DNA of 47,484 nucleotides. Origin: a virus. The notes under the pieces were generated by a model. The model saw only the letters and a program-made list of their open reading frames with translations, searched no databases and was not told where the DNA came from. This document shows, piece after piece, positions 1-47,484 of the stretch. The stretch covers positions 1 to 47,484 of the IMG/VR virus record IMGVR_UViG_3300033998_000398; one strand, 5' to 3'. A program made the position numbers and the translations under genes. Within the stretch, counting starts at the first letter, position 1; the number at the start of each line of letters is the position of its first letter.

Positions 1-100
1 GTGTTGGTGCCTGGTGTTGGTGCCTGGTGTTGGTGCCTGGTGTTGGTGCCTGGTGTTGGTGCCTGGTGTTGGTGCCTGGTGTTGGTGCCTGGTGTTGGTT
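1..100. repeat. Tandem array of 13-mer GGTGTTGGTGCCT (7 full units plus a partial), left end
   Basis: Read directly; the same unit in the same orientation is at the right end. Confidence 0.97.
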
Positions 101-174
101 CCAGGGTGGGGTCCCTATATCGGTTACAGCGGTAGCGGTTCATGTCAGATTCATTCCGTGTCCCCAGGTTGGAA

Positions 175-243
175 ACCGTAAAGTATATATATGCGTCTCT
201 ATAAATCAAATATTGTCAGAAAGAATCTGAATTCTTCTGACAG
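175..243 (+). promoter_or_regulatory. Early-type promoter (ACCGTAAAG + TATATATA) followed by a TGTCAGAA..TTCTGACA inverted repeat
   Basis: Motif shared with other loci; RBS GAGGTG precedes the ATG at 260. Confidence 0.7.
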
Positions 244-259
244 TAAAGAGGTGATATAA

Positions 260-541
260 ATGACAGGTGAAATTGTGTGGATAAAAAATTGTAAGGAATG
301 CGGTAAAAGGTTTAAAGGGGCAAGAAACAGTGTTTATTGTCCCGATTGCGCCCTTAAAAGGGCTAAACAAAGTAAAAAAGAGTACCTACAGCGAAAAGCC
401 CCTGTAGGTACAGGCTCACTTGGAGCCAAACCCAGGAACAACTATCACGATGAGTACATCGTGATACAGAGAGAACTGAAAAGGGTGGGGTTAATCTCCA
501 CCCAAGAGCTTGCCAGGCGTTTAGCAAATAATCCGTTCTAA
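260..541 (+). CDS. Zn-finger protein (CxxC...CxxC), paralog of 30108..30503
   Basis: CKECGKRF...YCPDC; RBS GAGGTG; C-terminal EY..I.R..K..GL shared with the paralog. Confidence 0.8.
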   Translation: MTGEIVWIKNCKECGKRFKGARNSVYCPDCALKRAKQSKKEYLQRKAPVGTGSLGAKPRNNYHDEYIVIQRELKRVGLISTQELARRLANNPF

Positions 542-1496
542 TCTCTATTCATTTTTTTTTATTCCAGTTCCCATATTCATTTTTTACCAATATCGATAAC
601 TGCAGTGGGTGTTGAACTCACCCTGGGAACTCACCCTGGGAAAGTACGGGCGGGGTTGGGGTTCGGGGCAGGGAGGCTCGGCTCCGCCTCGCCTCGGAAA
701 ATGCACCAAAATTCCCTTATATTTAAGGGGGGGGTTGACCCTCCTCGTGGGGAAAAAATTCGTACGGGTGTGGTGATGTGTTTTTTGTGTTTGGTGTTTG
801 TTTTTTTTATTGTTGTTTTTTATTTAGTATTGTTTGGTTGTTGTGTGGGGTTTGATTGTATGAGTTGATGTTGATGGGTTTTGTGGGTTGTGGTGTTTGG
901 GTTGATTGTGTGGATTATTTTGTGGATGTTTATTCTCAGTTTGATGGGTTTTGTGGTAGGTTTGGTGGTTGAGTTTCTTTGTGATTTTGGTAGGTTTGAG
1001 TTTGTGGTTTTGGGTTTTGTTGGTGGTTGGGTTCCTGGTGATGTGTTTTGGGGTTGGTTTGGTGATTGGGATGTGAGGGTTCAGGATTTTGTGTTGTGTT
1101 TGTTGTGTGTGGTGTTTGGGTGTTGGGATGATGTGCGGTTGAAGTCTGGTTTGTGTAGTCGTTTTCTGGGTGATTTGCGGGTTGGTGTGGTTCGTGGTTT
1201 GTTTGGTGATAGTTTGTTGAGTGAGTTTTATAGGGTGGATTAATCCTTTTTTTCTTTTTTTTATTTATTTCTTGGTTGTTGTATGTTTTGTTTTAGTGTT
1301 TTCTGAGTTTTTTGGTGGTTTTGTTTTGTTGTTTTGGTTTGTTGTTATTGTTTTGTTTTGTTTTATGTGGTTTGTGTGATTTGTGGGTGTTTTGGGGTAT
1401 ATGTATTGGTGTTTTCTTGATGGTTTCTTCATGGTTTTTTATTGTTTTCTTGGGATTTTTCTTGGGATTTTTTATCCTGTAATGGGGGTGGTGAGG

Positions 1497-1550
1497 GGGT
1501 GGTGGTAGGGTGGTGGTAGGGTGGTGGTAGGGTGGTGGTAGGGTGGTGGT
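1497..1550. repeat. Tandem array of 11-mer GGGTGGTGGTA (~5 copies)
   Basis: Read directly; abuts the promoter at 1554. Confidence 0.95.
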
Positions 1551-1553
1551 CGT

Positions 1554-1601
1554 ACTGTAAAGTTTATATGATTTATCTGAACTTTTTCACCTTAAGGTGA
1601 A
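1554..1601 (+). promoter_or_regulatory. Promoter (ACTGTAAAG + TTTATAT) with TGAACTTTTTCA box and perfect 16-bp palindrome TTCACCTTAAGGTGAA
   Basis: Motif conserved at several loci; palindrome at 1586-1601. Confidence 0.8.
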
Positions 1602-1650
1602 GGGGCATAACTTGGAGTCCCTCTAATAAGTGGAATGGAGTTGATACAAA

Positions 1651-1962
1651 GTGATTTATGTTGTAACCAGGCATGATGCCACTATAGAATGGATTAAGAG
1701 TATTGTTAAAGGGCGTGTTAGGGTTGTCCCACACCTTGATAATGATTGCATATTACAGATGAAACAGGGTGATATAGTATATGGGATTCTACCTATACAC
1801 CTGATTAAGAGGCTGCTGAGAAAAGGAATCACATATTATCATGTGGTTTTACCAAACATACCATTTGAGTGTAGGGGTAAAGAATTAACCCTTAGCCAGA
1901 TTAAAAAGTTCGGTGGACAGATATGGAAGATTAATAATATAGATTGTGAGATGGTGAGATGA
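1651..1962 (+). CDS. csx16: Csx16 (VVA1548)-family putative cyclic oligoadenylate ring nuclease
   Basis: Motifs TRHxxxIEW, PHLD, GDxVxGxLPxHL, YxH and PxExRGKEL in ~100 aa match the Csx16 family pattern. Confidence 0.85.
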   Translation: MIYVVTRHDATIEWIKSIVKGRVRVVPHLDNDCILQMKQGDIVYGILPIHLIKRLLRKGITYYHVVLPNIPFECRGKELTLSQIKKFGGQIWKINNIDCEMVR

Positions 1963-2103
1963 ATGGTTAGATGTACCAGTATTCATGTGGATGAGTGTGT
2001 ATTTTTTACTTGCCAGATGTATGGTGAGTGTTTTATTTACTTAAGTGATGATGAACTCAGGGATTTAGGTTTTAGTGATGATGATATAAAGAGGTGTAGG
2101 TGA
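1963..2103 (+). CDS. Small Cys/Asp-rich protein, 46 aa (MVRCTSIHVDECVFF...DDDIKRCR)
   Basis: Translated by hand; ATG directly follows the csx16 stop. Confidence 0.55.
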   Translation: MVRCTSIHVDECVFFTCQMYGECFIYLSDDELRDLGFSDDDIKRCR

Positions 2104-2172
2104 ATGTTATTCTGCCTATTTTAGAGTTGGTAGGCATTTTAGTTGTATACATTTTAGTAGGAGGTGAGTATA

Positions 2173-2250
2173 GTGGAGACTGGTGATTTCTTGGCTGGTT
2201 GTTGCTTTGGTATCATCCTGTTGGTTATTCTTTTACTACTTGGTGCTTAA
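2173..2250 (+). CDS. Small single-TM peptide, 25 aa
   Basis: RBS GGAGGTG, GTG start, hydrophobic stretch GIILLVILLLLG, followed by a T-run. Confidence 0.45.
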   Translation: METGDFLAGCCFGIILLVILLLLGA

Positions 2251-2342
2251 ATTTTTTTAAATGTAAATTATATTTTTTCCCTATTTTTCTCATCCTTGAA
2301 TATTCATATCAAGGGTGGGGGTAGGGTGGAGGTAGGTGTGAT

Positions 2343-2837
2343 ATGTTTTATGGTACTGTTGTTGGTGAAACTTATAGGGTTGAATTGGATTTGTATGATG
2401 GTGTGCCGGTGTTTATGGAAAAGGGTGGTCTTAGTGGTAGAGGTGAGCATGGTAATGTTCTTTTAATGACTGATAGTGCTGGTGGTAAAATTAAGGGTGT
2501 TTGGAGGGATACTAAGAGTAAGAGGAGTGTTGCTGAGAGGGTTAGGAGGATTCATGGTTTAGTTCATCCTGAGAGTGGTTATTATATTGTGGAGGTATCA
2601 AGGTCGTATTTTGATTTTGGTGATTGTGATGAGGAGGATGTGACACTGGTTACGATTGGTAGGGTGATGGGTGTGTATGAGTATAGTATGGAGGTTACTG
2701 TTTTGTATAGTTTTGTGTTTAATAGTGTGGATTTTGATGAGGAGGTATTGAAGATTCCTGAGTTCTTGAGGGAACCTGTTAGGGTGGCTTTTGAGAATTG
2801 TTGGAATAAGTATATTGAACCTTTGTATATTGTGTAG
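2343..2837 (+). CDS. Hypothetical early protein
   Basis: RBS GGAGGTAGGTG; protein-like composition. Confidence 0.75.
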   Translation: MFYGTVVGETYRVELDLYDGVPVFMEKGGLSGRGEHGNVLLMTDSAGGKIKGVWRDTKSKRSVAERVRRIHGLVHPESGYYIVEVSRSYFDFGDCDEEDVTLVTIGRVMGVYEYSMEVTVLYSFVFNSVDFDEEVLKIPEFLREPVRVAFENCWNKYIEPLYIV

Positions 2838-2901
2838 TTAATTTTATATACCTGGATGATTAAATAACATATTGTAAGAATTAGTAGGAGGTGGATGGAG
2901 T

Positions 2902-3072
2902 ATGCCAGAACTTGATTTCTATGCTGTAGTTAGAGGAAAATATCAGATAACAGTACCAGCAGCAGTCAGGTGGATTGAAGACATTGAAGTAGGCGATGTT
3001 GTTCATGTTACTATTGAGAAAGTGAATAAAAAAGGTGTGGATTCTGATGTGGCTGTGGCTGAAGGGAAATAA
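2902..3072 (+). CDS. AbrB/MazE/SpoVT-family DNA-binding protein, 56 aa
   Basis: Hand translation MPELDFYAVVRGKYQITVPAAVRWIEDIEVGDVVHVTIEK; QITVP..R....I..GD.V signature; RBS GGAGGTG and upstream TTTATATA. Confidence 0.8.
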   Translation: MPELDFYAVVRGKYQITVPAAVRWIEDIEVGDVVHVTIEKVNKKGVDSDVAVAEGK

Positions 3073-3161
3073 ACCACCACACCTTTAACCCTTTTTTTAT
3101 AAACCATGATTTAGGCTTGTCTAAATTTATAAAACAATTCAAATATTGAGGTGAATAAATC

Positions 3162-3758
3162 ATGGTTCCCACATTTAAAGTAAAAGATTATATAGGAATT
3201 AATGGAGTTGGACTAAACCAACTAATACACCCACATTTTGAAAAATGGTTCGATTATATAATTAATGAATATGAAAAACCAGAAAAGAATAATGTAATTT
3301 TTTTACCATGTGCTGCCATTAAACCATACAATAATTCCCCATTACATAAAAAAATAAATGAAGTTCTCTCAAAATATGAAAATAATCTACACAAAGTTGT
3401 TATTTCTAATGCAGGTATTATACCTTATGAATTTATTGAATATTATCCATTTGAATCCTATGATTGGAATCCTGCATTTGAAGACAATATTAGCAAAGAA
3501 CTATATTATAATACGACATTAGTACGATTAAGATTATTTTTAAAAACTCATAAATATAGAGAATATTTTTCTTACCTTAACCCTGATTCATTATCATTTA
3601 AAGCACTAAAAAATGCATGTAAAACATTTAATTATAATTTACATCATCCTAAAACAATTAAATTAGATTACAAAAGAAAAGACCCTGATTTACTACTTAT
3701 TCATCCTAAAAATTTAGACAATTTAGACAATTTATTAAAACAGGTGATTAAACTATGA
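3162..3758 (+). CDS. DUF5591 / archaeosine synthase (ArcS)-like protein
   Basis: FLPCAAIKPYNNSPLH matches the ArcS/DUF5591 PCxxxKPYxxSxxH motif; VISNAGIIPYE...YP...YDW also fits. Confidence 0.75.
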   Translation: MVPTFKVKDYIGINGVGLNQLIHPHFEKWFDYIINEYEKPEKNNVIFLPCAAIKPYNNSPLHKKINEVLSKYENNLHKVVISNAGIIPYEFIEYYPFESYDWNPAFEDNISKELYYNTTLVRLRLFLKTHKYREYFSYLNPDSLSFKALKNACKTFNYNLHHPKTIKLDYKRKDPDLLLIHPKNLDNLDNLLKQVIKL

Positions 3759-4681
3759 AATATTTTTTCGGTGAAACACCACAAAACCAACTAAACATAG
3801 ACCATGACATGGTAATGGATAGTGCACTATATTATTACACTAAAAAAGACCCTAAAATTAAATATAATTATAACACTCTTTTTATGGATTCAGGTGGGTA
3901 TGCTCTTATTAACAAAGATATTGACTTAGATAAGGACAGAATCCTGGATATTCAATCCTTAAATAATCCTGATTATGTAGCACCACTGGATTATCCTGCC
4001 AACCATTCATATCCTGATAGTGTTAACATTAAAAGATGGAATATTACTTTAAATAATACTGAATATTGGGTAGAAAACACTACCATGAATGTCGTGCCTG
4101 TAGTTCATGCTTGGAATTCCACAGTTCTAATTGATAATATTAAATCTTTAAGTAAATTTGATACGGAATTTATTGGAATCGGTAGAATATCCAGATCAGA
4201 TAGAATCCTCAACAAAGAATTGTTGAATAATTTGATGATAATTCTAAAGTTTTGTAAAGAAAATGGATTTAAAACTCATTTCTTTGGGTTTGGTTCATCG
4301 CCTATTACTTACCATTTAGGTGCATATATGGGTTTTACTACTACTGATTCAGTTGGATTTAAATTAAAAGCCATTAATAATAAAATTTTAATTCCTGATA
4401 TGGGGGAATGTGATGTTAATAGTCCAATAAAAAAATATAGATTGGAACAACTAAAAACTTGTGAGTGTCCTATTTGTGAAGATAAGAATATAGATGAAGT
4501 TATGATTTCTCTTAAGGAAAATTGGATTAATAGGGCTATACATAATAAATGGATTATTGATGATGCTGTCAGGAAATTTCATAGTTTTGATTGTAGAGAT
4601 GATTACAGGCTATATTTAGATGAAATTATGCAGTATTCTAATTATAAGCATATTTGGCAATATGTTTCTTATTTAATGTAA
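3755..4681 (+). CDS. tRNA-guanine transglycosylase-fold protein (TGT/DpdA-like)
   Basis: FMDSGGY, PLDYP, HFFG, TDSV and CECPIC-x21-H Zn site; overlaps the upstream stop (ATGA coupling). Confidence 0.85.
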   Translation: MKYFFGETPQNQLNIDHDMVMDSALYYYTKKDPKIKYNYNTLFMDSGGYALINKDIDLDKDRILDIQSLNNPDYVAPLDYPANHSYPDSVNIKRWNITLNNTEYWVENTTMNVVPVVHAWNSTVLIDNIKSLSKFDTEFIGIGRISRSDRILNKELLNNLMIILKFCKENGFKTHFFGFGSSPITYHLGAYMGFTTTDSVGFKLKAINNKILIPDMGECDVNSPIKKYRLEQLKTCECPICEDKNIDEVMISLKENWINRAIHNKWIIDDAVRKFHSFDCRDDYRLYLDEIMQYSNYKHIWQYVSYLM

Positions 4682-4818
4682 TTTTTTTAATGATTATTTT
4701 TCTGGTATTTATATTTGTACCCTACCCATTTTTACCCTTATTTTTTTATCCTATTTTATGAGTTTCTTTTCCTTTTTTATTGGTTGTATGGGTTTCTTTT
4801 CATGTTTAGGTATGGTCT

Positions 4819-5166
4819 CGCCGAACTACTTTTGGAAAAGGAGGGTTTTCCTTCAAGTTTATCTACAGGTATATGGTTCTGAGAGTTTTCCTGTCTCCTT
4901 TTCCCGATTTGAGGGTGTCCCGCCGAACTACTTTTGAAAAATAAGCCTTCTCCTGTCTTTTTATTTTCATGGTTTTGGATTGGAGTATTCTCCTGTCTCC
5001 TTTTCTTGATTTGAGGGTGTCCCGCCGAACTACTTTTGGAAAAGGAGAGTTCTCCTGCCTCCTTTACAGAGGGGTGTGTTCACTTTTGGTGAAAACCATG
5101 ACAAATAGCATAACTTTGAGTAATACTGTATGTAATTTAAAAGGAGCGTTCTCCTGCCTCCTTTTC
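4819..5166. repeat. Degenerate 102-bp-period repeat locus with two interleaved motifs
   Basis: CGCCGAACTACTTTTG at 4819, 4921 and 5023; TT(C/T)TCCTG(T/C)CT(C/T)(C/T)TTT at ~4887, 4948, 4988, 5050 and 5149. Confidence 0.9.
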
Positions 5167-5428
5167 AAAACACCCAATTTTTAGGTAAACCTAACTTTTT
5201 TCTAAGGGCTTAAAAAAAGAAAAGAAGACCTATGAATAGGAGAAAAATATGTCTCGTCGAGCGATTTTTTCTTCTTTTCAGGAATAAAGACCTCTCAGGA
5301 CTTTTAGGTTCAGTGACCCTCCTACGGGGAAATTCCCAGAAATGCAGCCATAAAACTTTGAAAGAGTTAATCGTAATAACTATCATGATTTCCCGTCGGT
5401 AACCATGATAAATAACGATAAAAAAAGA

Positions 5429-5472
5429 GGGACATGTACCAATAGGAGAGTGTCATCACAGGTACATGTCCC
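5429..5472. repeat. Perfect 12-bp inverted repeat GGGACATGTACC / GGTACATGTCCC
   Basis: Read directly; 20-nt loop. Confidence 0.9.
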
Positions 5473-5673
5473 TATAATATAATGTGTGTGCAATTACATG
5501 TATATTGGGGTGGGTATGTGTTCGTATACATGTCCAATTATACGGGTCGGTACATAAAGAACCATTCCATGAAAAGAAACCTGAAAAGAAACCGTAAATA
5601 GTATTATACATTATAGTATACAGATTAATATCCAAATACATTATACCTGATATGTATGTATACTCTAATGTAC

Positions 5674-5690
5674 TATATATACTTTACAGT
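5674..5690 (-). promoter_or_regulatory. Promoter-like ACTGTAAAGTATATATA facing into the repeat locus
   Basis: Same BRE-TATA string as at 175 and 1554. Confidence 0.6.
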
Positions 5691-5808
5691 CAGGGTGCCA
5701 GTCAATGACCAAGAATGTTAACTAAGTCAGGGTGCAGCACCCTAAACCAACCCATAAAAAACTAAAAAAAAACAATAATGGAGTGGAGATTACCACCTGT
5801 TGGTAATA

Positions 5809-5910
5809 TTATAAAGGCTTACTACCTTGCATGGGTTTGGTGTATGTTTTAGTGGTTTGTCCTGTGAATGCATCTTTTATTCTTATTTCATGGGTTTTTT
5901 TTCTGTACAT
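5809..5910 (-). CDS. Possible 33-aa peptide (MYRKKTHEIRIKDAF...)
   Basis: Hand translation; AGGAGG RBS just after the endolysin stop. Confidence 0.35.
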   Translation of the reverse strand: MYRKKTHEIRIKDAFTGQTTKTYTKPMQGSKPL

Positions 5911-5928
5911 GTTTCTTTTAGCCTCCTT

Positions 5929-6606
5929 TTACCATGGTTTGATTGTGTAGTATCCTATGTTTCTGCCGTGGGTTGCTGTGTCCATCATGTGGTAGTGGCA
6001 GGTGTAGATTCCTTTTGTTGGGTCGTATATGGTGTATTTGTCTCCTTTTATGGATTGGATTAGTGCATAATGTCCGTAGTTGTTTAGGAATCCGCTGCAG
6101 TGTGCGGCTTTTGTTTCATAGTGGGTTATGACTGCTTCGTAATTGTATAGTGCTTTCTGGACTGCTTCTTTGTTTCTGGGTATCCTGTTTATTGTTATTT
6201 TTAGTTTGTAGGCATTTTTCATCATTTTTTCTGGGCTTGTACCGTTTTTTGTTGTGCCTATTAGTTTGGCGATTTCTTTTTCTTCTGTGTATTTGAAGAA
6301 TTTGGTTAGTGCCATGCTTATGCTGGTTGGGCAACAGGTGTAGGGTGTTGTCTGGTATTTTAGGATGGTGGGTTCGTTTCTTTTCAGATTAACTGTGGCA
6401 TAATTTGGGTATCTGCCTTTATGATATCGGAAATTGTAGATTGTGTGGAATAGTCCTGAGTATTCCAGTGGTGTTAGTCTGATTTTGTTTTTTCCTCTGT
6501 TGATGTCTGCATAGTTGGGTAGTCTTTTGTTGGTTTTGATGAATTTGTGGATGTTTTCTTCTATTTTTTGGATTTCTTCTTTTGTGATTCGTATCATATT
6601 TTTCAC
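5929..6606 (-). CDS. Endolysin: pseudomurein-binding repeats plus C39-like cysteine peptidase (pseudomurein endoisopeptidase-like)
   Basis: Two KRLPNYA/GRYPNYA repeats; QTTPYTCCPTS (Cys), GHY (His), IYDP (Asp). Confidence 0.85.
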   Translation of the reverse strand: MKNMIRITKEEIQKIEENIHKFIKTNKRLPNYADINRGKNKIRLTPLEYSGLFHTIYNFRYHKGRYPNYATVNLKRNEPTILKYQTTPYTCCPTSISMALTKFFKYTEEKEIAKLIGTTKNGTSPEKMMKNAYKLKITINRIPRNKEAVQKALYNYEAVITHYETKAAHCSGFLNNYGHYALIQSIKGDKYTIYDPTKGIYTCHYHMMDTATHGRNIGYYTIKPW

Positions 6607-6633
6607 CTTTTAGATGTGTATGTGGTGAGTGTT

Positions 6634-6777
6634 TTAGGGTAGTTTTGTACCGTACCTGCGGTATATTTTGATTTTCTTGAGTGTATTTCGGTACTTTCTG
6701 GCATAGTATTTGTTTTCCTTTCTCATTGCGTCGTATTCTTTGAGTTCATCGTATAATGATTCAAGGTATGTGTCCAT
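6634..6777 (-). CDS. Small basic protein, 47 aa (MDTYLESLYDELKEY...)
   Basis: Hand translation; AGGAGTG RBS; fills the gap between fibre and endolysin. Confidence 0.55.
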   Translation of the reverse strand: MDTYLESLYDELKEYDAMRKENKYYARKYRNTLKKIKIYRRYGTKLP

Positions 6778-6837
6778 AGAGTATACACTCCTAAAAATTA
6801 ATGATAAAATAATAACAGGGTCTAAAAAAATGGATGG

Positions 6838-7434
6838 TTAGTAAGGACCGATGGCTAACCAATAATAGGACATTGTGACGGCGTCTGTCCTATAAGAATA
6901 AACTGTGACACTGGTAGTGCTGGTTCTGTATCCAGCAAATCCTTTAAGTATAGTGTAAGGTACACTGGTGTTAGGTATGGCAAAGAATACTGGTTTAGTA
7001 GCAAATGGTATAGGGAATGTTAAAGTTTTACTGGTAACAGCATTAGCCTTATGAGTTATATTATCAATCCCGTACTGTACCAGTATTTTGTTCCCATTAC
7101 TATCTTCAAATTTTAAGGTTCCTGTTTCATCTGATGTGCTGCAGGATATTAATTTCAATAGAATATTGCCATTTATTCCATCTACCATATCAGCGTCCAG
7201 ACCAGACCCTGAACCATCCACAGTTTTAACCTTTTCAAGGATATCGTTTGCTGTATAAGTGGATGAATCAAGTTTATTGTTTTGTAGATTAGTAACCTGT
7301 CCATTCAAGTTACTAATTTGTTCTTCAAGGTTACTTATTGAACCCTGCAATGAATTGATGCTACTGTTTAAATCATTAAGTAATTTATCAAGTGATTCGA
7401 TTTTGTTACTTAATGATATTATATCCTCTATCAT
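6838..7434 (-). CDS. Tail fibre/spike protein (coiled coil + GSGSGLDADMVDG motif + lectin-like tip)
   Basis: LDAD.VDG fibre motif; QYG...TFPIPF...YYWLAIG tip. Start at 7434 chosen to avoid overlap with the upstream gene (ORF track starts at 7494). Confidence 0.7.
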   Translation of the reverse strand: MIEDIISLSNKIESLDKLLNDLNSSINSLQGSISNLEEQISNLNGQVTNLQNNKLDSSTYTANDILEKVKTVDGSGSGLDADMVDGINGNILLKLISCSTSDETGTLKFEDSNGNKILVQYGIDNITHKANAVTSKTLTFPIPFATKPVFFAIPNTSVPYTILKGFAGYRTSTTSVTVYSYRTDAVTMSYYWLAIGPY

Positions 7435-7438
7435 GGTT

Positions 7439-9781
7439 TTAATCCTCAAACATGTTGATTGAAGTGTCAGGTACTGCTTCGACTGCTCCACCACTAAAGA
7501 TGGTTTTTCTTGGTTCTATCATTTTTCTGAATTTGCTGAATTTCATTTTAGCCTGTATTTCTGGACTCAGTTCATCTAAACCGATTTCCATTGTACCCAT
7601 TGGTCTTTTATCTGTGTCATAATTGTAGGTGATTGATTTTACTTGTGTTACATCATTCAGTATGTTGTTAAAAAAGTTGGTTGTGACAAAATCACCTATG
7701 TCTATTTCATGGAATCCGTCAAGGGTGATGGTGTAGGTGTATTTGAGGGTGGTTTTCTGGTCTTTGTCGGTTTTGGCTTTGTAAGTGGCATAATAGATTC
7801 CTGTTTCATCGTTGAGTACTTCTACATCTTCGTGTGACCCATATCGGAATGTGGTGGCTGGGTCTCTTATTGTTACATATTTGTTGGTTTTGTCTGTGTC
7901 TTTGTAGACTTTGGTGATGGTGTTTTTATGTTTCTGGACTGGTGGGTAACTTATGTTGTTTATGTTCCAGATGTTGCCGTCTTGTCCTTCATAGGCTTCA
8001 AAGATTCTGTTTGGGTCTGGTTTTATTATTTTTAGTTTGTCTTTGCTTCTTTCTTTGTTGTATTCTATTGTTATGTCTGTTTCCAATTTTTCGTTGATGT
8101 TGTTGAGTAGTTCTGAGATTTTTCTTCCGCTGCTTTGTAGTAGTTCTGGTTGTATGGGTTCTCCTTGTCTGAATCCTGTACTTTTTAGTAGCATTTTGTA
8201 ACTGCTTTTGTCTACTTTGGATGTGCTTTTAGGGTCGTATAGGTCGTTGTCGTTAGGTGCTATGTATTTGAGGGCTATTCTTCTTATGTAGAAATTGTTT
8301 CCTGTGCCGTGGAGTGTTGTTAGGATGTCAAGGAGGTTGATTTCTCCTGTTTTGATTGTATTGTTTTCCCAGACTGGTTTGATTTCTCCTATCATTGTGG
8401 AGGGTTGTGAGGCGGTGAATTTTATTGTCCGTGTTTGTCTGGTTCCTGTAGGTGTTAGGCTGTATTGTATTTCTATCCATGCCTGGAATGGTTTGCTTTT
8501 ATCGTATCCTACTCTTCCTGGGACTGTTTTGTAGACTCCTGTTCCTTTCCTGACTTTTCCTGTTTTGGTTAGTTTTTTGGGTATGTAGACTTTGGTGGGT
8601 TTGTCGCTGGCTTCGTTTCCCAGTCCGTATTCTATGAAGAATATGGGTTTGTCGTTTAGGAGGTATCCTTTTTTTTCTTCTGTTTTGTTCCAGGTGCTGT
8701 CCCATAGGATTGCATATTGTGTTGAGCCTTTTTTATGGGTGTTTCTTAGTGTTATGGTGTCTGTGTTGATTGTTTTTATGATGTTGGTGCAGGTTAGGCG
8801 TTTCCGGTCTGTTTTGTTTTTGTAGTTGATTCTGTACCATTTTTGGCTGGGTATTTGGTTTTTTATTTCTTGGATGTTGCTTTGTGTTATGGGTAGTTCT
8901 ATTGCTTCCAGGCAGTATTGTAGTGCGTCGTATAGTGTGGGTGCTTTGTATATTGGTGCGTTTTCGCTGGTTTCTCCTCCTATGCTGATTTCTTTTAGTA
9001 TGTGTTTGTTTTCTGCGTCTATTAGTCTTCCTGCTGCATTTATGGTTATGGTTAGTAGGTCTTCATCGGTTATTGCACTGCTTATGTATCCTCCAAAGAT
9101 TTGTTTTTGTTTGCCTGTTCTGGTTGTTACATAGAGGTTTATGGGGTCTCTGTATTCATAGATTAGTCCTGATGGGTTTCCTGGTTCTATGAATCCTCCT
9201 TCTTGGTATGGTTTGTGTTCGTGTTTTATTTTCATTTCAAGGGTGTCTGGTTGTCCGTTTAAGCCTTTGGTTACTTTTGCGTCAAGTATTGTAATTTGTC
9301 CATTGTTTTCTGTATCTCCTGTGGTTTCCCTGATTTTTTTCATGTATAGGGTTATGAATCCTGTTTTTCCTGTGATTGTTATTGTGTGTGTTCCTTTTGG
9401 GATTAGGTGTGTTCCAAGGTCTGTTTTTCTTATGAATGTGTCTTTGCTTTGTGTTTGTATGTTTTTTAGTGTGTTGTTGTTTATTTTGATGTTTAGTGTG
9501 TCTGGGTTTGTTTGTGTTTTGTGGTAGGCTTCGATTCTGTAGATTCCTGTTTCTTGTATGTTGTAGGTTGCTGTGATGGTGTATGTGTTGTTTGTGTTGT
9601 TGGGTGTCCAGATGGTGAATCCATCCTGTGTTATTGTTTTGGCATTGGATGTATTGCGGTATTCTGTCCCGTATTTGTAGTAGATGTGGTTAGGGTCGTA
9701 TGATTCTACATCCACTTTGATGAAATCTTTAATCCTATGTATTTTCTGTCCTGAATAGGGTCTTTTGATATAGTCCACCAT
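7439..9781 (-). CDS. Minor tail/baseplate hub-like protein, 780 aa
   Basis: Position after the distal tail genes; beta-rich N-terminus; late-control-D-like C-terminus (YTITLDG..EIDIGDFV). Confidence 0.65.
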   Translation of the reverse strand: MVDYIKRPYSGQKIHRIKDFIKVDVESYDPNHIYYKYGTEYRNTSNAKTITQDGFTIWTPNNTNNTYTITATYNIQETGIYRIEAYHKTQTNPDTLNIKINNNTLKNIQTQSKDTFIRKTDLGTHLIPKGTHTITITGKTGFITLYMKKIRETTGDTENNGQITILDAKVTKGLNGQPDTLEMKIKHEHKPYQEGGFIEPGNPSGLIYEYRDPINLYVTTRTGKQKQIFGGYISSAITDEDLLTITINAAGRLIDAENKHILKEISIGGETSENAPIYKAPTLYDALQYCLEAIELPITQSNIQEIKNQIPSQKWYRINYKNKTDRKRLTCTNIIKTINTDTITLRNTHKKGSTQYAILWDSTWNKTEEKKGYLLNDKPIFFIEYGLGNEASDKPTKVYIPKKLTKTGKVRKGTGVYKTVPGRVGYDKSKPFQAWIEIQYSLTPTGTRQTRTIKFTASQPSTMIGEIKPVWENNTIKTGEINLLDILTTLHGTGNNFYIRRIALKYIAPNDNDLYDPKSTSKVDKSSYKMLLKSTGFRQGEPIQPELLQSSGRKISELLNNINEKLETDITIEYNKERSKDKLKIIKPDPNRIFEAYEGQDGNIWNINNISYPPVQKHKNTITKVYKDTDKTNKYVTIRDPATTFRYGSHEDVEVLNDETGIYYATYKAKTDKDQKTTLKYTYTITLDGFHEIDIGDFVTTNFFNNILNDVTQVKSITYNYDTDKRPMGTMEIGLDELSPEIQAKMKFSKFRKMIEPRKTIFSGGAVEAVPDTSINMFED

Positions 9782-9808
9782 AGTGTTTCACCATAAAAAA
9801 ATTAAATT

Positions 9809-12800
9809 TTATAATCTGTGAATTTCCAGTTTCTGCTCATAATGGTTTAACCATTCAAATGCCTGGTTTTCTGGTGTATCCTGTGGTTGTCCCTGCATTG
9901 TCCTGTAAGGTATTAGTATGGTTTCATTGCTTTTGGGTATCCTGTCTGGGTAAATACTGGTGTAATCAGGTTTAATCACCTGTAAACCATAAGGTTCAAG
10001 GTTATTGTAGAGTTGTAGGTAAAATAAATTGTTGAATTGTAATTTAGTTAAGTTACTGGTGTTTTTAGTTACCAGTTCACCCTGACCATTATCATGTAAT
10101 ACTTTTTCAAATGGTTCATAGAACCGTAAATCCATATTAGGGTGTTTAATTGAAATGAATGGTTTACCTCTCCATAATGTGAATAGGGTTGTATTCACTT
10201 TTATTGTGGCTTTATCCTGTGTTATCTGGTCTATCTCCACATTTTCTATCATGTCGGGTGTTAATCTGCAGATTTCATACCAGTCCTGTGCATTGTTGAG
10301 GCTGGGGTCGTACCTGTAAATTTTAATATAATTGTATTGTTTGGAGATTTCCAGTTTCGTTAAGCCATTGGTTAGGCAGATGGGGTCTGATTTGTATCTG
10401 TTGGAGAGTAAGGATACACCATCATGGGTTGTTATGTTGACTCCGCCTTTGTAGAAATTATATGGTTCAGTATAGTATAGGTTGGGTGTTCCATCATCTT
10501 TATAATAGTAGATTAAACCGTCTTCAGCTTCTCTGGTGTACTGTATGACTTTGTTTTTCAGTGGGAATGGTGAAGCGATGATTTTATCGTATTTACCTTG
10601 TATTGTGTTGGTGTATTTGTGTTCTGTGACTTCAAAGGTATGGGTTGTTGTTAATGGTTGAGTATAACTGGTGTTTTCTATGTTTATTTCTATGTGGTAG
10701 TGTTTGTGTTCTGGTAGTGGTATGTGGTTTTGTGCTAATTCTATCCCTGAGACTCCTGTTTCCAGTATATTGACTGTATTATCCTGTATTTCTATCTGTG
10801 TGGTTGTATTGTAGGTGTTATTGTTTACTGGTAATGTGATAGTGTCTTCGAAGGTTTCTATGCAGTTATCTTCATCGTAACTGAGTATTGTCCCATAAAA
10901 GTTTGTTCCATCACTTTGTAGGATGTATTTGAGGTATGTGGTGTCTTCTTCATCTTTTATACTGATTGTCCTGGTGTGTTTATCTGGTGCGATAGTGTTA
11001 AAAGTGTAATTGTGTATTAGGGTGTATGGTGTGTCCAGTGCTGGTGTTGTTAGTTTAGCCTGTTTGATTGCTGGTAATTCTATTGTATTAGTGTCGGCTG
11101 TGTATGTTCCATTAGTATCTACTGTGAAGTAAGTGTGTATTTGGTCGCTGGTTCCTATTCTCTGAATTGGGTACACTGGTTTAATTGTATAATTATTTAC
11201 TTTGTTTAATAGGTTTATTTTGAGTTCTGGGTTCAGGTTGCGGGTTAAATAGTATAATTCTATATCACACAGGTATTTGTCTGGGTTTAAGTATTCGAAT
11301 GTGGCTTTATGGATTTCAGCATATCCTTTATGGTTTAATAGGTCTGTAGTGTTACTGTTTACTGTGGTGTTGATGGGTACTGGTTCATCAAGTTCGATTA
11401 GTCCTTGTAGGGTGATTGCGTCTTTTCTGGGTAGTACTATTGATAATGGTATTTCTTCATTGAAGTCTCCTTTTTTACCAACATTCACTTTATTCTTGTA
11501 TCCTTCTTTTAAAAGTGTGTTGGTGGTTGTGTTGGAGGCGTCGTTTAATCTGTGTCCCTGTTCAAGTTTTATGCAGCCGATATATCCTTTAATTATATCA
11601 TATTTTCCTTTAATTTTACTGAGGGTTTTACTGTACTGTCCTTTGGCGATAACTGTGGCGTTTGACCCTGTAACAATGTAATTGTATATACTTTCTGATT
11701 TGGTTTTGAATTTCTGTCCAAGTGCATATAATTGTCCGTCAAAGTATAAGGTGATTGTTTTGGTTTTGCTGACTATTAAATCGGAGTCTTCTGCAATGAA
11801 TGTTAGTTCTGTTCCTGAGGTTGGTGTGGTGGTTACTGTGGCGGTTAGAGTATAGTCTCCTGTACCTGCTGGTTTGAAGATTATTTGTCCTCCTACATCG
11901 GGTATGGTTTTAGTGGTGCTGTCTGTTATTCCTGTTGACCCTGTTATTTGTGTGGTATTAGTGAATGGGTGTTTTATGGTTACTATTCGGTTGTTGGTGT
12001 CGTATGCTGCACCGTTGATGTTTATTGTTAGTGTATAGGGTTGTCCGATGGGTGTTGTGTCGTTTCCTGTGAGGGTTATGTCGATGGTGGCTTCTGGGTT
12101 GATGATTTCTATTGTGTCGTTTATTGTAATGTTGAAGTTGTCTACACTGCAGTTGATTAATTTAGTTCCTACTGTGGTTGATTTAAGGGTTAGTGTGATG
12201 GTTGCTGTTCCGTTGCTTAGTGTTGCATTCCATTTCCCTGTACTGGTACTGTAGGTTCCGTTATTTGTAGTGTACCCTGTACATGTAACACCGTCTGGTA
12301 AGGATATTGTGACTGGTATAGCATATCCCTGATGGACATTGTTAGTGTTGGTTAAAGTTAATGTATAGGTGAATTCTTCATTTACTGGTGCTTGGGTTGG
12401 TTTTTGACTGGTTAATGAGTATGTAGGTGGTGTATAGTCTACCAGGACATACATGTAGTCCATTCTCATTATACCGGTATTATAATTGGTGTTTCTTCTG
12501 GGTGAGATGACTACTGTAGCATTACTGCTATTCACATATACTGGTTTGAGGTTTGGGTATTCTGTAGATGTGAATTCTACATAGTGCTGTGTCCTGGTTG
12601 TGGCTACTGTGGTGGAGTTGAGTTTACTTGAGGTGTTGTTGCCACCATTCATGTATTCCAGCCATACATAAGAGCCTGGAATAGAGGGTACACCTGTGGT
12701 TCCACCATTCGGATTAGTTATTACATCTTCCCAGTAAACCCTGATATAATTGATTTTACTGTTTAATGGGATATTGAAACCATAATTGTATCCTTTTACT

Positions 12801-12979
12801 TTTCCTGGTTTGCTGACTGTTCCTGAGACTGAGGCGATGGTGGATGTGTAGGCGTCTACATTATCGTTTGCTTTGATTTTATCTATAGCGTTCCATGTGG
12901 TTTCAGTATATGTACCGTACCGGTCGGTTTCTGACCTGTAATAAGTGGTTGTCTGTGGGTATTTGATTACCTGTGTCAC
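9809..12979 (-). CDS. Large tail/adhesin-like protein with DUF11/Ig-like repeats, 1056 aa
   Basis: FTYTLTLTN...VTISLPDGVT...GKWN pattern; Thr-rich beta repeats; tail module position. Confidence 0.7.
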   Translation of the reverse strand: MTQVIKYPQTTTYYRSETDRYGTYTETTWNAIDKIKANDNVDAYTSTIASVSGTVSKPGKVKGYNYGFNIPLNSKINYIRVYWEDVITNPNGGTTGVPSIPGSYVWLEYMNGGNNTSSKLNSTTVATTRTQHYVEFTSTEYPNLKPVYVNSSNATVVISPRRNTNYNTGIMRMDYMYVLVDYTPPTYSLTSQKPTQAPVNEEFTYTLTLTNTNNVHQGYAIPVTISLPDGVTCTGYTTNNGTYSTSTGKWNATLSNGTATITLTLKSTTVGTKLINCSVDNFNITINDTIEIINPEATIDITLTGNDTTPIGQPYTLTININGAAYDTNNRIVTIKHPFTNTTQITGSTGITDSTTKTIPDVGGQIIFKPAGTGDYTLTATVTTTPTSGTELTFIAEDSDLIVSKTKTITLYFDGQLYALGQKFKTKSESIYNYIVTGSNATVIAKGQYSKTLSKIKGKYDIIKGYIGCIKLEQGHRLNDASNTTTNTLLKEGYKNKVNVGKKGDFNEEIPLSIVLPRKDAITLQGLIELDEPVPINTTVNSNTTDLLNHKGYAEIHKATFEYLNPDKYLCDIELYYLTRNLNPELKINLLNKVNNYTIKPVYPIQRIGTSDQIHTYFTVDTNGTYTADTNTIELPAIKQAKLTTPALDTPYTLIHNYTFNTIAPDKHTRTISIKDEEDTTYLKYILQSDGTNFYGTILSYDEDNCIETFEDTITLPVNNNTYNTTTQIEIQDNTVNILETGVSGIELAQNHIPLPEHKHYHIEINIENTSYTQPLTTTHTFEVTEHKYTNTIQGKYDKIIASPFPLKNKVIQYTREAEDGLIYYYKDDGTPNLYYTEPYNFYKGGVNITTHDGVSLLSNRYKSDPICLTNGLTKLEISKQYNYIKIYRYDPSLNNAQDWYEICRLTPDMIENVEIDQITQDKATIKVNTTLFTLWRGKPFISIKHPNMDLRFYEPFEKVLHDNGQGELVTKNTSNLTKLQFNNLFYLQLYNNLEPYGLQVIKPDYTSIYPDRIPKSNETILIPYRTMQGQPQDTPENQAFEWLNHYEQKLEIHRL

Positions 12980-13020
12980 TTAATACACCTCAAAATTAAA
13001 AGGATAGAGTTTTTTAGGGT

Positions 13021-13464
13021 TTATCCTGTGCATACGGTTTCCCCTATTTTCCATAGTGCACCGCTGAATACGATTGTCAGGTAATTGTTGACATTACTGA
13101 TGGGTGCTGATTCTATATCAGCACATAGAATGTCATCTGTAGTGTCATTTACTATGAGTATCCCTGCGATGGTGGGTATTGTCTGTGTGATGTTGACTGT
13201 GACGGATGAACCTGCGACACTAATCTGGTATCCATCCACTAATTCACTGACTTCAAGGGATACTGTGGGTGCTGTGTAATAGTCTGGATTCACCTGTTTG
13301 TTGGAAATTGTTGAGAATTTATCAAGGTTGTTTACTGATAAGCCTGTTACATCGCTGAGTAATTTAACTTTATAAGTGTTTCCGTTGATGTTATCTAAAT
13401 CAAAGACTTTACCAAGTTTTTTAATATTCTTTTTAGGTATTTTGAAGATTCTTTCATCTGTCAT
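13021..13464 (-). CDS. Putative tail protein
   Basis: RBS GAGGTG; directly after the tape measure gene. Confidence 0.6.
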   Translation of the reverse strand: MTDERIFKIPKKNIKKLGKVFDLDNINGNTYKVKLLSDVTGLSVNNLDKFSTISNKQVNPDYYTAPTVSLEVSELVDGYQISVAGSSVTVNITQTIPTIAGILIVNDTTDDILCADIESAPISNVNNYLTIVFSGALWKIGETVCTG

Positions 13465-13493
13465 TTATAATCACCTCAAGTAAGAAAAGAATA

Positions 13494-13517
13494 AAGTTAT
13501 AAGTTATAAGTTATAAG
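13494..13517. repeat. (AAGTTAT)n heptamer repeat, 3.4 copies
   Basis: Read directly; overlaps the TMP stop. Confidence 0.9.
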
Positions 13518-16500
13518 CCATGTGCGGCACTATTATTGATAATTCTGGTTATAGTCCTGTCAGCCACCTGTTTCATGGCTGATTCAAGGTCTTCAATACC
13601 ATTGACTGTCCCTGAAATCTCAATATTTATGTTGTTGATTACTGATTTGTTTTCTGTACTACTGGATGTGCCTGCTGCTCTAACTTTAGGACTTGTCCAG
13701 CCGTATCCATGCTGAAATGCGGTCGTGTCAAAAGCTTTACCTTCAACAACTGCCCATACATGTCTATTGCTACCCCAATAACCATGTGCCATTCCAGCAT
13801 TCAATCCTAAACCCCTGGCAAGGTCTATCAGAATCTGTGCACCATCATAACAGTTAAAGGCACCCCTCTGCAATGCCTCCTTATTACTGTACCTGTCACC
13901 GTAATAAAATTCATACCTTGTACCCTGTATGAGACTCCTTGCCACTACTTCAAAGAGTTTAGTATTGAATTTACGCTGCCAGATATCCTGAACCTTAATT
14001 TGTTGTCCCTTAATATTCACTGGCAATTCATTAATTTTACCCTTGATAATATCTGTCCAGTTGGCGAATGGTTGTCCACCATAACACCTTTTAGGGTCTG
14101 AACAATAGAATGGATTGGATGACCTTGAATCCTGTGCTGGTCGATTATCAGCTTTAAGTGCCCCTGCGTATCCTTCAGGTGGCATAAGTGGGTCGTAACC
14201 AATAGTAATAGATTCAATACTCCTTTTAATCGCATTACCTATACCAGCAAAGACCCTGTTACTACCACCTGAGAGTGAACTGCTTGGCGACCGTGTAGCA
14301 CCCCTATAGATACCTGGACCAGCATAGCCTCCAGCACTACCCTTCTTCTTAGAACCACCCGCACTACCTGGTTTCTTACCACCAAATGGATTTTTAATAA
14401 AATCAATGAATCCCAGGATATCATTCCATAACTTATTCACCCATTTCATCACTGAATCCCACAGGTTTTTGGCTCCAGTGGTGAATGAACTAACCAGGTT
14501 ATCCCATGTCCCTGTGGCTTTATTCCAGATATTCTTGACTATTCCTGTTATGGTACTGTATATACTCATAAATATGCTTTTGAGGGAATTCCATAATTGT
14601 CTACCAAACCCTGATAGTACAGCGATACCATTCATGAATATACCGCTTACACTGGTAAATATCCCTGAAATAGTATTCCAGATTGTGGTGGCTACATTAG
14701 TGAAGATATTATAGATTGTCATTGGTATATTGGTAATACTGTTTATGAGTCCTCCGAAATAAGTGTTGAAGGTTGTGGTTAGCCATGTCCAGATATTGGT
14801 GAATCCTGTGGTTATCCATGTCCATGCGCCGTTGAGTGCACTGCTAACTTGTGTACCAAGGTTGGTGAACCAACCAATGATACTATTCACAGTATTCATT
14901 ATCCCAGTATCAACCCATTTGAAGAAACTACTGATTTGTCCACCAAGCCGACCGAACCAACTGGTTATCGGTTGCAGTATTTCCCCTATAACTTTGCCTG
15001 GTCTTCTCCAGAAATTATCCCAAGCCATCTGTAAATCCATAATAAATATTTTAATTCTGAGGAATCCAACTTGTAACCAGGCTATGAATCGTTTCATTGG
15101 ACTATCGGACTCAGTCATGGTTTTAACACCCTGACTGATTTCATCCATTGCAGCCATTCTATCAGTAATGTACTGTTTGTTCTGTTTAGCGTTCTGTGCA
15201 AATGTGTCATTCCTGTCCAGGATGTCTGCTTGCCATCGTTCAGCGATTCCCCTGATACGGTTCTGCCTATCCAGTGCGTCTTTCCTAATTCTTTCCTGGT
15301 AAGTGAATTTTCCACCGAATTTGCTTTGTGTATAGGCGTCTGAAGTGTCAAGTCCGTGTTCTTTCATTTTCTGCATGAATTTTTCTCTGTATCTTGTGTC
15401 GCTGGCTCTTTCTTCAGCGGTTAGTTGCTGGTCTACTTCCCTGACTCTTTTAAGTTCTTCTTCAGCGGCAGCTGCCTGTCTTGCAGCGGCTGCGGCGTTT
15501 TCATGTGCCCTTGCTATTGCTTTTTCAGTGTCAAGGTATGCCTGTGTACCGGGTGTTAAAGTTTTAAGTCTCTGTCTAAGTTCTGATTCTTTTTTACTCC
15601 AGTAATCGGAGGAATCTTTTAATTTTTTGACTTGCTGGTCTCCATTTTGCAGGAAATCATAGTATTGTTTCATTGCACCTGCTGCTTTCTGGGTTTCTAC
15701 TCCTACTGTGGCATAGGCTGCTGCCAGTGCTGTTAGTGCTGCTATTGCTAATCCTGCAGCGACTGGGTTAGCAAGTAGTATTGCGTTGAATGCGGCTCCT
15801 GCAGCGGCAGCGGCATTGGTGGCTACAGCGTTGGCTATCTTTGCTACTGTGTTTGCTACGGTAGTGGCAGTGTTCCTGATGGTGGCTAATATTCCCCCAT
15901 TACTGGCGGTTGCTTCACTCCTTTTAGCCCATACGGCTTTAATTGTTGCAGCGGTGCTTAATTTTGTGACATCAATATTTGTTCCTTTAGCAATCGCTTC
16001 TTTGAAGGTTAATGCTATGCTTCTTTCTCTTATGACATTGTTGGCTTCCAGTGCAACTCTATTAGCGATTATTGCGTCTCTACCAAAGAGTTCTTCAAGT
16101 GCCTGTAGTCTGGTTATTCCCCTGGCTCTTGCCACTGCATTTATGTGCATTTTCTGGGTTCTGGTTAATTGTTCATAGGCGATTTTCTGCATTTGGTTGT
16201 ATACGACCAGTTGTCGCTGTGCTGGTGGTAGTGACCTGAGGCTTGTTCCTAACTGGTTATTAATAACATGATTGTTTGCCATTGCAGTGGCAAGCATGTT
16301 AAATTTTTCAGTATTATTTTTAAGGACTTTACCTGCAGCGTTGGTTGTCGGAATAACATCCTTTGCCAGCGCTTTGCTGAATTCACCCATTCCTTTATTT
16401 AGTCCTGATAGGTTAGCCATGAAATCTGAACCAAATAGGCGTGCTGCCAGAATCTGACCCTTCATATAGGCAAAGGAGGCACCCACCATACCTAAAGCCA

Positions 16501-18181
16501 CAGCAAATGCCTTTAATGCAGTGTTACCCTGACTAATCCAGGTGACAAATTCATGAACACCAACACTTAATTTAACCAGGTAAGGACTGATAATCCTGAA
16601 TATTGGGACTATCATCCTATCAATACAGTTACCAAGGATTGTGAGTGCGTCACTGGTTGTGGATATTTCAGCGGTTAAATCACTCCAACCCATATCCTTA
16701 TCAGCGACCTGTAAGGCTTTAATCAGTGAATCAACAGTTTTACCATCCCAACCATATTTTTTAATTAATTCTTCTTTACCATTAATTCCTATTTCCTGTA
16801 ATCTCTTGAATTGTCCATCAAATGCATCGTTGAGTGCAAGGACAGCGTCTTCTATTGTTCTGCCGTTGATTGTCATCATGTTGATGATGTCAGCGGTGAC
16901 TGGAATCAGGTTCTTCATCTGGTTTAGGGATAGTTTGTTAAGTTTTCCAACCTGTGCCACTGCTGAACCGACTGCTGCTTTGTTCACTTTTGGGAATTTA
17001 TTTACAAATTTATCTAATTCTTTGTTAAATTCCTGGAATGCTTTTTTACCATTTTTACCCAGGTGTTTCATTGCTTTAAACATTTGTTCGGTTTGTTCGG
17101 CAAGTTGGTATGCTTGTTGTCTGGCATAGATGAAACTGTTAGCAAATGTACCCATTACCATACCTGAGGCGAATCCTATGCTGGTTCTTAGCATATTGAA
17201 TTTGAGTGCTGCAGCCTGCATGGCATAGTTCTGCATACGCTGGCTACGGGTAAAGTAATTGGTGTTACGGTTGAGGTTTACATAGTCCTGTGATAGTCCG
17301 TTGACATGGTTTTTTAGTTTAGCCAGTTGCTGGTTGGATTGGAAATGTAGTTGGTTCTGTTTTGCCTGGGTGACTATTCCCCAGTCACTCCATTGTTTGA
17401 GTTGTTTCTGTCCTATTACGGCTCCTGCTAAGGCTTTTTCCATCTGTTTAGTGATGGGTATACCCAGTGCCTGTGCTTGCTGGAATTTTTTAAAAGCGGT
17501 GGTTGATTTATTTATGGCGTTAGTAACATCATTGTATCTTGACCGATGAACTATGTGTCCTGTGTCTGAAATTCTGAAGTTGTTGGCTTTTGCTGATTGT
17601 TTGAGTCTTCTGAAGTATTCTTGTTCGTTTATTATGCCCTGTTTTCTTAGTTTGTCAAGTTCTTTGACATCATTAATCATGTTGCGGGTTTGTTCTTTGT
17701 ATATTTTGTAGTACCCGCTGTCTTTGTAGTTTAAATGGTTGAAACTGATGATGTTTTTTCTGGCGTTTAGTAGTTTTTTGTCAAAATCGGAGAGTGTTTT
17801 CTGGCTTTTCTGTGCACTTTTTTGTATGTTTTTGTGTGCTTTTTCTGTAGCGTTTGCTAATTGGTTGGCAGATTTTGTGGCTTTGTTGTTGGATTTTGTT
17901 ATGTTATCTGTGGATTTTGCGACTGAGTCCAGTTTTTTTGTTGATTTATTTACATCGTTTACTGCTTTAGCGGTTTTTTCTATGTCTTTTTCTGTTTTAC
18001 CTATTTTTTCAAGGGATTTTGCTGTTTTCTCCATGGATTTACTGGATTTATCAAGTTTTTTGGCTGTTTTTTCCAGTTCATCCATTTTTGCCTTGAGTTT
18101 TTCCAGTGTTTTTATTGCATTAGTGGCATTAATGTCAAATTTGATTGAGACATACGCTACATCTAAACCTGCCATTTTCAC
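13511..18181 (-). CDS. Tape measure protein with C-terminal transglutaminase-like/pseudomurein peptidase domain
   Basis: 1556 aa, Ala-rich helical with W/F-spaced repeats; C-terminal NCYDGAQ...RHVW...AFDTT Cys-His-Asp pattern. Confidence 0.9.
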   Translation of the reverse strand: MKMAGLDVAYVSIKFDINATNAIKTLEKLKAKMDELEKTAKKLDKSSKSMEKTAKSLEKIGKTEKDIEKTAKAVNDVNKSTKKLDSVAKSTDNITKSNNKATKSANQLANATEKAHKNIQKSAQKSQKTLSDFDKKLLNARKNIISFNHLNYKDSGYYKIYKEQTRNMINDVKELDKLRKQGIINEQEYFRRLKQSAKANNFRISDTGHIVHRSRYNDVTNAINKSTTAFKKFQQAQALGIPITKQMEKALAGAVIGQKQLKQWSDWGIVTQAKQNQLHFQSNQQLAKLKNHVNGLSQDYVNLNRNTNYFTRSQRMQNYAMQAAALKFNMLRTSIGFASGMVMGTFANSFIYARQQAYQLAEQTEQMFKAMKHLGKNGKKAFQEFNKELDKFVNKFPKVNKAAVGSAVAQVGKLNKLSLNQMKNLIPVTADIINMMTINGRTIEDAVLALNDAFDGQFKRLQEIGINGKEELIKKYGWDGKTVDSLIKALQVADKDMGWSDLTAEISTTSDALTILGNCIDRMIVPIFRIISPYLVKLSVGVHEFVTWISQGNTALKAFAVALGMVGASFAYMKGQILAARLFGSDFMANLSGLNKGMGEFSKALAKDVIPTTNAAGKVLKNNTEKFNMLATAMANNHVINNQLGTSLRSLPPAQRQLVVYNQMQKIAYEQLTRTQKMHINAVARARGITRLQALEELFGRDAIIANRVALEANNVIRERSIALTFKEAIAKGTNIDVTKLSTAATIKAVWAKRSEATASNGGILATIRNTATTVANTVAKIANAVATNAAAAAGAAFNAILLANPVAAGLAIAALTALAAAYATVGVETQKAAGAMKQYYDFLQNGDQQVKKLKDSSDYWSKKESELRQRLKTLTPGTQAYLDTEKAIARAHENAAAAARQAAAAEEELKRVREVDQQLTAEERASDTRYREKFMQKMKEHGLDTSDAYTQSKFGGKFTYQERIRKDALDRQNRIRGIAERWQADILDRNDTFAQNAKQNKQYITDRMAAMDEISQGVKTMTESDSPMKRFIAWLQVGFLRIKIFIMDLQMAWDNFWRRPGKVIGEILQPITSWFGRLGGQISSFFKWVDTGIMNTVNSIIGWFTNLGTQVSSALNGAWTWITTGFTNIWTWLTTTFNTYFGGLINSITNIPMTIYNIFTNVATTIWNTISGIFTSVSGIFMNGIAVLSGFGRQLWNSLKSIFMSIYSTITGIVKNIWNKATGTWDNLVSSFTTGAKNLWDSVMKWVNKLWNDILGFIDFIKNPFGGKKPGSAGGSKKKGSAGGYAGPGIYRGATRSPSSSLSGGSNRVFAGIGNAIKRSIESITIGYDPLMPPEGYAGALKADNRPAQDSRSSNPFYCSDPKRCYGGQPFANWTDIIKGKINELPVNIKGQQIKVQDIWQRKFNTKLFEVVARSLIQGTRYEFYYGDRYSNKEALQRGAFNCYDGAQILIDLARGLGLNAGMAHGYWGSNRHVWAVVEGKAFDTTAFQHGYGWTSPKVRAAGTSSSTENKSVINNINIEISGTVNGIEDLESAMKQVADRTITRIINNSAAHGL

Positions 18182-18196
18182 CCTCCGAAATCAGTT

Positions 18197-18646
18197 TTAT
18201 TTGAGTTTGTCGGCTGAGGAATACATTAATCGTCTTATCCTACTCCATGAGGCTTTTAAACCATATTTAAGGTAATATGGTTTTGGTTTATGTCCAGGGT
18301 ACCTTGCACCGTGGCTATACCAGTAACTCTCATGCTGGTCTACTGCATAGAATTCATCCTTAATTGGGTTATAGGCAAAATAACCATACTCTTTAACTAT
18401 CCTATCATTGCTTCTGTATTCTGTATTAGTGAAGAAACCAGCCTGTAGGGTACCTGAAGCCGTTTTACCATCTTTTGGCGGGTCTTCGTTCCTGGGTACA
18501 TAGTCATGGGTTTCCTCTTCAATTATAATACCAAGCTGTTTACCAAAAGTTTGAAGGATGCCAGGATAAGTTTTTAATTGTCTATCCACATAATTATCAA
18601 ATTGTTTTCTATTAAAATCGACTTTAAATTTCATAAGTAAAACCAT
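18197..18646 (-). CDS. Neck/tail-completion protein (HK97 gp10-like)
   Basis: YVP...TASGTLQAG...YAVDQHE...HPGHKPKPYYLK pattern; morphogenesis module. Confidence 0.55.
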   Translation of the reverse strand: MVLLMKFKVDFNRKQFDNYVDRQLKTYPGILQTFGKQLGIIIEEETHDYVPRNEDPPKDGKTASGTLQAGFFTNTEYRSNDRIVKEYGYFAYNPIKDEFYAVDQHESYWYSHGARYPGHKPKPYYLKYGLKASWSRIRRLMYSSADKLK

Positions 18647-18707
18647 CCTACTTTAGTGGATGTATATAAAAAAAGCGGGATATGAAACCAGAAGAAAAAA
18701 TATGGCT

Positions 18708-18959
18708 TCATATCCCAAGTATATCATTAACCAATTCAACTGCTTTAGGGTCTTCTTTTATTTCAGGGTCTGGGACTTTCTGTATCTTTTTATTCCCATC
18801 ATACTTAACAGAATTATTATTATCCTGTTTAAGTGCCTTGCTTTCTTCCTCAGCAAGTTCTAATTCCCTATTATATAATTCAAAGAGGTGCATGAGTGGT
18901 AATTCCATGAAATCTGAGTAGGTAATCCCACCTTTGAGTCTTTTAAGGAGGAAATACAT
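18708..18959 (-). CDS. Tail assembly chaperone, downstream (T) frame
   Basis: GITYSDFMELPL pattern typical of pre-TMP chaperones; frame open back into the 3' end of the upstream ORF. Confidence 0.65.
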   Translation of the reverse strand: MYFLLKRLKGGITYSDFMELPLMHLFELYNRELELAEEESKALKQDNNNSVKYDGNKKIQKVPDPEIKEDPKAVELVNDILGI

Positions 18960-19014
18960 TACATCTTCAACCCAGGTGGGTCTAACTTTACAGAAATAGG
19001 TGTCTGGTTCATCC

Positions 19015-19356
19015 TCAGAGTGCTCCGAGAAACTGCAGACCTTTCTCTATCGATACATCAATTATCTTATTAGTTATTTCCTCTATCTCCTTTTTACTCC
19101 TATTGGTGGCATAATAGGGTATTAGCATGTGTATTGACTGTAATATGGTTAATTCATGTGGTTGAACTTCAAAGATGTCCTCTGGTTCAAAACCATCAAG
19201 TACATGTGAAACCATTTCACCAATCGCAAGTATAATGTCATCTTCATTCTTGGCTGATTCTATACTCTCCTGGACTTTTCTCTGAAGTTCATTGAGTTCT
19301 CTGACTTTAATATTCTTGAAACTATATTCTTTACCGCTAATTTTCATTTTAGCCAT
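19015..19356 (-). CDS. Tail assembly chaperone (G)
   Basis: Position between tail tube and TMP; size; RBS GGTG. Confidence 0.7.
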   Translation of the reverse strand: MAKMKISGKEYSFKNIKVRELNELQRKVQESIESAKNEDDIILAIGEMVSHVLDGFEPEDIFEVQPHELTILQSIHMLIPYYATNRSKKEIEEITNKIIDVSIEKGLQFLGAL

Positions 19357-19431
19357 TATTTATCACCAATAATAGTGTTTATAAAAAAGGAGATGGTTGG
19401 AAATAGTATATAAAAAAGTAGGTGTGGGTAT

Positions 19432-20493
19432 TTAGATTGACATGTGCATATCATCAAGTTGTGATATGATTGTAGCCTTAATCACATCGCTTCCAACCAG
19501 TGAGGCTGAGGCTTTAAATTCTATTTCATATTCTTTGGTACCATCACCAGATTCTGAAGGTTTCACTGATGTTATATCAGCCTTTGGGATATCTATCTGC
19601 ATGGTGTATTTGTAGTCTGTTTCTGAAACTGATTCTATGAGTGCTCCTTCATATTTGAATCTTAGTGCCCTGAATAGTGAAGCGTCAGTGACACCTGTAC
19701 CGCTGGTTGAACCTGTAGCCCATATTTTCTCCAGTTCTGAAGCCTTATCGCTGTATTTCATTTTCATTGAACCTTCAATTTCAAGTTCACCTATTTCTTT
19801 ACTGATTTTACCAAATGTATCACCACTGCAGACTGATTCTTCTATGTTGTTATTGATTTTGACTGAGGCTTCAGTTACACAGCCTGCATTATCTGTGGTT
19901 TCATTTATTGTTGTTGCACCGATGAATGTTTTGAACTGTCCTGCTTTGAATGGTTGTGGTGCTATTGTTGGGTCAAGAAACTGGATTGTAGGTTCTGTTA
20001 TATTGTATTCTGGGAAATCGGAAACATAACTAATGTCGATTTTAGGTGCCTCTGTTGAGGACATTGAGATTTCCATTTCATTGGCTAATGCGTTTTTATA
20101 GCCATAGGCGTTTTCTGTTCCATAGTTGAATCCGTGTAGTATGGCTACATTAGGTAGTATGCTGTTTGGGTTGGGTGTTATTTCATATTTTTTTACTTTT
20201 GTTCCATAGGTTGTTTTGGTATATGAACCCAGGATGTGGTAGAAATAGTCTTCAAGTCCCTGTTCGGGTCTGCATAGGTCTGTTATTTTGGGTGCGGCTT
20301 TTGCTTTCACCCTGTTTTCTCCAAGGAGTAGGCTCCTGGTTCCTGTGTGTCCTTTATCTTCTTCTGTTTCTATTTCTTTGTTGGATTCGAATTCGCTGAA
20401 TTTGATGAAGACTGATGGTGTTGGGAATGGGTCGTGTGATTCTTTTACTGTGAATCCTGCATAGTGAAGTGCGTTTGGTGGTGAAACTGCCAT
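19432..20493 (-). CDS. Major tail (tube) protein
   Basis: 353 aa, acidic, beta-rich; canonical position before the chaperones; RBS GAGGTG. Confidence 0.8.
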   Translation of the reverse strand: MAVSPPNALHYAGFTVKESHDPFPTPSVFIKFSEFESNKEIETEEDKGHTGTRSLLLGENRVKAKAAPKITDLCRPEQGLEDYFYHILGSYTKTTYGTKVKKYEITPNPNSILPNVAILHGFNYGTENAYGYKNALANEMEISMSSTEAPKIDISYVSDFPEYNITEPTIQFLDPTIAPQPFKAGQFKTFIGATTINETTDNAGCVTEASVKINNNIEESVCSGDTFGKISKEIGELEIEGSMKMKYSDKASELEKIWATGSTSGTGVTDASLFRALRFKYEGALIESVSETDYKYTMQIDIPKADITSVKPSESGDGTKEYEIEFKASASLVGSDVIKATIISQLDDMHMSI

Positions 20494-20506
20494 TTTTTAT
20501 TCACCT

Positions 20507-20704
20507 CTATTTCTTTTTGGATGATGTTTTAGTTTCTATGATTGTGTAGTCTTTGGAGGCTTTCATTCTTTTTATGATGTCTGTTCTTTTATCATCGATT
20601 TCTATTTCATCGTTTGTTTTGATGACTGTACCTGTAGGGATTATTCCTGCAAGTTCCAGGGTTACATTCCTTATTGGTACGAATCCTGTGTATTTGAATT
20701 TCAT
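20507..20704 (-). CDS. Small virion-module protein
   Basis: RBS GGGGG; tight packing. Confidence 0.6.
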   Translation of the reverse strand: MKFKYTGFVPIRNVTLELAGIIPTGTVIKTNDEIEIDDKRTDIIKRMKASKDYTIIETKTSSKKK

Positions 20705-20722
20705 TTTGGTTCATTCCCCCCT

Positions 20723-21154
20723 TTATATTTCATATTCTATTTGGAATGTGATTTTAGTGGTGTGTGCTATGAGGGTGTCATCTATTCTTTTGTAGTAACT
20801 TGTGATTTCACTGTTTTTGAATGTGAGTTGTGTGATTGGGTATGGTGCGTTTCCTTTATCGTATTCTGTTTCTATAGTTTTTCTTATATCTTCTTCGAAG
20901 TCATAGAGGATTGTGTTTACTTCTTTTTTGTTTTGTGGTGGTATCCATAGGGTTATGATGATGTCTGTCTGGTTGGTTATGGTGTCCTGGCATTTTTCCC
21001 CATTTCTGGCGGTTAGGCGTTGTATTGTGATGGCTGGTAAGTCCATTTCTGGGTGTATGTGGATTTCACTCTCATAGATTTCAATTCCCTGGAGATAGGG
21101 TTTGGTTTCTATGAGTTCTTTTAGCCATTGATAAATTTTAATGTAGTTACTCAT
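20723..21154 (-). CDS. Tail terminator-like protein
   Basis: LPAITI motif and C-terminal ITFQIEY strand; position. Confidence 0.6.
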   Translation of the reverse strand: MSNYIKIYQWLKELIETKPYLQGIEIYESEIHIHPEMDLPAITIQRLTARNGEKCQDTITNQTDIIITLWIPPQNKKEVNTILYDFEEDIRKTIETEYDKGNAPYPITQLTFKNSEITSYYKRIDDTLIAHTTKITFQIEYEI

Positions 21155-21948
21155 TCATTATCATCCCAGAATTTTTTTATGTTAATGTTAGTGTATCCAC
21201 CTGTTTTTTTCATGGGTAATAATCCTTTTTCACTGTTTAATTGTGTTCTGCCAAATAGGTAATTGTTTATTAAGTTGTTGGCGGTTTTTAGGAGGGTTTT
21301 GTAGTAACTGTTCTTGGTGTCTGTCTGGTTACCATTGGATTTACTCCAGATGAATGCTGCTGCAATGTATTCTACAGCGTTTTTAAGGGTTTCTGGGATT
21401 TCTGGTGAACCTATACTTGAAATGACATATCTTTCTGCTTTATTAATTTGTTCCAGGATTTCTTCATTAGTTACATTATAATTGTTAGTGTATGCGGCGA
21501 TTTTTAGTATTTTGATGTTGGTGGGTTCTGGGAATTGTATTCTGATTGCACCTATACTGGATAATTCCTTTTCCCCTAAAATCTCCACTAATTTAAATTT
21601 GAGTGTGCTTAAAGTACCAGATGACACACTATTCACATTTTTAATGGACTCTTTAACTGAGGATAAACTACCGCTCTCCACCAAATCCAGTACAACCGAT
21701 TCTTCAGGTATATCAACTGAGGATAAAATATCCAATTCAATAGTTTTCCTGGAATTAAAATTCAGAGTCTGAGGTAACACATAAGTAAACCCTGAAACAC
21801 CACTCATATCAAGAGATTTAAACCCATCCACCTCACCAATAGTATAAGCGGCACCCTTAACAATCGGGTTAGAAAAATCAAGCAACATAAACTTATCCAA
21901 TTCAAAATCATCCAGTAAACTGATGATTCTAAACACATTATAAGTCAT
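21151..21948 (-). CDS. Head-tail connector with N-terminal extra domain
   Basis: C-terminal QINKAERYV..IG..IPETLKNAVEYIAAAF pattern (gp6/gp15-like); follows the MCP. Confidence 0.6.
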   Translation of the reverse strand: MTYNVFRIISLLDDFELDKFMLLDFSNPIVKGAAYTIGEVDGFKSLDMSGVSGFTYVLPQTLNFNSRKTIELDILSSVDIPEESVVLDLVESGSLSSVKESIKNVNSVSSGTLSTLKFKLVEILGEKELSSIGAIRIQFPEPTNIKILKIAAYTNNYNVTNEEILEQINKAERYVISSIGSPEIPETLKNAVEYIAAAFIWSKSNGNQTDTKNSYYKTLLKTANNLINNYLFGRTQLNSEKGLLPMKKTGGYTNINIKKFWDDNE

Positions 21949-22007
21949 ATTAATCCTCCTATCAGTGAATTAAAAGTGGATGGAAAAATAAAAGAAAATT
22001 GCATGGA

Positions 22008-22976
22008 TTATACCATACAATCATCATCAACCAGTATACCTGAAGGTTTCTCCACAGCAACCCCTATACTCATCATCATCCTGATGACATAGTCTTTAGG
22101 CATTTCATAATCTTCAGGTTCCTGTACTGTTACATTTATGAGTGGTGCAAAGTGTTCCATACCAGTCATGACATCTGGTGAATATGCACCCCTTTCTTTA
22201 CCATAGTAAACTACAGCGGGAGCATTGTTGTTATCGAACCCTATGAGTGTGTTCTGTGGATGGAATTTGTTACCTGGGATGTGTTTAACGCCCATGAATT
22301 CGAAGGCTGTATCAGGTAGTGACCAGTTTTTAATATCGGTTATTGTACCCCTGTTTATCATATTAGCGTCTGTTGATGCCAGCATTTTCTTTATTCTGGC
22401 ATGGTCGGCATTGTTGTAGAGGATTGTGTTCATTGTCTGGTTGTCTTCAACTTCATAGAACTGTGTCTGGTAGTCTATGAGTGTGCTGATGTAATCCTCT
22501 GTGGATGTGCCGATTTTGTCTGCAACTGGGTTGTAGATTCCTTCTGCTTTTGCTGTGGCAAGGATTTCATTGAATGTCATCTGTTCTGCCCAGATACCAA
22601 GTCCATAGGCAAGTGCTTTTATGTGTTTGAGGATTGACCTTGCAGCGGTAGGTTCTGATTTTATGAAGTTTTCTGATAGCCTGATACTGTAACCTTTTTT
22701 GATTACTGTACCTGTTTTGGCGTGCTGTCCTTCGACTGTGACTTCTTCCAGTTTTGCACCTTCTGCCAGTATCCTGGGTTCATGTGTTTTACCTTGTGCA
22801 AACTGTTCAGCCACTGACATGTCATCTTTTATCCATGTGAATGTGTCGGCGTTAAGTTCCTCTTTCTCGAGGAATGGTAGGAATGATAAACCTTTAACTA
22901 CTTCCCTGTTGACATATCCTTGTAGTAGGTCTCTGTTGAATAGCATATCTCTTATTTTGAATTCCATTATAATCAC
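22008..22976 (-). CDS. Major capsid protein (HK97 fold inferred)
   Basis: 322 aa; EGA.L.EV...KKGY.I.LSE.F pattern; position after scaffold/decoration genes. Confidence 0.8.
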   Translation of the reverse strand: MIIMEFKIRDMLFNRDLLQGYVNREVVKGLSFLPFLEKEELNADTFTWIKDDMSVAEQFAQGKTHEPRILAEGAKLEEVTVEGQHAKTGTVIKKGYSIRLSENFIKSEPTAARSILKHIKALAYGLGIWAEQMTFNEILATAKAEGIYNPVADKIGTSTEDYISTLIDYQTQFYEVEDNQTMNTILYNNADHARIKKMLASTDANMINRGTITDIKNWSLPDTAFEFMGVKHIPGNKFHPQNTLIGFDNNNAPAVVYYGKERGAYSPDVMTGMEHFAPLINVTVQEPEDYEMPKDYVIRMMMSIGVAVEKPSGILVDDDCMV

Positions 22977-22991
22977 CTATGAATGTTTATT

Positions 22992-23492
22992 TTAGAGTAC
23001 TGCTTTACAGTAACAATCTATTCTCTTTCCAGTGTTTGCTGCGGCTGAGTCTATGGGTATTAGGACTGCTCCTTTGGTTGGTGCGGTGTTTGTAACATCG
23101 AAGCCTGCACCATCCCATACTATGTATCCTGTGCCTGCTGTTACTGCAGTGTTGTTGGGTTTGAGTTCGACATGGTAGAATTCACCTGGCTGGACTATTG
23201 TTATGGTTGCTCTCCTTTTTACATCGGTTGCTGAGAGTGGTGGGACTCCTTCTGGGTCTGCCAGGACTACTCCAAGGTATTCATTGTCTGTTGCTTTAAC
23301 AACTGTTCTTGGTGTGTTTGTTAGTTTGACAGCGTCACCTTTCATTATTTTTTTACCGGCGTCGGCTGTTACATTGTCATAAAAATAGTCTGAACCACCC
23401 TCTTTGATTCCTTCTTTTCTTTCAAAGAGTCCTTCTTCAAGGAAAAATGCTATTCTTTTGCTTCGGTCTTCAGTATCTGAAAAGTATGCCAT
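22992..23492 (-). CDS. Capsid decoration/cement protein
   Basis: IMKGDAVKL...YLGVV pattern; directly before the MCP. Confidence 0.6.
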   Translation of the reverse strand: MAYFSDTEDRSKRIAFFLEEGLFERKEGIKEGGSDYFYDNVTADAGKKIMKGDAVKLTNTPRTVVKATDNEYLGVVLADPEGVPPLSATDVKRRATITIVQPGEFYHVELKPNNTAVTAGTGYIVWDGAGFDVTNTAPTKGAVLIPIDSAAANTGKRIDCYCKAVL

Positions 23493-23510
23493 AATCGTTC
23501 ACCTCAATGT

Positions 23511-23654
23511 TTATTTTTTCTTTTTAGGTTTTGCTTTAGGTTTTTTTCTTTCTATTTTGACTGATATGTCTTCTATTACAAATTTAACATCTTCTGTGAT
23601 GAAGTGCTTGTTTCTCTCTATTACTGACTGTATGAATTTTTCAAAACTGGCTAT
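23511..23654 (-). CDS. 47-aa protein with ATA start and Lys-rich tail
   Basis: GGAGGTG-CTACC-ATA; open to TAA just before the next RBS. Confidence 0.45.
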   Translation of the reverse strand: MASFEKFIQSVIERNKHFITEDVKFVIEDISVKIERKKPKAKPKKKK

Positions 23655-23748
23655 GGTAGCACCTCCTGTGAAATTAAGGCTTGATTAGGAGAGAAAAATG
23701 GTAATAATTCTATTACAATATATATGTCTTGAAAAATAGACCAAGTAC

Positions 23749-23770
23749 TTATAAGTTATAAGTTATAAGT
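23749..23770. repeat. (TTATAAG)3 heptamer repeat
   Basis: Read directly. Confidence 0.9.
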
Positions 23771-23789
23771 CCATAAAAAAAGGAATAAA

Positions 23790-24662
23790 TTAAAGGTTAT
23801 GGTCTTCAGCAAACTTACTAAAATTTAAAACACCATTATCATCTTTATATGCAGCCAATGGGTCATTAACTTCAGGTGCAGGCTCTTCAACCGCAACCTT
23901 ATCACCAGTACCCTTAGGTGGAGTGGCGATATTTGACTCTTTAATCAGTAATTCAAGTTCATCAAAACTGAGTTTCTCATAAATATTCCTTTTAGGGTCT
24001 TCAGGGCTAACAACAAGTTTATTTATAAGTTCCTGTTTCTTCATATTCTCCATTTCAATGTATTTTTTAAGTTCAGATTCTTTAGCCTCAGCCTCTTTCC
24101 TGAGGGATTCAAGGAGGGATTCAGTTTCACTATATTTGTTATTAACTGTTTCAAGTTCCTTTTTAAGATTCTCAAGTTCTTTAAGGAGATTCTCATTCTC
24201 CTTTTCAAGTAAAGCAGTCTTTCTAATCATCTCTTCATTCACACTATCACCTTTATTAGTGTCTTCAGTATTCATAATGTTAGTCAAGGTTTTTAAATCT
24301 CTGGGTCTGGTATCATCATTAATATAAACAATACTCTTTAATTGTGCGTCTTCAAGGACAAAATACTCATCTTCAGCCTTAATACTGGATGGGACAAAGT
24401 GGGTGCTAAAACCCACTTCACCATCCTTAACATATTCACTTGGTATTTTCATCTTAGCAAGGAGTTTACCATCATCGTACCGTAAATTAGTAACTTCACC
24501 TATAGGGTCTGAACCATGTTTATTCAATTCAAGATTAATCAGTTTAGGGTTACTTTTCTCTGCAATTTTCTGCAAGAATTTCCTTGTATATTTAATATCC
24601 CCTATGTCAGATGACAGGACACCTTCATGGAGTACTGGTTTCTCTATTTCAATATAATCCAT
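23790..24662 (-). CDS. Prohead protease/scaffold fusion
   Basis: N-terminal globular domain (H..DPIG.V..L...GFS) plus long E/K coiled coil; between portal and capsid genes. Confidence 0.7.
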   Translation of the reverse strand: MDYIEIEKPVLHEGVLSSDIGDIKYTRKFLQKIAEKSNPKLINLELNKHGSDPIGEVTNLRYDDGKLLAKMKIPSEYVKDGEVGFSTHFVPSSIKAEDEYFVLEDAQLKSIVYINDDTRPRDLKTLTNIMNTEDTNKGDSVNEEMIRKTALLEKENENLLKELENLKKELETVNNKYSETESLLESLRKEAEAKESELKKYIEMENMKKQELINKLVVSPEDPKRNIYEKLSFDELELLIKESNIATPPKGTGDKVAVEEPAPEVNDPLAAYKDDNGVLNFSKFAEDHNL

Positions 24663-24671
24663 TGTATCACC

Positions 24672-26132
24672 CTATACATCTTCATAGATGTCTTCTCCAA
24701 GCCTTTCTTCCTGTTTCTTGCGTTTCTGCCTGTCACTTATAATCTTCTGGTTCATATTGTAGGTATTCATCCCTACAGTGTTCCAGGTGTTATCTCCAGT
24801 GACATTCAATTTACCCATTTCTTTATCAAAGTATTTGTCCACATCATCCCCAAATAGCCGTTTATACTTGTAATAATTGTTGGCATAGTCTGGGAAATAT
24901 GATTTGATGATTAATTCAGAATTCAGGTTGGGTAGGATGTTCATTAGTTTAACACCGATATCACTGAGGTTTTTAATGTTTTCATCTGAATTGTTAATGT
25001 ACTCTATTTTCACTTTACCTACAGCGTCAGGGTAGTGTAATTCCAGTTCTTTATCAATAATTTCCCTGTTAATGTAATTGCAGACAAATTCCTGTATGTA
25101 TTCAATGACTTTAGCATATCCAGTGTCACTATTTAACTGTTCTTTTGCAGTAGACCTGTTAGTGGTGGTGCTACTGAATTTAGAGTCAGGTGTAAGTAGA
25201 GCATTCCTTATCTCACTTTTAATGTATTTCAGGTAATTGATGTAGTCGGGTAAGGTGCTGTTACCTATTACTTGTGGCTCCAGTCCATACGGGTAGGCTA
25301 CAACATCCTTTTTATTGGATTTACTGAACCACTTCATCACCTGTTTAATGAAAACATCATCTACTGCCTCTGCACTGACATCTCTGTTACCAAGTTGCAC
25401 ACCCAGTAGGACACCTGCCTTATGTGCAGATAATAGTAGGAAATGTTCAAGATTAGCCTTAACCTCTACCAGTTCCAGTACAGGGTAAAGTATACTGGTA
25501 CCTACCCCTCCATCCTCCATCCAGGTACTGTAGATTATTTCCTCTGGCATGAAGGTGATAGTTACTTCTTCTGGTTCCTCTACTATTTCATCAAAATCAG
25601 CGGTTTTCCAATTTTTGACTGGTTTGCTCCTAATGATTAACTGTTTGTAACCTATGATTTCATCGGTTGCTGGGTCTCTTATGATTTTCCATTTGTATCG
25701 TTCACCATCATTGGCAAGGATTTTTAGTTTAATACTACCGTTTTCAATGTACCTGTTGATGAACATGCAGCCATCAATCAGATTTCTTTTAATGAATTCA
25801 TCTATGAAATTGGATAAATCCCATTCCTCTATTTTCTTTTCTATGTGTTCTACGGCGTCATTGTATTCAGGATTGTCTGCTACTACATTGAATTTGATAT
25901 TGGATAGTATTATAAGGTTATTTATGGTGGAGTTTACTGTGCTGTCATATTTGTAGGCATATCTGAAGTTTTTTATGCTCCTGTTTATCCTAAATGGTAT
26001 TGAGTCGATGAAGTCTTTACTGTTTTCTGTGGTTATTGTGCCACCAACCAGTGTCATCCCTTTATTTTCTGGTTCGATGATTCCTCTACCTTGAGTATTG
26101 AAAATGTTAGTTAATCTATCCCAGAATCCCAT
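24672..26132 (-). CDS. Portal protein
   Basis: 486 aa; follows TerL; GTSIL.PV and IRNALLTP...TNRSTA patterns. Confidence 0.8.
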   Translation of the reverse strand: MGFWDRLTNIFNTQGRGIIEPENKGMTLVGGTITTENSKDFIDSIPFRINRSIKNFRYAYKYDSTVNSTINNLIILSNIKFNVVADNPEYNDAVEHIEKKIEEWDLSNFIDEFIKRNLIDGCMFINRYIENGSIKLKILANDGERYKWKIIRDPATDEIIGYKQLIIRSKPVKNWKTADFDEIVEEPEEVTITFMPEEIIYSTWMEDGGVGTSILYPVLELVEVKANLEHFLLLSAHKAGVLLGVQLGNRDVSAEAVDDVFIKQVMKWFSKSNKKDVVAYPYGLEPQVIGNSTLPDYINYLKYIKSEIRNALLTPDSKFSSTTTNRSTAKEQLNSDTGYAKVIEYIQEFVCNYINREIIDKELELHYPDAVGKVKIEYINNSDENIKNLSDIGVKLMNILPNLNSELIIKSYFPDYANNYYKYKRLFGDDVDKYFDKEMGKLNVTGDNTWNTVGMNTYNMNQKIISDRQKRKKQEERLGEDIYEDV

Positions 26133-26163
26133 TAAAAAGTCCCTCCATGAGAATTTATAAAAG

Positions 26164-26189
26164 AGTTATAAGTTATAAGTTATAAGTTA
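26164..26189. repeat. (GTTATAA)n heptamer repeat, 3.5 copies
   Basis: Read directly; overlaps the TerL stop. Confidence 0.9.
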
Positions 26190-27566
26190 GAAATTGTGAC
26201 TATTAAGATAGGCATATCTGTCAAAATTAGTTATATTCTGTTTCTCCATCCCAGTAAGGTAATTGTAACCCATTGCTGTAGCGTCCACCTGGTCATCATG
26301 ACTACACTGGTCTGGAATAAAATTATCAAATTCCTCCAAGAAATCCCTTGTCCACTTACCAGGGAATATCTTCACTTTACCAGTCTCCACAGCACTGGAC
26401 AATGGAAAAGCTCTTTTCTCCTTAGATTGTGAAGGAAACATCCAAGCTACAGCATGATTAGATAGTAATGAAGTAAAATTAGATTTCATAATAGTACCAG
26501 CAACACCTGGCTGCTGTTCAAATAATTGTATAGTACCGTAAGGGTCGGAATCCGCTACTTCCTTGATTTTCTTCTCCATCTTAGCGGGTGTAGTTCTGAA
26601 CCGTACAACATCTCTGATGTATATACTGCCGTGTTCATCCATCTCCATAAGGACACCTACGGTATAGTCAGGGTCTTCAGATGTGTCACCTACTACACCA
26701 AAATCCCAAGCCCTTACCCTTTTAATGATTTTACCTTCAACATTATTTGTCTCTATAAAATTGCCACTATAGAACATCCCACCCTCTTTGAGTCGTGGGT
26801 CTTGCATATAGAGGCAATTAAACCAGAAATCACCTATTGTTTTCTTGATTTCATGCATACGCTTAGTACTGAATCGCTCTTCCCACACTGAATTACCATT
26901 TTCATCAAGTGCGGGGTATATGAGAGTGTGCCAGTCCTCAATATCCTCCTGTAACAGTTGTCCTGTTAAATCATCCACACTCCACCTGGTCTGTATAAGT
27001 ATGAGTACTCCATCTGGTTCCAGTCGGGTGTAAGCGGTGGAGTCGAACCAGTCTCTTATTGCCTGTTTCCTTGCAGGGCTAAGTGCCTCCTCAGCGTTCT
27101 TAATAGGGTCGTCGATTATCAGGACATCGGCACCTCTACCAGTAATTGAACCACCAACACCTGCAGTGTTCATGCCACCCAGATGATTTTTAATATCCCA
27201 TGAGTTTTTTGCTTTACTTTTCTTATTTACATGTATATCCCAGTATTTTCCATATTCATCCACTATATCCCTGGCTTTCATACCAAAACTGGCAGCAAAA
27301 TTGGCTTCATAAGATGTGAATAGTACCCTATGGTCTGGTTTGTTAATCAGGTACCAGGCTGGGAATATTGTGGATGTGGTTAGGCTTTTACCGAACCTTG
27401 GAGGCATATTAATAACTAACCTTTTGATTTCACCATTCAATATACCTCTAAAAGCCTCTGCAATCTCTAATAGGTGGGGTGCAAATTTGTATTTGGGGTA
27501 TACGAATTTGGCAAATGATGGGAAATGTGCTTTAATAATGGCAAGTTCTTTCTGTGTCAGTGGCAT
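26187..27566 (-). CDS. terL: Terminase large subunit
   Basis: MPPRFGKS Walker A, LIIDDP Walker B, AWDFG and HDDQVDA nuclease motifs. Confidence 0.95.
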   Translation of the reverse strand: MPLTQKELAIIKAHFPSFAKFVYPKYKFAPHLLEIAEAFRGILNGEIKRLVINMPPRFGKSLTTSTIFPAWYLINKPDHRVLFTSYEANFAASFGMKARDIVDEYGKYWDIHVNKKSKAKNSWDIKNHLGGMNTAGVGGSITGRGADVLIIDDPIKNAEEALSPARKQAIRDWFDSTAYTRLEPDGVLILIQTRWSVDDLTGQLLQEDIEDWHTLIYPALDENGNSVWEERFSTKRMHEIKKTIGDFWFNCLYMQDPRLKEGGMFYSGNFIETNNVEGKIIKRVRAWDFGVVGDTSEDPDYTVGVLMEMDEHGSIYIRDVVRFRTTPAKMEKKIKEVADSDPYGTIQLFEQQPGVAGTIMKSNFTSLLSNHAVAWMFPSQSKEKRAFPLSSAVETGKVKIFPGKWTRDFLEEFDNFIPDQCSHDDQVDATAMGYNYLTGMEKQNITNFDRYAYLNSHNF

Positions 27567-27572
27567 ATTCAG

Positions 27573-28061
27573 TCACTCTTTATCGTTTTTTGCTACTTTT
27601 TCATTAAGTGCCTTCCAAATTTCATCATCCTCTTGTATCATACTAATGACATTTTCATCGTATTCCCTGTTGATTTCATCCATGAGTTTCTTATCCAGTC
27701 CTCCATTTAATTCAAGGTAGAGGTTGACAAATTCTTTGAATTCTTTTACATTTCGTATTTTGAATGGTGTTTCACCGTATTGGAGTGGTTGGAATACTTC
27801 TTTGGTGAGTATGGCAAGGATTGCTTTTTTTAGGGTTTCTATGACTTGTGGTGCTGTGGCAAGGTTGGCTTCCCTTATCTTATGGGTTACTGCCTGGTTT
27901 CTTTTCTCTATTCTTTCATTCCATTTGAGTTCTTTCTGCCATTTCATTAATGTGCCGACTGGTATCCCTGTTTCCTGTGCAAGGTCTTTTATAGACCTTT
28001 TTTCACCCATTTCATAGTATAATTCAAAGGCTTTTTCTTGCTGGGGTGTCTCACTTTTCAT
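27573..28061 (-). CDS. terS: Terminase small subunit
   Basis: N-terminal HTH (KAFELY...SIKDLAQETG....LMKW..ELKW.ER); directly upstream of TerL. Confidence 0.75.
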   Translation of the reverse strand: MKSETPQQEKAFELYYEMGEKRSIKDLAQETGIPVGTLMKWQKELKWNERIEKRNQAVTHKIREANLATAPQVIETLKKAILAILTKEVFQPLQYGETPFKIRNVKEFKEFVNLYLELNGGLDKKLMDEINREYDENVISMIQEDDEIWKALNEKVAKNDKE

Positions 28062-28674
28062 GCTTTATAACCTCACCACAATTGGGGCAGATTATCTCTA
28101 TATAGTCGCTATGACTGTACTGTTCATGGTCTTCATCATAGTCTTCTTTCTCTATTATCCCTGCCTCTTTTTTTATTGCTTTTTCCACTGCTTTGCTTAT
28201 GGTGTCTTCTGTTATTTCATCTTTGAAGAGGTCTGGGTCGATTTCTGGGATGTCGGAATTTTCTATTTCTATGTCGCTTAACATGACATCTAATTCAAAG
28301 TCTGCCAGACCTGTAAGTTCTAAATCAAAATTAGTTTCATTTAATTGTTTAATGATGGTTTCCAGTTTATCTTCATCAAAGAAACCACCTATGCGGTTCA
28401 TTGCAATGTTTAAGGCTTTTTCTCTGTCCTCATCGATGTCTATTACTATGCAGTCGATTTCTTTGTATCCCAGGAATTGTAGTGCTTTGTATCTATGTGA
28501 ACCTGATACTATGTGATTGTTTCTTTTGTTGACTACTATGAGTTCCAGGTAACCATTGGTTTCAATGTTCTTGATTAGTTTCTGCATTTCTTCTTCTGGA
28601 AATATTCTGGGGTTATATTCTGGGATTTTAAGTGTGCTGAGTTTTAGTTTCTGTATTTCCACCATTTTAATCAC
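28051..28674 (-). CDS. ParB-like N-terminal domain protein with C-terminal CPNCG
   Basis: YNPR...LIKNI...G....IVVN....IVSGSHRYKAL. Confidence 0.85.
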   Translation of the reverse strand: MIKMVEIQKLKLSTLKIPEYNPRIFPEEEMQKLIKNIETNGYLELIVVNKRNNHIVSGSHRYKALQFLGYKEIDCIVIDIDEDREKALNIAMNRIGGFFDEDKLETIIKQLNETNFDLELTGLADFELDVMLSDIEIENSDIPEIDPDLFKDEITEDTISKAVEKAIKKEAGIIEKEDYDEDHEQYSHSDYIEIICPNCGEVIKHEK

Positions 28675-28692
28675 ATTAAAAAGAATGAATTA

Positions 28693-29058
28693 TTAGGAGA
28701 ATTTGGCTATTAAGCCTATGATGATTGTTGCGATGGCTATTATCCAGCCTACATAGGATTTGAAGCGTTGCATGTTGTCATCTGATAGTTCATCGATTTC
28801 TGTTTCCAGGTCTTTTATGCGGTCTTTGAGTTCTTTTATCTGTATTTCTTTGACTGTGTTGAGTTCTGACTGTACGGCTATGAGTTTTTCCTCTATTCTT
28901 GCCCTGTCCTCTCTACTTAATGTTATTTGTTCATTGAGTAGGTCAATGTATTTTTCAAATTTATCTATTTTTTTATCTATATTTTCAAGGTCGCGTTTTA
29001 TGAGTTTGTAGAGTCCTGCGATGTCTGTTTTTTCACATAACCCGCATTCACTGCTCAT
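28693..29058 (-). CDS. Coiled-coil protein with C-terminal TM (possible lysis accessory)
   Basis: Heptad pattern plus YVGWIIAIATIIIGLIA. Confidence 0.6.
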   Translation of the reverse strand: MSSECGLCEKTDIAGLYKLIKRDLENIDKKIDKFEKYIDLLNEQITLSREDRARIEEKLIAVQSELNTVKEIQIKELKDRIKDLETEIDELSDDNMQRFKSYVGWIIAIATIIIGLIAKFS

Positions 29059-29248
29059 CCAGTATCTCTCCTTCTGAATCGCTGACTATCACTTCTGGGT
29101 ATAGCATGTCCAGTATTGCTACGATGATTGTTGCTGCGGTGAGTGCTATCTGCTGTGTCTGGTCTGCAGGGATAGTGATTATTAGGGGTAGTAGTATAAG
29201 GAGGATGTCTGAGATTACTGTGGTTATTGTACCTTTGTTTATTTCCAT
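29048..29248 (-). CDS. Holin-like small membrane protein
   Basis: 66 aa with two hydrophobic segments. Confidence 0.5.
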   Translation of the reverse strand: MEINKGTITTVISDILLILLPLIITIPADQTQQIALTAATIIVAILDMLYPEVIVSDSEGEILDEQ

Positions 29249-29268
29249 ATTATCACCTCAATCTTTTT

Positions 29269-30039
29269 TTATTGGTATTCATGCAGTACTTGGTCTGCAT
29301 GGTAAAATTTAGGGTTAATGTGAAGGTTTTTATTGATATCAAGTCTTAGGAATGATTCTGGGATTATCGGTAAAGTCATCTGGTGTGCATAACTGTTATC
29401 GTATTTCAGGAAATGTCCTGTTAGTCCATAGTATTTTCTTTTTAATCCATTGTGGGTTCTTATGGGTACGCTGTTGAATCTGCAGCGGTGTAAGTGTCCT
29501 GATAGGATTATGTCGGCTTCTATGTGCATGTTTTCTCTTATCATTTTTCCTTCGGCAAGGTCATCCCTTTGTGCTGAACCTTTGCCATGTTTACCGTAAA
29601 CTACCAGTTCCTGGTCGTTTATGAGTATCCTGTCAAAGAAATCAAAACAAACATCTGTTTTTAGTGCTCTGCCGACATGGCTTAAAACATTGTAGTCATA
29701 GTCTTTGAGTAGTCTGGCTTCATGATTTCCTATGACTATTTTTCTTATGTATTTCTTGTAGGGTTTTAGGTAGGATATTATTTCATCTAATTGTTCATCT
29801 GTGGTTTTTACAGTTTTGTAGGCACTGTTCCCTACTCTGAGGGATGCACATTCGATTATGTCACCCAGTAGGTACATTATTTTGTGGCTTTCTATTTCAT
29901 CAAACCTGTCAAGGAAATAGTTGAAGTATGCTTCATTAAAGTGGCTGCTGCCTATGTGAATGTCGCTTACTGGGAATATGTAGAGTCTTTTACTGCCTGT
30001 TAATCTGATACTGTAGTCTTTCATGGGTATACCATCCAA
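29269..30039 (-). CDS. Calcineurin-like metallophosphoesterase
   Basis: SDIHIG, LGD, GNHE, HG and GHLH motifs. Confidence 0.9.
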   Translation of the reverse strand: MDGIPMKDYSIRLTGSKRLYIFPVSDIHIGSSHFNEAYFNYFLDRFDEIESHKIMYLLGDIIECASLRVGNSAYKTVKTTDEQLDEIISYLKPYKKYIRKIVIGNHEARLLKDYDYNVLSHVGRALKTDVCFDFFDRILINDQELVVYGKHGKGSAQRDDLAEGKMIRENMHIEADIILSGHLHRCRFNSVPIRTHNGLKRKYYGLTGHFLKYDNSYAHQMTLPIIPESFLRLDINKNLHINPKFYHADQVLHEYQ

Positions 30040-30061
30040 TAGGGAAAATGAGAGAAAAATG

Positions 30062-30093
30062 AAGTTATAAGTTATAAGTTATAAGTTATAAGT
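30062..30093. repeat. (AAGTTAT)n heptamer repeat, 4.5 copies
   Basis: Read directly. Confidence 0.9.
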
Positions 30094-30107
30094 CGATTTT
30101 TATTAAA

Positions 30108-30503
30108 TTATTTGAGTCCTAATAATTGTTTCTGTCGCTTAATAGCCTTATATTCCTTTTCGAAGTCTATTTCACCATTCTTATCTTTTATTGGTTCTTC
30201 TTTGAGGTTTGTTTTTAGGCTGCCAAGTTGTTTAGCGTCGTAAAAGTCTTTGTTTTCCATTCTTCGTTTCCTTATACTGGTGGCGTTGATTATGTACTGT
30301 TTTAGCCTGTAACATTCTTTGTCACAGTACTTTTGATGTCCGTGTCTGGGAATGAATTCTTTACCGCACCACTGACAGATACGGGGTTCTTTGTTCATGT
30401 ACCTTTTCTTATTCTTACAATGAGAACTACAATAAATGGCGTCTCTACGCTTCGCTTTAAATCTTCTACCGCATATAGGACATTCTTTAAGGTATATAGT
30501 CAT
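30108..30503 (-). CDS. Zn-finger protein with two CxxC..YC repeats
   Basis: CPICGRRF...YCSSHC and CQWCGKEF...YCDKEC. Confidence 0.8.
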   Translation of the reverse strand: MTIYLKECPICGRRFKAKRRDAIYCSSHCKNKKRYMNKEPRICQWCGKEFIPRHGHQKYCDKECYRLKQYIINATSIRKRRMENKDFYDAKQLGSLKTNLKEEPIKDKNGEIDFEKEYKAIKRQKQLLGLK

Positions 30504-30826
30504 TCATCATCACCATTTAGAAAATCCTGTAGTGTAGAATTCTTTTCAGTGTAACTTGGTATGTGCCTGTACAGTGTCCCATTATTAGATAAACCAATAG
30601 GTACCTTGGTAAGATTAATGCTGAACTCAGAATTGCATGGAATTAGGGTTTTAACTTCTCTAATATCAGCATTTACATATAATAATAAGTCTTTGAAGAA
30701 ACTGCAGTGATTACAATACTTGATATCCTTTTTAAGTTCTCTCTCAACTTTTTCTTTACCATATAACTTTTTACTGTTATATGAGTCTTCTCTGCAGCAT
30801 ATATGAAGCGTTTTAGTTGATTGCAT
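30500..30826 (-). CDS. Hypothetical protein
   Basis: RBS GAGGT; ATGA overlap. Confidence 0.65.
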   Translation of the reverse strand: MQSTKTLHICCREDSYNSKKLYGKEKVERELKKDIKYCNHCSFFKDLLLYVNADIREVKTLIPCNSEFSINLTKVPIGLSNNGTLYRHIPSYTEKNSTLQDFLNGDDE

Positions 30827-30832
30827 AATTAT

Positions 30833-31012
30833 TTACCTCTTTACCTGGTAATAGAATGGCATGAGATAATTTTTATTCCCTGGTTTTGTGTGGTACCTGA
30901 TTATCCCAGTATCGGTTTCTGCCTCCACTACAAATGTCCTTGGATAGTACCGTATTTTCCTGACATCACCGTGTCGTATGCTTATCTGTTCATACCAGTA
31001 CACATCGTACAT
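30833..31012 (-). CDS. Hypothetical protein, 59 aa (MYDVYWYEQISIRHG...)
   Basis: Hand translation; TAATG coupling with the HNH gene. Confidence 0.6.
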   Translation of the reverse strand: MYDVYWYEQISIRHGDVRKIRYYPRTFVVEAETDTGIIRYHTKPGNKNYLMPFYYQVKR

Positions 31013-31497
31013 TATATCATCCTATAGAGTTTGTTAAGTGCCCATTTCTTTGTAATAATGGCTTCCTCTTTTGTTTTGCAGGTTTTGATGACTTTTTGTT
31101 TCCCTTTGATTGTTAATCGTACATACCAGCGGTTTCCTTTTTTATATATGCATGGTTCTGGTGCATTGTCAGGTCTGTTATGTGAGTTTTTCCGTTTAGG
31201 GATTAACCTGAGGTTTTTCAGGGTGTTATTCAAGCCATTCTGGTCTTTATGGTCTATGACAAAACCGTCCCTTGCATAATATGTGTGTAATCTGAGGTAT
31301 CCGAACTTTTTAGGCTGACTGCACATCACATATAAAGACTTACCTTTTTTAGGGACTTCTATGTACCAGTCATAGGATTCTACCAGTTCCTTATTCCCTT
31401 TACAGTACAGGAACTTGTAGTGCTTCTTCCTTGTTTGTCTATTGTATATAAAAGTTTGACAGACCTCGCAATGCTTACATAAATTAATCTCATGCAA
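31012..31497 (-). CDS. HNH endonuclease with AP2-like C-terminal domain
   Basis: IDHKDQNGLNNTLKNLR...N; IYKKGNRWYVRL...KTKEEAI. Confidence 0.85.
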   Translation of the reverse strand: MHEINLCKHCEVCQTFIYNRQTRKKHYKFLYCKGNKELVESYDWYIEVPKKGKSLYVMCSQPKKFGYLRLHTYYARDGFVIDHKDQNGLNNTLKNLRLIPKRKNSHNRPDNAPEPCIYKKGNRWYVRLTIKGKQKVIKTCKTKEEAIITKKWALNKLYRMI

Positions 31498-31537
31498 AAT
31501 AAAGTCCCCCCCCTGCAGGTAGATAAAAAAATATGAA

Positions 31538-32065
31538 TTAGTAACAGGGTTTGAAGTGTAATGCGATGAAGATGATGTTAAAAGACTGAACTAAAAAAGA
31601 ATGAAGGTCTGTATTATTCTCCAGGATTAAATCAAAATAAGAATCAGGTAAATAGAATTTCCCTTTATCCCTTGAAATGCGGGATTCTGGGACATTCCTT
31701 AACTTTTTATCCCTTTTAATCCTGACTTTAAGGAGGCTGAAATCGTGCTTTTCCAGCATTTTCAGTCCATTATCATCTATCACATATACATTAATAGTGT
31801 CTTTACAAATATCATCACTAAAAACACAGTACCTTATTGGTCGATTCAAGGCTTCATCAAACCATTCAGTGTAAGCCAATGGTTCATATTTCTTTAATAG
31901 TTCATCCATTTTTTCAGGTGAATGGAATATGTGTTCATCATCATTTTCATCCCTTACTGGTCTATCAGTATGGGATTTCACCCTGTACCATCCTAATTCA
32001 TTAAGGTATCTGGCAAGGGTGGATTTCCCTGTGCCAGATTCACCTGTAAGGCAAATAATCTTCAT
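31538..32065 (-). CDS. Guanylate-kinase-like nucleoside monophosphate kinase
   Basis: GESGTGKST P-loop; SHTDRPVR (TTR.R-like); VIDDNG. Confidence 0.75.
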   Translation of the reverse strand: MKIICLTGESGTGKSTLARYLNELGWYRVKSHTDRPVRDENDDEHIFHSPEKMDELLKKYEPLAYTEWFDEALNRPIRYCVFSDDICKDTINVYVIDDNGLKMLEKHDFSLLKVRIKRDKKLRNVPESRISRDKGKFYLPDSYFDLILENNTDLHSFLVQSFNIIFIALHFKPCY

Positions 32066-32071
32066 ACAACC

Positions 32072-32665
32072 TCACCTTAAGTATGAATGTAAATTGTTAC
32101 TGTAGACTCTGAATTCACCTATCTTTGTACTGGTTTTCCCTGCAATGTATTTAGCGACCTCTGAGAGTGCACACATGTTCGGGTAATAGGCTTCAATGTC
32201 ATGACTTCTAAACAATACTGTAGTAAAGAGCATGTTATTCCGTATCTGGAATTGCACATGGTTCATGCAGGGTATATCATCCAGTTTAGTATCGATTTCT
32301 GGTCTATACAGTACCATTACTGCCCTACGGGTGTTAGGATTCTCTTTAAGTTTATTCACCACATAATCGTACTGGTTATCCATTAATAGGCGTTCACCGT
32401 AAGTGTAGATGAATCCCTGGGTATTGTCCTTGAAGAACTGGTCTATATACTTATCCAGTTTATCTCCTTTCCAGTATGGGTGATTGGTTGGGAATGGGTT
32501 TTTAATTATTGACACTACATTCAGTAGTTCTTTTACCTGTCCCCTTTCAGAATCTTCTATAATTCCTTCTTCATTGATGAGTTTCTTTAATCCTATTTCT
32601 ACACACCTGATGTTTGTGCCTACCACACAGTAGGGTTTATTTCTTGATTGATAGTAGTATAGCAT
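32072..32665 (-). CDS. thyA: Thymidylate synthase (archaeal short type)
   Basis: YTYGERL, TRRAV, PCMNHVQF, FRSHD...PN, NLHSY. Confidence 0.9.
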   Translation of the reverse strand: MLYYYQSRNKPYCVVGTNIRCVEIGLKKLINEEGIIEDSERGQVKELLNVVSIIKNPFPTNHPYWKGDKLDKYIDQFFKDNTQGFIYTYGERLLMDNQYDYVVNKLKENPNTRRAVMVLYRPEIDTKLDDIPCMNHVQFQIRNNMLFTTVLFRSHDIEAYYPNMCALSEVAKYIAGKTSTKIGEFRVYSNNLHSYLR

Positions 32666-32671
32666 TATTTT

Positions 32672-33190
32672 TCACCTACAGATTGAGCATGTTCCTTTAT
32701 GGTATTTGAGTAGTTTGGAGGGTGTTGCAAGGGTTTGTCCATTGTAGACTCCATTGTATGGGTCTGCATTTTTTACTGGGTGGAAACTCACCTGTGCAAT
32801 TGGTTCGTTCGGGTCTAACACTACTACATTATCTGAGGCGTTGAACAGTTCATAGGTTATCTGTCCTTCCCATCCAGCGTCTATTAGCCCTGCATTGTTA
32901 CTGAATAGTCCCATTCTACCTATGCTTGACCTTGTATGTAGTATTCCTGCTACTTCTTTGGAGAATTTGAAGTATTCGGGTGTATAGCCAAGCAGAAACT
33001 CTTTGGGTTTGATGATTATCGGTTTGGTATCCCTTACCAGATTACCCTGTTCGTCATAAAGTTTAGTTGATAATCCTACATCGTAAGTATTAGGCTGTAC
33101 TCTATCAGGATTGTATGGATTAATGCTTATCAATCCTTTTCTGATGTATTCTTTGATTTGATTCCCAGATAACACGGTGCACACTTCCAC
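32672..33190 (-). CDS. dcd: dCTP deaminase
   Basis: QPNTYDV, RSSIGRMG, GLIDAGWEGQIT, IAQV and YNG.YNGQ. Confidence 0.9.
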   Translation of the reverse strand: MEVCTVLSGNQIKEYIRKGLISINPYNPDRVQPNTYDVGLSTKLYDEQGNLVRDTKPIIIKPKEFLLGYTPEYFKFSKEVAGILHTRSSIGRMGLFSNNAGLIDAGWEGQITYELFNASDNVVVLDPNEPIAQVSFHPVKNADPYNGVYNGQTLATPSKLLKYHKGTCSICR

Positions 33191-33627
33191 ATTGTCCTGT
33201 TATATACATAGGTTTTGAACATCCTGTGAATGAGGATGACTTCTTCTTCAGTTAAAAAAAGGTTAAGTAAAGGGTAATGGTATCCTATGTGTCCATCGAT
33301 AATCTGGACTGGTAACTCAACCTTTTTGTTCTCTTTATTATCAAATAATTGTATGAATACGCTGGAATCCCTGAATAATTCCCTGAGGTACTCAAATTCC
33401 TCTTTATTCATCACTTGGTGGTTGTCCATGGAGTTTACGGTATAATTGATTTGTCTATATATGTTGTCAAGGGTGTTATAAATGTATTTGATGTAATCGA
33501 CCATGTCCTGTTCTGTGTGTTCATAGTACTCTGCATAATTGGCAAATATTATAGCCCTCACATTGTATGCGGCGGCTAATCTCTCAACTAAATCAGTGTT
33601 CTCCTCATATTTAATCACATTCTCCAT
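33130..33627 (-). CDS. Hypothetical protein
   Basis: Long ORF in operon context. Confidence 0.6.
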   Translation of the reverse strand: MENVIKYEENTDLVERLAAAYNVRAIIFANYAEYYEHTEQDMVDYIKYIYNTLDNIYRQINYTVNSMDNHQVMNKEEFEYLRELFRDSSVFIQLFDNKENKKVELPVQIIDGHIGYHYPLLNLFLTEEEVILIHRMFKTYVYNRTMWKCAPCYLGIKSKNTSEKD

Positions 33628-33628
33628 A

Positions 33629-33922
33629 CTAATCCCTTAATTTGAATGGGTACTCAATTATGTACTTAATTCCTGATTTTGATAATGGCGTCATATCGGC
33701 TCTTCGTATAATCATATTGTAAACCTGATAATCCACAAATTTGTCTATGGCTTTTTTAAATTTCTCTTTATCAGTATAGGTGAGGAATACTTTGCAGTAG
33801 AGGGAATCAAGGCTGAAATTCACATTTATTTCTTCAAATTCCAGTTCTGGGTACATTTCCTTGAATTCTTTAATCACCATCTTTTTTAAATCCAGCACCT
33901 GCATATTATTCATCTTTACCAC
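33629..33922 (-). CDS. Hypothetical protein
   Basis: ORF in operon context. Confidence 0.6.
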   Translation of the reverse strand: MVKMNNMQVLDLKKMVIKEFKEMYPELEFEEINVNFSLDSLYCKVFLTYTDKEKFKKAIDKFVDYQVYNMIIRRADMTPLSKSGIKYIIEYPFKLRD

Positions 33923-34084
33923 CTATCCTGTTCTATGATTACATATTTAGCCTTTGAAGTCATTATCATCCACATTGCAAAGAGTTTACTCTTCAGACTC
34001 TTACACTCCACACTAAACTGCACTGGTCTACCTAAATTCATATATACCAACTCCACAATTTACAACTAAAAAAATAGGTTTTTA

Positions 34085-36133
34085 TTAAAAGAAATCAGTG
34101 AGAGATTTCTGGATATGTTTCTCAGGTAAAGCAAGTTTCTTCAGAATCCTCTCCACCTGAACATTAATCCATTTACGGTCTATCACATACCCATTATCCA
34201 GACTGAAATCAGCACAAGGTTCATGAGTCATCGGGTACAGGATAACCCTCCTTTTACCCTTAACCTTATTAATAATCTGGTAAACCTTACAGGCATAATG
34301 ATAGAAACCCCAATCAGGTTCACCCAGTCCATTCTCCAGCATATAACTACTATCATCCCAGATATTAATGGGTTCTCTTCTGGGTTTATGCTTAATACTG
34401 AAATAACTGAGTGGTTCAGTACTAATCTTTTCAGCAATAAAACCCTCTAATTCCTCTCTAATCTCAGATTTATATTTACATCCATCAAAGAGTACCAGTT
34501 CCAGTATCTTATTGGTTACATCTGCCTGAAACTGACTATTCTTTTTATTATGGAATGAGGCACCTTTAAGGTACATCTTACCATTTTTCAGGTAAGCATA
34601 ATTGTTCTTATTAACAATCCATAGTTTCTCATAGAGTCCTTCAAATTCCAGTTGTATATACTTGTTTTCTGTCCCTGTAATGTCCTGCCATGCCTGATTC
34701 ACAATTTCCTGTATAGCCTTATCTGTTATGCAATTATCCTCTGGGAACTGCAAGAATAATGAATCAGTCTTACCATACACTGTTTCAATATCCAGTATCT
34801 CCTTCAATAGTCTGCTGGTTCTCCTAAGGAGGTTTCTACCCACATAAGTGACTGTACCTGCCAGATGGGTGCCTCCAAGGATGAATTTAGCGGTTTTCTG
34901 TGATAATATCCCATAAATACTGTTGGCAAGGATTTTCACCGCTAACTGTTCATTATCCTTACCCTCAGCCTTATACTGTTTCCTCAGATTAAGCAACTCA
35001 GAAATATAAGTGTCAAGGACTCCAGGCTTATCATTCATCAAAGCCTCAGGATTTATAGTCATATTTATGTCTTTATCATGGGATTCCCGTATAACATCCT
35101 CAGAATAGTTCTCTGGTGATAAGCAAAGATTCCTGATAATATTTGGGTATAGGGAATTGAAGTCATAGACTCTAACATCATAGTATATACCATCATTGTT
35201 GAAATTGTATCCTCCACCAAAATCACCACCATAATCCCTAAAGACATGTGTAACTACTTTTTTATCCTCAAATAGTCTCTTATTATAGAAACAGTTACCT
35301 ATATGACTGTTTGAGTGGATTTTATCCCAGTCACACCATGTTAATTCCCATAAGACTTTGAGGAAATTCTCCATGTCCAGTTTCTCATATATTTCCCTGG
35401 TAACCCTCACATCCTGAATGTTATACTCCACCAATTCCTTGAACCTACCCTCCTTCCAAAGTTTAACTGGGTTATCAACCTCTAATTTCCTGGATACACC
35501 CAGTTGTTTAGCGATACTATCCAATGAACCACTATAAAAGAGTTTATTAGCGATTCTCATTACATCCTGTTGAATATAGTTTCTGGAGTTGAAATTAATT
35601 CCCAGTAGATTGCAGCGGGTTTCAAGGAAATCAGTGTCGAACCCTATACTATTGAACCCTATTAGACTCAGGATATTATTGTCAGACAGGTACTTGATGA
35701 AACCCAATATACAGTCTTCTTCATCCCCATCCTCACCTTTATTGAGAGTATAATATTCTTTACCAGTATAAGAGTCAATCCAGCAAATACTGGTTATTTC
35801 ACCCTCCAATGGATTCAGGGATGTTGTTTCAATATCATAAAATACTGCCCTTGGAGGTTCAGGATGTATTTTATGGAAATACTGTAATTTAGCCGCTGTG
35901 ACATAATCATACCCATATTTATCCTCTAATATGCAAGGGACTGGTTTATCAGGTATGAATTCTTTTCTACCCTTACATAATTTCATTTTTTTACCTGTAA
36001 AGATGTCAGTGAAATCTCCATTCTCAGATTCCACTACCCACATCATCTTTTTAGGTACAACTCTCCTTTTCAGTTCTCCATCCTGATACCACTTTAAAAC
36101 TATCTTATTTGGGAAAATTCTTACATTTATCAT
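34085..36133 (-). CDS. polB: Family B DNA polymerase with 3'-5' exonuclease domain
   Basis: YDIET, FNSIGFD, YNIQD exonuclease motifs; DFNSLYP, KILANSIYG, YGKTDS polymerase motifs. Confidence 0.95.
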   Translation of the reverse strand: MINVRIFPNKIVLKWYQDGELKRRVVPKKMMWVVESENGDFTDIFTGKKMKLCKGRKEFIPDKPVPCILEDKYGYDYVTAAKLQYFHKIHPEPPRAVFYDIETTSLNPLEGEITSICWIDSYTGKEYYTLNKGEDGDEEDCILGFIKYLSDNNILSLIGFNSIGFDTDFLETRCNLLGINFNSRNYIQQDVMRIANKLFYSGSLDSIAKQLGVSRKLEVDNPVKLWKEGRFKELVEYNIQDVRVTREIYEKLDMENFLKVLWELTWCDWDKIHSNSHIGNCFYNKRLFEDKKVVTHVFRDYGGDFGGGYNFNNDGIYYDVRVYDFNSLYPNIIRNLCLSPENYSEDVIRESHDKDINMTINPEALMNDKPGVLDTYISELLNLRKQYKAEGKDNEQLAVKILANSIYGILSQKTAKFILGGTHLAGTVTYVGRNLLRRTSRLLKEILDIETVYGKTDSLFLQFPEDNCITDKAIQEIVNQAWQDITGTENKYIQLEFEGLYEKLWIVNKNNYAYLKNGKMYLKGASFHNKKNSQFQADVTNKILELVLFDGCKYKSEIREELEGFIAEKISTEPLSYFSIKHKPRREPINIWDDSSYMLENGLGEPDWGFYHYACKVYQIINKVKGKRRVILYPMTHEPCADFSLDNGYVIDRKWINVQVERILKKLALPEKHIQKSLTDFF

Positions 36134-36170
36134 ACACCAAACACCACCATTTAAAAAAAGGAATGATTAA

Positions 36171-38117
36171 TTAGAATTCATAAAACTCAGAATCTTCAAA
36201 ACTATTATATCCATCAAGGATTGACAGTTCTGGGATTAATGGTTCACTGTAGTCAAGGCTTGGTAATGTCATAACCTCATAATCCTGTTCAATTTCCAGT
36301 TCAAAGTCGGAAATATCCCCTACATAAACCAGTTTTTTACGGGATTTCTTGGCTTTAATCTTTTTTAACCCAATACTTACCTTGAAATCCTCTATAACAT
36401 CATCTATCATTGTCCCGTATCGTTGCTTGGCAAGGTTAATGTATCCGGCATCTAATTCGAGCTTGTTAATGTAACTAATATTGTTTTTAATGTAGAATAG
36501 GACTGGTGTGAACCTGTCGGGTGCGTATTTGTCTGGTATCCTCCAGTACCCAATGTATTCCCTCATCTTTTTTAATGTGTCCCTGAGTTTATCCTCCTTC
36601 CTTTTCACCTCTGAAACTATATTGTTGAGTTCAGTGGTAGCATAGTACTTATCAAGGAGGATTTTAACTGTGAAGAACTTATTAGATTCCTCTATAATTT
36701 TATCTTCATACATATCCGTCCCATGACTCTCCAGTAATTCAAAGAAATGGTCTTTAATTTCATGCTCCTGTATAACCTCATATTCATCAAGTAATAGTTC
36801 AAGGAGGTTCAGGCTATGTATGTCCATGTCGAAGGATGCCAGTGTAAGGTTATCCTCATACATTAAGGAGAAATAGTTTATCATGTCTTCGACTGTGACA
36901 AATATCCATTTCTCACCATTAATCTCGTAAATATCCTTATTGGGTAGGTTTAGGAGTGCAAGGTTTCTAACCAGGTAATCCTGTTTTTTTCCTATTCTAC
37001 GGTAGAGTTTATTGTTTTCAAAGAGTTTCTGTAGGAATGGTAGGTATGGGTTGAATACATTAATGTCGTCATAGTTGATTATAAATTCAACATATCCCCT
37101 TATCTGTCGCTTATGGTACTCTATTTCCTTTAATTCTTCATCTGTGAGTACGCTGGTGGCTAATTCAAATTCTTTAAAATCTTCATGGTTCCTAATGTTA
37201 GGTGTGTAGGTTATTCCCCTACTGGTGTCTTGGTCTGATACTTCTTTATTGTTAGCTACTTTGGAGTAGCATAGTGCTGTGCCTCCGTATAGTTCGATTG
37301 GCATTACTGATAATCCATCGGGTGCTGTTTTCTGTGATTTGTAGTAGCCTTCACTGTTCAGGATTTTCACTATGCTGAGGACTTCTGCCATGACTTCCTG
37401 TGCTACTTCTTCCCCTAAATCTCCAAACCTGACCGTTTTGTTCTGGAATATGTATGGGTCTTCAAGTGCCAGGTTTTTAAATCCTGCAGCAGTTGAACCA
37501 TTGAGTATCATCCAGTGTTTGTCGCTTATGAGTTCACAGGCACATTTTTCTACATGTGATTTTCCTGTTCCGCTGGCACTCTCAGAGATGATGTTCATGG
37601 GTTCTCCTTTAGCGGTGGAAATCATTGCAAGGAGGACTTTAATGATGTTTCCTTCTTCTTTGGCACTGATTAGTCTGCAGACACTGGCTATATAGGAGAT
37701 TACATTCCTGTTTTCCTGTTTAAATTTATTGTAGAATTGTTCCCCTATTATCTGGAGTTCTCTGTATTCATTTTCTTTTTTATTGACTATTGCCTGTTTA
37801 GTGTTCTCTATCTTTTCCAGTACGATATTTTCCAGTTTTATGAATGTGCTGCTGACCAGGCTGGTGTTTTCATCCTTGGTTTCTGGTGTCCCATAAATGA
37901 TTTTATGTGGTTTTGTGAACATATTAGCATTTTGGGACTGTTCTGTGGGTGGTTTGGGACTTATACGGCTGAATACTTCTATGAATTTGTCATCCTCTTT
38001 CTCATATATTTTGTATTCCCATTTTTTATCTTTGAGTGTAAGGGATAGTTTTACTTCCATTGTGATTTTAGGGTTAACTTTTAATTCTACAATTTCTTCA
38101 GCCGTATAATTCCTCAT
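36171..38117 (-). CDS. Putative replicative helicase (P-loop/AAA+ ATPase)
   Basis: SASGTGKSHV Walker A, FGDL, SRG finger-like motif; adjacent to polB. Confidence 0.65.
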   Translation of the reverse strand: MRNYTAEEIVELKVNPKITMEVKLSLTLKDKKWEYKIYEKEDDKFIEVFSRISPKPPTEQSQNANMFTKPHKIIYGTPETKDENTSLVSSTFIKLENIVLEKIENTKQAIVNKKENEYRELQIIGEQFYNKFKQENRNVISYIASVCRLISAKEEGNIIKVLLAMISTAKGEPMNIISESASGTGKSHVEKCACELISDKHWMILNGSTAAGFKNLALEDPYIFQNKTVRFGDLGEEVAQEVMAEVLSIVKILNSEGYYKSQKTAPDGLSVMPIELYGGTALCYSKVANNKEVSDQDTSRGITYTPNIRNHEDFKEFELATSVLTDEELKEIEYHKRQIRGYVEFIINYDDINVFNPYLPFLQKLFENNKLYRRIGKKQDYLVRNLALLNLPNKDIYEINGEKWIFVTVEDMINYFSLMYEDNLTLASFDMDIHSLNLLELLLDEYEVIQEHEIKDHFFELLESHGTDMYEDKIIEESNKFFTVKILLDKYYATTELNNIVSEVKRKEDKLRDTLKKMREYIGYWRIPDKYAPDRFTPVLFYIKNNISYINKLELDAGYINLAKQRYGTMIDDVIEDFKVSIGLKKIKAKKSRKKLVYVGDISDFELEIEQDYEVMTLPSLDYSEPLIPELSILDGYNSFEDSEFYEF

Positions 38118-38284
38118 CTGAAGCCCTCCTGTCTTAATAATTCTTTATAATGGCTTATACATTCCTTATAATACTCTATAAGCCAGTAATCATCATCGGT
38201 TAATACTCCTGATTTCAGGATATTCTTTATTTCAGCTGTATCCTTATCAATACGCTTAAGGTAAAAAAAGACATCCTCTAACAT
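38114..38284 (-). CDS. Small protein, 56 aa (MLEDVFFYLKRID...)
   Basis: Hand translation; ATGA overlap with the helicase start. Confidence 0.55.
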   Translation of the reverse strand: MLEDVFFYLKRIDKDTAEIKNILKSGVLTDDDYWLIEYYKECISHYKELLRQEGFR

Positions 38285-38393
38285 GGTAGACAACCACCCA
38301 ACGCTGAAAAATAGAAAAGTAAATAAAGGATAAACTAATAATTAGAATATTGTAGAACACCGGAAAATAATAAGGAATAAGGGATAATTTCCC

Positions 38394-38900
38394 TTATTCT
38401 CCTATTTCTATGTCGCTGAAGATGAACCTGTAGTAGTTGAAGTTTCCATCATCGACTTCTTCTGCTCCAACTTTGCCGTATTTGACTTTATCAAGTGTCT
38501 CCTGAAGTTTACCCCAATCGATGTCAAAGTAATCGGTTTCCCCATCTCCTGTAAGTGCATATATGAGTGGGTAGAGTTTGTTGCGTCGGCCGATAGTTAC
38601 AACATCTTTTTTAAATGGGAATCTGAACTGTATTGTTAGGCGTTCTTCAAGTTCATCATTATAGATGTTCAGGAATGCTTTTGTTACTTTGTCATTATCG
38701 TATTCAAATTCCATGATGTCTGAGAGTCTCATCCCTGAGAACTCATACATTTCACCATCCTCATAGATGTCAGCAATGTCTATTGGTTCAAGTTCCTCAT
38801 AGTCCATCCTTGCCCTGTCCAGTTCAGATACTTCTTTCCTTTCCAGTTCACCAACAGTCTTTTTAACTACAAAATCCATAGTTTTACCTCCAAAATACAT
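38394..38900 (-). CDS. Acidic hypothetical protein (possible SSB)
   Basis: Between recombinase-like and helicase genes; function is inference only. Confidence 0.55.
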   Translation of the reverse strand: MYFGGKTMDFVVKKTVGELERKEVSELDRARMDYEELEPIDIADIYEDGEMYEFSGMRLSDIMEFEYDNDKVTKAFLNIYNDELEERLTIQFRFPFKKDVVTIGRRNKLYPLIYALTGDGETDYFDIDWGKLQETLDKVKYGKVGAEEVDDGNFNYYRFIFSDIEIGE

Positions 38901-38922
38901 GTTTTTTTATGAAATTGTGGTT

Positions 38923-39201
38923 TTAGTTTAGGTTGTTTAGTTCAAATATGCGGTTTCTTGCCTGTGTTATATGGTAGTGTGCTTCTTCATCTGTTACAAC
39001 ATTGTATAAAAAGTTGAATGCTAACTTAAGAATGTCAAGTTCGATGTCAAGTTTTGAGCACTCATACTGGTATACCAGTTTCAGTGCCTCATCCTTTATC
39101 TTATCTGTCCTGTAACCTCTTCTAATCTTACGATTCATGTCTAATGGGTTTCTTATCTTTTTTAGTCTTTCTCTTAGTTGTTCTCTTGATAGTTTGAACA
39201 T
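38923..39201 (-). CDS. Hypothetical protein
   Basis: ORF in operon context. Confidence 0.55.
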   Translation of the reverse strand: MFKLSREQLRERLKKIRNPLDMNRKIRRGYRTDKIKDEALKLVYQYECSKLDIELDILKLAFNFLYNVVTDEEAHYHITQARNRIFELNNLN

Positions 39202-39694
39202 CCTGTGTTACCTCCTTATTTATATTAGATATTTCATCAAATGATACACTGCCAAAGTCAACCAGTTGACTTATTGCCCGTAAACAGGCTCTGGTGTGTG
39301 CCGTTCCTATAATGTCTCCAGCACCTTTTTTACCCTTTTCATTGCTTGAAGCGCCACTATAACCATCTGATATTTCACCATTGGGTAGTTTTGCCCGTAC
39401 ATGGAACCAGGCAAATTTAATTGAACCCTTTTCATTGTAGACTATGTCATGTTCTACGGTTTCAAGGGTTATCCCAAAGGCTTTTTTTAATTTATAGTAC
39501 CCTGATTTCACCATGAATGTTTGTGTCCCATTTTTACCCTGTAGTACATGGTAATCGGTTTCATCCATGATTTCCTGTTTGAGTGCCTCCAGGTATTCCT
39601 GGTATTTTTTTATTTCATCGACAGTTAGGTACTGGTTGTGCTTATTGAGTATTTCCTGCATTTCTTCATAATTGATTTGAGGCATATGTAGCAC
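39128..39694 (-). CDS. Single-strand annealing/recombination protein-like
   Basis: GTAHTRACLRAI...SFDEI resembles the A.TRA..RA motif of Rad52/ERF-type SSAPs. Confidence 0.55.
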   Translation of the reverse strand: MLHMPQINYEEMQEILNKHNQYLTVDEIKKYQEYLEALKQEIMDETDYHVLQGKNGTQTFMVKSGYYKLKKAFGITLETVEHDIVYNEKGSIKFAWFHVRAKLPNGEISDGYSGASSNEKGKKGAGDIIGTAHTRACLRAISQLVDFGSVSFDEISNINKEVTQDVQTIKRTTKRKTKKDKKPIRHES

Positions 39695-39740
39695 CTCCTC
39701 AATTAAAGGCGAAAAAGTTAAAGGTAATGGTATTTAAATG

Positions 39741-40079
39741 TTACGGTTGTGTACCATTACCTATTTTTTTAAGGGTAGCTCTAACCCTCCAATTCTTATC
39801 TTTACCTGTGACACCGCAGTAATCAGCACCACAGTATTTACATGTCCATTCACCTTCAGGCACTCTTTTAGGGTTAAACCTGAGTCCACCATGCTTTTTA
39901 CATAATGGACAGTAGTTTTCAAATTCAACATAGGTTAGTTTGTATTTAACTCCTCTTTTGGAGGGATATGCATAGGCTGCCACTATATCTGAATCGTTAG
40001 TTTTGACTTCATGAACACCATTTTTTATTTTCTTTGCATAGTATGCTGAGTCTCCTGTGTTCATTGCTGTCACTACCAT
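39741..40079 (-). CDS. Zn-ribbon protein
   Basis: NYCPLC...EGEWTCKYCGADYC. Confidence 0.7.
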   Translation of the reverse strand: MVVTAMNTGDSAYYAKKIKNGVHEVKTNDSDIVAAYAYPSKRGVKYKLTYVEFENYCPLCKKHGGLRFNPKRVPEGEWTCKYCGADYCGVTGKDKNWRVRATLKKIGNGTQP

Positions 40080-40127
40080 TAATCCTATGGTTAAAAGTGC
40101 TAAGTATTGTCGCTTAATCTAATCACC

Positions 40128-41828
40128 TCAAATGTTGAACCGTTTTCTATCTACAAATTCTGCTTTTTTACTATCATTCCATCCAGAAACCTTTTGCACG
40201 TATCCTGTTATCCTATCATAGATTTCAATGTCATAGGAGTTACAATTTGGACATTCCATGCCTCTGAATTGTGTGTGGCATGATTTGCATATACAGAATA
40301 CTGTGGTGAATGCCCAAAATCCAGTATCGGTTTTATCTATGATTTTACGGGTTAGGCTTTTTAATCCCATTGGGTGACTGATTTCACCCATGAACAGATT
40401 CAGGATGTTTCCACCTTGGGTTTTACGGTGGAATGGTGCTTCAATTACAATCTTATCGATTATATTTGTTTCAGAATTTACAGGGATATGTGTGCCATTA
40501 GTGTAATAATAGGCACCTTTAATCCCTTTGACATTAGAAACACCTCCATACATCTTTTCATTAAGGTTTGCAAATTTACCAGCGGTTGATTCAGCGGGTG
40601 AGGCGATTACAGTCCACCTGTACCCTGTTTCATCCTTTAATTCCTGTGCTTTGCGATTAATAAAGTCAAGTATTTGGTGTGCTTTGTATTCATTGAAATA
40701 TCCATCAAGTAGTTCAACTGCTTCATATAGTCCCACTATACCAAATGATAATGTACCATTCTCTAATCGGTAGTAGGGTTCACCATTCACATCCTTCTGG
40801 GATAAAAACTTTAAATGGTAGTGTTTATCCAGGTATTTCTTTGCTAATTCCCTCCTTTTTAGGAGTATACCTGCAGCAATATCCATATAATACTCAAGTT
40901 CAGAATAGAAATTCTCATAATCAATAGCATATCTTGGTAGATTCAGTGAAATGTAATTAATGTTTCCTGTTCTGATAACATCCTGTTCCCAGTCTCCAGT
41001 CCAGTTAGTTGCTAATCTGGTTCTGCAACCCATCATAGTCGCATAATTATCATCAATAGGCTGTGCAAAGTAGGGTAATCCAAATTTAGCAATCAGGTGA
41101 AATAAATCATCCCAGTCATCCAGATTTGTCCCTCTATTCACCTGGAATACACTGTTAGGAAATAGGTGTGGTTTTCCATTCCCATCACCCTCCATCATCA
41201 CATCTATGTAGGAGTGTGCTATCCTCTCCATTTCATCAATGTAATCACCATACACTCCTACCTGTTTGCCTGCAAACCATGCTGGTTCATCCATTAAGAA
41301 ATCAGGCATGGATAGGTCAATATTTATACTACTGAATATTGCCTGTCCACCCCTACTAACATAACTCATGTTCAGGTTAAAAATAAACATCTGCATTGCC
41401 TGTTTAAGGGTTTCATCATCCACACCCTTCACATAGGGTGCCAGGAATACATTGAAGAATGGTATGGATTGTCCACCGCTCATATTGGTCTGTCCCGCAC
41501 CCATTATTTGCCCTGCATGGTTTATGAGGGTATAAAGGTTCTTGGCAGGTTTAGCCATGCTGGTGTGTAGTCCATCTCCATCAACTTTTACCCCATTCCT
41601 GATAAAGAACCTCAAGTCGTGCTGCAGACAGTTTAATGGTCTGTAAAGGAAATATTCCATGTCATGGATGTGTATCCATCCCTCTTTATGGTATTTAACT
41701 TCATAGGGTGTTAATAGTTTCTGGTAAGCAATTCTCTTAGTTACTTTATCTGCAGCATACTTATGAAACATTTCAGGGTTGGGTGACATGTTAGCATTAT
41801 CTCTTATATCTTCAAGGATATCCATCAT
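40128..41828 (-). CDS. nrdD: Anaerobic (class III) ribonucleotide reductase, no ATP cone
   Basis: IHIHD, NCLQH, MGCRT, PAES, CxxC..CxxC and RITGY glycyl-radical motif. Confidence 0.95.
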   Translation of the reverse strand: MMDILEDIRDNANMSPNPEMFHKYAADKVTKRIAYQKLLTPYEVKYHKEGWIHIHDMEYFLYRPLNCLQHDLRFFIRNGVKVDGDGLHTSMAKPAKNLYTLINHAGQIMGAGQTNMSGGQSIPFFNVFLAPYVKGVDDETLKQAMQMFIFNLNMSYVSRGGQAIFSSINIDLSMPDFLMDEPAWFAGKQVGVYGDYIDEMERIAHSYIDVMMEGDGNGKPHLFPNSVFQVNRGTNLDDWDDLFHLIAKFGLPYFAQPIDDNYATMMGCRTRLATNWTGDWEQDVIRTGNINYISLNLPRYAIDYENFYSELEYYMDIAAGILLKRRELAKKYLDKHYHLKFLSQKDVNGEPYYRLENGTLSFGIVGLYEAVELLDGYFNEYKAHQILDFINRKAQELKDETGYRWTVIASPAESTAGKFANLNEKMYGGVSNVKGIKGAYYYTNGTHIPVNSETNIIDKIVIEAPFHRKTQGGNILNLFMGEISHPMGLKSLTRKIIDKTDTGFWAFTTVFCICKSCHTQFRGMECPNCNSYDIEIYDRITGYVQKVSGWNDSKKAEFVDRKRFNI

Positions 41829-41898
41829 GGTTTAATGCCTCCAATCAAGTTTTCTATATAAAAAAGTAAGGGAATGGGATGGTTTGACACCTCTTTTT

Positions 41899-42219
41899 TT
41901 AGGCTAAAGTTACCGCTTCAACTTGTTTTGCCATTGTGGATGATAGTGTTTCTATTAGGAAATTTAGGGATGATTCTTTACTTATGATTACTGTGTAGCC
42001 ATTATTGTATTCATAGTGCTGTGTCACCATGTCATAGTGCTTGGTGCAGTATTTGAAGAAATTATTAGCTGATTCATCATCCATTCCAAAGGTGAATTCA
42101 AGTGCTTCAGTGTCTGTCAGGTTCACATCTTTTATCCTGAATTCATTGTTTTCTATCATGTAGACTTTATTTTGGATAGTAACCCTTAATTTGTCCCTGA
42201 TTTTAACTATGTCCATCAT
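41899..42219 (-). CDS. Hypothetical protein
   Basis: ORF in operon context. Confidence 0.65.
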   Translation of the reverse strand: MMDIVKIRDKLRVTIQNKVYMIENNEFRIKDVNLTDTEALEFTFGMDDESANNFFKYCTKHYDMVTQHYEYNNGYTVIISKESSLNFLIETLSSTMAKQVEAVTLA

Positions 42220-42221
42220 TT

Positions 42222-42491
42222 TCAGTCCCTCTTACTCATTTCTGATAGGTAGGCTTCCATTGCAGTGATTTTATCCAGGATTTCCCCTACATCGTACTCA
42301 GCGATTCCTGCCACTACATGGTCTAACTTGAGGCACTCTTTATCCAGTTCATCGATGATTTCAGGGACAACATATTTACCTGCCCTTAAACCATCTATAA
42401 TATGTGCACCAACACCACATTGGGATAGGGTAGAACACCAGTAATCATTGTCAAATTCTACCCTACCATCTCTTTTAACTACAAACTCCAT
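42222..42491 (-). CDS. Hypothetical acidic protein
   Basis: RBS GGAGGT. Confidence 0.65.
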   Translation of the reverse strand: MEFVVKRDGRVEFDNDYWCSTLSQCGVGAHIIDGLRAGKYVVPEIIDELDKECLKLDHVVAGIAEYDVGEILDKITAMEAYLSEMSKRD

Positions 42492-42603
42492 ACTAATCTA
42501 CCTCCACTAATTTCTTTTTAAAAAAATAGAGAGTGAGAGTCCCCTCTTACATGTAAAAAAGGATTCTAATGATTATCAGCAATCTTGAATGTTAAAAAAA
42601 TGA

Positions 42604-42960
42604 TTACATGTTAATGGGTTCTAAAGAGTAGAACCCCCGGTCACAGAGTAGCACCCTGCACGCCATCTTTATATACCCCCGCAAAAATTTGACAGCACGA
42701 TTATAATCTTCTATGCCCGTAATCACATCATCTGCAAGATGTTCTATGTATTGTAGAACATTTTGCAGATTAGGTAGTCTCTGTAGTACTTCATGTACTT
42801 CATCTTTGGACATGAGATATGCGATTATATGCATATCTGATGTCTTTATGTCGACTGTATAACCCTTTCCTGACTTAAATACCTGCATTTCCAATCTAAT
42901 CACCTCTTGGATGATATTATTTGTGTTATATGTCCATGAGTGTGTAGATGTTTCTACCAT
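42604..42960 (-). CDS. Hypothetical protein, paralog of 46507..46803 (true start probably near MQVFKSG)
   Basis: Shared LQRLP, LE.LADD and ACRVL...GFY.LEPIN motifs; internal GAGGTG RBS. Confidence 0.75.
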   Translation of the reverse strand: MVETSTHSWTYNTNNIIQEVIRLEMQVFKSGKGYTVDIKTSDMHIIAYLMSKDEVHEVLQRLPNLQNVLQYIEHLADDVITGIEDYNRAVKFLRGYIKMACRVLLCDRGFYSLEPINM

Positions 42961-43354
42961 GGACTTTTCTCACTGTGAACCTGCCATCATGTTTAAGGAG
43001 GTAAGGCATTTTGGCAGGTGTTAGTGTACGGTGCATACCAGGTGATAATCTGGATTTAACAATATCATAGCATTCATTAGCGGTGTATATACCACCATTT
43101 TCTGTCATATACAGGTAAAGGTAGTCTTTAACCTTTTCCTTGGATGACAGTTTAATGTATCTGATTTTATCCTGTTTCCTTACCCAGTATTCCCTTTTAT
43201 TACAGGGTTCAAGTTGCATTTTGCAGAACCCAGCCTCCTTAATCGCTGCACTAATATCTTTAACAGTGCATTTGTATCCATCTTTGTGTAACTCATTTTT
43301 TAGGTCATATATGGATGTGAATGGTTGCATTTCTATTGCTTTAGTTACTATCAA
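42926..43354 (-). CDS. Basic protein, possibly tandem HTH DNA-binding
   Basis: Two short helical modules; assignment weak. Confidence 0.55.
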   Translation of the reverse strand: MIVTKAIEMQPFTSIYDLKNELHKDGYKCTVKDISAAIKEAGFCKMQLEPCNKREYWVRKQDKIRYIKLSSKEKVKDYLYLYMTENGGIYTANECYDIVKSRLSPGMHRTLTPAKMPYLLKHDGRFTVRKVHGRNIYTLMDI

Positions 43355-43716
43355 AGTCTTTTCCTCCAGAAATTCAGGATAATATCAGTTGGTTTGATGT
43401 CCTTAGCCCCACCAAAGCCATGTAAGTACCTACTTATACAATCTATATGAACTTTAACCCCAAAATCTGTTGGTTCACCTCCAAGATAGGTTATTATTGG
43501 AATACGACATAATATGCACCCAGAATAAGTACAATCGTATTCACCTGTAATAAAACAATACCAGTCATTCACTGCTTGATTATGAGAAATTTCAAACCAT
43601 CCATCATCAAGTGTTCTGATAGTAACAGGATGTCCAAACCCCTCATTAATCGTAAGGGTGTATTTATCCTCCATTACAGTCACATCATCATATTCACTGG
43701 TTATGATTTCAACCAA
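43351..43716 (-). CDS. Hypothetical early protein
   Basis: ORF in operon context. Confidence 0.65.
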   Translation of the reverse strand: MVEIITSEYDDVTVMEDKYTLTINEGFGHPVTIRTLDDGWFEISHNQAVNDWYCFITGEYDCTYSGCILCRIPIITYLGGEPTDFGVKVHIDCISRYLHGFGGAKDIKPTDIILNFWRKRL

Positions 43717-43745
43717 TCTATTAAAGTAGTACCTATCATCTTTAA

Positions 43746-44330
43746 TTACATAATTGCTTTTGAATCGTATCCCCCCTTAAAATAGTTCTTATTTAAGTAA
43801 ACCCCTACTATTTTACCATCTTTTACTTCAAAGACATAAATCTTGAAACTCTTATCCAAATCCAAACTTATACTATGCACTAATTTTGTAATGTAGTAAC
43901 TTGCCGGGAATAGGATAAAATTATAGAAACACCACTTGAAATTATCCCTATCAATAGTATCAAGTAAAGGGAAATCTATCTTGAAATTGTCCGGTTCAAC
44001 CTCAAAAGTAACTGTTAGGTATTCATCAAAAGTATAACCGGATATGATATAATTACGGTTAGCCTTATACAATTCGATGAACAATGCCTTATATGGTTCT
44101 GGGACACTATCAATAAGGTAATTTATGGTTTCACCTATAAGTAACTCCTTATCATGGGTTAGTAAATCCTCTCCAAGTTTGAACCAAGCATCAAGGATTT
44201 CTGTATTATCAAATATGTCAGTGTCAACATTTTCAGCGGTTTTCTTCAGTGTTTTGAATGTCTTTTTATCTACACTATCCATTCTGTAGAAACCATCTTG
44301 CACTTTATTCTGTCTTTTCAAAAGATTCAT
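43746..44330 (-). CDS. Hypothetical early protein
   Basis: RBS AGGTG. Confidence 0.7.
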   Translation of the reverse strand: MNLLKRQNKVQDGFYRMDSVDKKTFKTLKKTAENVDTDIFDNTEILDAWFKLGEDLLTHDKELLIGETINYLIDSVPEPYKALFIELYKANRNYIISGYTFDEYLTVTFEVEPDNFKIDFPLLDTIDRDNFKWCFYNFILFPASYYITKLVHSISLDLDKSFKIYVFEVKDGKIVGVYLNKNYFKGGYDSKAIM

Positions 44331-44341
44331 TTAAATCACCT

Positions 44342-44434
44342 TTATTTTAGTAGAACAGCAATTATCATTAGGATTATTACTGTAGAGGACACTATAATGT
44401 TATTCCAGTTAACCCCCAGATTATCCCATCTCAT
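44342..44434 (-). CDS. Small single-TM peptide, 30 aa (MRWDNLGVNWNNIIVSSTVIILMIIAVLLK)
   Basis: Hand translation; fills the gap exactly, stop adjoins the next RBS. Confidence 0.45.
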   Translation of the reverse strand: MRWDNLGVNWNNIIVSSTVIILMIIAVLLK

Positions 44435-44765
44435 CATCCAACACCTTTATGAATTTTGGGTCTACCATGAAATAAATACCGTAACTCATGGTGTAATAGG
44501 CTAAACCAATAATTTTACCATCATTCACCAATTCACCCCATAGGAAATCTTTTATCCTGTCAAGGTGGTCTGGTGAGAATTCATCATCGCTTATCACTCT
44601 ATCACATTCAGGTGAAATCATGTAAAAGAATTCACTGAGTGTAAAAGATTCCTTTAAGACATCCTCTATCCTCTTAAGTTTATCCTGTGTTAAATAAAAG
44701 TTGATGTCAGGGTAATCATAGAATCTGATTAGCCCTGATGGTAAAACCTCAGTTTTCCATTTCAT
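44421..44765 (-). CDS. Acidic hypothetical early protein
   Basis: First gene after the 44792-44829 promoter; RBS GGAGGT. Confidence 0.75.
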   Translation of the reverse strand: MKWKTEVLPSGLIRFYDYPDINFYLTQDKLKRIEDVLKESFTLSEFFYMISPECDRVISDDEFSPDHLDRIKDFLWGELVNDGKIIGLAYYTMSYGIYFMVDPKFIKVLDDEMG

Positions 44766-44791
44766 ACTAATATACCTCCTTCACTATAAGG

Positions 44792-44829
44792 TGAAAAAAT
44801 TCAAAACACTCATATATACCTTACGGTTC
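44792..44829 (-). promoter_or_regulatory. Promoter ACCGTAAGG-TATATATG with TGAATTTTTTCA box
   Basis: Near-identical to the 45826-45863 copy. Confidence 0.8.
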
Positions 44830-45291
44830 CTCACTATTAACATCGTAATCCAGGTAATAACCCATCAATTCAATGGCTTCAGCACCCAGATTCACATAAT
44901 ACTCATCACCATCCTTATCCAGTTTAAGATGATACTCCACCATCTGGATACCATACCTAAACAGTAACCCATCCTCAACTACATTATAACCAAACTCACC
45001 CTTCAAACCAAAATCATCCTTATAATAATCTAATAGGAAAAGGAGTTCATCCCCTATCTCATTACGACTACTAAAGGATTGAATATAACACAAACTCATG
45101 AAATCAAGATATGTATCAAAATCCTTTTCATATTCCCCAGAAATATCCACATTATGGAGGAATGTGATTTCCTCAGTATTCAGGTCTGGGAAATCCTCTA
45201 TAATATCCAGCATATACTCCTTATCCTCAAGATTATTTATCCCCTTACTGGCTTTACACAGTAGCACTTTAAAAAAAGTGTATGGATTCAT
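44821..45291 (-). CDS. Highly acidic hypothetical early protein
   Basis: Start at MNPYTFF with GGTGAG RBS (the ORF-track start at 45363 overlaps the upstream gene). Confidence 0.7.
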   Translation of the reverse strand: MNPYTFFKVLLCKASKGINNLEDKEYMLDIIEDFPDLNTEEITFLHNVDISGEYEKDFDTYLDFMSLCYIQSFSSRNEIGDELLFLLDYYKDDFGLKGEFGYNVVEDGLLFRYGIQMVEYHLKLDKDGDEYYVNLGAEAIELMGYYLDYDVNSEEP

Positions 45292-45295
45292 ATAC

Positions 45296-45799
45296 TCACC
45301 CCTTTTCAAGTTTGAACCATTCAGTTTCATTGAATGGTACAGCAACACAATCAACGATTTCATTATTTATATCTGTGAAGAAAACCACTCCAGCATATTC
45401 AGCCGTATCCAAATTCACTTCAAGGAGACCTAAATCATCTAAATCATCTCCAGCATACCATTCACAATCACAAACCTTATTCTCTCTCACAAACTCTATT
45501 ATACTTTTAAAGAGGCTTGCTGGTGCCCCAACACTCCATTTTTTATTGTCATATACAGTGAGAGTGTTCATGAATAACATTCCAAGTCTCTCTTTATCCT
45601 CATCCTTAACAAAGAATGAGGTTTCAGCGTAATCCTCATTATCTATATCGCTCCACCCTTCAAACTTATAATTATACCTCCTTATCCTAACTACCCAGTC
45701 AAAATTCTTCATCCTGGGTGCAGGTATAAATTCCATTTCAAGTCCGTACTGCAGGTACCCATCTATACTATAAATCATATCCAGTTTTTCTTCAACCAT
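45296..45799 (-). CDS. Acidic hypothetical early protein
   Basis: First gene after the 45826-45863 promoter; RBS GGAGGT. Confidence 0.75.
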   Translation of the reverse strand: MVEEKLDMIYSIDGYLQYGLEMEFIPAPRMKNFDWVVRIRRYNYKFEGWSDIDNEDYAETSFFVKDEDKERLGMLFMNTLTVYDNKKWSVGAPASLFKSIIEFVRENKVCDCEWYAGDDLDDLGLLEVNLDTAEYAGVVFFTDINNEIVDCVAVPFNETEWFKLEKG

Positions 45800-45825
45800 A
45801 ACATATACCTCCCTACACTAAAAGA

Positions 45826-45863
45826 TGAAAAAGTTCAAAACACCCATATATAAACCTTACGGT
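45826..45863 (-). promoter_or_regulatory. Promoter ACCGTAAGG-TTTATATATG with TGAACTTTTTCA box
   Basis: Conserved motif family. Confidence 0.8.
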
Positions 45864-46391
45864 ACACCAGACACAACACCAAAACACCACAAAACCCACC
45901 CAGAAACACCACCACATATACACCAAACCAACACCAAAACACACACAAAACAACAAAACAAAACCAACAAATAAAAAAAACAAGAAAAACCATAAAAACA
46001 GGAGAAAAAAGAGGAAAAAAGAGGAAAAAGGGAAAAAAGGAATAATGTGTACAGACTTGGTTGGGTCTGGACGCAAGGGGTCCCACTTGGGATTTTTTTA
46101 GTGGTGGTGGGGTATATTGGCGTTCTGAGGAATATGAGGCGGTTAGACGACTAAATAATCGGTATCGTGTGGTTTTGATATCTTCGTAATGTTCGGTATA
46201 GATATATATAGCGAAGTTAATACTCAAATCTCAAGGCTTATTATCCTTAAAAAAAGCCTCTCCGTGCTTCTTTTTGGCTGAGGAACTCTATCCTTCCTTC
46301 TTCCATTATATCCCTCTTTCCTTATTCTTTTTTCCTTGTATCTTTCTTTTTGTGTTTTTTATTGTGGTGTTTGTTTGGGTGTTGGAACTTA

Positions 46392-46460
46392 TCAGATTCA
46401 TTCCGTGTACCCAGGTTCACTTGAACCGGTACTTTTATATGGGGGTCTTGAACTTTTTCA
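46392..46460 (+). promoter_or_regulatory. 26-bp upstream element + TTTTATAT + TGAACTTTTTCA box
   Basis: 26-mer duplicated at 145-170; box shared with the other early promoters. Confidence 0.75.
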
Positions 46461-46506
46461 CATTAGAGTGAGGGGACACAAGTCCCAACAAGTGAGGTGA
46501 TTAGAA

Positions 46507-46803
46507 ATGGAGATACAAGTATATGAGACTGAGACAGGAAAAGGATGCCACATAGTGGAAATACAGGCAGAGGATAAACATATAATCGTATATCTTGCCT
46601 GCGAAGATGAACTATACGACTTACTACAGAGACTGCCTGATATCTACAGTGTTCTACGTTTCTTAGAGAATCTGGCAGATGACATAATGACTGACATAAA
46701 CTATCATCGTGTTGTTGAATTCATGCGCGAACATAAAAAGACAGCCTGCAGAGTTTTAATTAGAAATCAGGGGTTCTATGCATTAGAACCAATAAACCTA
46801 TAA
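46507..46803 (+). CDS. Hypothetical early protein, paralog of 42604..42960
   Basis: RBS GAGGTG; alignment by eye. Confidence 0.8.
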   Translation: MEIQVYETETGKGCHIVEIQAEDKHIIVYLACEDELYDLLQRLPDIYSVLRFLENLADDIMTDINYHRVVEFMREHKKTACRVLIRNQGFYALEPINL

Positions 46804-46818
46804 TTTTGAGGTGGAATA

Positions 46819-47289
46819 ATGGTTAAAGTATACAACAAAACCCTCAATATAAATGAAGAGAATATAGAGGACTTCATCGACCTTGCTAATGAAATCATAG
46901 ACATAGTAAGCAGCGATGAAGATTACGAAGATGAACAAGTATTCAGTGAGATACCACGTAGTTGTTATCCTATTCCATGTTTAAACAATTATCTGGGTTC
47001 AGATGTGGATATAGGTGGCTTAGAACTGTCATTTTATCTTGAATCCTTGTACGAATACGTTGCAATGGTAGCTGATGAATATATCATGTTTAGTATGGAG
47101 AATCCCTATAAGACCGATTATGAGCTGCTTGATAGCTATAATCGGTTTTTAGCGATAACTGAAGGGGATTATGCCTATGACGCTAATCCCAGGGTGGTGG
47201 AGTATTTTGAGTATATCGGTGTCGGTAGACTTGAGGACAGTGGTGGACTTGAGTTTATTGATATCGATGATTCTCACTTACAAGATTAA
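46819..47289 (+). CDS. Highly acidic early protein
   Basis: RBS GAGGTG; very D/E-rich; followed by a T-rich terminator-like tract. Confidence 0.8.
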   Translation: MVKVYNKTLNINEENIEDFIDLANEIIDIVSSDEDYEDEQVFSEIPRSCYPIPCLNNYLGSDVDIGGLELSFYLESLYEYVAMVADEYIMFSMENPYKTDYELLDSYNRFLAITEGDYAYDANPRVVEYFEYIGVGRLEDSGGLEFIDIDDSHLQD

Positions 47290-47350
47290 CCTTATTCTTT
47301 TTTTATAAATGTCAGTATTACTTAATCTCATTTTTTTATTACGTGTTATG

Positions 47351-47484
47351 GGTGTTGGTGCCTGGTGTTGGTGCCTGGTGTTGGTGCCTGGTGTTGGTGC
47401 CTGGTGTTGGTGCCTGGTGTTGGTGCCTGGTGTTGGTGCCTGGTGTTGGTGCCTGGTGTTGGTGCCTGGTTTTGGTGCCTGGTG
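47351..47484. repeat. Tandem array of 13-mer GGTGTTGGTGCCT (~10 units, one GGTTTT variant), right end
   Basis: Read directly. Confidence 0.97.

Follow-up and report, generated by a model that had tools for sequence, protein, structure and literature searches.

A stand-alone Csx16 in a tailed methanogen virus, a putative anti-CRISPR ring nuclease of an already recognised kind

The csx16 gene and its product

The locus considered here lies near one end of a viral genome, IMG/VR record IMGVR_UViG_3300033998_000398, the whole 47,484-nt stretch of which was analysed and is referred to below as the window. A gene on the plus strand at positions 1651-1962, csx16, begins with GTG, ends with TGA and encodes 103 amino acids that are predicted, from their sequence, to form a cA4 ring nuclease. 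A ribosome-binding site, GGAG, can be read from the sequence at 1637-1640 (+), 10 nt 5' of the GTG codon, and, because ATG occupies this codon in a 95%-identical relative, the start of the gene appears to be well placed. In a Pfam scan, the protein matched PF09652 (Cas_VVA1548) with an E value of 1e-24 and 86.9 bits over profile positions 1-89 of 91, against a curated cut-off of 25 bits, whilst the NCBIfam model TIGR02620 (Csx16) matched it with 56.3 bits, against a curated cut-off of 46.35 bits. When the window's own record was searched with PF09652, a match of 86.2 bits was returned. A comparison with these two models had been proposed in a first-pass annotation of the sequence, and the protein passes both. 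The same annotation had placed the family apart from that of the viral ring nuclease AcrIII-1 (DUF1874), and this separation is upheld by the Pfam scan, which at E values of up to 1 yielded PF09652 alone and no membership of DUF1874. No family for this protein is held in PHROGs. Csx20, Crn1, Crn3/Csx3, Csx15 and Crn4 are also small regulators of type III systems that bind or cleave cyclic oligoadenylate (cOA), one of which, Csx20, occurs in a few phages too, but these belong to other sequence families and none of them was matched by the csx16 product in the Pfam and NCBIfam scans.

Conservation was read from a family alignment of 80 sequences, composed of the window protein and 79 relatives drawn from 588 matches (E ≤ 0.001) among 1.84 billion cluster representatives; most of those representatives that fall outside the viral group described below share 25-45% identity with the window protein. 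All nine near-invariant columns of this alignment (R7, H8, G45, L47, P48, R75, G76, E78 and L79) are kept in the window protein, as are W14, H28, G40-D41, G59, P71 and E73, and K77 is also present. Over the 75 relatives outside the viral clade, R7, H8, G45, P48, R75, G76, E78 and L79 are invariant or near-invariant, and again every one of these is retained. The three motifs of Csx16, TRH near the N-terminus, GD.V.G.LP and RGKEL, are likewise all present, such that the complete motif set noted on first reading is borne out, where 'complete' refers to conserved positions and not to catalytic residues defined by mutagenesis. The protein departs from the consensus solely at positions 10 and 11, with A10 and T11 in place of the G-A that is usual in the family, and these substitutions are common to about a quarter of the family. 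As far as can be judged from these comparisons, the reading frame is an intact, full-length and true Csx16. Elsewhere in the family, tandem-duplicated two-domain forms of ~205-230 amino acids (P0005-P0008, P0012, P0023, P0036 and P0100) and long fusions to other domains, of ~525-690 amino acids (P0028, P0050, P0141, P0142 and P0146), are also found.

The substitutions at positions 10-11 bear on how the protein would deal with its ligand. An enzyme of this family could in principle act as a sponge that, in the way reported for Csx15, binds cA4 tightly and sequesters it whilst turning over little or none of it. Whether a protein binds its ligand or also cleaves it cannot be told from sequence alone, and the viral clade carries its A-T, in place of G-A, next to the invariant R7-H8 pair. 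However, the strictly conserved polar residues R7, H8, R75 and E78 are all kept, Csx16 proper is a fast cA4 nuclease (PMC12409355) and sequestration has been argued to be a poor strategy for an anti-CRISPR, with Csx15 absent from phages (PMC13148439). A sponge is therefore considered unlikely here, and cleavage of cA4 is the preferred reading.

The gene is also under selective constraint. A csx16 copy that is 95% identical to that of the window is present in four independent Logan contigs (L004-L007), and comparison of the two gives a dN of 0.025 and a dS of 0.26-0.28; the resulting dN/dS of ~0.09 indicates purifying selection. Constraint of this strength argues against csx16 being a passenger gene, one that currently has no role or whose role is unrelated to nucleotide signalling, as does its retention in at least three virus lineages and its possession of a putative regulated promoter of its own. 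The generic nature of the fold matches (see below) would suit a passenger, yet we hold this explanation to be highly improbable.

A promoter and operator module upstream of csx16

Approximately 80 nt 5' of csx16, at 1554-1569 (+), lies an archaeal BRE/TATA-like motif, ACTGTAAAGTTTATAT, which is a putative promoter. Within the window, ACYGTAARGTNTATAT is found in five copies (175+, 1554+, 5690-, 44827- and 45863-), compared with none in 30 shuffles. The motif is followed by two operator-like palindromes that overlap one another, TGAACTTTTTCA at 1578-1589 (+) and a perfect 16-bp palindrome, TTCACCTTAAGGTGAA, at 1586-1601 (+). Together these begin 9 nt after the TATA box, at the position where transcription is expected to start. 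The first ORF 3' of the motif and of the palindromes at 1578-1601 is csx16, with no other ORF between it and the 1554-1601 module, in agreement with the earlier description of the gene as placed first behind a promoter and operator.

This arrangement recurs elsewhere in the window. A near-identical TGAAYTTTTTCAC...GTGA module follows a TATA box at 44792-44803 (-), 45826-45837 (-) and 46449-46460 (+). The sibling promoter and operator modules at 44792-44827 (-) and 45826-45863 (-) stand in front of genes at 44421-44765 and 45296-45799, respectively, whilst a TATA-like box with its operator module at 46434-46475 (+) precedes a gene at 46507-46803; no Pfam family was found for any of these genes. 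From the shared promoter/operator module, csx16 would be the first ORF in one of four seemingly co-regulated units and, if the map is circular, these four units cluster around the tandem array in which the record begins and ends. The products of 44421-44765, 45296-45799 and 46507-46803 are candidates for co-regulated early or anti-defence functions. Copies of the BRE/TATA motif that are not accompanied by the operator module are located at 175-190 and 5675-5690.

The region that precedes the csx16 promoter is of unusual composition. Between 600 and 1550 the sequence is T/G-rich, with a GC skew of +0.45, and holds only low-complexity hydrophobic ORFs. At its 3' end, directly 5' of the promoter, is an 11-bp G-rich tandem array (GGGTGGTGGTA, 5.9 copies, 1486-1550), and an origin or an element that forms G-quadruplexes may be located here.

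Genes downstream of csx16

The csx16 stop codon is abutted by a 46-aa Cys/Asp-rich ORF at 1963-2103 (+), for which no Pfam family was found above cut-off and which is doubtful or dispensable. This ORF was considered as a conserved partner of csx16 and rejected, since a deletion leaves only 9 of its codons in the 95%-identical relatives L004-L007 and it shares no similarity with the 46-aa ORF that lies behind csx16 in L008. Further downstream on the plus strand are a gene for a 164-aa protein without known family (2343-2837), a weakly AbrB/MazE-like 56-aa ORF (2902-3072), whose MazE_antitoxin match of 20.3 bits falls under the cut-off of 24.7, a DUF5591 ArcS-like gene (3162-3758; Pfam 1.5e-14) and a TGT/DpdA-like gene (3755-4681; Pfam TGT 2.8e-06), the last two of which overlap. 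The order of the genes across 2343-4681 is conserved in L004-L007, and they are treated here as the context of csx16, lying outside the gene itself. A DpdA gene, together with N6/N4 methyltransferases, is also found near another Csx16 in a virus-like contig (L025:2732-3580).

The viral genome and its host

The 47,484-bp record is classed as linear by IMG/VR, with a CheckV completeness of 55%. Both its start (1-99) and its end (47351-47484) lie within the same 13-bp tandem array (GGTGTTGGTGCCT, 7.6 and 10.3 copies), on which basis the record is probably a near-complete genome that closes on itself. The linear class and the completeness value are likely to be underestimates, the latter probably reflecting the small number of reference genomes rather than missing DNA. 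The array itself may be a packaging site, an origin or a telomere-like end.

Judged by its gene content, the record is that of a tailed virus. It encodes a large terminase (26187-27566), a small terminase, a portal protein and a tail-tube or minor tail protein, along with a family B DNA polymerase (PolB), NrdD, dCTP deaminase, thymidylate synthase, dUTPase, an HNH endonuclease, a ParB-like protein, a metallophosphatase and a zinc-ribbon protein (260-541). In its endolysin (5929-6606, -), a C39-type peptidase domain is accompanied by a pseudomurein-binding repeat, which points to a pseudomurein-walled methanogen as host, most readily one of the Methanobacteriales, although the Methanopyrales are formally possible, and which lends support to the original attribution of the sequence to a methanogen virus. 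Among the window ORFs scanned (those of at least 90 aa), no cas family other than Csx16 was found; a search for repeats in the 47.5-kb record revealed no CRISPR-like array, nor was the type III locus context usual for Csx16 encountered there. As the record most likely closes on itself, the first-pass statement that the genome holds neither cas genes nor a CRISPR array anywhere is a fair one.

A number of other properties of the genome were recorded. The avoidance of 4-bp palindromes is extreme (GATC 1, CTAG 0, GGCC 1, ACGT 5, AGCT 16, CGCG 2, GCGC 5 and CCGG 13, compared with 57-155 expected from base composition), and GTAC, CATG and TGCA show no depletion in the window; this avoidance suggests strong restriction-modification pressure. 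Tandem arrays of 7 bp (AGTTATA / AAGTTAT) are located at 26164-26189 and 30062-30093, at boundaries between gene blocks of the late region. When words sampled from 1400-4700 were sought in sequencing runs, 96-100% of them were present in three runs that one study had made from subsurface metagenomes, two of these being possibly the source runs. One further run of that study held 29-70% of the words, and this range also covers metagenome runs of five other studies, labelled as mixed culture, bioreactor or anaerobic digester and in one case unlabelled. Two RNA runs held only ~5-6% of the words and are uninformative as to expression.

Predicted structure of Csx16

An AlphaFold2 model of the window protein, built from the 80-row alignment, has a mean pLDDT of 95.9 and is composed of five strands that alternate with helices. 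As modelled, the fold agrees with the derived Rossmann/CARF-like topology that has been ascribed to Csx16 (PMC12409355). When two copies were predicted together, a symmetric homodimer was obtained with a score of 0.54, the best of three controls scoring 0.04; of proteins with solved structures, 20 of 30 that form same-chain pairs attain this mark, as does 1 of 23 that are single chains, although these counts apply only roughly here, since our own alignment was supplied for the prediction. Contacts agree to at least 90% between dimer runs and the partner pLDDT is at least 80. The predicted interface is formed by the C-terminal strand (residues 89-103) together with residues 46 and 48-50 and abuts the invariant G45-L47-P48, an arrangement that would be expected if the conserved face were a shared ligand site on the two-fold axis. 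The dimer is, in all of this, a prediction and not a measurement.

Searches that began from the model returned matches of a general kind. Foldseek found nothing at E ≤ 0.001, its weak rows including the CARF domains of Cad1 and the Crn1 enzyme Sso2081. VIA-align gave generic alpha/beta matches, Rossmann-like or flavodoxin-like, the best with a Z score of 7.3, and aligned 88 residues with the CARF domain of Can1 (Z 4.9, rmsd 3.2). A search of the PDB by sequence yielded no solved structure that matches Csx16, and a search of the Atlas re-found Csx16 clusters only. Given that none of these structural searches gave a sharper assignment, membership of the Csx16 family rests on sequence.

Relatives and phylogeny of viral Csx16

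Only two GenBank phage records contain Csx16 matches to the window protein, those of Methanobacterium viruses PhiF3 (45% identity) and Drs3 (36%), and in both cases the gene (QGZ14607.1 and AXN53384.1, respectively) is already annotated as Csx16 / Cas_VVA1548. A published survey located Csx16 in 2 of 28,114 phage genomes (PMC12409355), which are presumably these same two viruses. In an earlier survey of archaeal tailed viruses, Drs3 among them, no clear homologues of anti-CRISPRs were reported (PMC8651126), although this predates the biochemistry of Csx16. The window gene and those of Drs3 and PhiF3 have much in common, as each is a stand-alone gene of similar length, situated near a genome end with a TATA-like sequence just upstream, in a tailed virus of Methanobacteriales, Drs3 and PhiF3 being isolates. 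They differ in sequence, to the extent given above, and in the size of the genome that carries them, which is 47 kb for the window compared with ~32-37 kb.

Four more viral contigs with Csx16 (L013-L016) were found in IMG/VR, whereas querying viral contigs with the single protein revealed no related loci. Two of the IMG/VR relatives are genomes of ~36 kb, complete or near-complete, with Csx16 proteins that are 64% and 58% identical to that of the window. Both encode a PeiW-like pseudomurein endoisopeptidase that is 50-54% identical to that of PhiF3. In the IMG/VR relatives, matches to the PMBR HMM were sub-threshold, and no endolysin in L015 or L016 matched the PeiW-like endoisopeptidase used as query. 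Methanogen viruses that bear Csx16 thus display two solutions to wall lysis, a C39 peptidase with a pseudomurein-binding repeat in the window and a PeiW-like endoisopeptidase in the PhiF3-like genomes. The large terminase of the window is only distantly related to those of the ~36-kb viruses, with 32% identity over a partial stretch, and the window therefore represents a lineage different from that of the PhiF3-like IMG/VR genomes. Set against 58-64% identity between the Csx16 proteins, this divergence indicates that csx16 has been kept across distinct virus lineages.

The surroundings of other relatives were read where contigs allowed. P0003 (48% identity) is located on contigs with a PMBR/C39 endolysin, RecT and thymidylate synthase. 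Virus-like or mobile genetic element (MGE)-like contigs without cas genes also carry P0010 (with an integrase and a methyltransferase), P0014 (with an HTH/S24 repressor), P0015 (with DpdA, methyltransferases and a terminase-like gene) and P0108 (with Hjc, PD-(D/E)XK and glycosyltransferase genes). The short contigs of P0013 contain no cas genes, but since none of their ORFs has a Pfam hit this context is uninformative. All of the close relatives with a readable context are thus in virus or MGE-like contigs without cas genes, whereas a distant control, P0056, adjoins cas2.

In a careful maximum-likelihood tree of 78 rows, the window protein is located in a clade of 19 rows, supported at 99/92, that includes PhiF3, L013, L014 and L015. 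Those members of the clade whose context can be placed are all in viruses of Methanobacteriales, the exception in name being P0162, a 115-aa Csx16 named from Methanothermobacter thermautotrophicus (NCBI). This protein is 59% identical to that of the window and nested deep in the clade; as the sole copy there from a host genome, it looks virus-derived. The Drs3 copy and L016 fall outside the clade and group, with poor resolution, together with copies named from genomes of Methanomicrobiales and Methanomassiliicoccales. From the viral context of the placeable members, with P0162 nested among them, it follows that csx16 has long been resident in viruses. Judging from the tree and the terminases, this Csx16 lineage spans at least two unrelated tailed-virus lineages of Methanobacteriales.

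These relationships alter part of the original interpretation, according to which csx16 is a host off-switch that was captured by the virus. A phylogeny that set the viral gene against Csx16 from cas loci had been suggested as a check, and it does give the window copy a well-supported place among proteins that, wherever their context can be placed, are viral. It lends no support to a recent capture of the gene from a host cas locus, the close relatives with readable context being viral or MGE-like and devoid of cas genes.

The position of P0162 also touches on the lifestyle in which csx16 is employed. In a temperate or chronic association, Csx16 could act as a dampener that benefits virus and host alike, preventing the self-targeting toxicity or abortive dormancy that leaky viral transcripts would otherwise provoke. 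A copy named from M. thermautotrophicus within the viral clade would fit a provirus or a domesticated remnant, and the published Anaerodiviridae can include temperate members (PMC8651126). However, no integrase family was found in the window, and the mechanism would be the same degradation of cA4, with the ecological framing alone set apart. We judge a dampener of this sort to be very unlikely, and an anti-CRISPR that acts on behalf of the virus remains the favoured interpretation.

The viral clade is further distinguished by invariant residues of its own, T11, M37, Y44, H50 and Y62-Y63. A scan for clade-specific motifs across 185,579 species-representative genomes returned one distant Chloroflexi copy only and missed the P0162 copy; as such a scan depends on exact patterns, it is weak evidence of absence. 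The separate position of the clade on the tree and its private invariants could be taken to mean that the same fold has been turned to a shifted target, be it cA3, cA6, signals of the CBASS or Thoeris type, another nucleotide or a cOA pathway unconnected with CRISPR. A host with type III signalling is, after all, presumed, and Crn4 illustrates that ring nucleases can be broad-spectrum (PMC12830947). Nevertheless, the conserved motifs that face the ligand are unchanged, nothing independent points to another signal and the published Csx16 is specific for cA4 even at a tenfold higher concentration of enzyme (PMC12409355). A change of target is consequently regarded as quite unlikely, and cA4 is retained as the expected substrate.

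Proposed function

What is known of the activity of Csx16 comes from copies of cellular type III loci, 68 of which were found to contain it, and it is copies of this cellular kind that were tested in vitro (PMC12409355). The purified enzyme degrades cA4 fully and leaves cA3 and cA6 uncut (Hoikkala et al. 2025, PMC12409355), and the ring nucleases of that data set co-occur with cA4-dependent effectors only (PMC12409355). In a further study from the same laboratory, Csx16 is listed among the cA4-specific ring nucleases, and viral ring nucleases are described as acting as anti-CRISPRs (PMC13148439). The first-pass assignment of a ring-nuclease activity on cyclic oligoadenylate therefore has an experimental footing in the family, but the range of substrates put forward for assay, which took in cA3 and cA6, is wider than that of the published enzyme. 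As to the host, M. thermautotrophicus is listed with type I-B, III-A and III-C systems (review table, PMC7694759), which makes type III signalling plausible in the host order.

In comparison with cellular Csx16, the window copy is alike in matching the two curated HMMs, in its length of ~100 amino acids, in its TRH, GD.V.G.LP and RGKEL motifs, in belonging to a Rossmann/CARF-like fold class and in its predicted dimeric state. It differs in being a viral gene that lacks cas neighbours and has a BRE/TATA promoter and operator of its own, and in belonging to a separate clade. Anti-CRISPRs are encoded by viruses or MGEs, and the terminase, tail, portal and endolysin genes of the IMG/VR record place csx16 in a virus.

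A pathway consistent with these features can be proposed. Transcription of csx16 would probably be driven from the virus's own BRE/TATA promoter and gated by the palindromic operator that is common to three other promoters. On detecting viral RNA, the type III Cas10 of the host would produce cA4, which a Csx16 homodimer would then destroy by cleaving it to linear products. Effectors that are activated by cA4, such as Csx1, Can1/2, Cam1 and similar proteins, would never be switched on and infection would proceed. Family membership, intactness, purifying selection, viral context, the lack of cas genes and the conserved promoter/operator module are directly supported; cleavage of cA4 by this particular copy, its timing and its effect on immunity are what we infer. 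The job so proposed is that of AcrIII-1 (Crn2, DUF1874), namely the destruction of cA4 by a small dimeric enzyme of viral origin, by which type III effectors are blinded. The families are, however, unrelated, and AcrIII-1 is an experimentally proven anti-CRISPR (Athukoralage et al. 2020, as cited in PMC12409355), whereas the role of the window Csx16 is a predicted one.

As first suggested from the sequence, inhibition of type III CRISPR immunity through cOA degradation is the most economical reading of a true Csx16 found by itself in a virus whose methanogen host has a pseudomurein wall. On balance, we consider it rather probable that the window encodes a functional, dimeric Csx16 that cleaves the cA4 made by host Cas10 and so serves as an anti-CRISPR ring nuclease in the manner of AcrIII-1, from another family.

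Implications

The novelty that was implied when this gene was first noticed does not survive comparison with the literature, in which the activity of Csx16 and its presence in two phage genomes have been published (PMC12409355), the genes of Drs3 and PhiF3 being annotated in GenBank besides. Most likely, the window Csx16 is a putative anti-CRISPR of an already recognised kind that involves no new mechanism and, as the idea is already in print, together with the family's enzymology and its occurrence in phages, the gain is incremental. What is new here is a defined viral clade of Csx16 that extends across virus lineages and offers a source of candidates for assay.

A more far-reaching model, which we put forward tentatively and hold to be appreciably less probable than not, is that Csx16 is a long-standing, virus-resident anti-CRISPR family that has been exchanged between unrelated archaeal virus lineages. 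In the window, it would form part of a four-promoter regulon defined by the shared TGAAYTTTTTCAC...GTGA operator, whose family-less genes (44421-44765, 45296-45799, 46507-46803 and 2343-2837) would be new archaeal anti-defence genes placed under a common Aca-like switch. The promoter/operator signature could be used to flag more anti-defence genes in methanogen viruses.

If the protein is active, viral Csx16 would become the second family of ring nucleases, after AcrIII-1, to be used as an anti-CRISPR. It would also be the first anti-CRISPR tied to the viruses of methanogens, organisms that matter for biogas, for rumen methane and in the subsurface.

Follow-up and report, generated by a model that had tools for sequence, protein, structure and literature searches.

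Virus-borne pairs of DpdA and ArcS2 are already known. In the Sulfolobus viruses STSV1 and STSV2, DpdA and ArcS are the sole 7-deazaguanine genes; the host makes no 7-deazaguanines, and the DNA of STSV-2 held dCDG (0.04% of G) and no dG+ (Cui/Hutinet 2023, PMC10516641). The one pair tested experimentally is that of Vibrio phage nt-1, whose DpdA2 alone yielded dPreQ0 in plasmid DNA and, together with ArcS2, dG+ in E. coli (PMC10516641). In the DNA of nt-1 itself, dPreQ0 predominates, and dG+ and dADG occur in traces (PMC10516641, PMC6884629). Bacterial Dpd systems (DpdA/DpdB/DpdC and DpdD-K) exchange guanine for preQ0 in DNA and then tailor the nitrile (PMC10164549). Their role is self/non-self discrimination, and Dpd-like systems of haloarchaea have been described as BRIGADE (PMC10164549; bioRxiv 10.1101/2025.09.15.676423).

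In this study, we analyzed a viral record of 47,484 nucleotides (IMGVR_UViG_3300033998_000398; its full length is referred to as the window), in which a tailed virus infecting a methanogen is a further member of this group. The locus resembles that of STSV1 and STSV2 (STSV2_15/STSV2_16) in that an archaeal virus carries an adjacent, co-directional pair without preQ0 genes and in that ArcS2 consists of the DUF5591 core alone with an intact PC-x3-KPY-x2-S-x2-H motif. Also, STSV1 and STSV2 are the only isolate viruses matched by the window DpdA. However, identity to the window proteins is just 23-26% for DpdA and 30-32% for ArcS2, the order in STSV2 is reversed (DpdA, then ArcS2), and STSV is a spindle-shaped crenarchaeal virus. 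The STSV1/STSV2 pair is reportedly also treated in Hutinet 2019. With nt-1, the window has in common a TGT-fold transglycosylase, in the window one predicted to act on DNA, and a DUF5591-only ArcS2, but nt-1 has a bacterial host and its own FolE/QueD/QueE/QueC, its DpdA2 belongs to another, larger subfamily with only a weak fold match to the window protein, and its ArcS2 is 27% identical with a degenerate motif where that of the window is exact.

The bacterial Dpd enzyme likewise shares the TGT fold, the catalytic aspartates and the Zn site with the window protein, whereas it needs the DpdB ATPase, carries four insertions, and has its base tailored by DpdC (to dADG) and not by ArcS2. The tRNA pathway of arcTGT (TgtA) and ArcS/RaSEA provides the closest solved fold (1iq8) with shared catalytic core chemistry, and ArcS2 corresponds to the C1 domain of ArcS; in contrast, the viral proteins are devoid of the C-terminal/PUA tRNA-binding domains and score far below the equivalog cut-offs, and RaSEA is absent from the virus. 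In the preliminary description the locus was presented as a minimal two-gene cassette: two genes without precursor genes are indeed what is found, while the design as such was already known from STSV1/2 (PMC10516641). In the phage collection and literature searched, no methanogen virus, nor any tailed archaeal virus outside haloviruses, was reported with DpdA and ArcS2. If confirmed, the present case would thus extend 7-deazaguanine DNA modification to these viruses, without altering what is known of the workings of such systems.

Layout, composition and genomic context of the cassette

The coordinates of the two genes and of the local signals are given in Table 1. Translational coupling of a DUF5591/ArcS-like and a TGT-fold gene, as proposed before, was reproduced with the exact open reading frames, the ATGA overlap and Pfam matches to both products. 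A GGTGA-type Shine-Dalgarno sequence precedes each start codon, and the TATA-like box could possibly serve as an archaeal promoter. Since archaea use oligo-T terminators, the two-gene transcript likely ends in the oligo-T runs behind dpdA. At least six contigs recovered from other samples carry both genes with about 99% identity, and the cassette was found in every related contig spanning the site.

Table 1. Genes and sequence signals of the arcS2-dpdA cassette (window coordinates)
Feature	Position	Strand	Description
Oligo-T run	3092-3098		3' of the upstream AbrB-like ORF; precedes the TATA-like box
TATA-like box TTTATAAAA	3126..3134	+	About 28-36 nt 5' of the arcS2 start; read from the letters; possible promoter
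Shine-Dalgarno-like GAGGTGA	3148..3154	+	7 nt ahead of the arcS2 ATG; read from the letters
arcS2	3162..3758	+	198 aa; stand-alone DUF5591 (ArcS C1 catalytic core); PF17884 match
Shine-Dalgarno-like AGGTGA	3742..3747	+	Within the end of arcS2; 7 nt ahead of the dpdA ATG; read from the letters
ATGA overlap	3755-3758		4 nt; stop of arcS2 and start of dpdA shared
dpdA-like gene	3755..4681	+	308 aa; TGT-fold guanine transglycosylase; no domains beyond catalytic TIM barrel and Zn site; stop codon TAA (4679-4681)
GATC	4194..4197		Within dpdA; sole copy in the 47.5-kb genome
Oligo-T runs	4682..4700	+	Immediately 3' of the dpdA stop; likely transcript end

The AT-richness noted earlier for this region was borne out by a GC content of 0.245 for arcS2 and 0.289 for dpdA and by GC3 values of 0.126 and 0.223, respectively, versus 0.32-0.44 in 16 other genes. 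The genome is depleted of GATC, CTAG and GGCC, with one GATC observed versus about 141-155 expected. As this sole GATC lies within dpdA, it marks the cassette as unadapted to the palindrome avoidance of the genome. The cassette is compositionally foreign and, judged from these features, looks recently acquired. Its population variants comprise 2 and 4 replacements versus 0-2 silent changes, that is, no synonymous excess among few differences, and the replacements fall outside conserved columns.

Start and end of the record both lie within one 13-nt tandem array, so that the 47.5-kb record is probably complete. Pfam sweeps of 47 ORFs and six-frame family searches detected no gene for QueC, QueD/PTPS, FolE or a radical-SAM protein, in line with the lack of precursor genes stated before; the six-frame search also overlooked the window's own weak TGT (PF01702), so that very divergent precursor genes could escape it. 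From the absence of these genes together with the shared 13-nt array at both ends, we infer that the precursor comes from the host. The virus encodes no tRNA. It carries a pseudomurein-binding lysin and has genes in common with Methanothermobacter virus PhiF1, while its TerL has only distant matches among isolate phages (about 32-34% identity). The GC content of the virus is 37%, that of Methanothermobacter about 49%. Being small, probably complete and equipped with a sharply bounded, compositionally foreign cassette, the virus should be a useful system for study.

In PhiF1, arcS2 has a stop at codon 5, and no dpdA match was obtained anywhere in that genome; an 89-aa ORF behind arcS2 was considered as a DpdA remnant and rejected (hhalign probability 0.1).

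Features of the two predicted proteins

The arcS2 product matches DUF5591 (PF17884) with 54.5 bits (cut-off 26; E 1.5e-14), and its alignment to the 515-position ArcS model is confined to positions 211-342, the Nt, C2 and PUA domains being absent; it is thus of the ArcS2 type and not a canonical ArcS, whose models it matched with only 51.8 bits (NF040592, cut-off 440) and 64.6 bits (NF053620, cut-off 600). The C1 motif PC-x3-KPY-x2-S-x2-H defined for ArcS2/ArcS (PMC10516641) is present exactly at residues 49-62 (P49-C50-x3-K54-P55-Y56-x2-S59-x2-H62), in columns that are invariant or near-invariant in a 15-member alignment. The AF2 model (pLDDT 86.7) has AF0587/2q07 as its sole significant PDB match, which is also found by sequence over the DUF5591 stretch (residues 33-102). 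The protein is predicted to tailor the nitrile of preQ0 or dPreQ0. ArcS of T. kodakarensis requires only the preQ0 nucleoside or 5'-nucleotide and not the shape of a tRNA (PMC11298593).

In the DpdA-like protein, every TGT motif named in the preliminary description is intact, namely MDSGGY (D45), PLDYP (D79), HFFGFG (H175), TTDSVG (D198) and the Zn site C236-x-C238-xx-C241-x21-H263. These residues and H118 form invariant columns in a 12-member family alignment, so that the three active-site aspartates and the Cys3-His Zn site of the TGT superfamily and of DpdA are all present. The catalytic and Zn residues align with the corresponding motifs in 1iq8 and 7ui4, and key residues have as counterparts in S. 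Montevideo DpdA Asp95, Asp130, His181 and Asp256; the D95A and D256A mutants of that enzyme no longer exchange guanine in DNA (PMC10164549).

Membership in the TGT superfamily is marginal by Pfam score (PF01702, 27.1 bits versus a cut-off of 26.3) and clear by fold: the AF2 model (pLDDT 92.9) has the catalytic domain of arcTGT, 1iq8, as top PDB match (Foldseek E 1e-13, TM 0.78), and the family profile matched 1iq8 at E 1.5e-19. HMM comparison, suggested earlier as a check, was carried out. TgtA (E 7e-9) and DpdA (E 8e-8) profiles were matched, both far below the curated cut-offs, with 34.5 bits versus 350 for arcTGT/TgtA (TIGR00432) and 31.5 bits versus 200 for bacterial DpdA (NF041059); the PADLOC DpdA model matched over a partial region (E 2e-7). 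The DpdA-like protein spans only residues 70-327 of the 582-aa arcTGT 1iq8, without the C-terminal C1, C2 and PUA domains. In sequence and fold, bacterial DpdA is more distant from it than arcTGT, the tRNA enzyme. It also resembles viral DpdA-like proteins of BFVD in structure.

No DpdB ATPase gene is adjacent to the window dpdA, the only ParB_N protein being encoded far off at 28051-28674 beside the terminase. A Pfam scan gave no match to PF20314 at E up to 1, which sets the protein apart from DpdA4 (DUF6610, PF20314), the haloarchaeal-virus type. The 4-nt overlap with arcS2 provides the linkage to a 7-deazaguanine tailoring gene that characterizes the viral DpdA class. The predicted activity of the dpdA product is the replacement of guanine in DNA by preQ0 or one of its derivatives. 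We also considered a split ArcS, with the DpdA-like protein as its TGT-like N-domain. This was rejected, as no ArcS model was matched at E up to 1, both catalytic aspartates are kept, and TgtA and DpdA models were matched.

Cellular relatives and defence islands

Adjacent arcS2 and dpdA genes in the same order were found in seven further sampled loci on independent contigs, and this recurrence of adjacency and order shows that the pairing goes beyond chance. Linkage of the two genes was seen in L008, L011, L014, L015, L020, L021, L022 and L027. In the cellular modules, ArcS2 is 46-51% and DpdA 29-37% identical to the viral proteins. The modules (EMTCatA1, Loki- and other archaeal contigs) agree with the viral cassette in gene families, order, tight coupling and absence of preQ0 genes. 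They differ in that the cellular proteins are about 40 aa longer, the viral DpdA-like protein having three deletions, and in that the cellular pair is embedded with PCNA-like clamps, DrmA/DrmB or DpdJ-like helicases, a large AAA ATPase and HerA-NurA, whereas the virus has the pair alone. PCNA-like clamps lie beside cellular homologs in four loci (L008, L016, L017 and L007), and a DpdJ-like helicase was also detected among the neighbours of cellular homologs (E 4.6e-43). A radical-SAM gene upstream in L011 was examined as RaSEA and discarded, as it gave only generic MoaA/viperin-type matches well below cut-offs.

One example is on the chromosome of Methanothermobacter sp. EMTCatA1 (AP018336.1, about 420-441 kb), an archaeon of the probable host order, where an island reads in one direction DrmA (1493 bits), DrmB, a 971-aa protein, a PCNA-like clamp, ArcS2, DpdA, a 262-aa protein, an AAA ATPase, NurA and HerA. 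ArcS2 and DpdA of this island are 49% and 37% identical to those of the virus, with order and coupling alike. The occurrence of both homologs in a DrmA/DrmB-HerA-NurA island of a complete Methanothermobacter chromosome offers a concrete system. A profile search of genome contigs with the family returned five MAG loci. Scanning of viral contigs with the single DpdA-like protein gave no hits, while the family alignment recovered one truncated locus, L013, whose DpdA N-terminus is 89% identical to that of the EMTCatA1 chromosome. In JGI sample 3300034520, virus contigs occur together with the island type. A quick tree groups the viral DpdA with cellular proteins linked to the pair or to PCNA (98% support); there it forms a long branch outside both cellular subclades, and no donor can be named.

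Three archaeal MAGs carrying a DpdA-like paralog also encode a canonical arcTGT (more than 450 bits), and this, together with the DNA and defence gene neighbours of the relatives, points to DNA rather than tRNA as target. We found no description of ArcS2-DpdA islands in the literature. It is conceivable, if rather doubtful, that Methanobacteriales and other archaea possess undescribed DISARM/Dpd-like islands in which a clamp-assisted ArcS2-DpdA module replaces the DNA methyltransferase and would place an archaeosine-type base on the chromosome, with HerA-NurA or DrmA/B as effectors, and that the virus would counterfeit this self-mark with the modification half alone.

Proposed function and alternative explanations

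With a probability of roughly 0.7, the pair constitutes a single operon whose products introduce a 7-deazaguanine into the viral DNA once it has been replicated. The DpdA-like enzyme would act by TGT double displacement, in which D198 would be the nucleophile, D45 would serve as general acid/base, and the base would be read by D79 and H118; guanine would thereby be removed from DNA and preQ0 from the archaeosine/tRNA pathway of the host inserted. The ArcS2 core would then tailor the 7-cyano group, or act earlier on the free base, giving dG+ or a related derivative, and the DNA modified in this way would resist host nucleases. The preliminary description had put forward a DNA system fed by preQ0 of the host and had named tRNA as the alternative; this fits the lack of tRNA domains, the occurrence of the cellular relatives as extra paralogs next to a canonical arcTGT, the defence neighbours and the missing precursor genes.

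Because STSV-2 DNA held dCDG and not dG+, the product is not inferable from the sequence; dG+, a lysine adduct, dCDG and plain dPreQ0 may all be candidates. That the target is DNA and the end product is something other than dG+ is a tentative prospect to be taken seriously: ArcS2 without RaSEA may stop at the preQ0-lysine adduct, or dCDG, dADG or plain dPreQ0 may result. T. kodakarensis ArcS makes preQ0-Lys and RaSEA is required to reach G+ (PMC11298593), no radical-SAM gene was found in the virus, and STSV-2, the closest two-gene virus, had dCDG and no dG+, and nt-1 mainly dPreQ0 (PMC10516641, PMC6884629). However, dG+ was formed by nt-1 ArcS2 in E. coli, a host devoid of RaSEA (PMC10516641), a host RaSEA might work in trans, and the ArcS2 motif of the window is exact, that of nt-1 degenerate. 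The virus and the Methanothermobacter island bear on three questions left by the work on STSV-2 and nt-1: the product of ArcS2 on DNA without RaSEA, the host tRNA pathway as source of the precursor, and the use of a deazaguanine as self-mark by archaeal defence systems.

Phages use orphan methyltransferases to pass host systems. Likewise, the pair could represent the modifying part of a DISARM/Dpd-like host system, carried without the restriction part, so that the virus DNA would bear the host 'self' label and pass the defence. We regard this as possible but unlikely. The EMTCatA1 island, running in one direction from DrmA through HerA with a similar ArcS2-DpdA module, argues for it, as do the lysin and the genes common with PhiF1, the joint occurrence of virus contigs and island type in one sample, and the nearly chromosomal N-terminus of the viral L013 DpdA. 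Yet the GC content of the virus mismatches that of Methanothermobacter, the position of the viral DpdA outside the cellular subclades gives no sign of a recent capture from such an island, and protection from ordinary restriction enzymes would explain the genes equally well. If true, this reading would provide a matched host system and viral counter-measure in methanogens.

It is improbable that the cassette is a recent horizontal passenger that is not (yet) functional or useful in the virus. Its low GC3, the lone GATC in a genome otherwise purged of such palindromes, the few variants with their surplus of replacements and the retention of only an interrupted arcS2 in PhiF1 are what such a passenger might display, but both frames are open with all invariant residues retained, the models are confident, the Shine-Dalgarno sequences and ATGA coupling persist, the replacements spare conserved columns, and every related contig covering the site has the cassette. 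Finally, an action on RNA, in which tRNA of the host (or of the virus) would be re-modified at G15 or elsewhere to tune translation during infection, is highly improbable: although arcTGT is the closest solved structure and best curated HMM and DUF5591 forms the catalytic core of ArcS, itself a tRNA enzyme, phage DpdA failed to complement tgt (PMC6884629), only the barrel is present without the PUA, C1 and C2 tRNA-binding domains, the virus has no tRNA genes, hosts already have arcTGT and MAGs with the paralog keep the canonical copy, and the family lies beside genes for clamps, helicases and nucleases rather than translation genes.

Organization and composition of the gene pair

The preliminary description had proposed a minimal two-gene cassette using host preQ0 to modify DNA or possibly tRNA, and this overall reading is supported in silico. 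Both coupled ORFs are present; arcS2 and the dpdA-like gene overlap by ATGA, and a GGTGA-type ribosome-binding site lies 7 nt 5′ of each start. A TATA-like box 5′ of the pair and oligo-T runs 3′ of it presumably serve as expression signals. The AT-richness described for the cassette was confirmed by GC3 values of 0.126 for arcS2 and 0.223 for dpdA, compared with 0.32–0.44 in 16 other genes of the window. The virus leans heavily on site avoidance against restriction, and its avoidance of short palindromes is extreme: GATC occurs once (expected about 141–155), CTAG not at all (about 97–155), GGCC once (about 55), AGCT 16 times (87) and ACGT five times (27–155). Because low GC3 coincides with the sole GATC of this palindrome-avoiding genome, the cassette looks like a later arrival, still unadapted to the genome. 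The gene-poor 1.2-kb gap 3′ of the cassette contains a 57-nt unit three times at an exact spacing of 102 nt and a 29-nt unit six times (character AAAAGGAG...CTCCTTT), which could represent an origin or a regulatory array.

Positions of the features in the window and in related sequences
Feature	Sequence	Position	Strand	Remark
13-nt tandem repeat	window	1-99		7.6 copies
arcS2 ORF	window	3162-3758	+	198 codons
dpdA-like ORF	window	3755-4681	+	308 codons
GATC, sole copy	window	4194		inside dpdA
Repeat units 3′ of cassette	window	4796-5167		
Lysin	window	5929-6606	-	pseudomurein-binding repeat + C39-type peptidase
ParB_N-domain protein	window	28051-28674	-	
Thymidylate-synthase-like protein	window	32072-32665	-	197 aa
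dCTP-deaminase-like protein	window	32672-33190	-	
GGCC, sole copy	window	38588		
13-nt tandem repeat	window	47351-47484		10.3 copies
arcS2 homolog	PhiF1 (L001, MK994522.1)	962-1612		
arcS2 homolog	metagenomic PhiF1 relative (L012)	5001-5651		intact 216-aa ORF
DpdA N-terminus	tailed-virus contig L013 (IMGVR_UViG_3300031260_000113)	8001-8348		
Defence island	EMTCatA1 (L027, AP018336.1)	420480-441073		co-directional; complete 1.72-Mb chromosome

Virus, host and precursor supply

The window (an IMG/VR virus record of 47,484 bp) is a tailed-virus genome, mostly on the minus strand, with recognizable genes for large and small terminase, a Mu-like portal, tail tube, family-B DNA polymerase, anaerobic ribonucleotide reductase (NrdD), a dCTP-deaminase-like and a short thymidylate-synthase-like protein, dUTPase and a ParB_N protein. 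The lysin with its pseudomurein-binding repeat and the similarity of several proteins to Methanobacterium virus PhiF1, which infects Methanothermobacter, make a Methanobacteriales methanogen with a pseudomurein wall the very probable host. Despite a CheckV completeness estimate of 55%, the genome is probably complete, circular or terminally redundant, since both ends lie in one array of a 13-nt repeat (GTGTTGGTGCCTG) and four independent contigs break within or next to this array.

QueC, QueD, QueE, FolE, QueF and any radical-SAM protein were absent from Pfam scans of 47 window ORFs, and searching all six frames with the QueC, PTPS, Radical_SAM and GTP cyclohydrolase I families likewise gave none, which agrees with the earlier statement that folE, queD, queE and queC are missing. 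As the genome is probably whole, its gene content implies that the 7-deazaguanine precursor must be supplied by the host.

The ParB_N protein (E 1e-11) adjoins the terminase genes, 23 kb from the cassette; bacterial DpdA requires the ParB-like ATPase DpdB, and a role in packaging is more likely here. The thymidylate-synthase-like protein covers only positions 110–213 of the Pfam model and adjoins the dCTP-deaminase-like protein; with dUTPase and NrdD also encoded, a second, pyrimidine-directed DNA modification is possible.

The two enzymes and the proposed modification of viral DNA

The predicted structure of the dpdA product (pLDDT 92.9; top PDB match the Pyrococcus arcTGT catalytic domain, TM 0.78) clearly indicates a TGT-fold enzyme. 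Its Pfam TGT score is marginal (27.1; cut-off 26.3), and every TGT motif named in the preliminary description is present. D45, D79, H118, D198 and the zinc site C236/C238/C241/H263 are invariant throughout the DpdA-like family and align with residues of Salmonella DpdA required for guanine exchange in DNA according to mutagenesis (PMC10164549). The family is rare, with 217 matches at E ≤1e-3 and eight at E ≤1e-30 among 1.84 billion representatives; the only matches in isolate viruses were STSV1, STSV2 and STSV4 (23–25% identity). In the HMM and phylogeny comparison suggested earlier as a check, matches to TgtA and bacterial DpdA are weak, the clade stays below both cut-offs, and a quick tree unites the viral protein with the cellular pair-linked and PCNA-linked proteins (98% support). 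No DUF6610 (DpdA4) match was detected. In the tree, the viral protein occupies a long branch outside both cellular subclades, and therefore a cellular donor cannot be named.

ArcS2 is a stand-alone DUF5591 domain (PF17884, E 1.5e-14) whose alignment to archaeosine-synthase models is confined to their C1 core. The exact ArcS signature PC-x3-KPY-x2-S-x2-H is found at residues 49–62, its columns being invariant or nearly so in a 15-member alignment. The sole structure match of the predicted model (pLDDT 86.7) was AF0587/2q07, an uncharacterized Archaeoglobus protein also matched by the ArcS2 sequence across its DUF5591 stretch. Relatives of about 200 aa and about 50% identity are numerous in archaea.

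We propose that the DpdA-like enzyme, working by TGT double displacement, would replace guanine of the viral DNA with preQ0 made by the host, that ArcS2 would tailor the nitrile, either of the free base or of the base already in DNA, and that the modified DNA would withstand host nucleases. By analogy, published work on homologous pairs supports each of these three steps. nt-1 DpdA2 alone yielded dPreQ0 in plasmids and, together with ArcS2, dG+ in E. coli, a host without RaSEA (PMC10516641), and 7-deazaguanines shield phage DNA from restriction (PMC6884629). For T. kodakarensis ArcS, the bare preQ0 nucleoside or 5′-nucleotide suffices and the tRNA shape is unneeded; the canonical ArcS product is a lysine adduct, RaSEA being needed for G+ (PMC11298593). 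DNA of STSV-2, the nearest two-gene virus, contains dCDG, not dG+ (PMC10516641).

Related archaeal pairs and alternative functions

Eight sampled loci with ArcS2 homologs had usable flanks. In seven (L008, L011, L014, L015, L020, L021 and L022), ArcS2 is directly followed, in the viral gene order, by a transglycosylase of the same family (348–369 aa); the remaining locus, the PhiF1-like contig L012, lacks the transglycosylase. The neighborhoods of the pairs are DNA-centered: a PCNA-like clamp lies directly 5′ or 3′ of cellular pairs, accompanied by a 262–285-aa protein, a large AAA ATPase (1100–1540 aa) and, nearby, NurA and HerA; a Thaumarchaeota MAG locus adds a DpdJ-like helicase (E 4.6e-43) and an MZB protein, and DndB and a PAPS-reductase family (Pfam PAPS_reduct) protein adjoin one pair. 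One pair-linked ArcS2 shares a 90% cluster with a protein of Methanothermobacter sp. EMTCatA1. The island there comprises HhH-GPD glycosylase, full-length DrmA (1493 bits), full-length DrmB, a 971-aa protein, PCNA-like protein, ArcS2, DpdA-like protein, a 262-aa protein, AAA ATPase, a 178-aa protein, NurA, HerA and AAA_5. This arrangement resembles a DISARM-type system in which a deazaguanine module occupies the place expected for a methyltransferase. A literature search found no paper on ArcS2-DpdA archaeal defense islands; a 2025 preprint describes Dpd-like 'BRIGADE' systems in haloarchaea and ties DISARM, Dpd and Druantia together via YprA helicases (bioRxiv 10.1101/2025.09.15.676423).

Given this Methanothermobacter island and the co-occurrence of viral and island sequence types in one JGI sample, what the virus carries may be the modifying half of a DISARM/Dpd-like island of its host, with which it would pass as self; we regard this as tentative. 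Modification of tRNA is unlikely, as the pair proteins lack tRNA-binding domains, the virus encodes no tRNA and the family neighborhoods are DNA-centered; moreover, three MAGs with a DpdA-like paralog also possess canonical arcTGT (>450 bits), so that the paralog is not the housekeeping tRNA enzyme. That the cassette is a non-functional passenger, as its seemingly recent acquisition and the retention of arcS2 alone in PhiF1, with a stop at codon 5, might suggest, is improbable, because the two reading frames are undamaged and no conserved residue or expression signal has been lost.

The two-gene layout of the 'minimal cassette' was verified, and it has precedents: published viral DpdA + ArcS2 pairs include two-gene-only sets in archaeal viruses, and the design is therefore not a new kind. 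The window virus differs from these in belonging to another virus group, tailed methanogen viruses, and in its gene order, ArcS2 preceding DpdA. Its DpdA-like protein is only 23–26% identical to the STSV enzymes and its clade is distinct from DpdA4. The pair is clearly akin to the archaeal defense-island modules.

The PhiF1 arcS2 homolog (52% identical), whose stop is in frame, carries the annotation ORF75, with an internal GTG as start, and no DpdA-like gene at all was found in PhiF1. Its metagenomic relative is 98% identical and also without dpdA. A second tailed-virus contig, L013 (TerL 37% identical to the window TerL), has a gene other than ArcS2 5′ of dpdA and breaks off within dpdA, the encoded N-terminus sharing 89% identity with the chromosomal DpdA of Methanothermobacter type.
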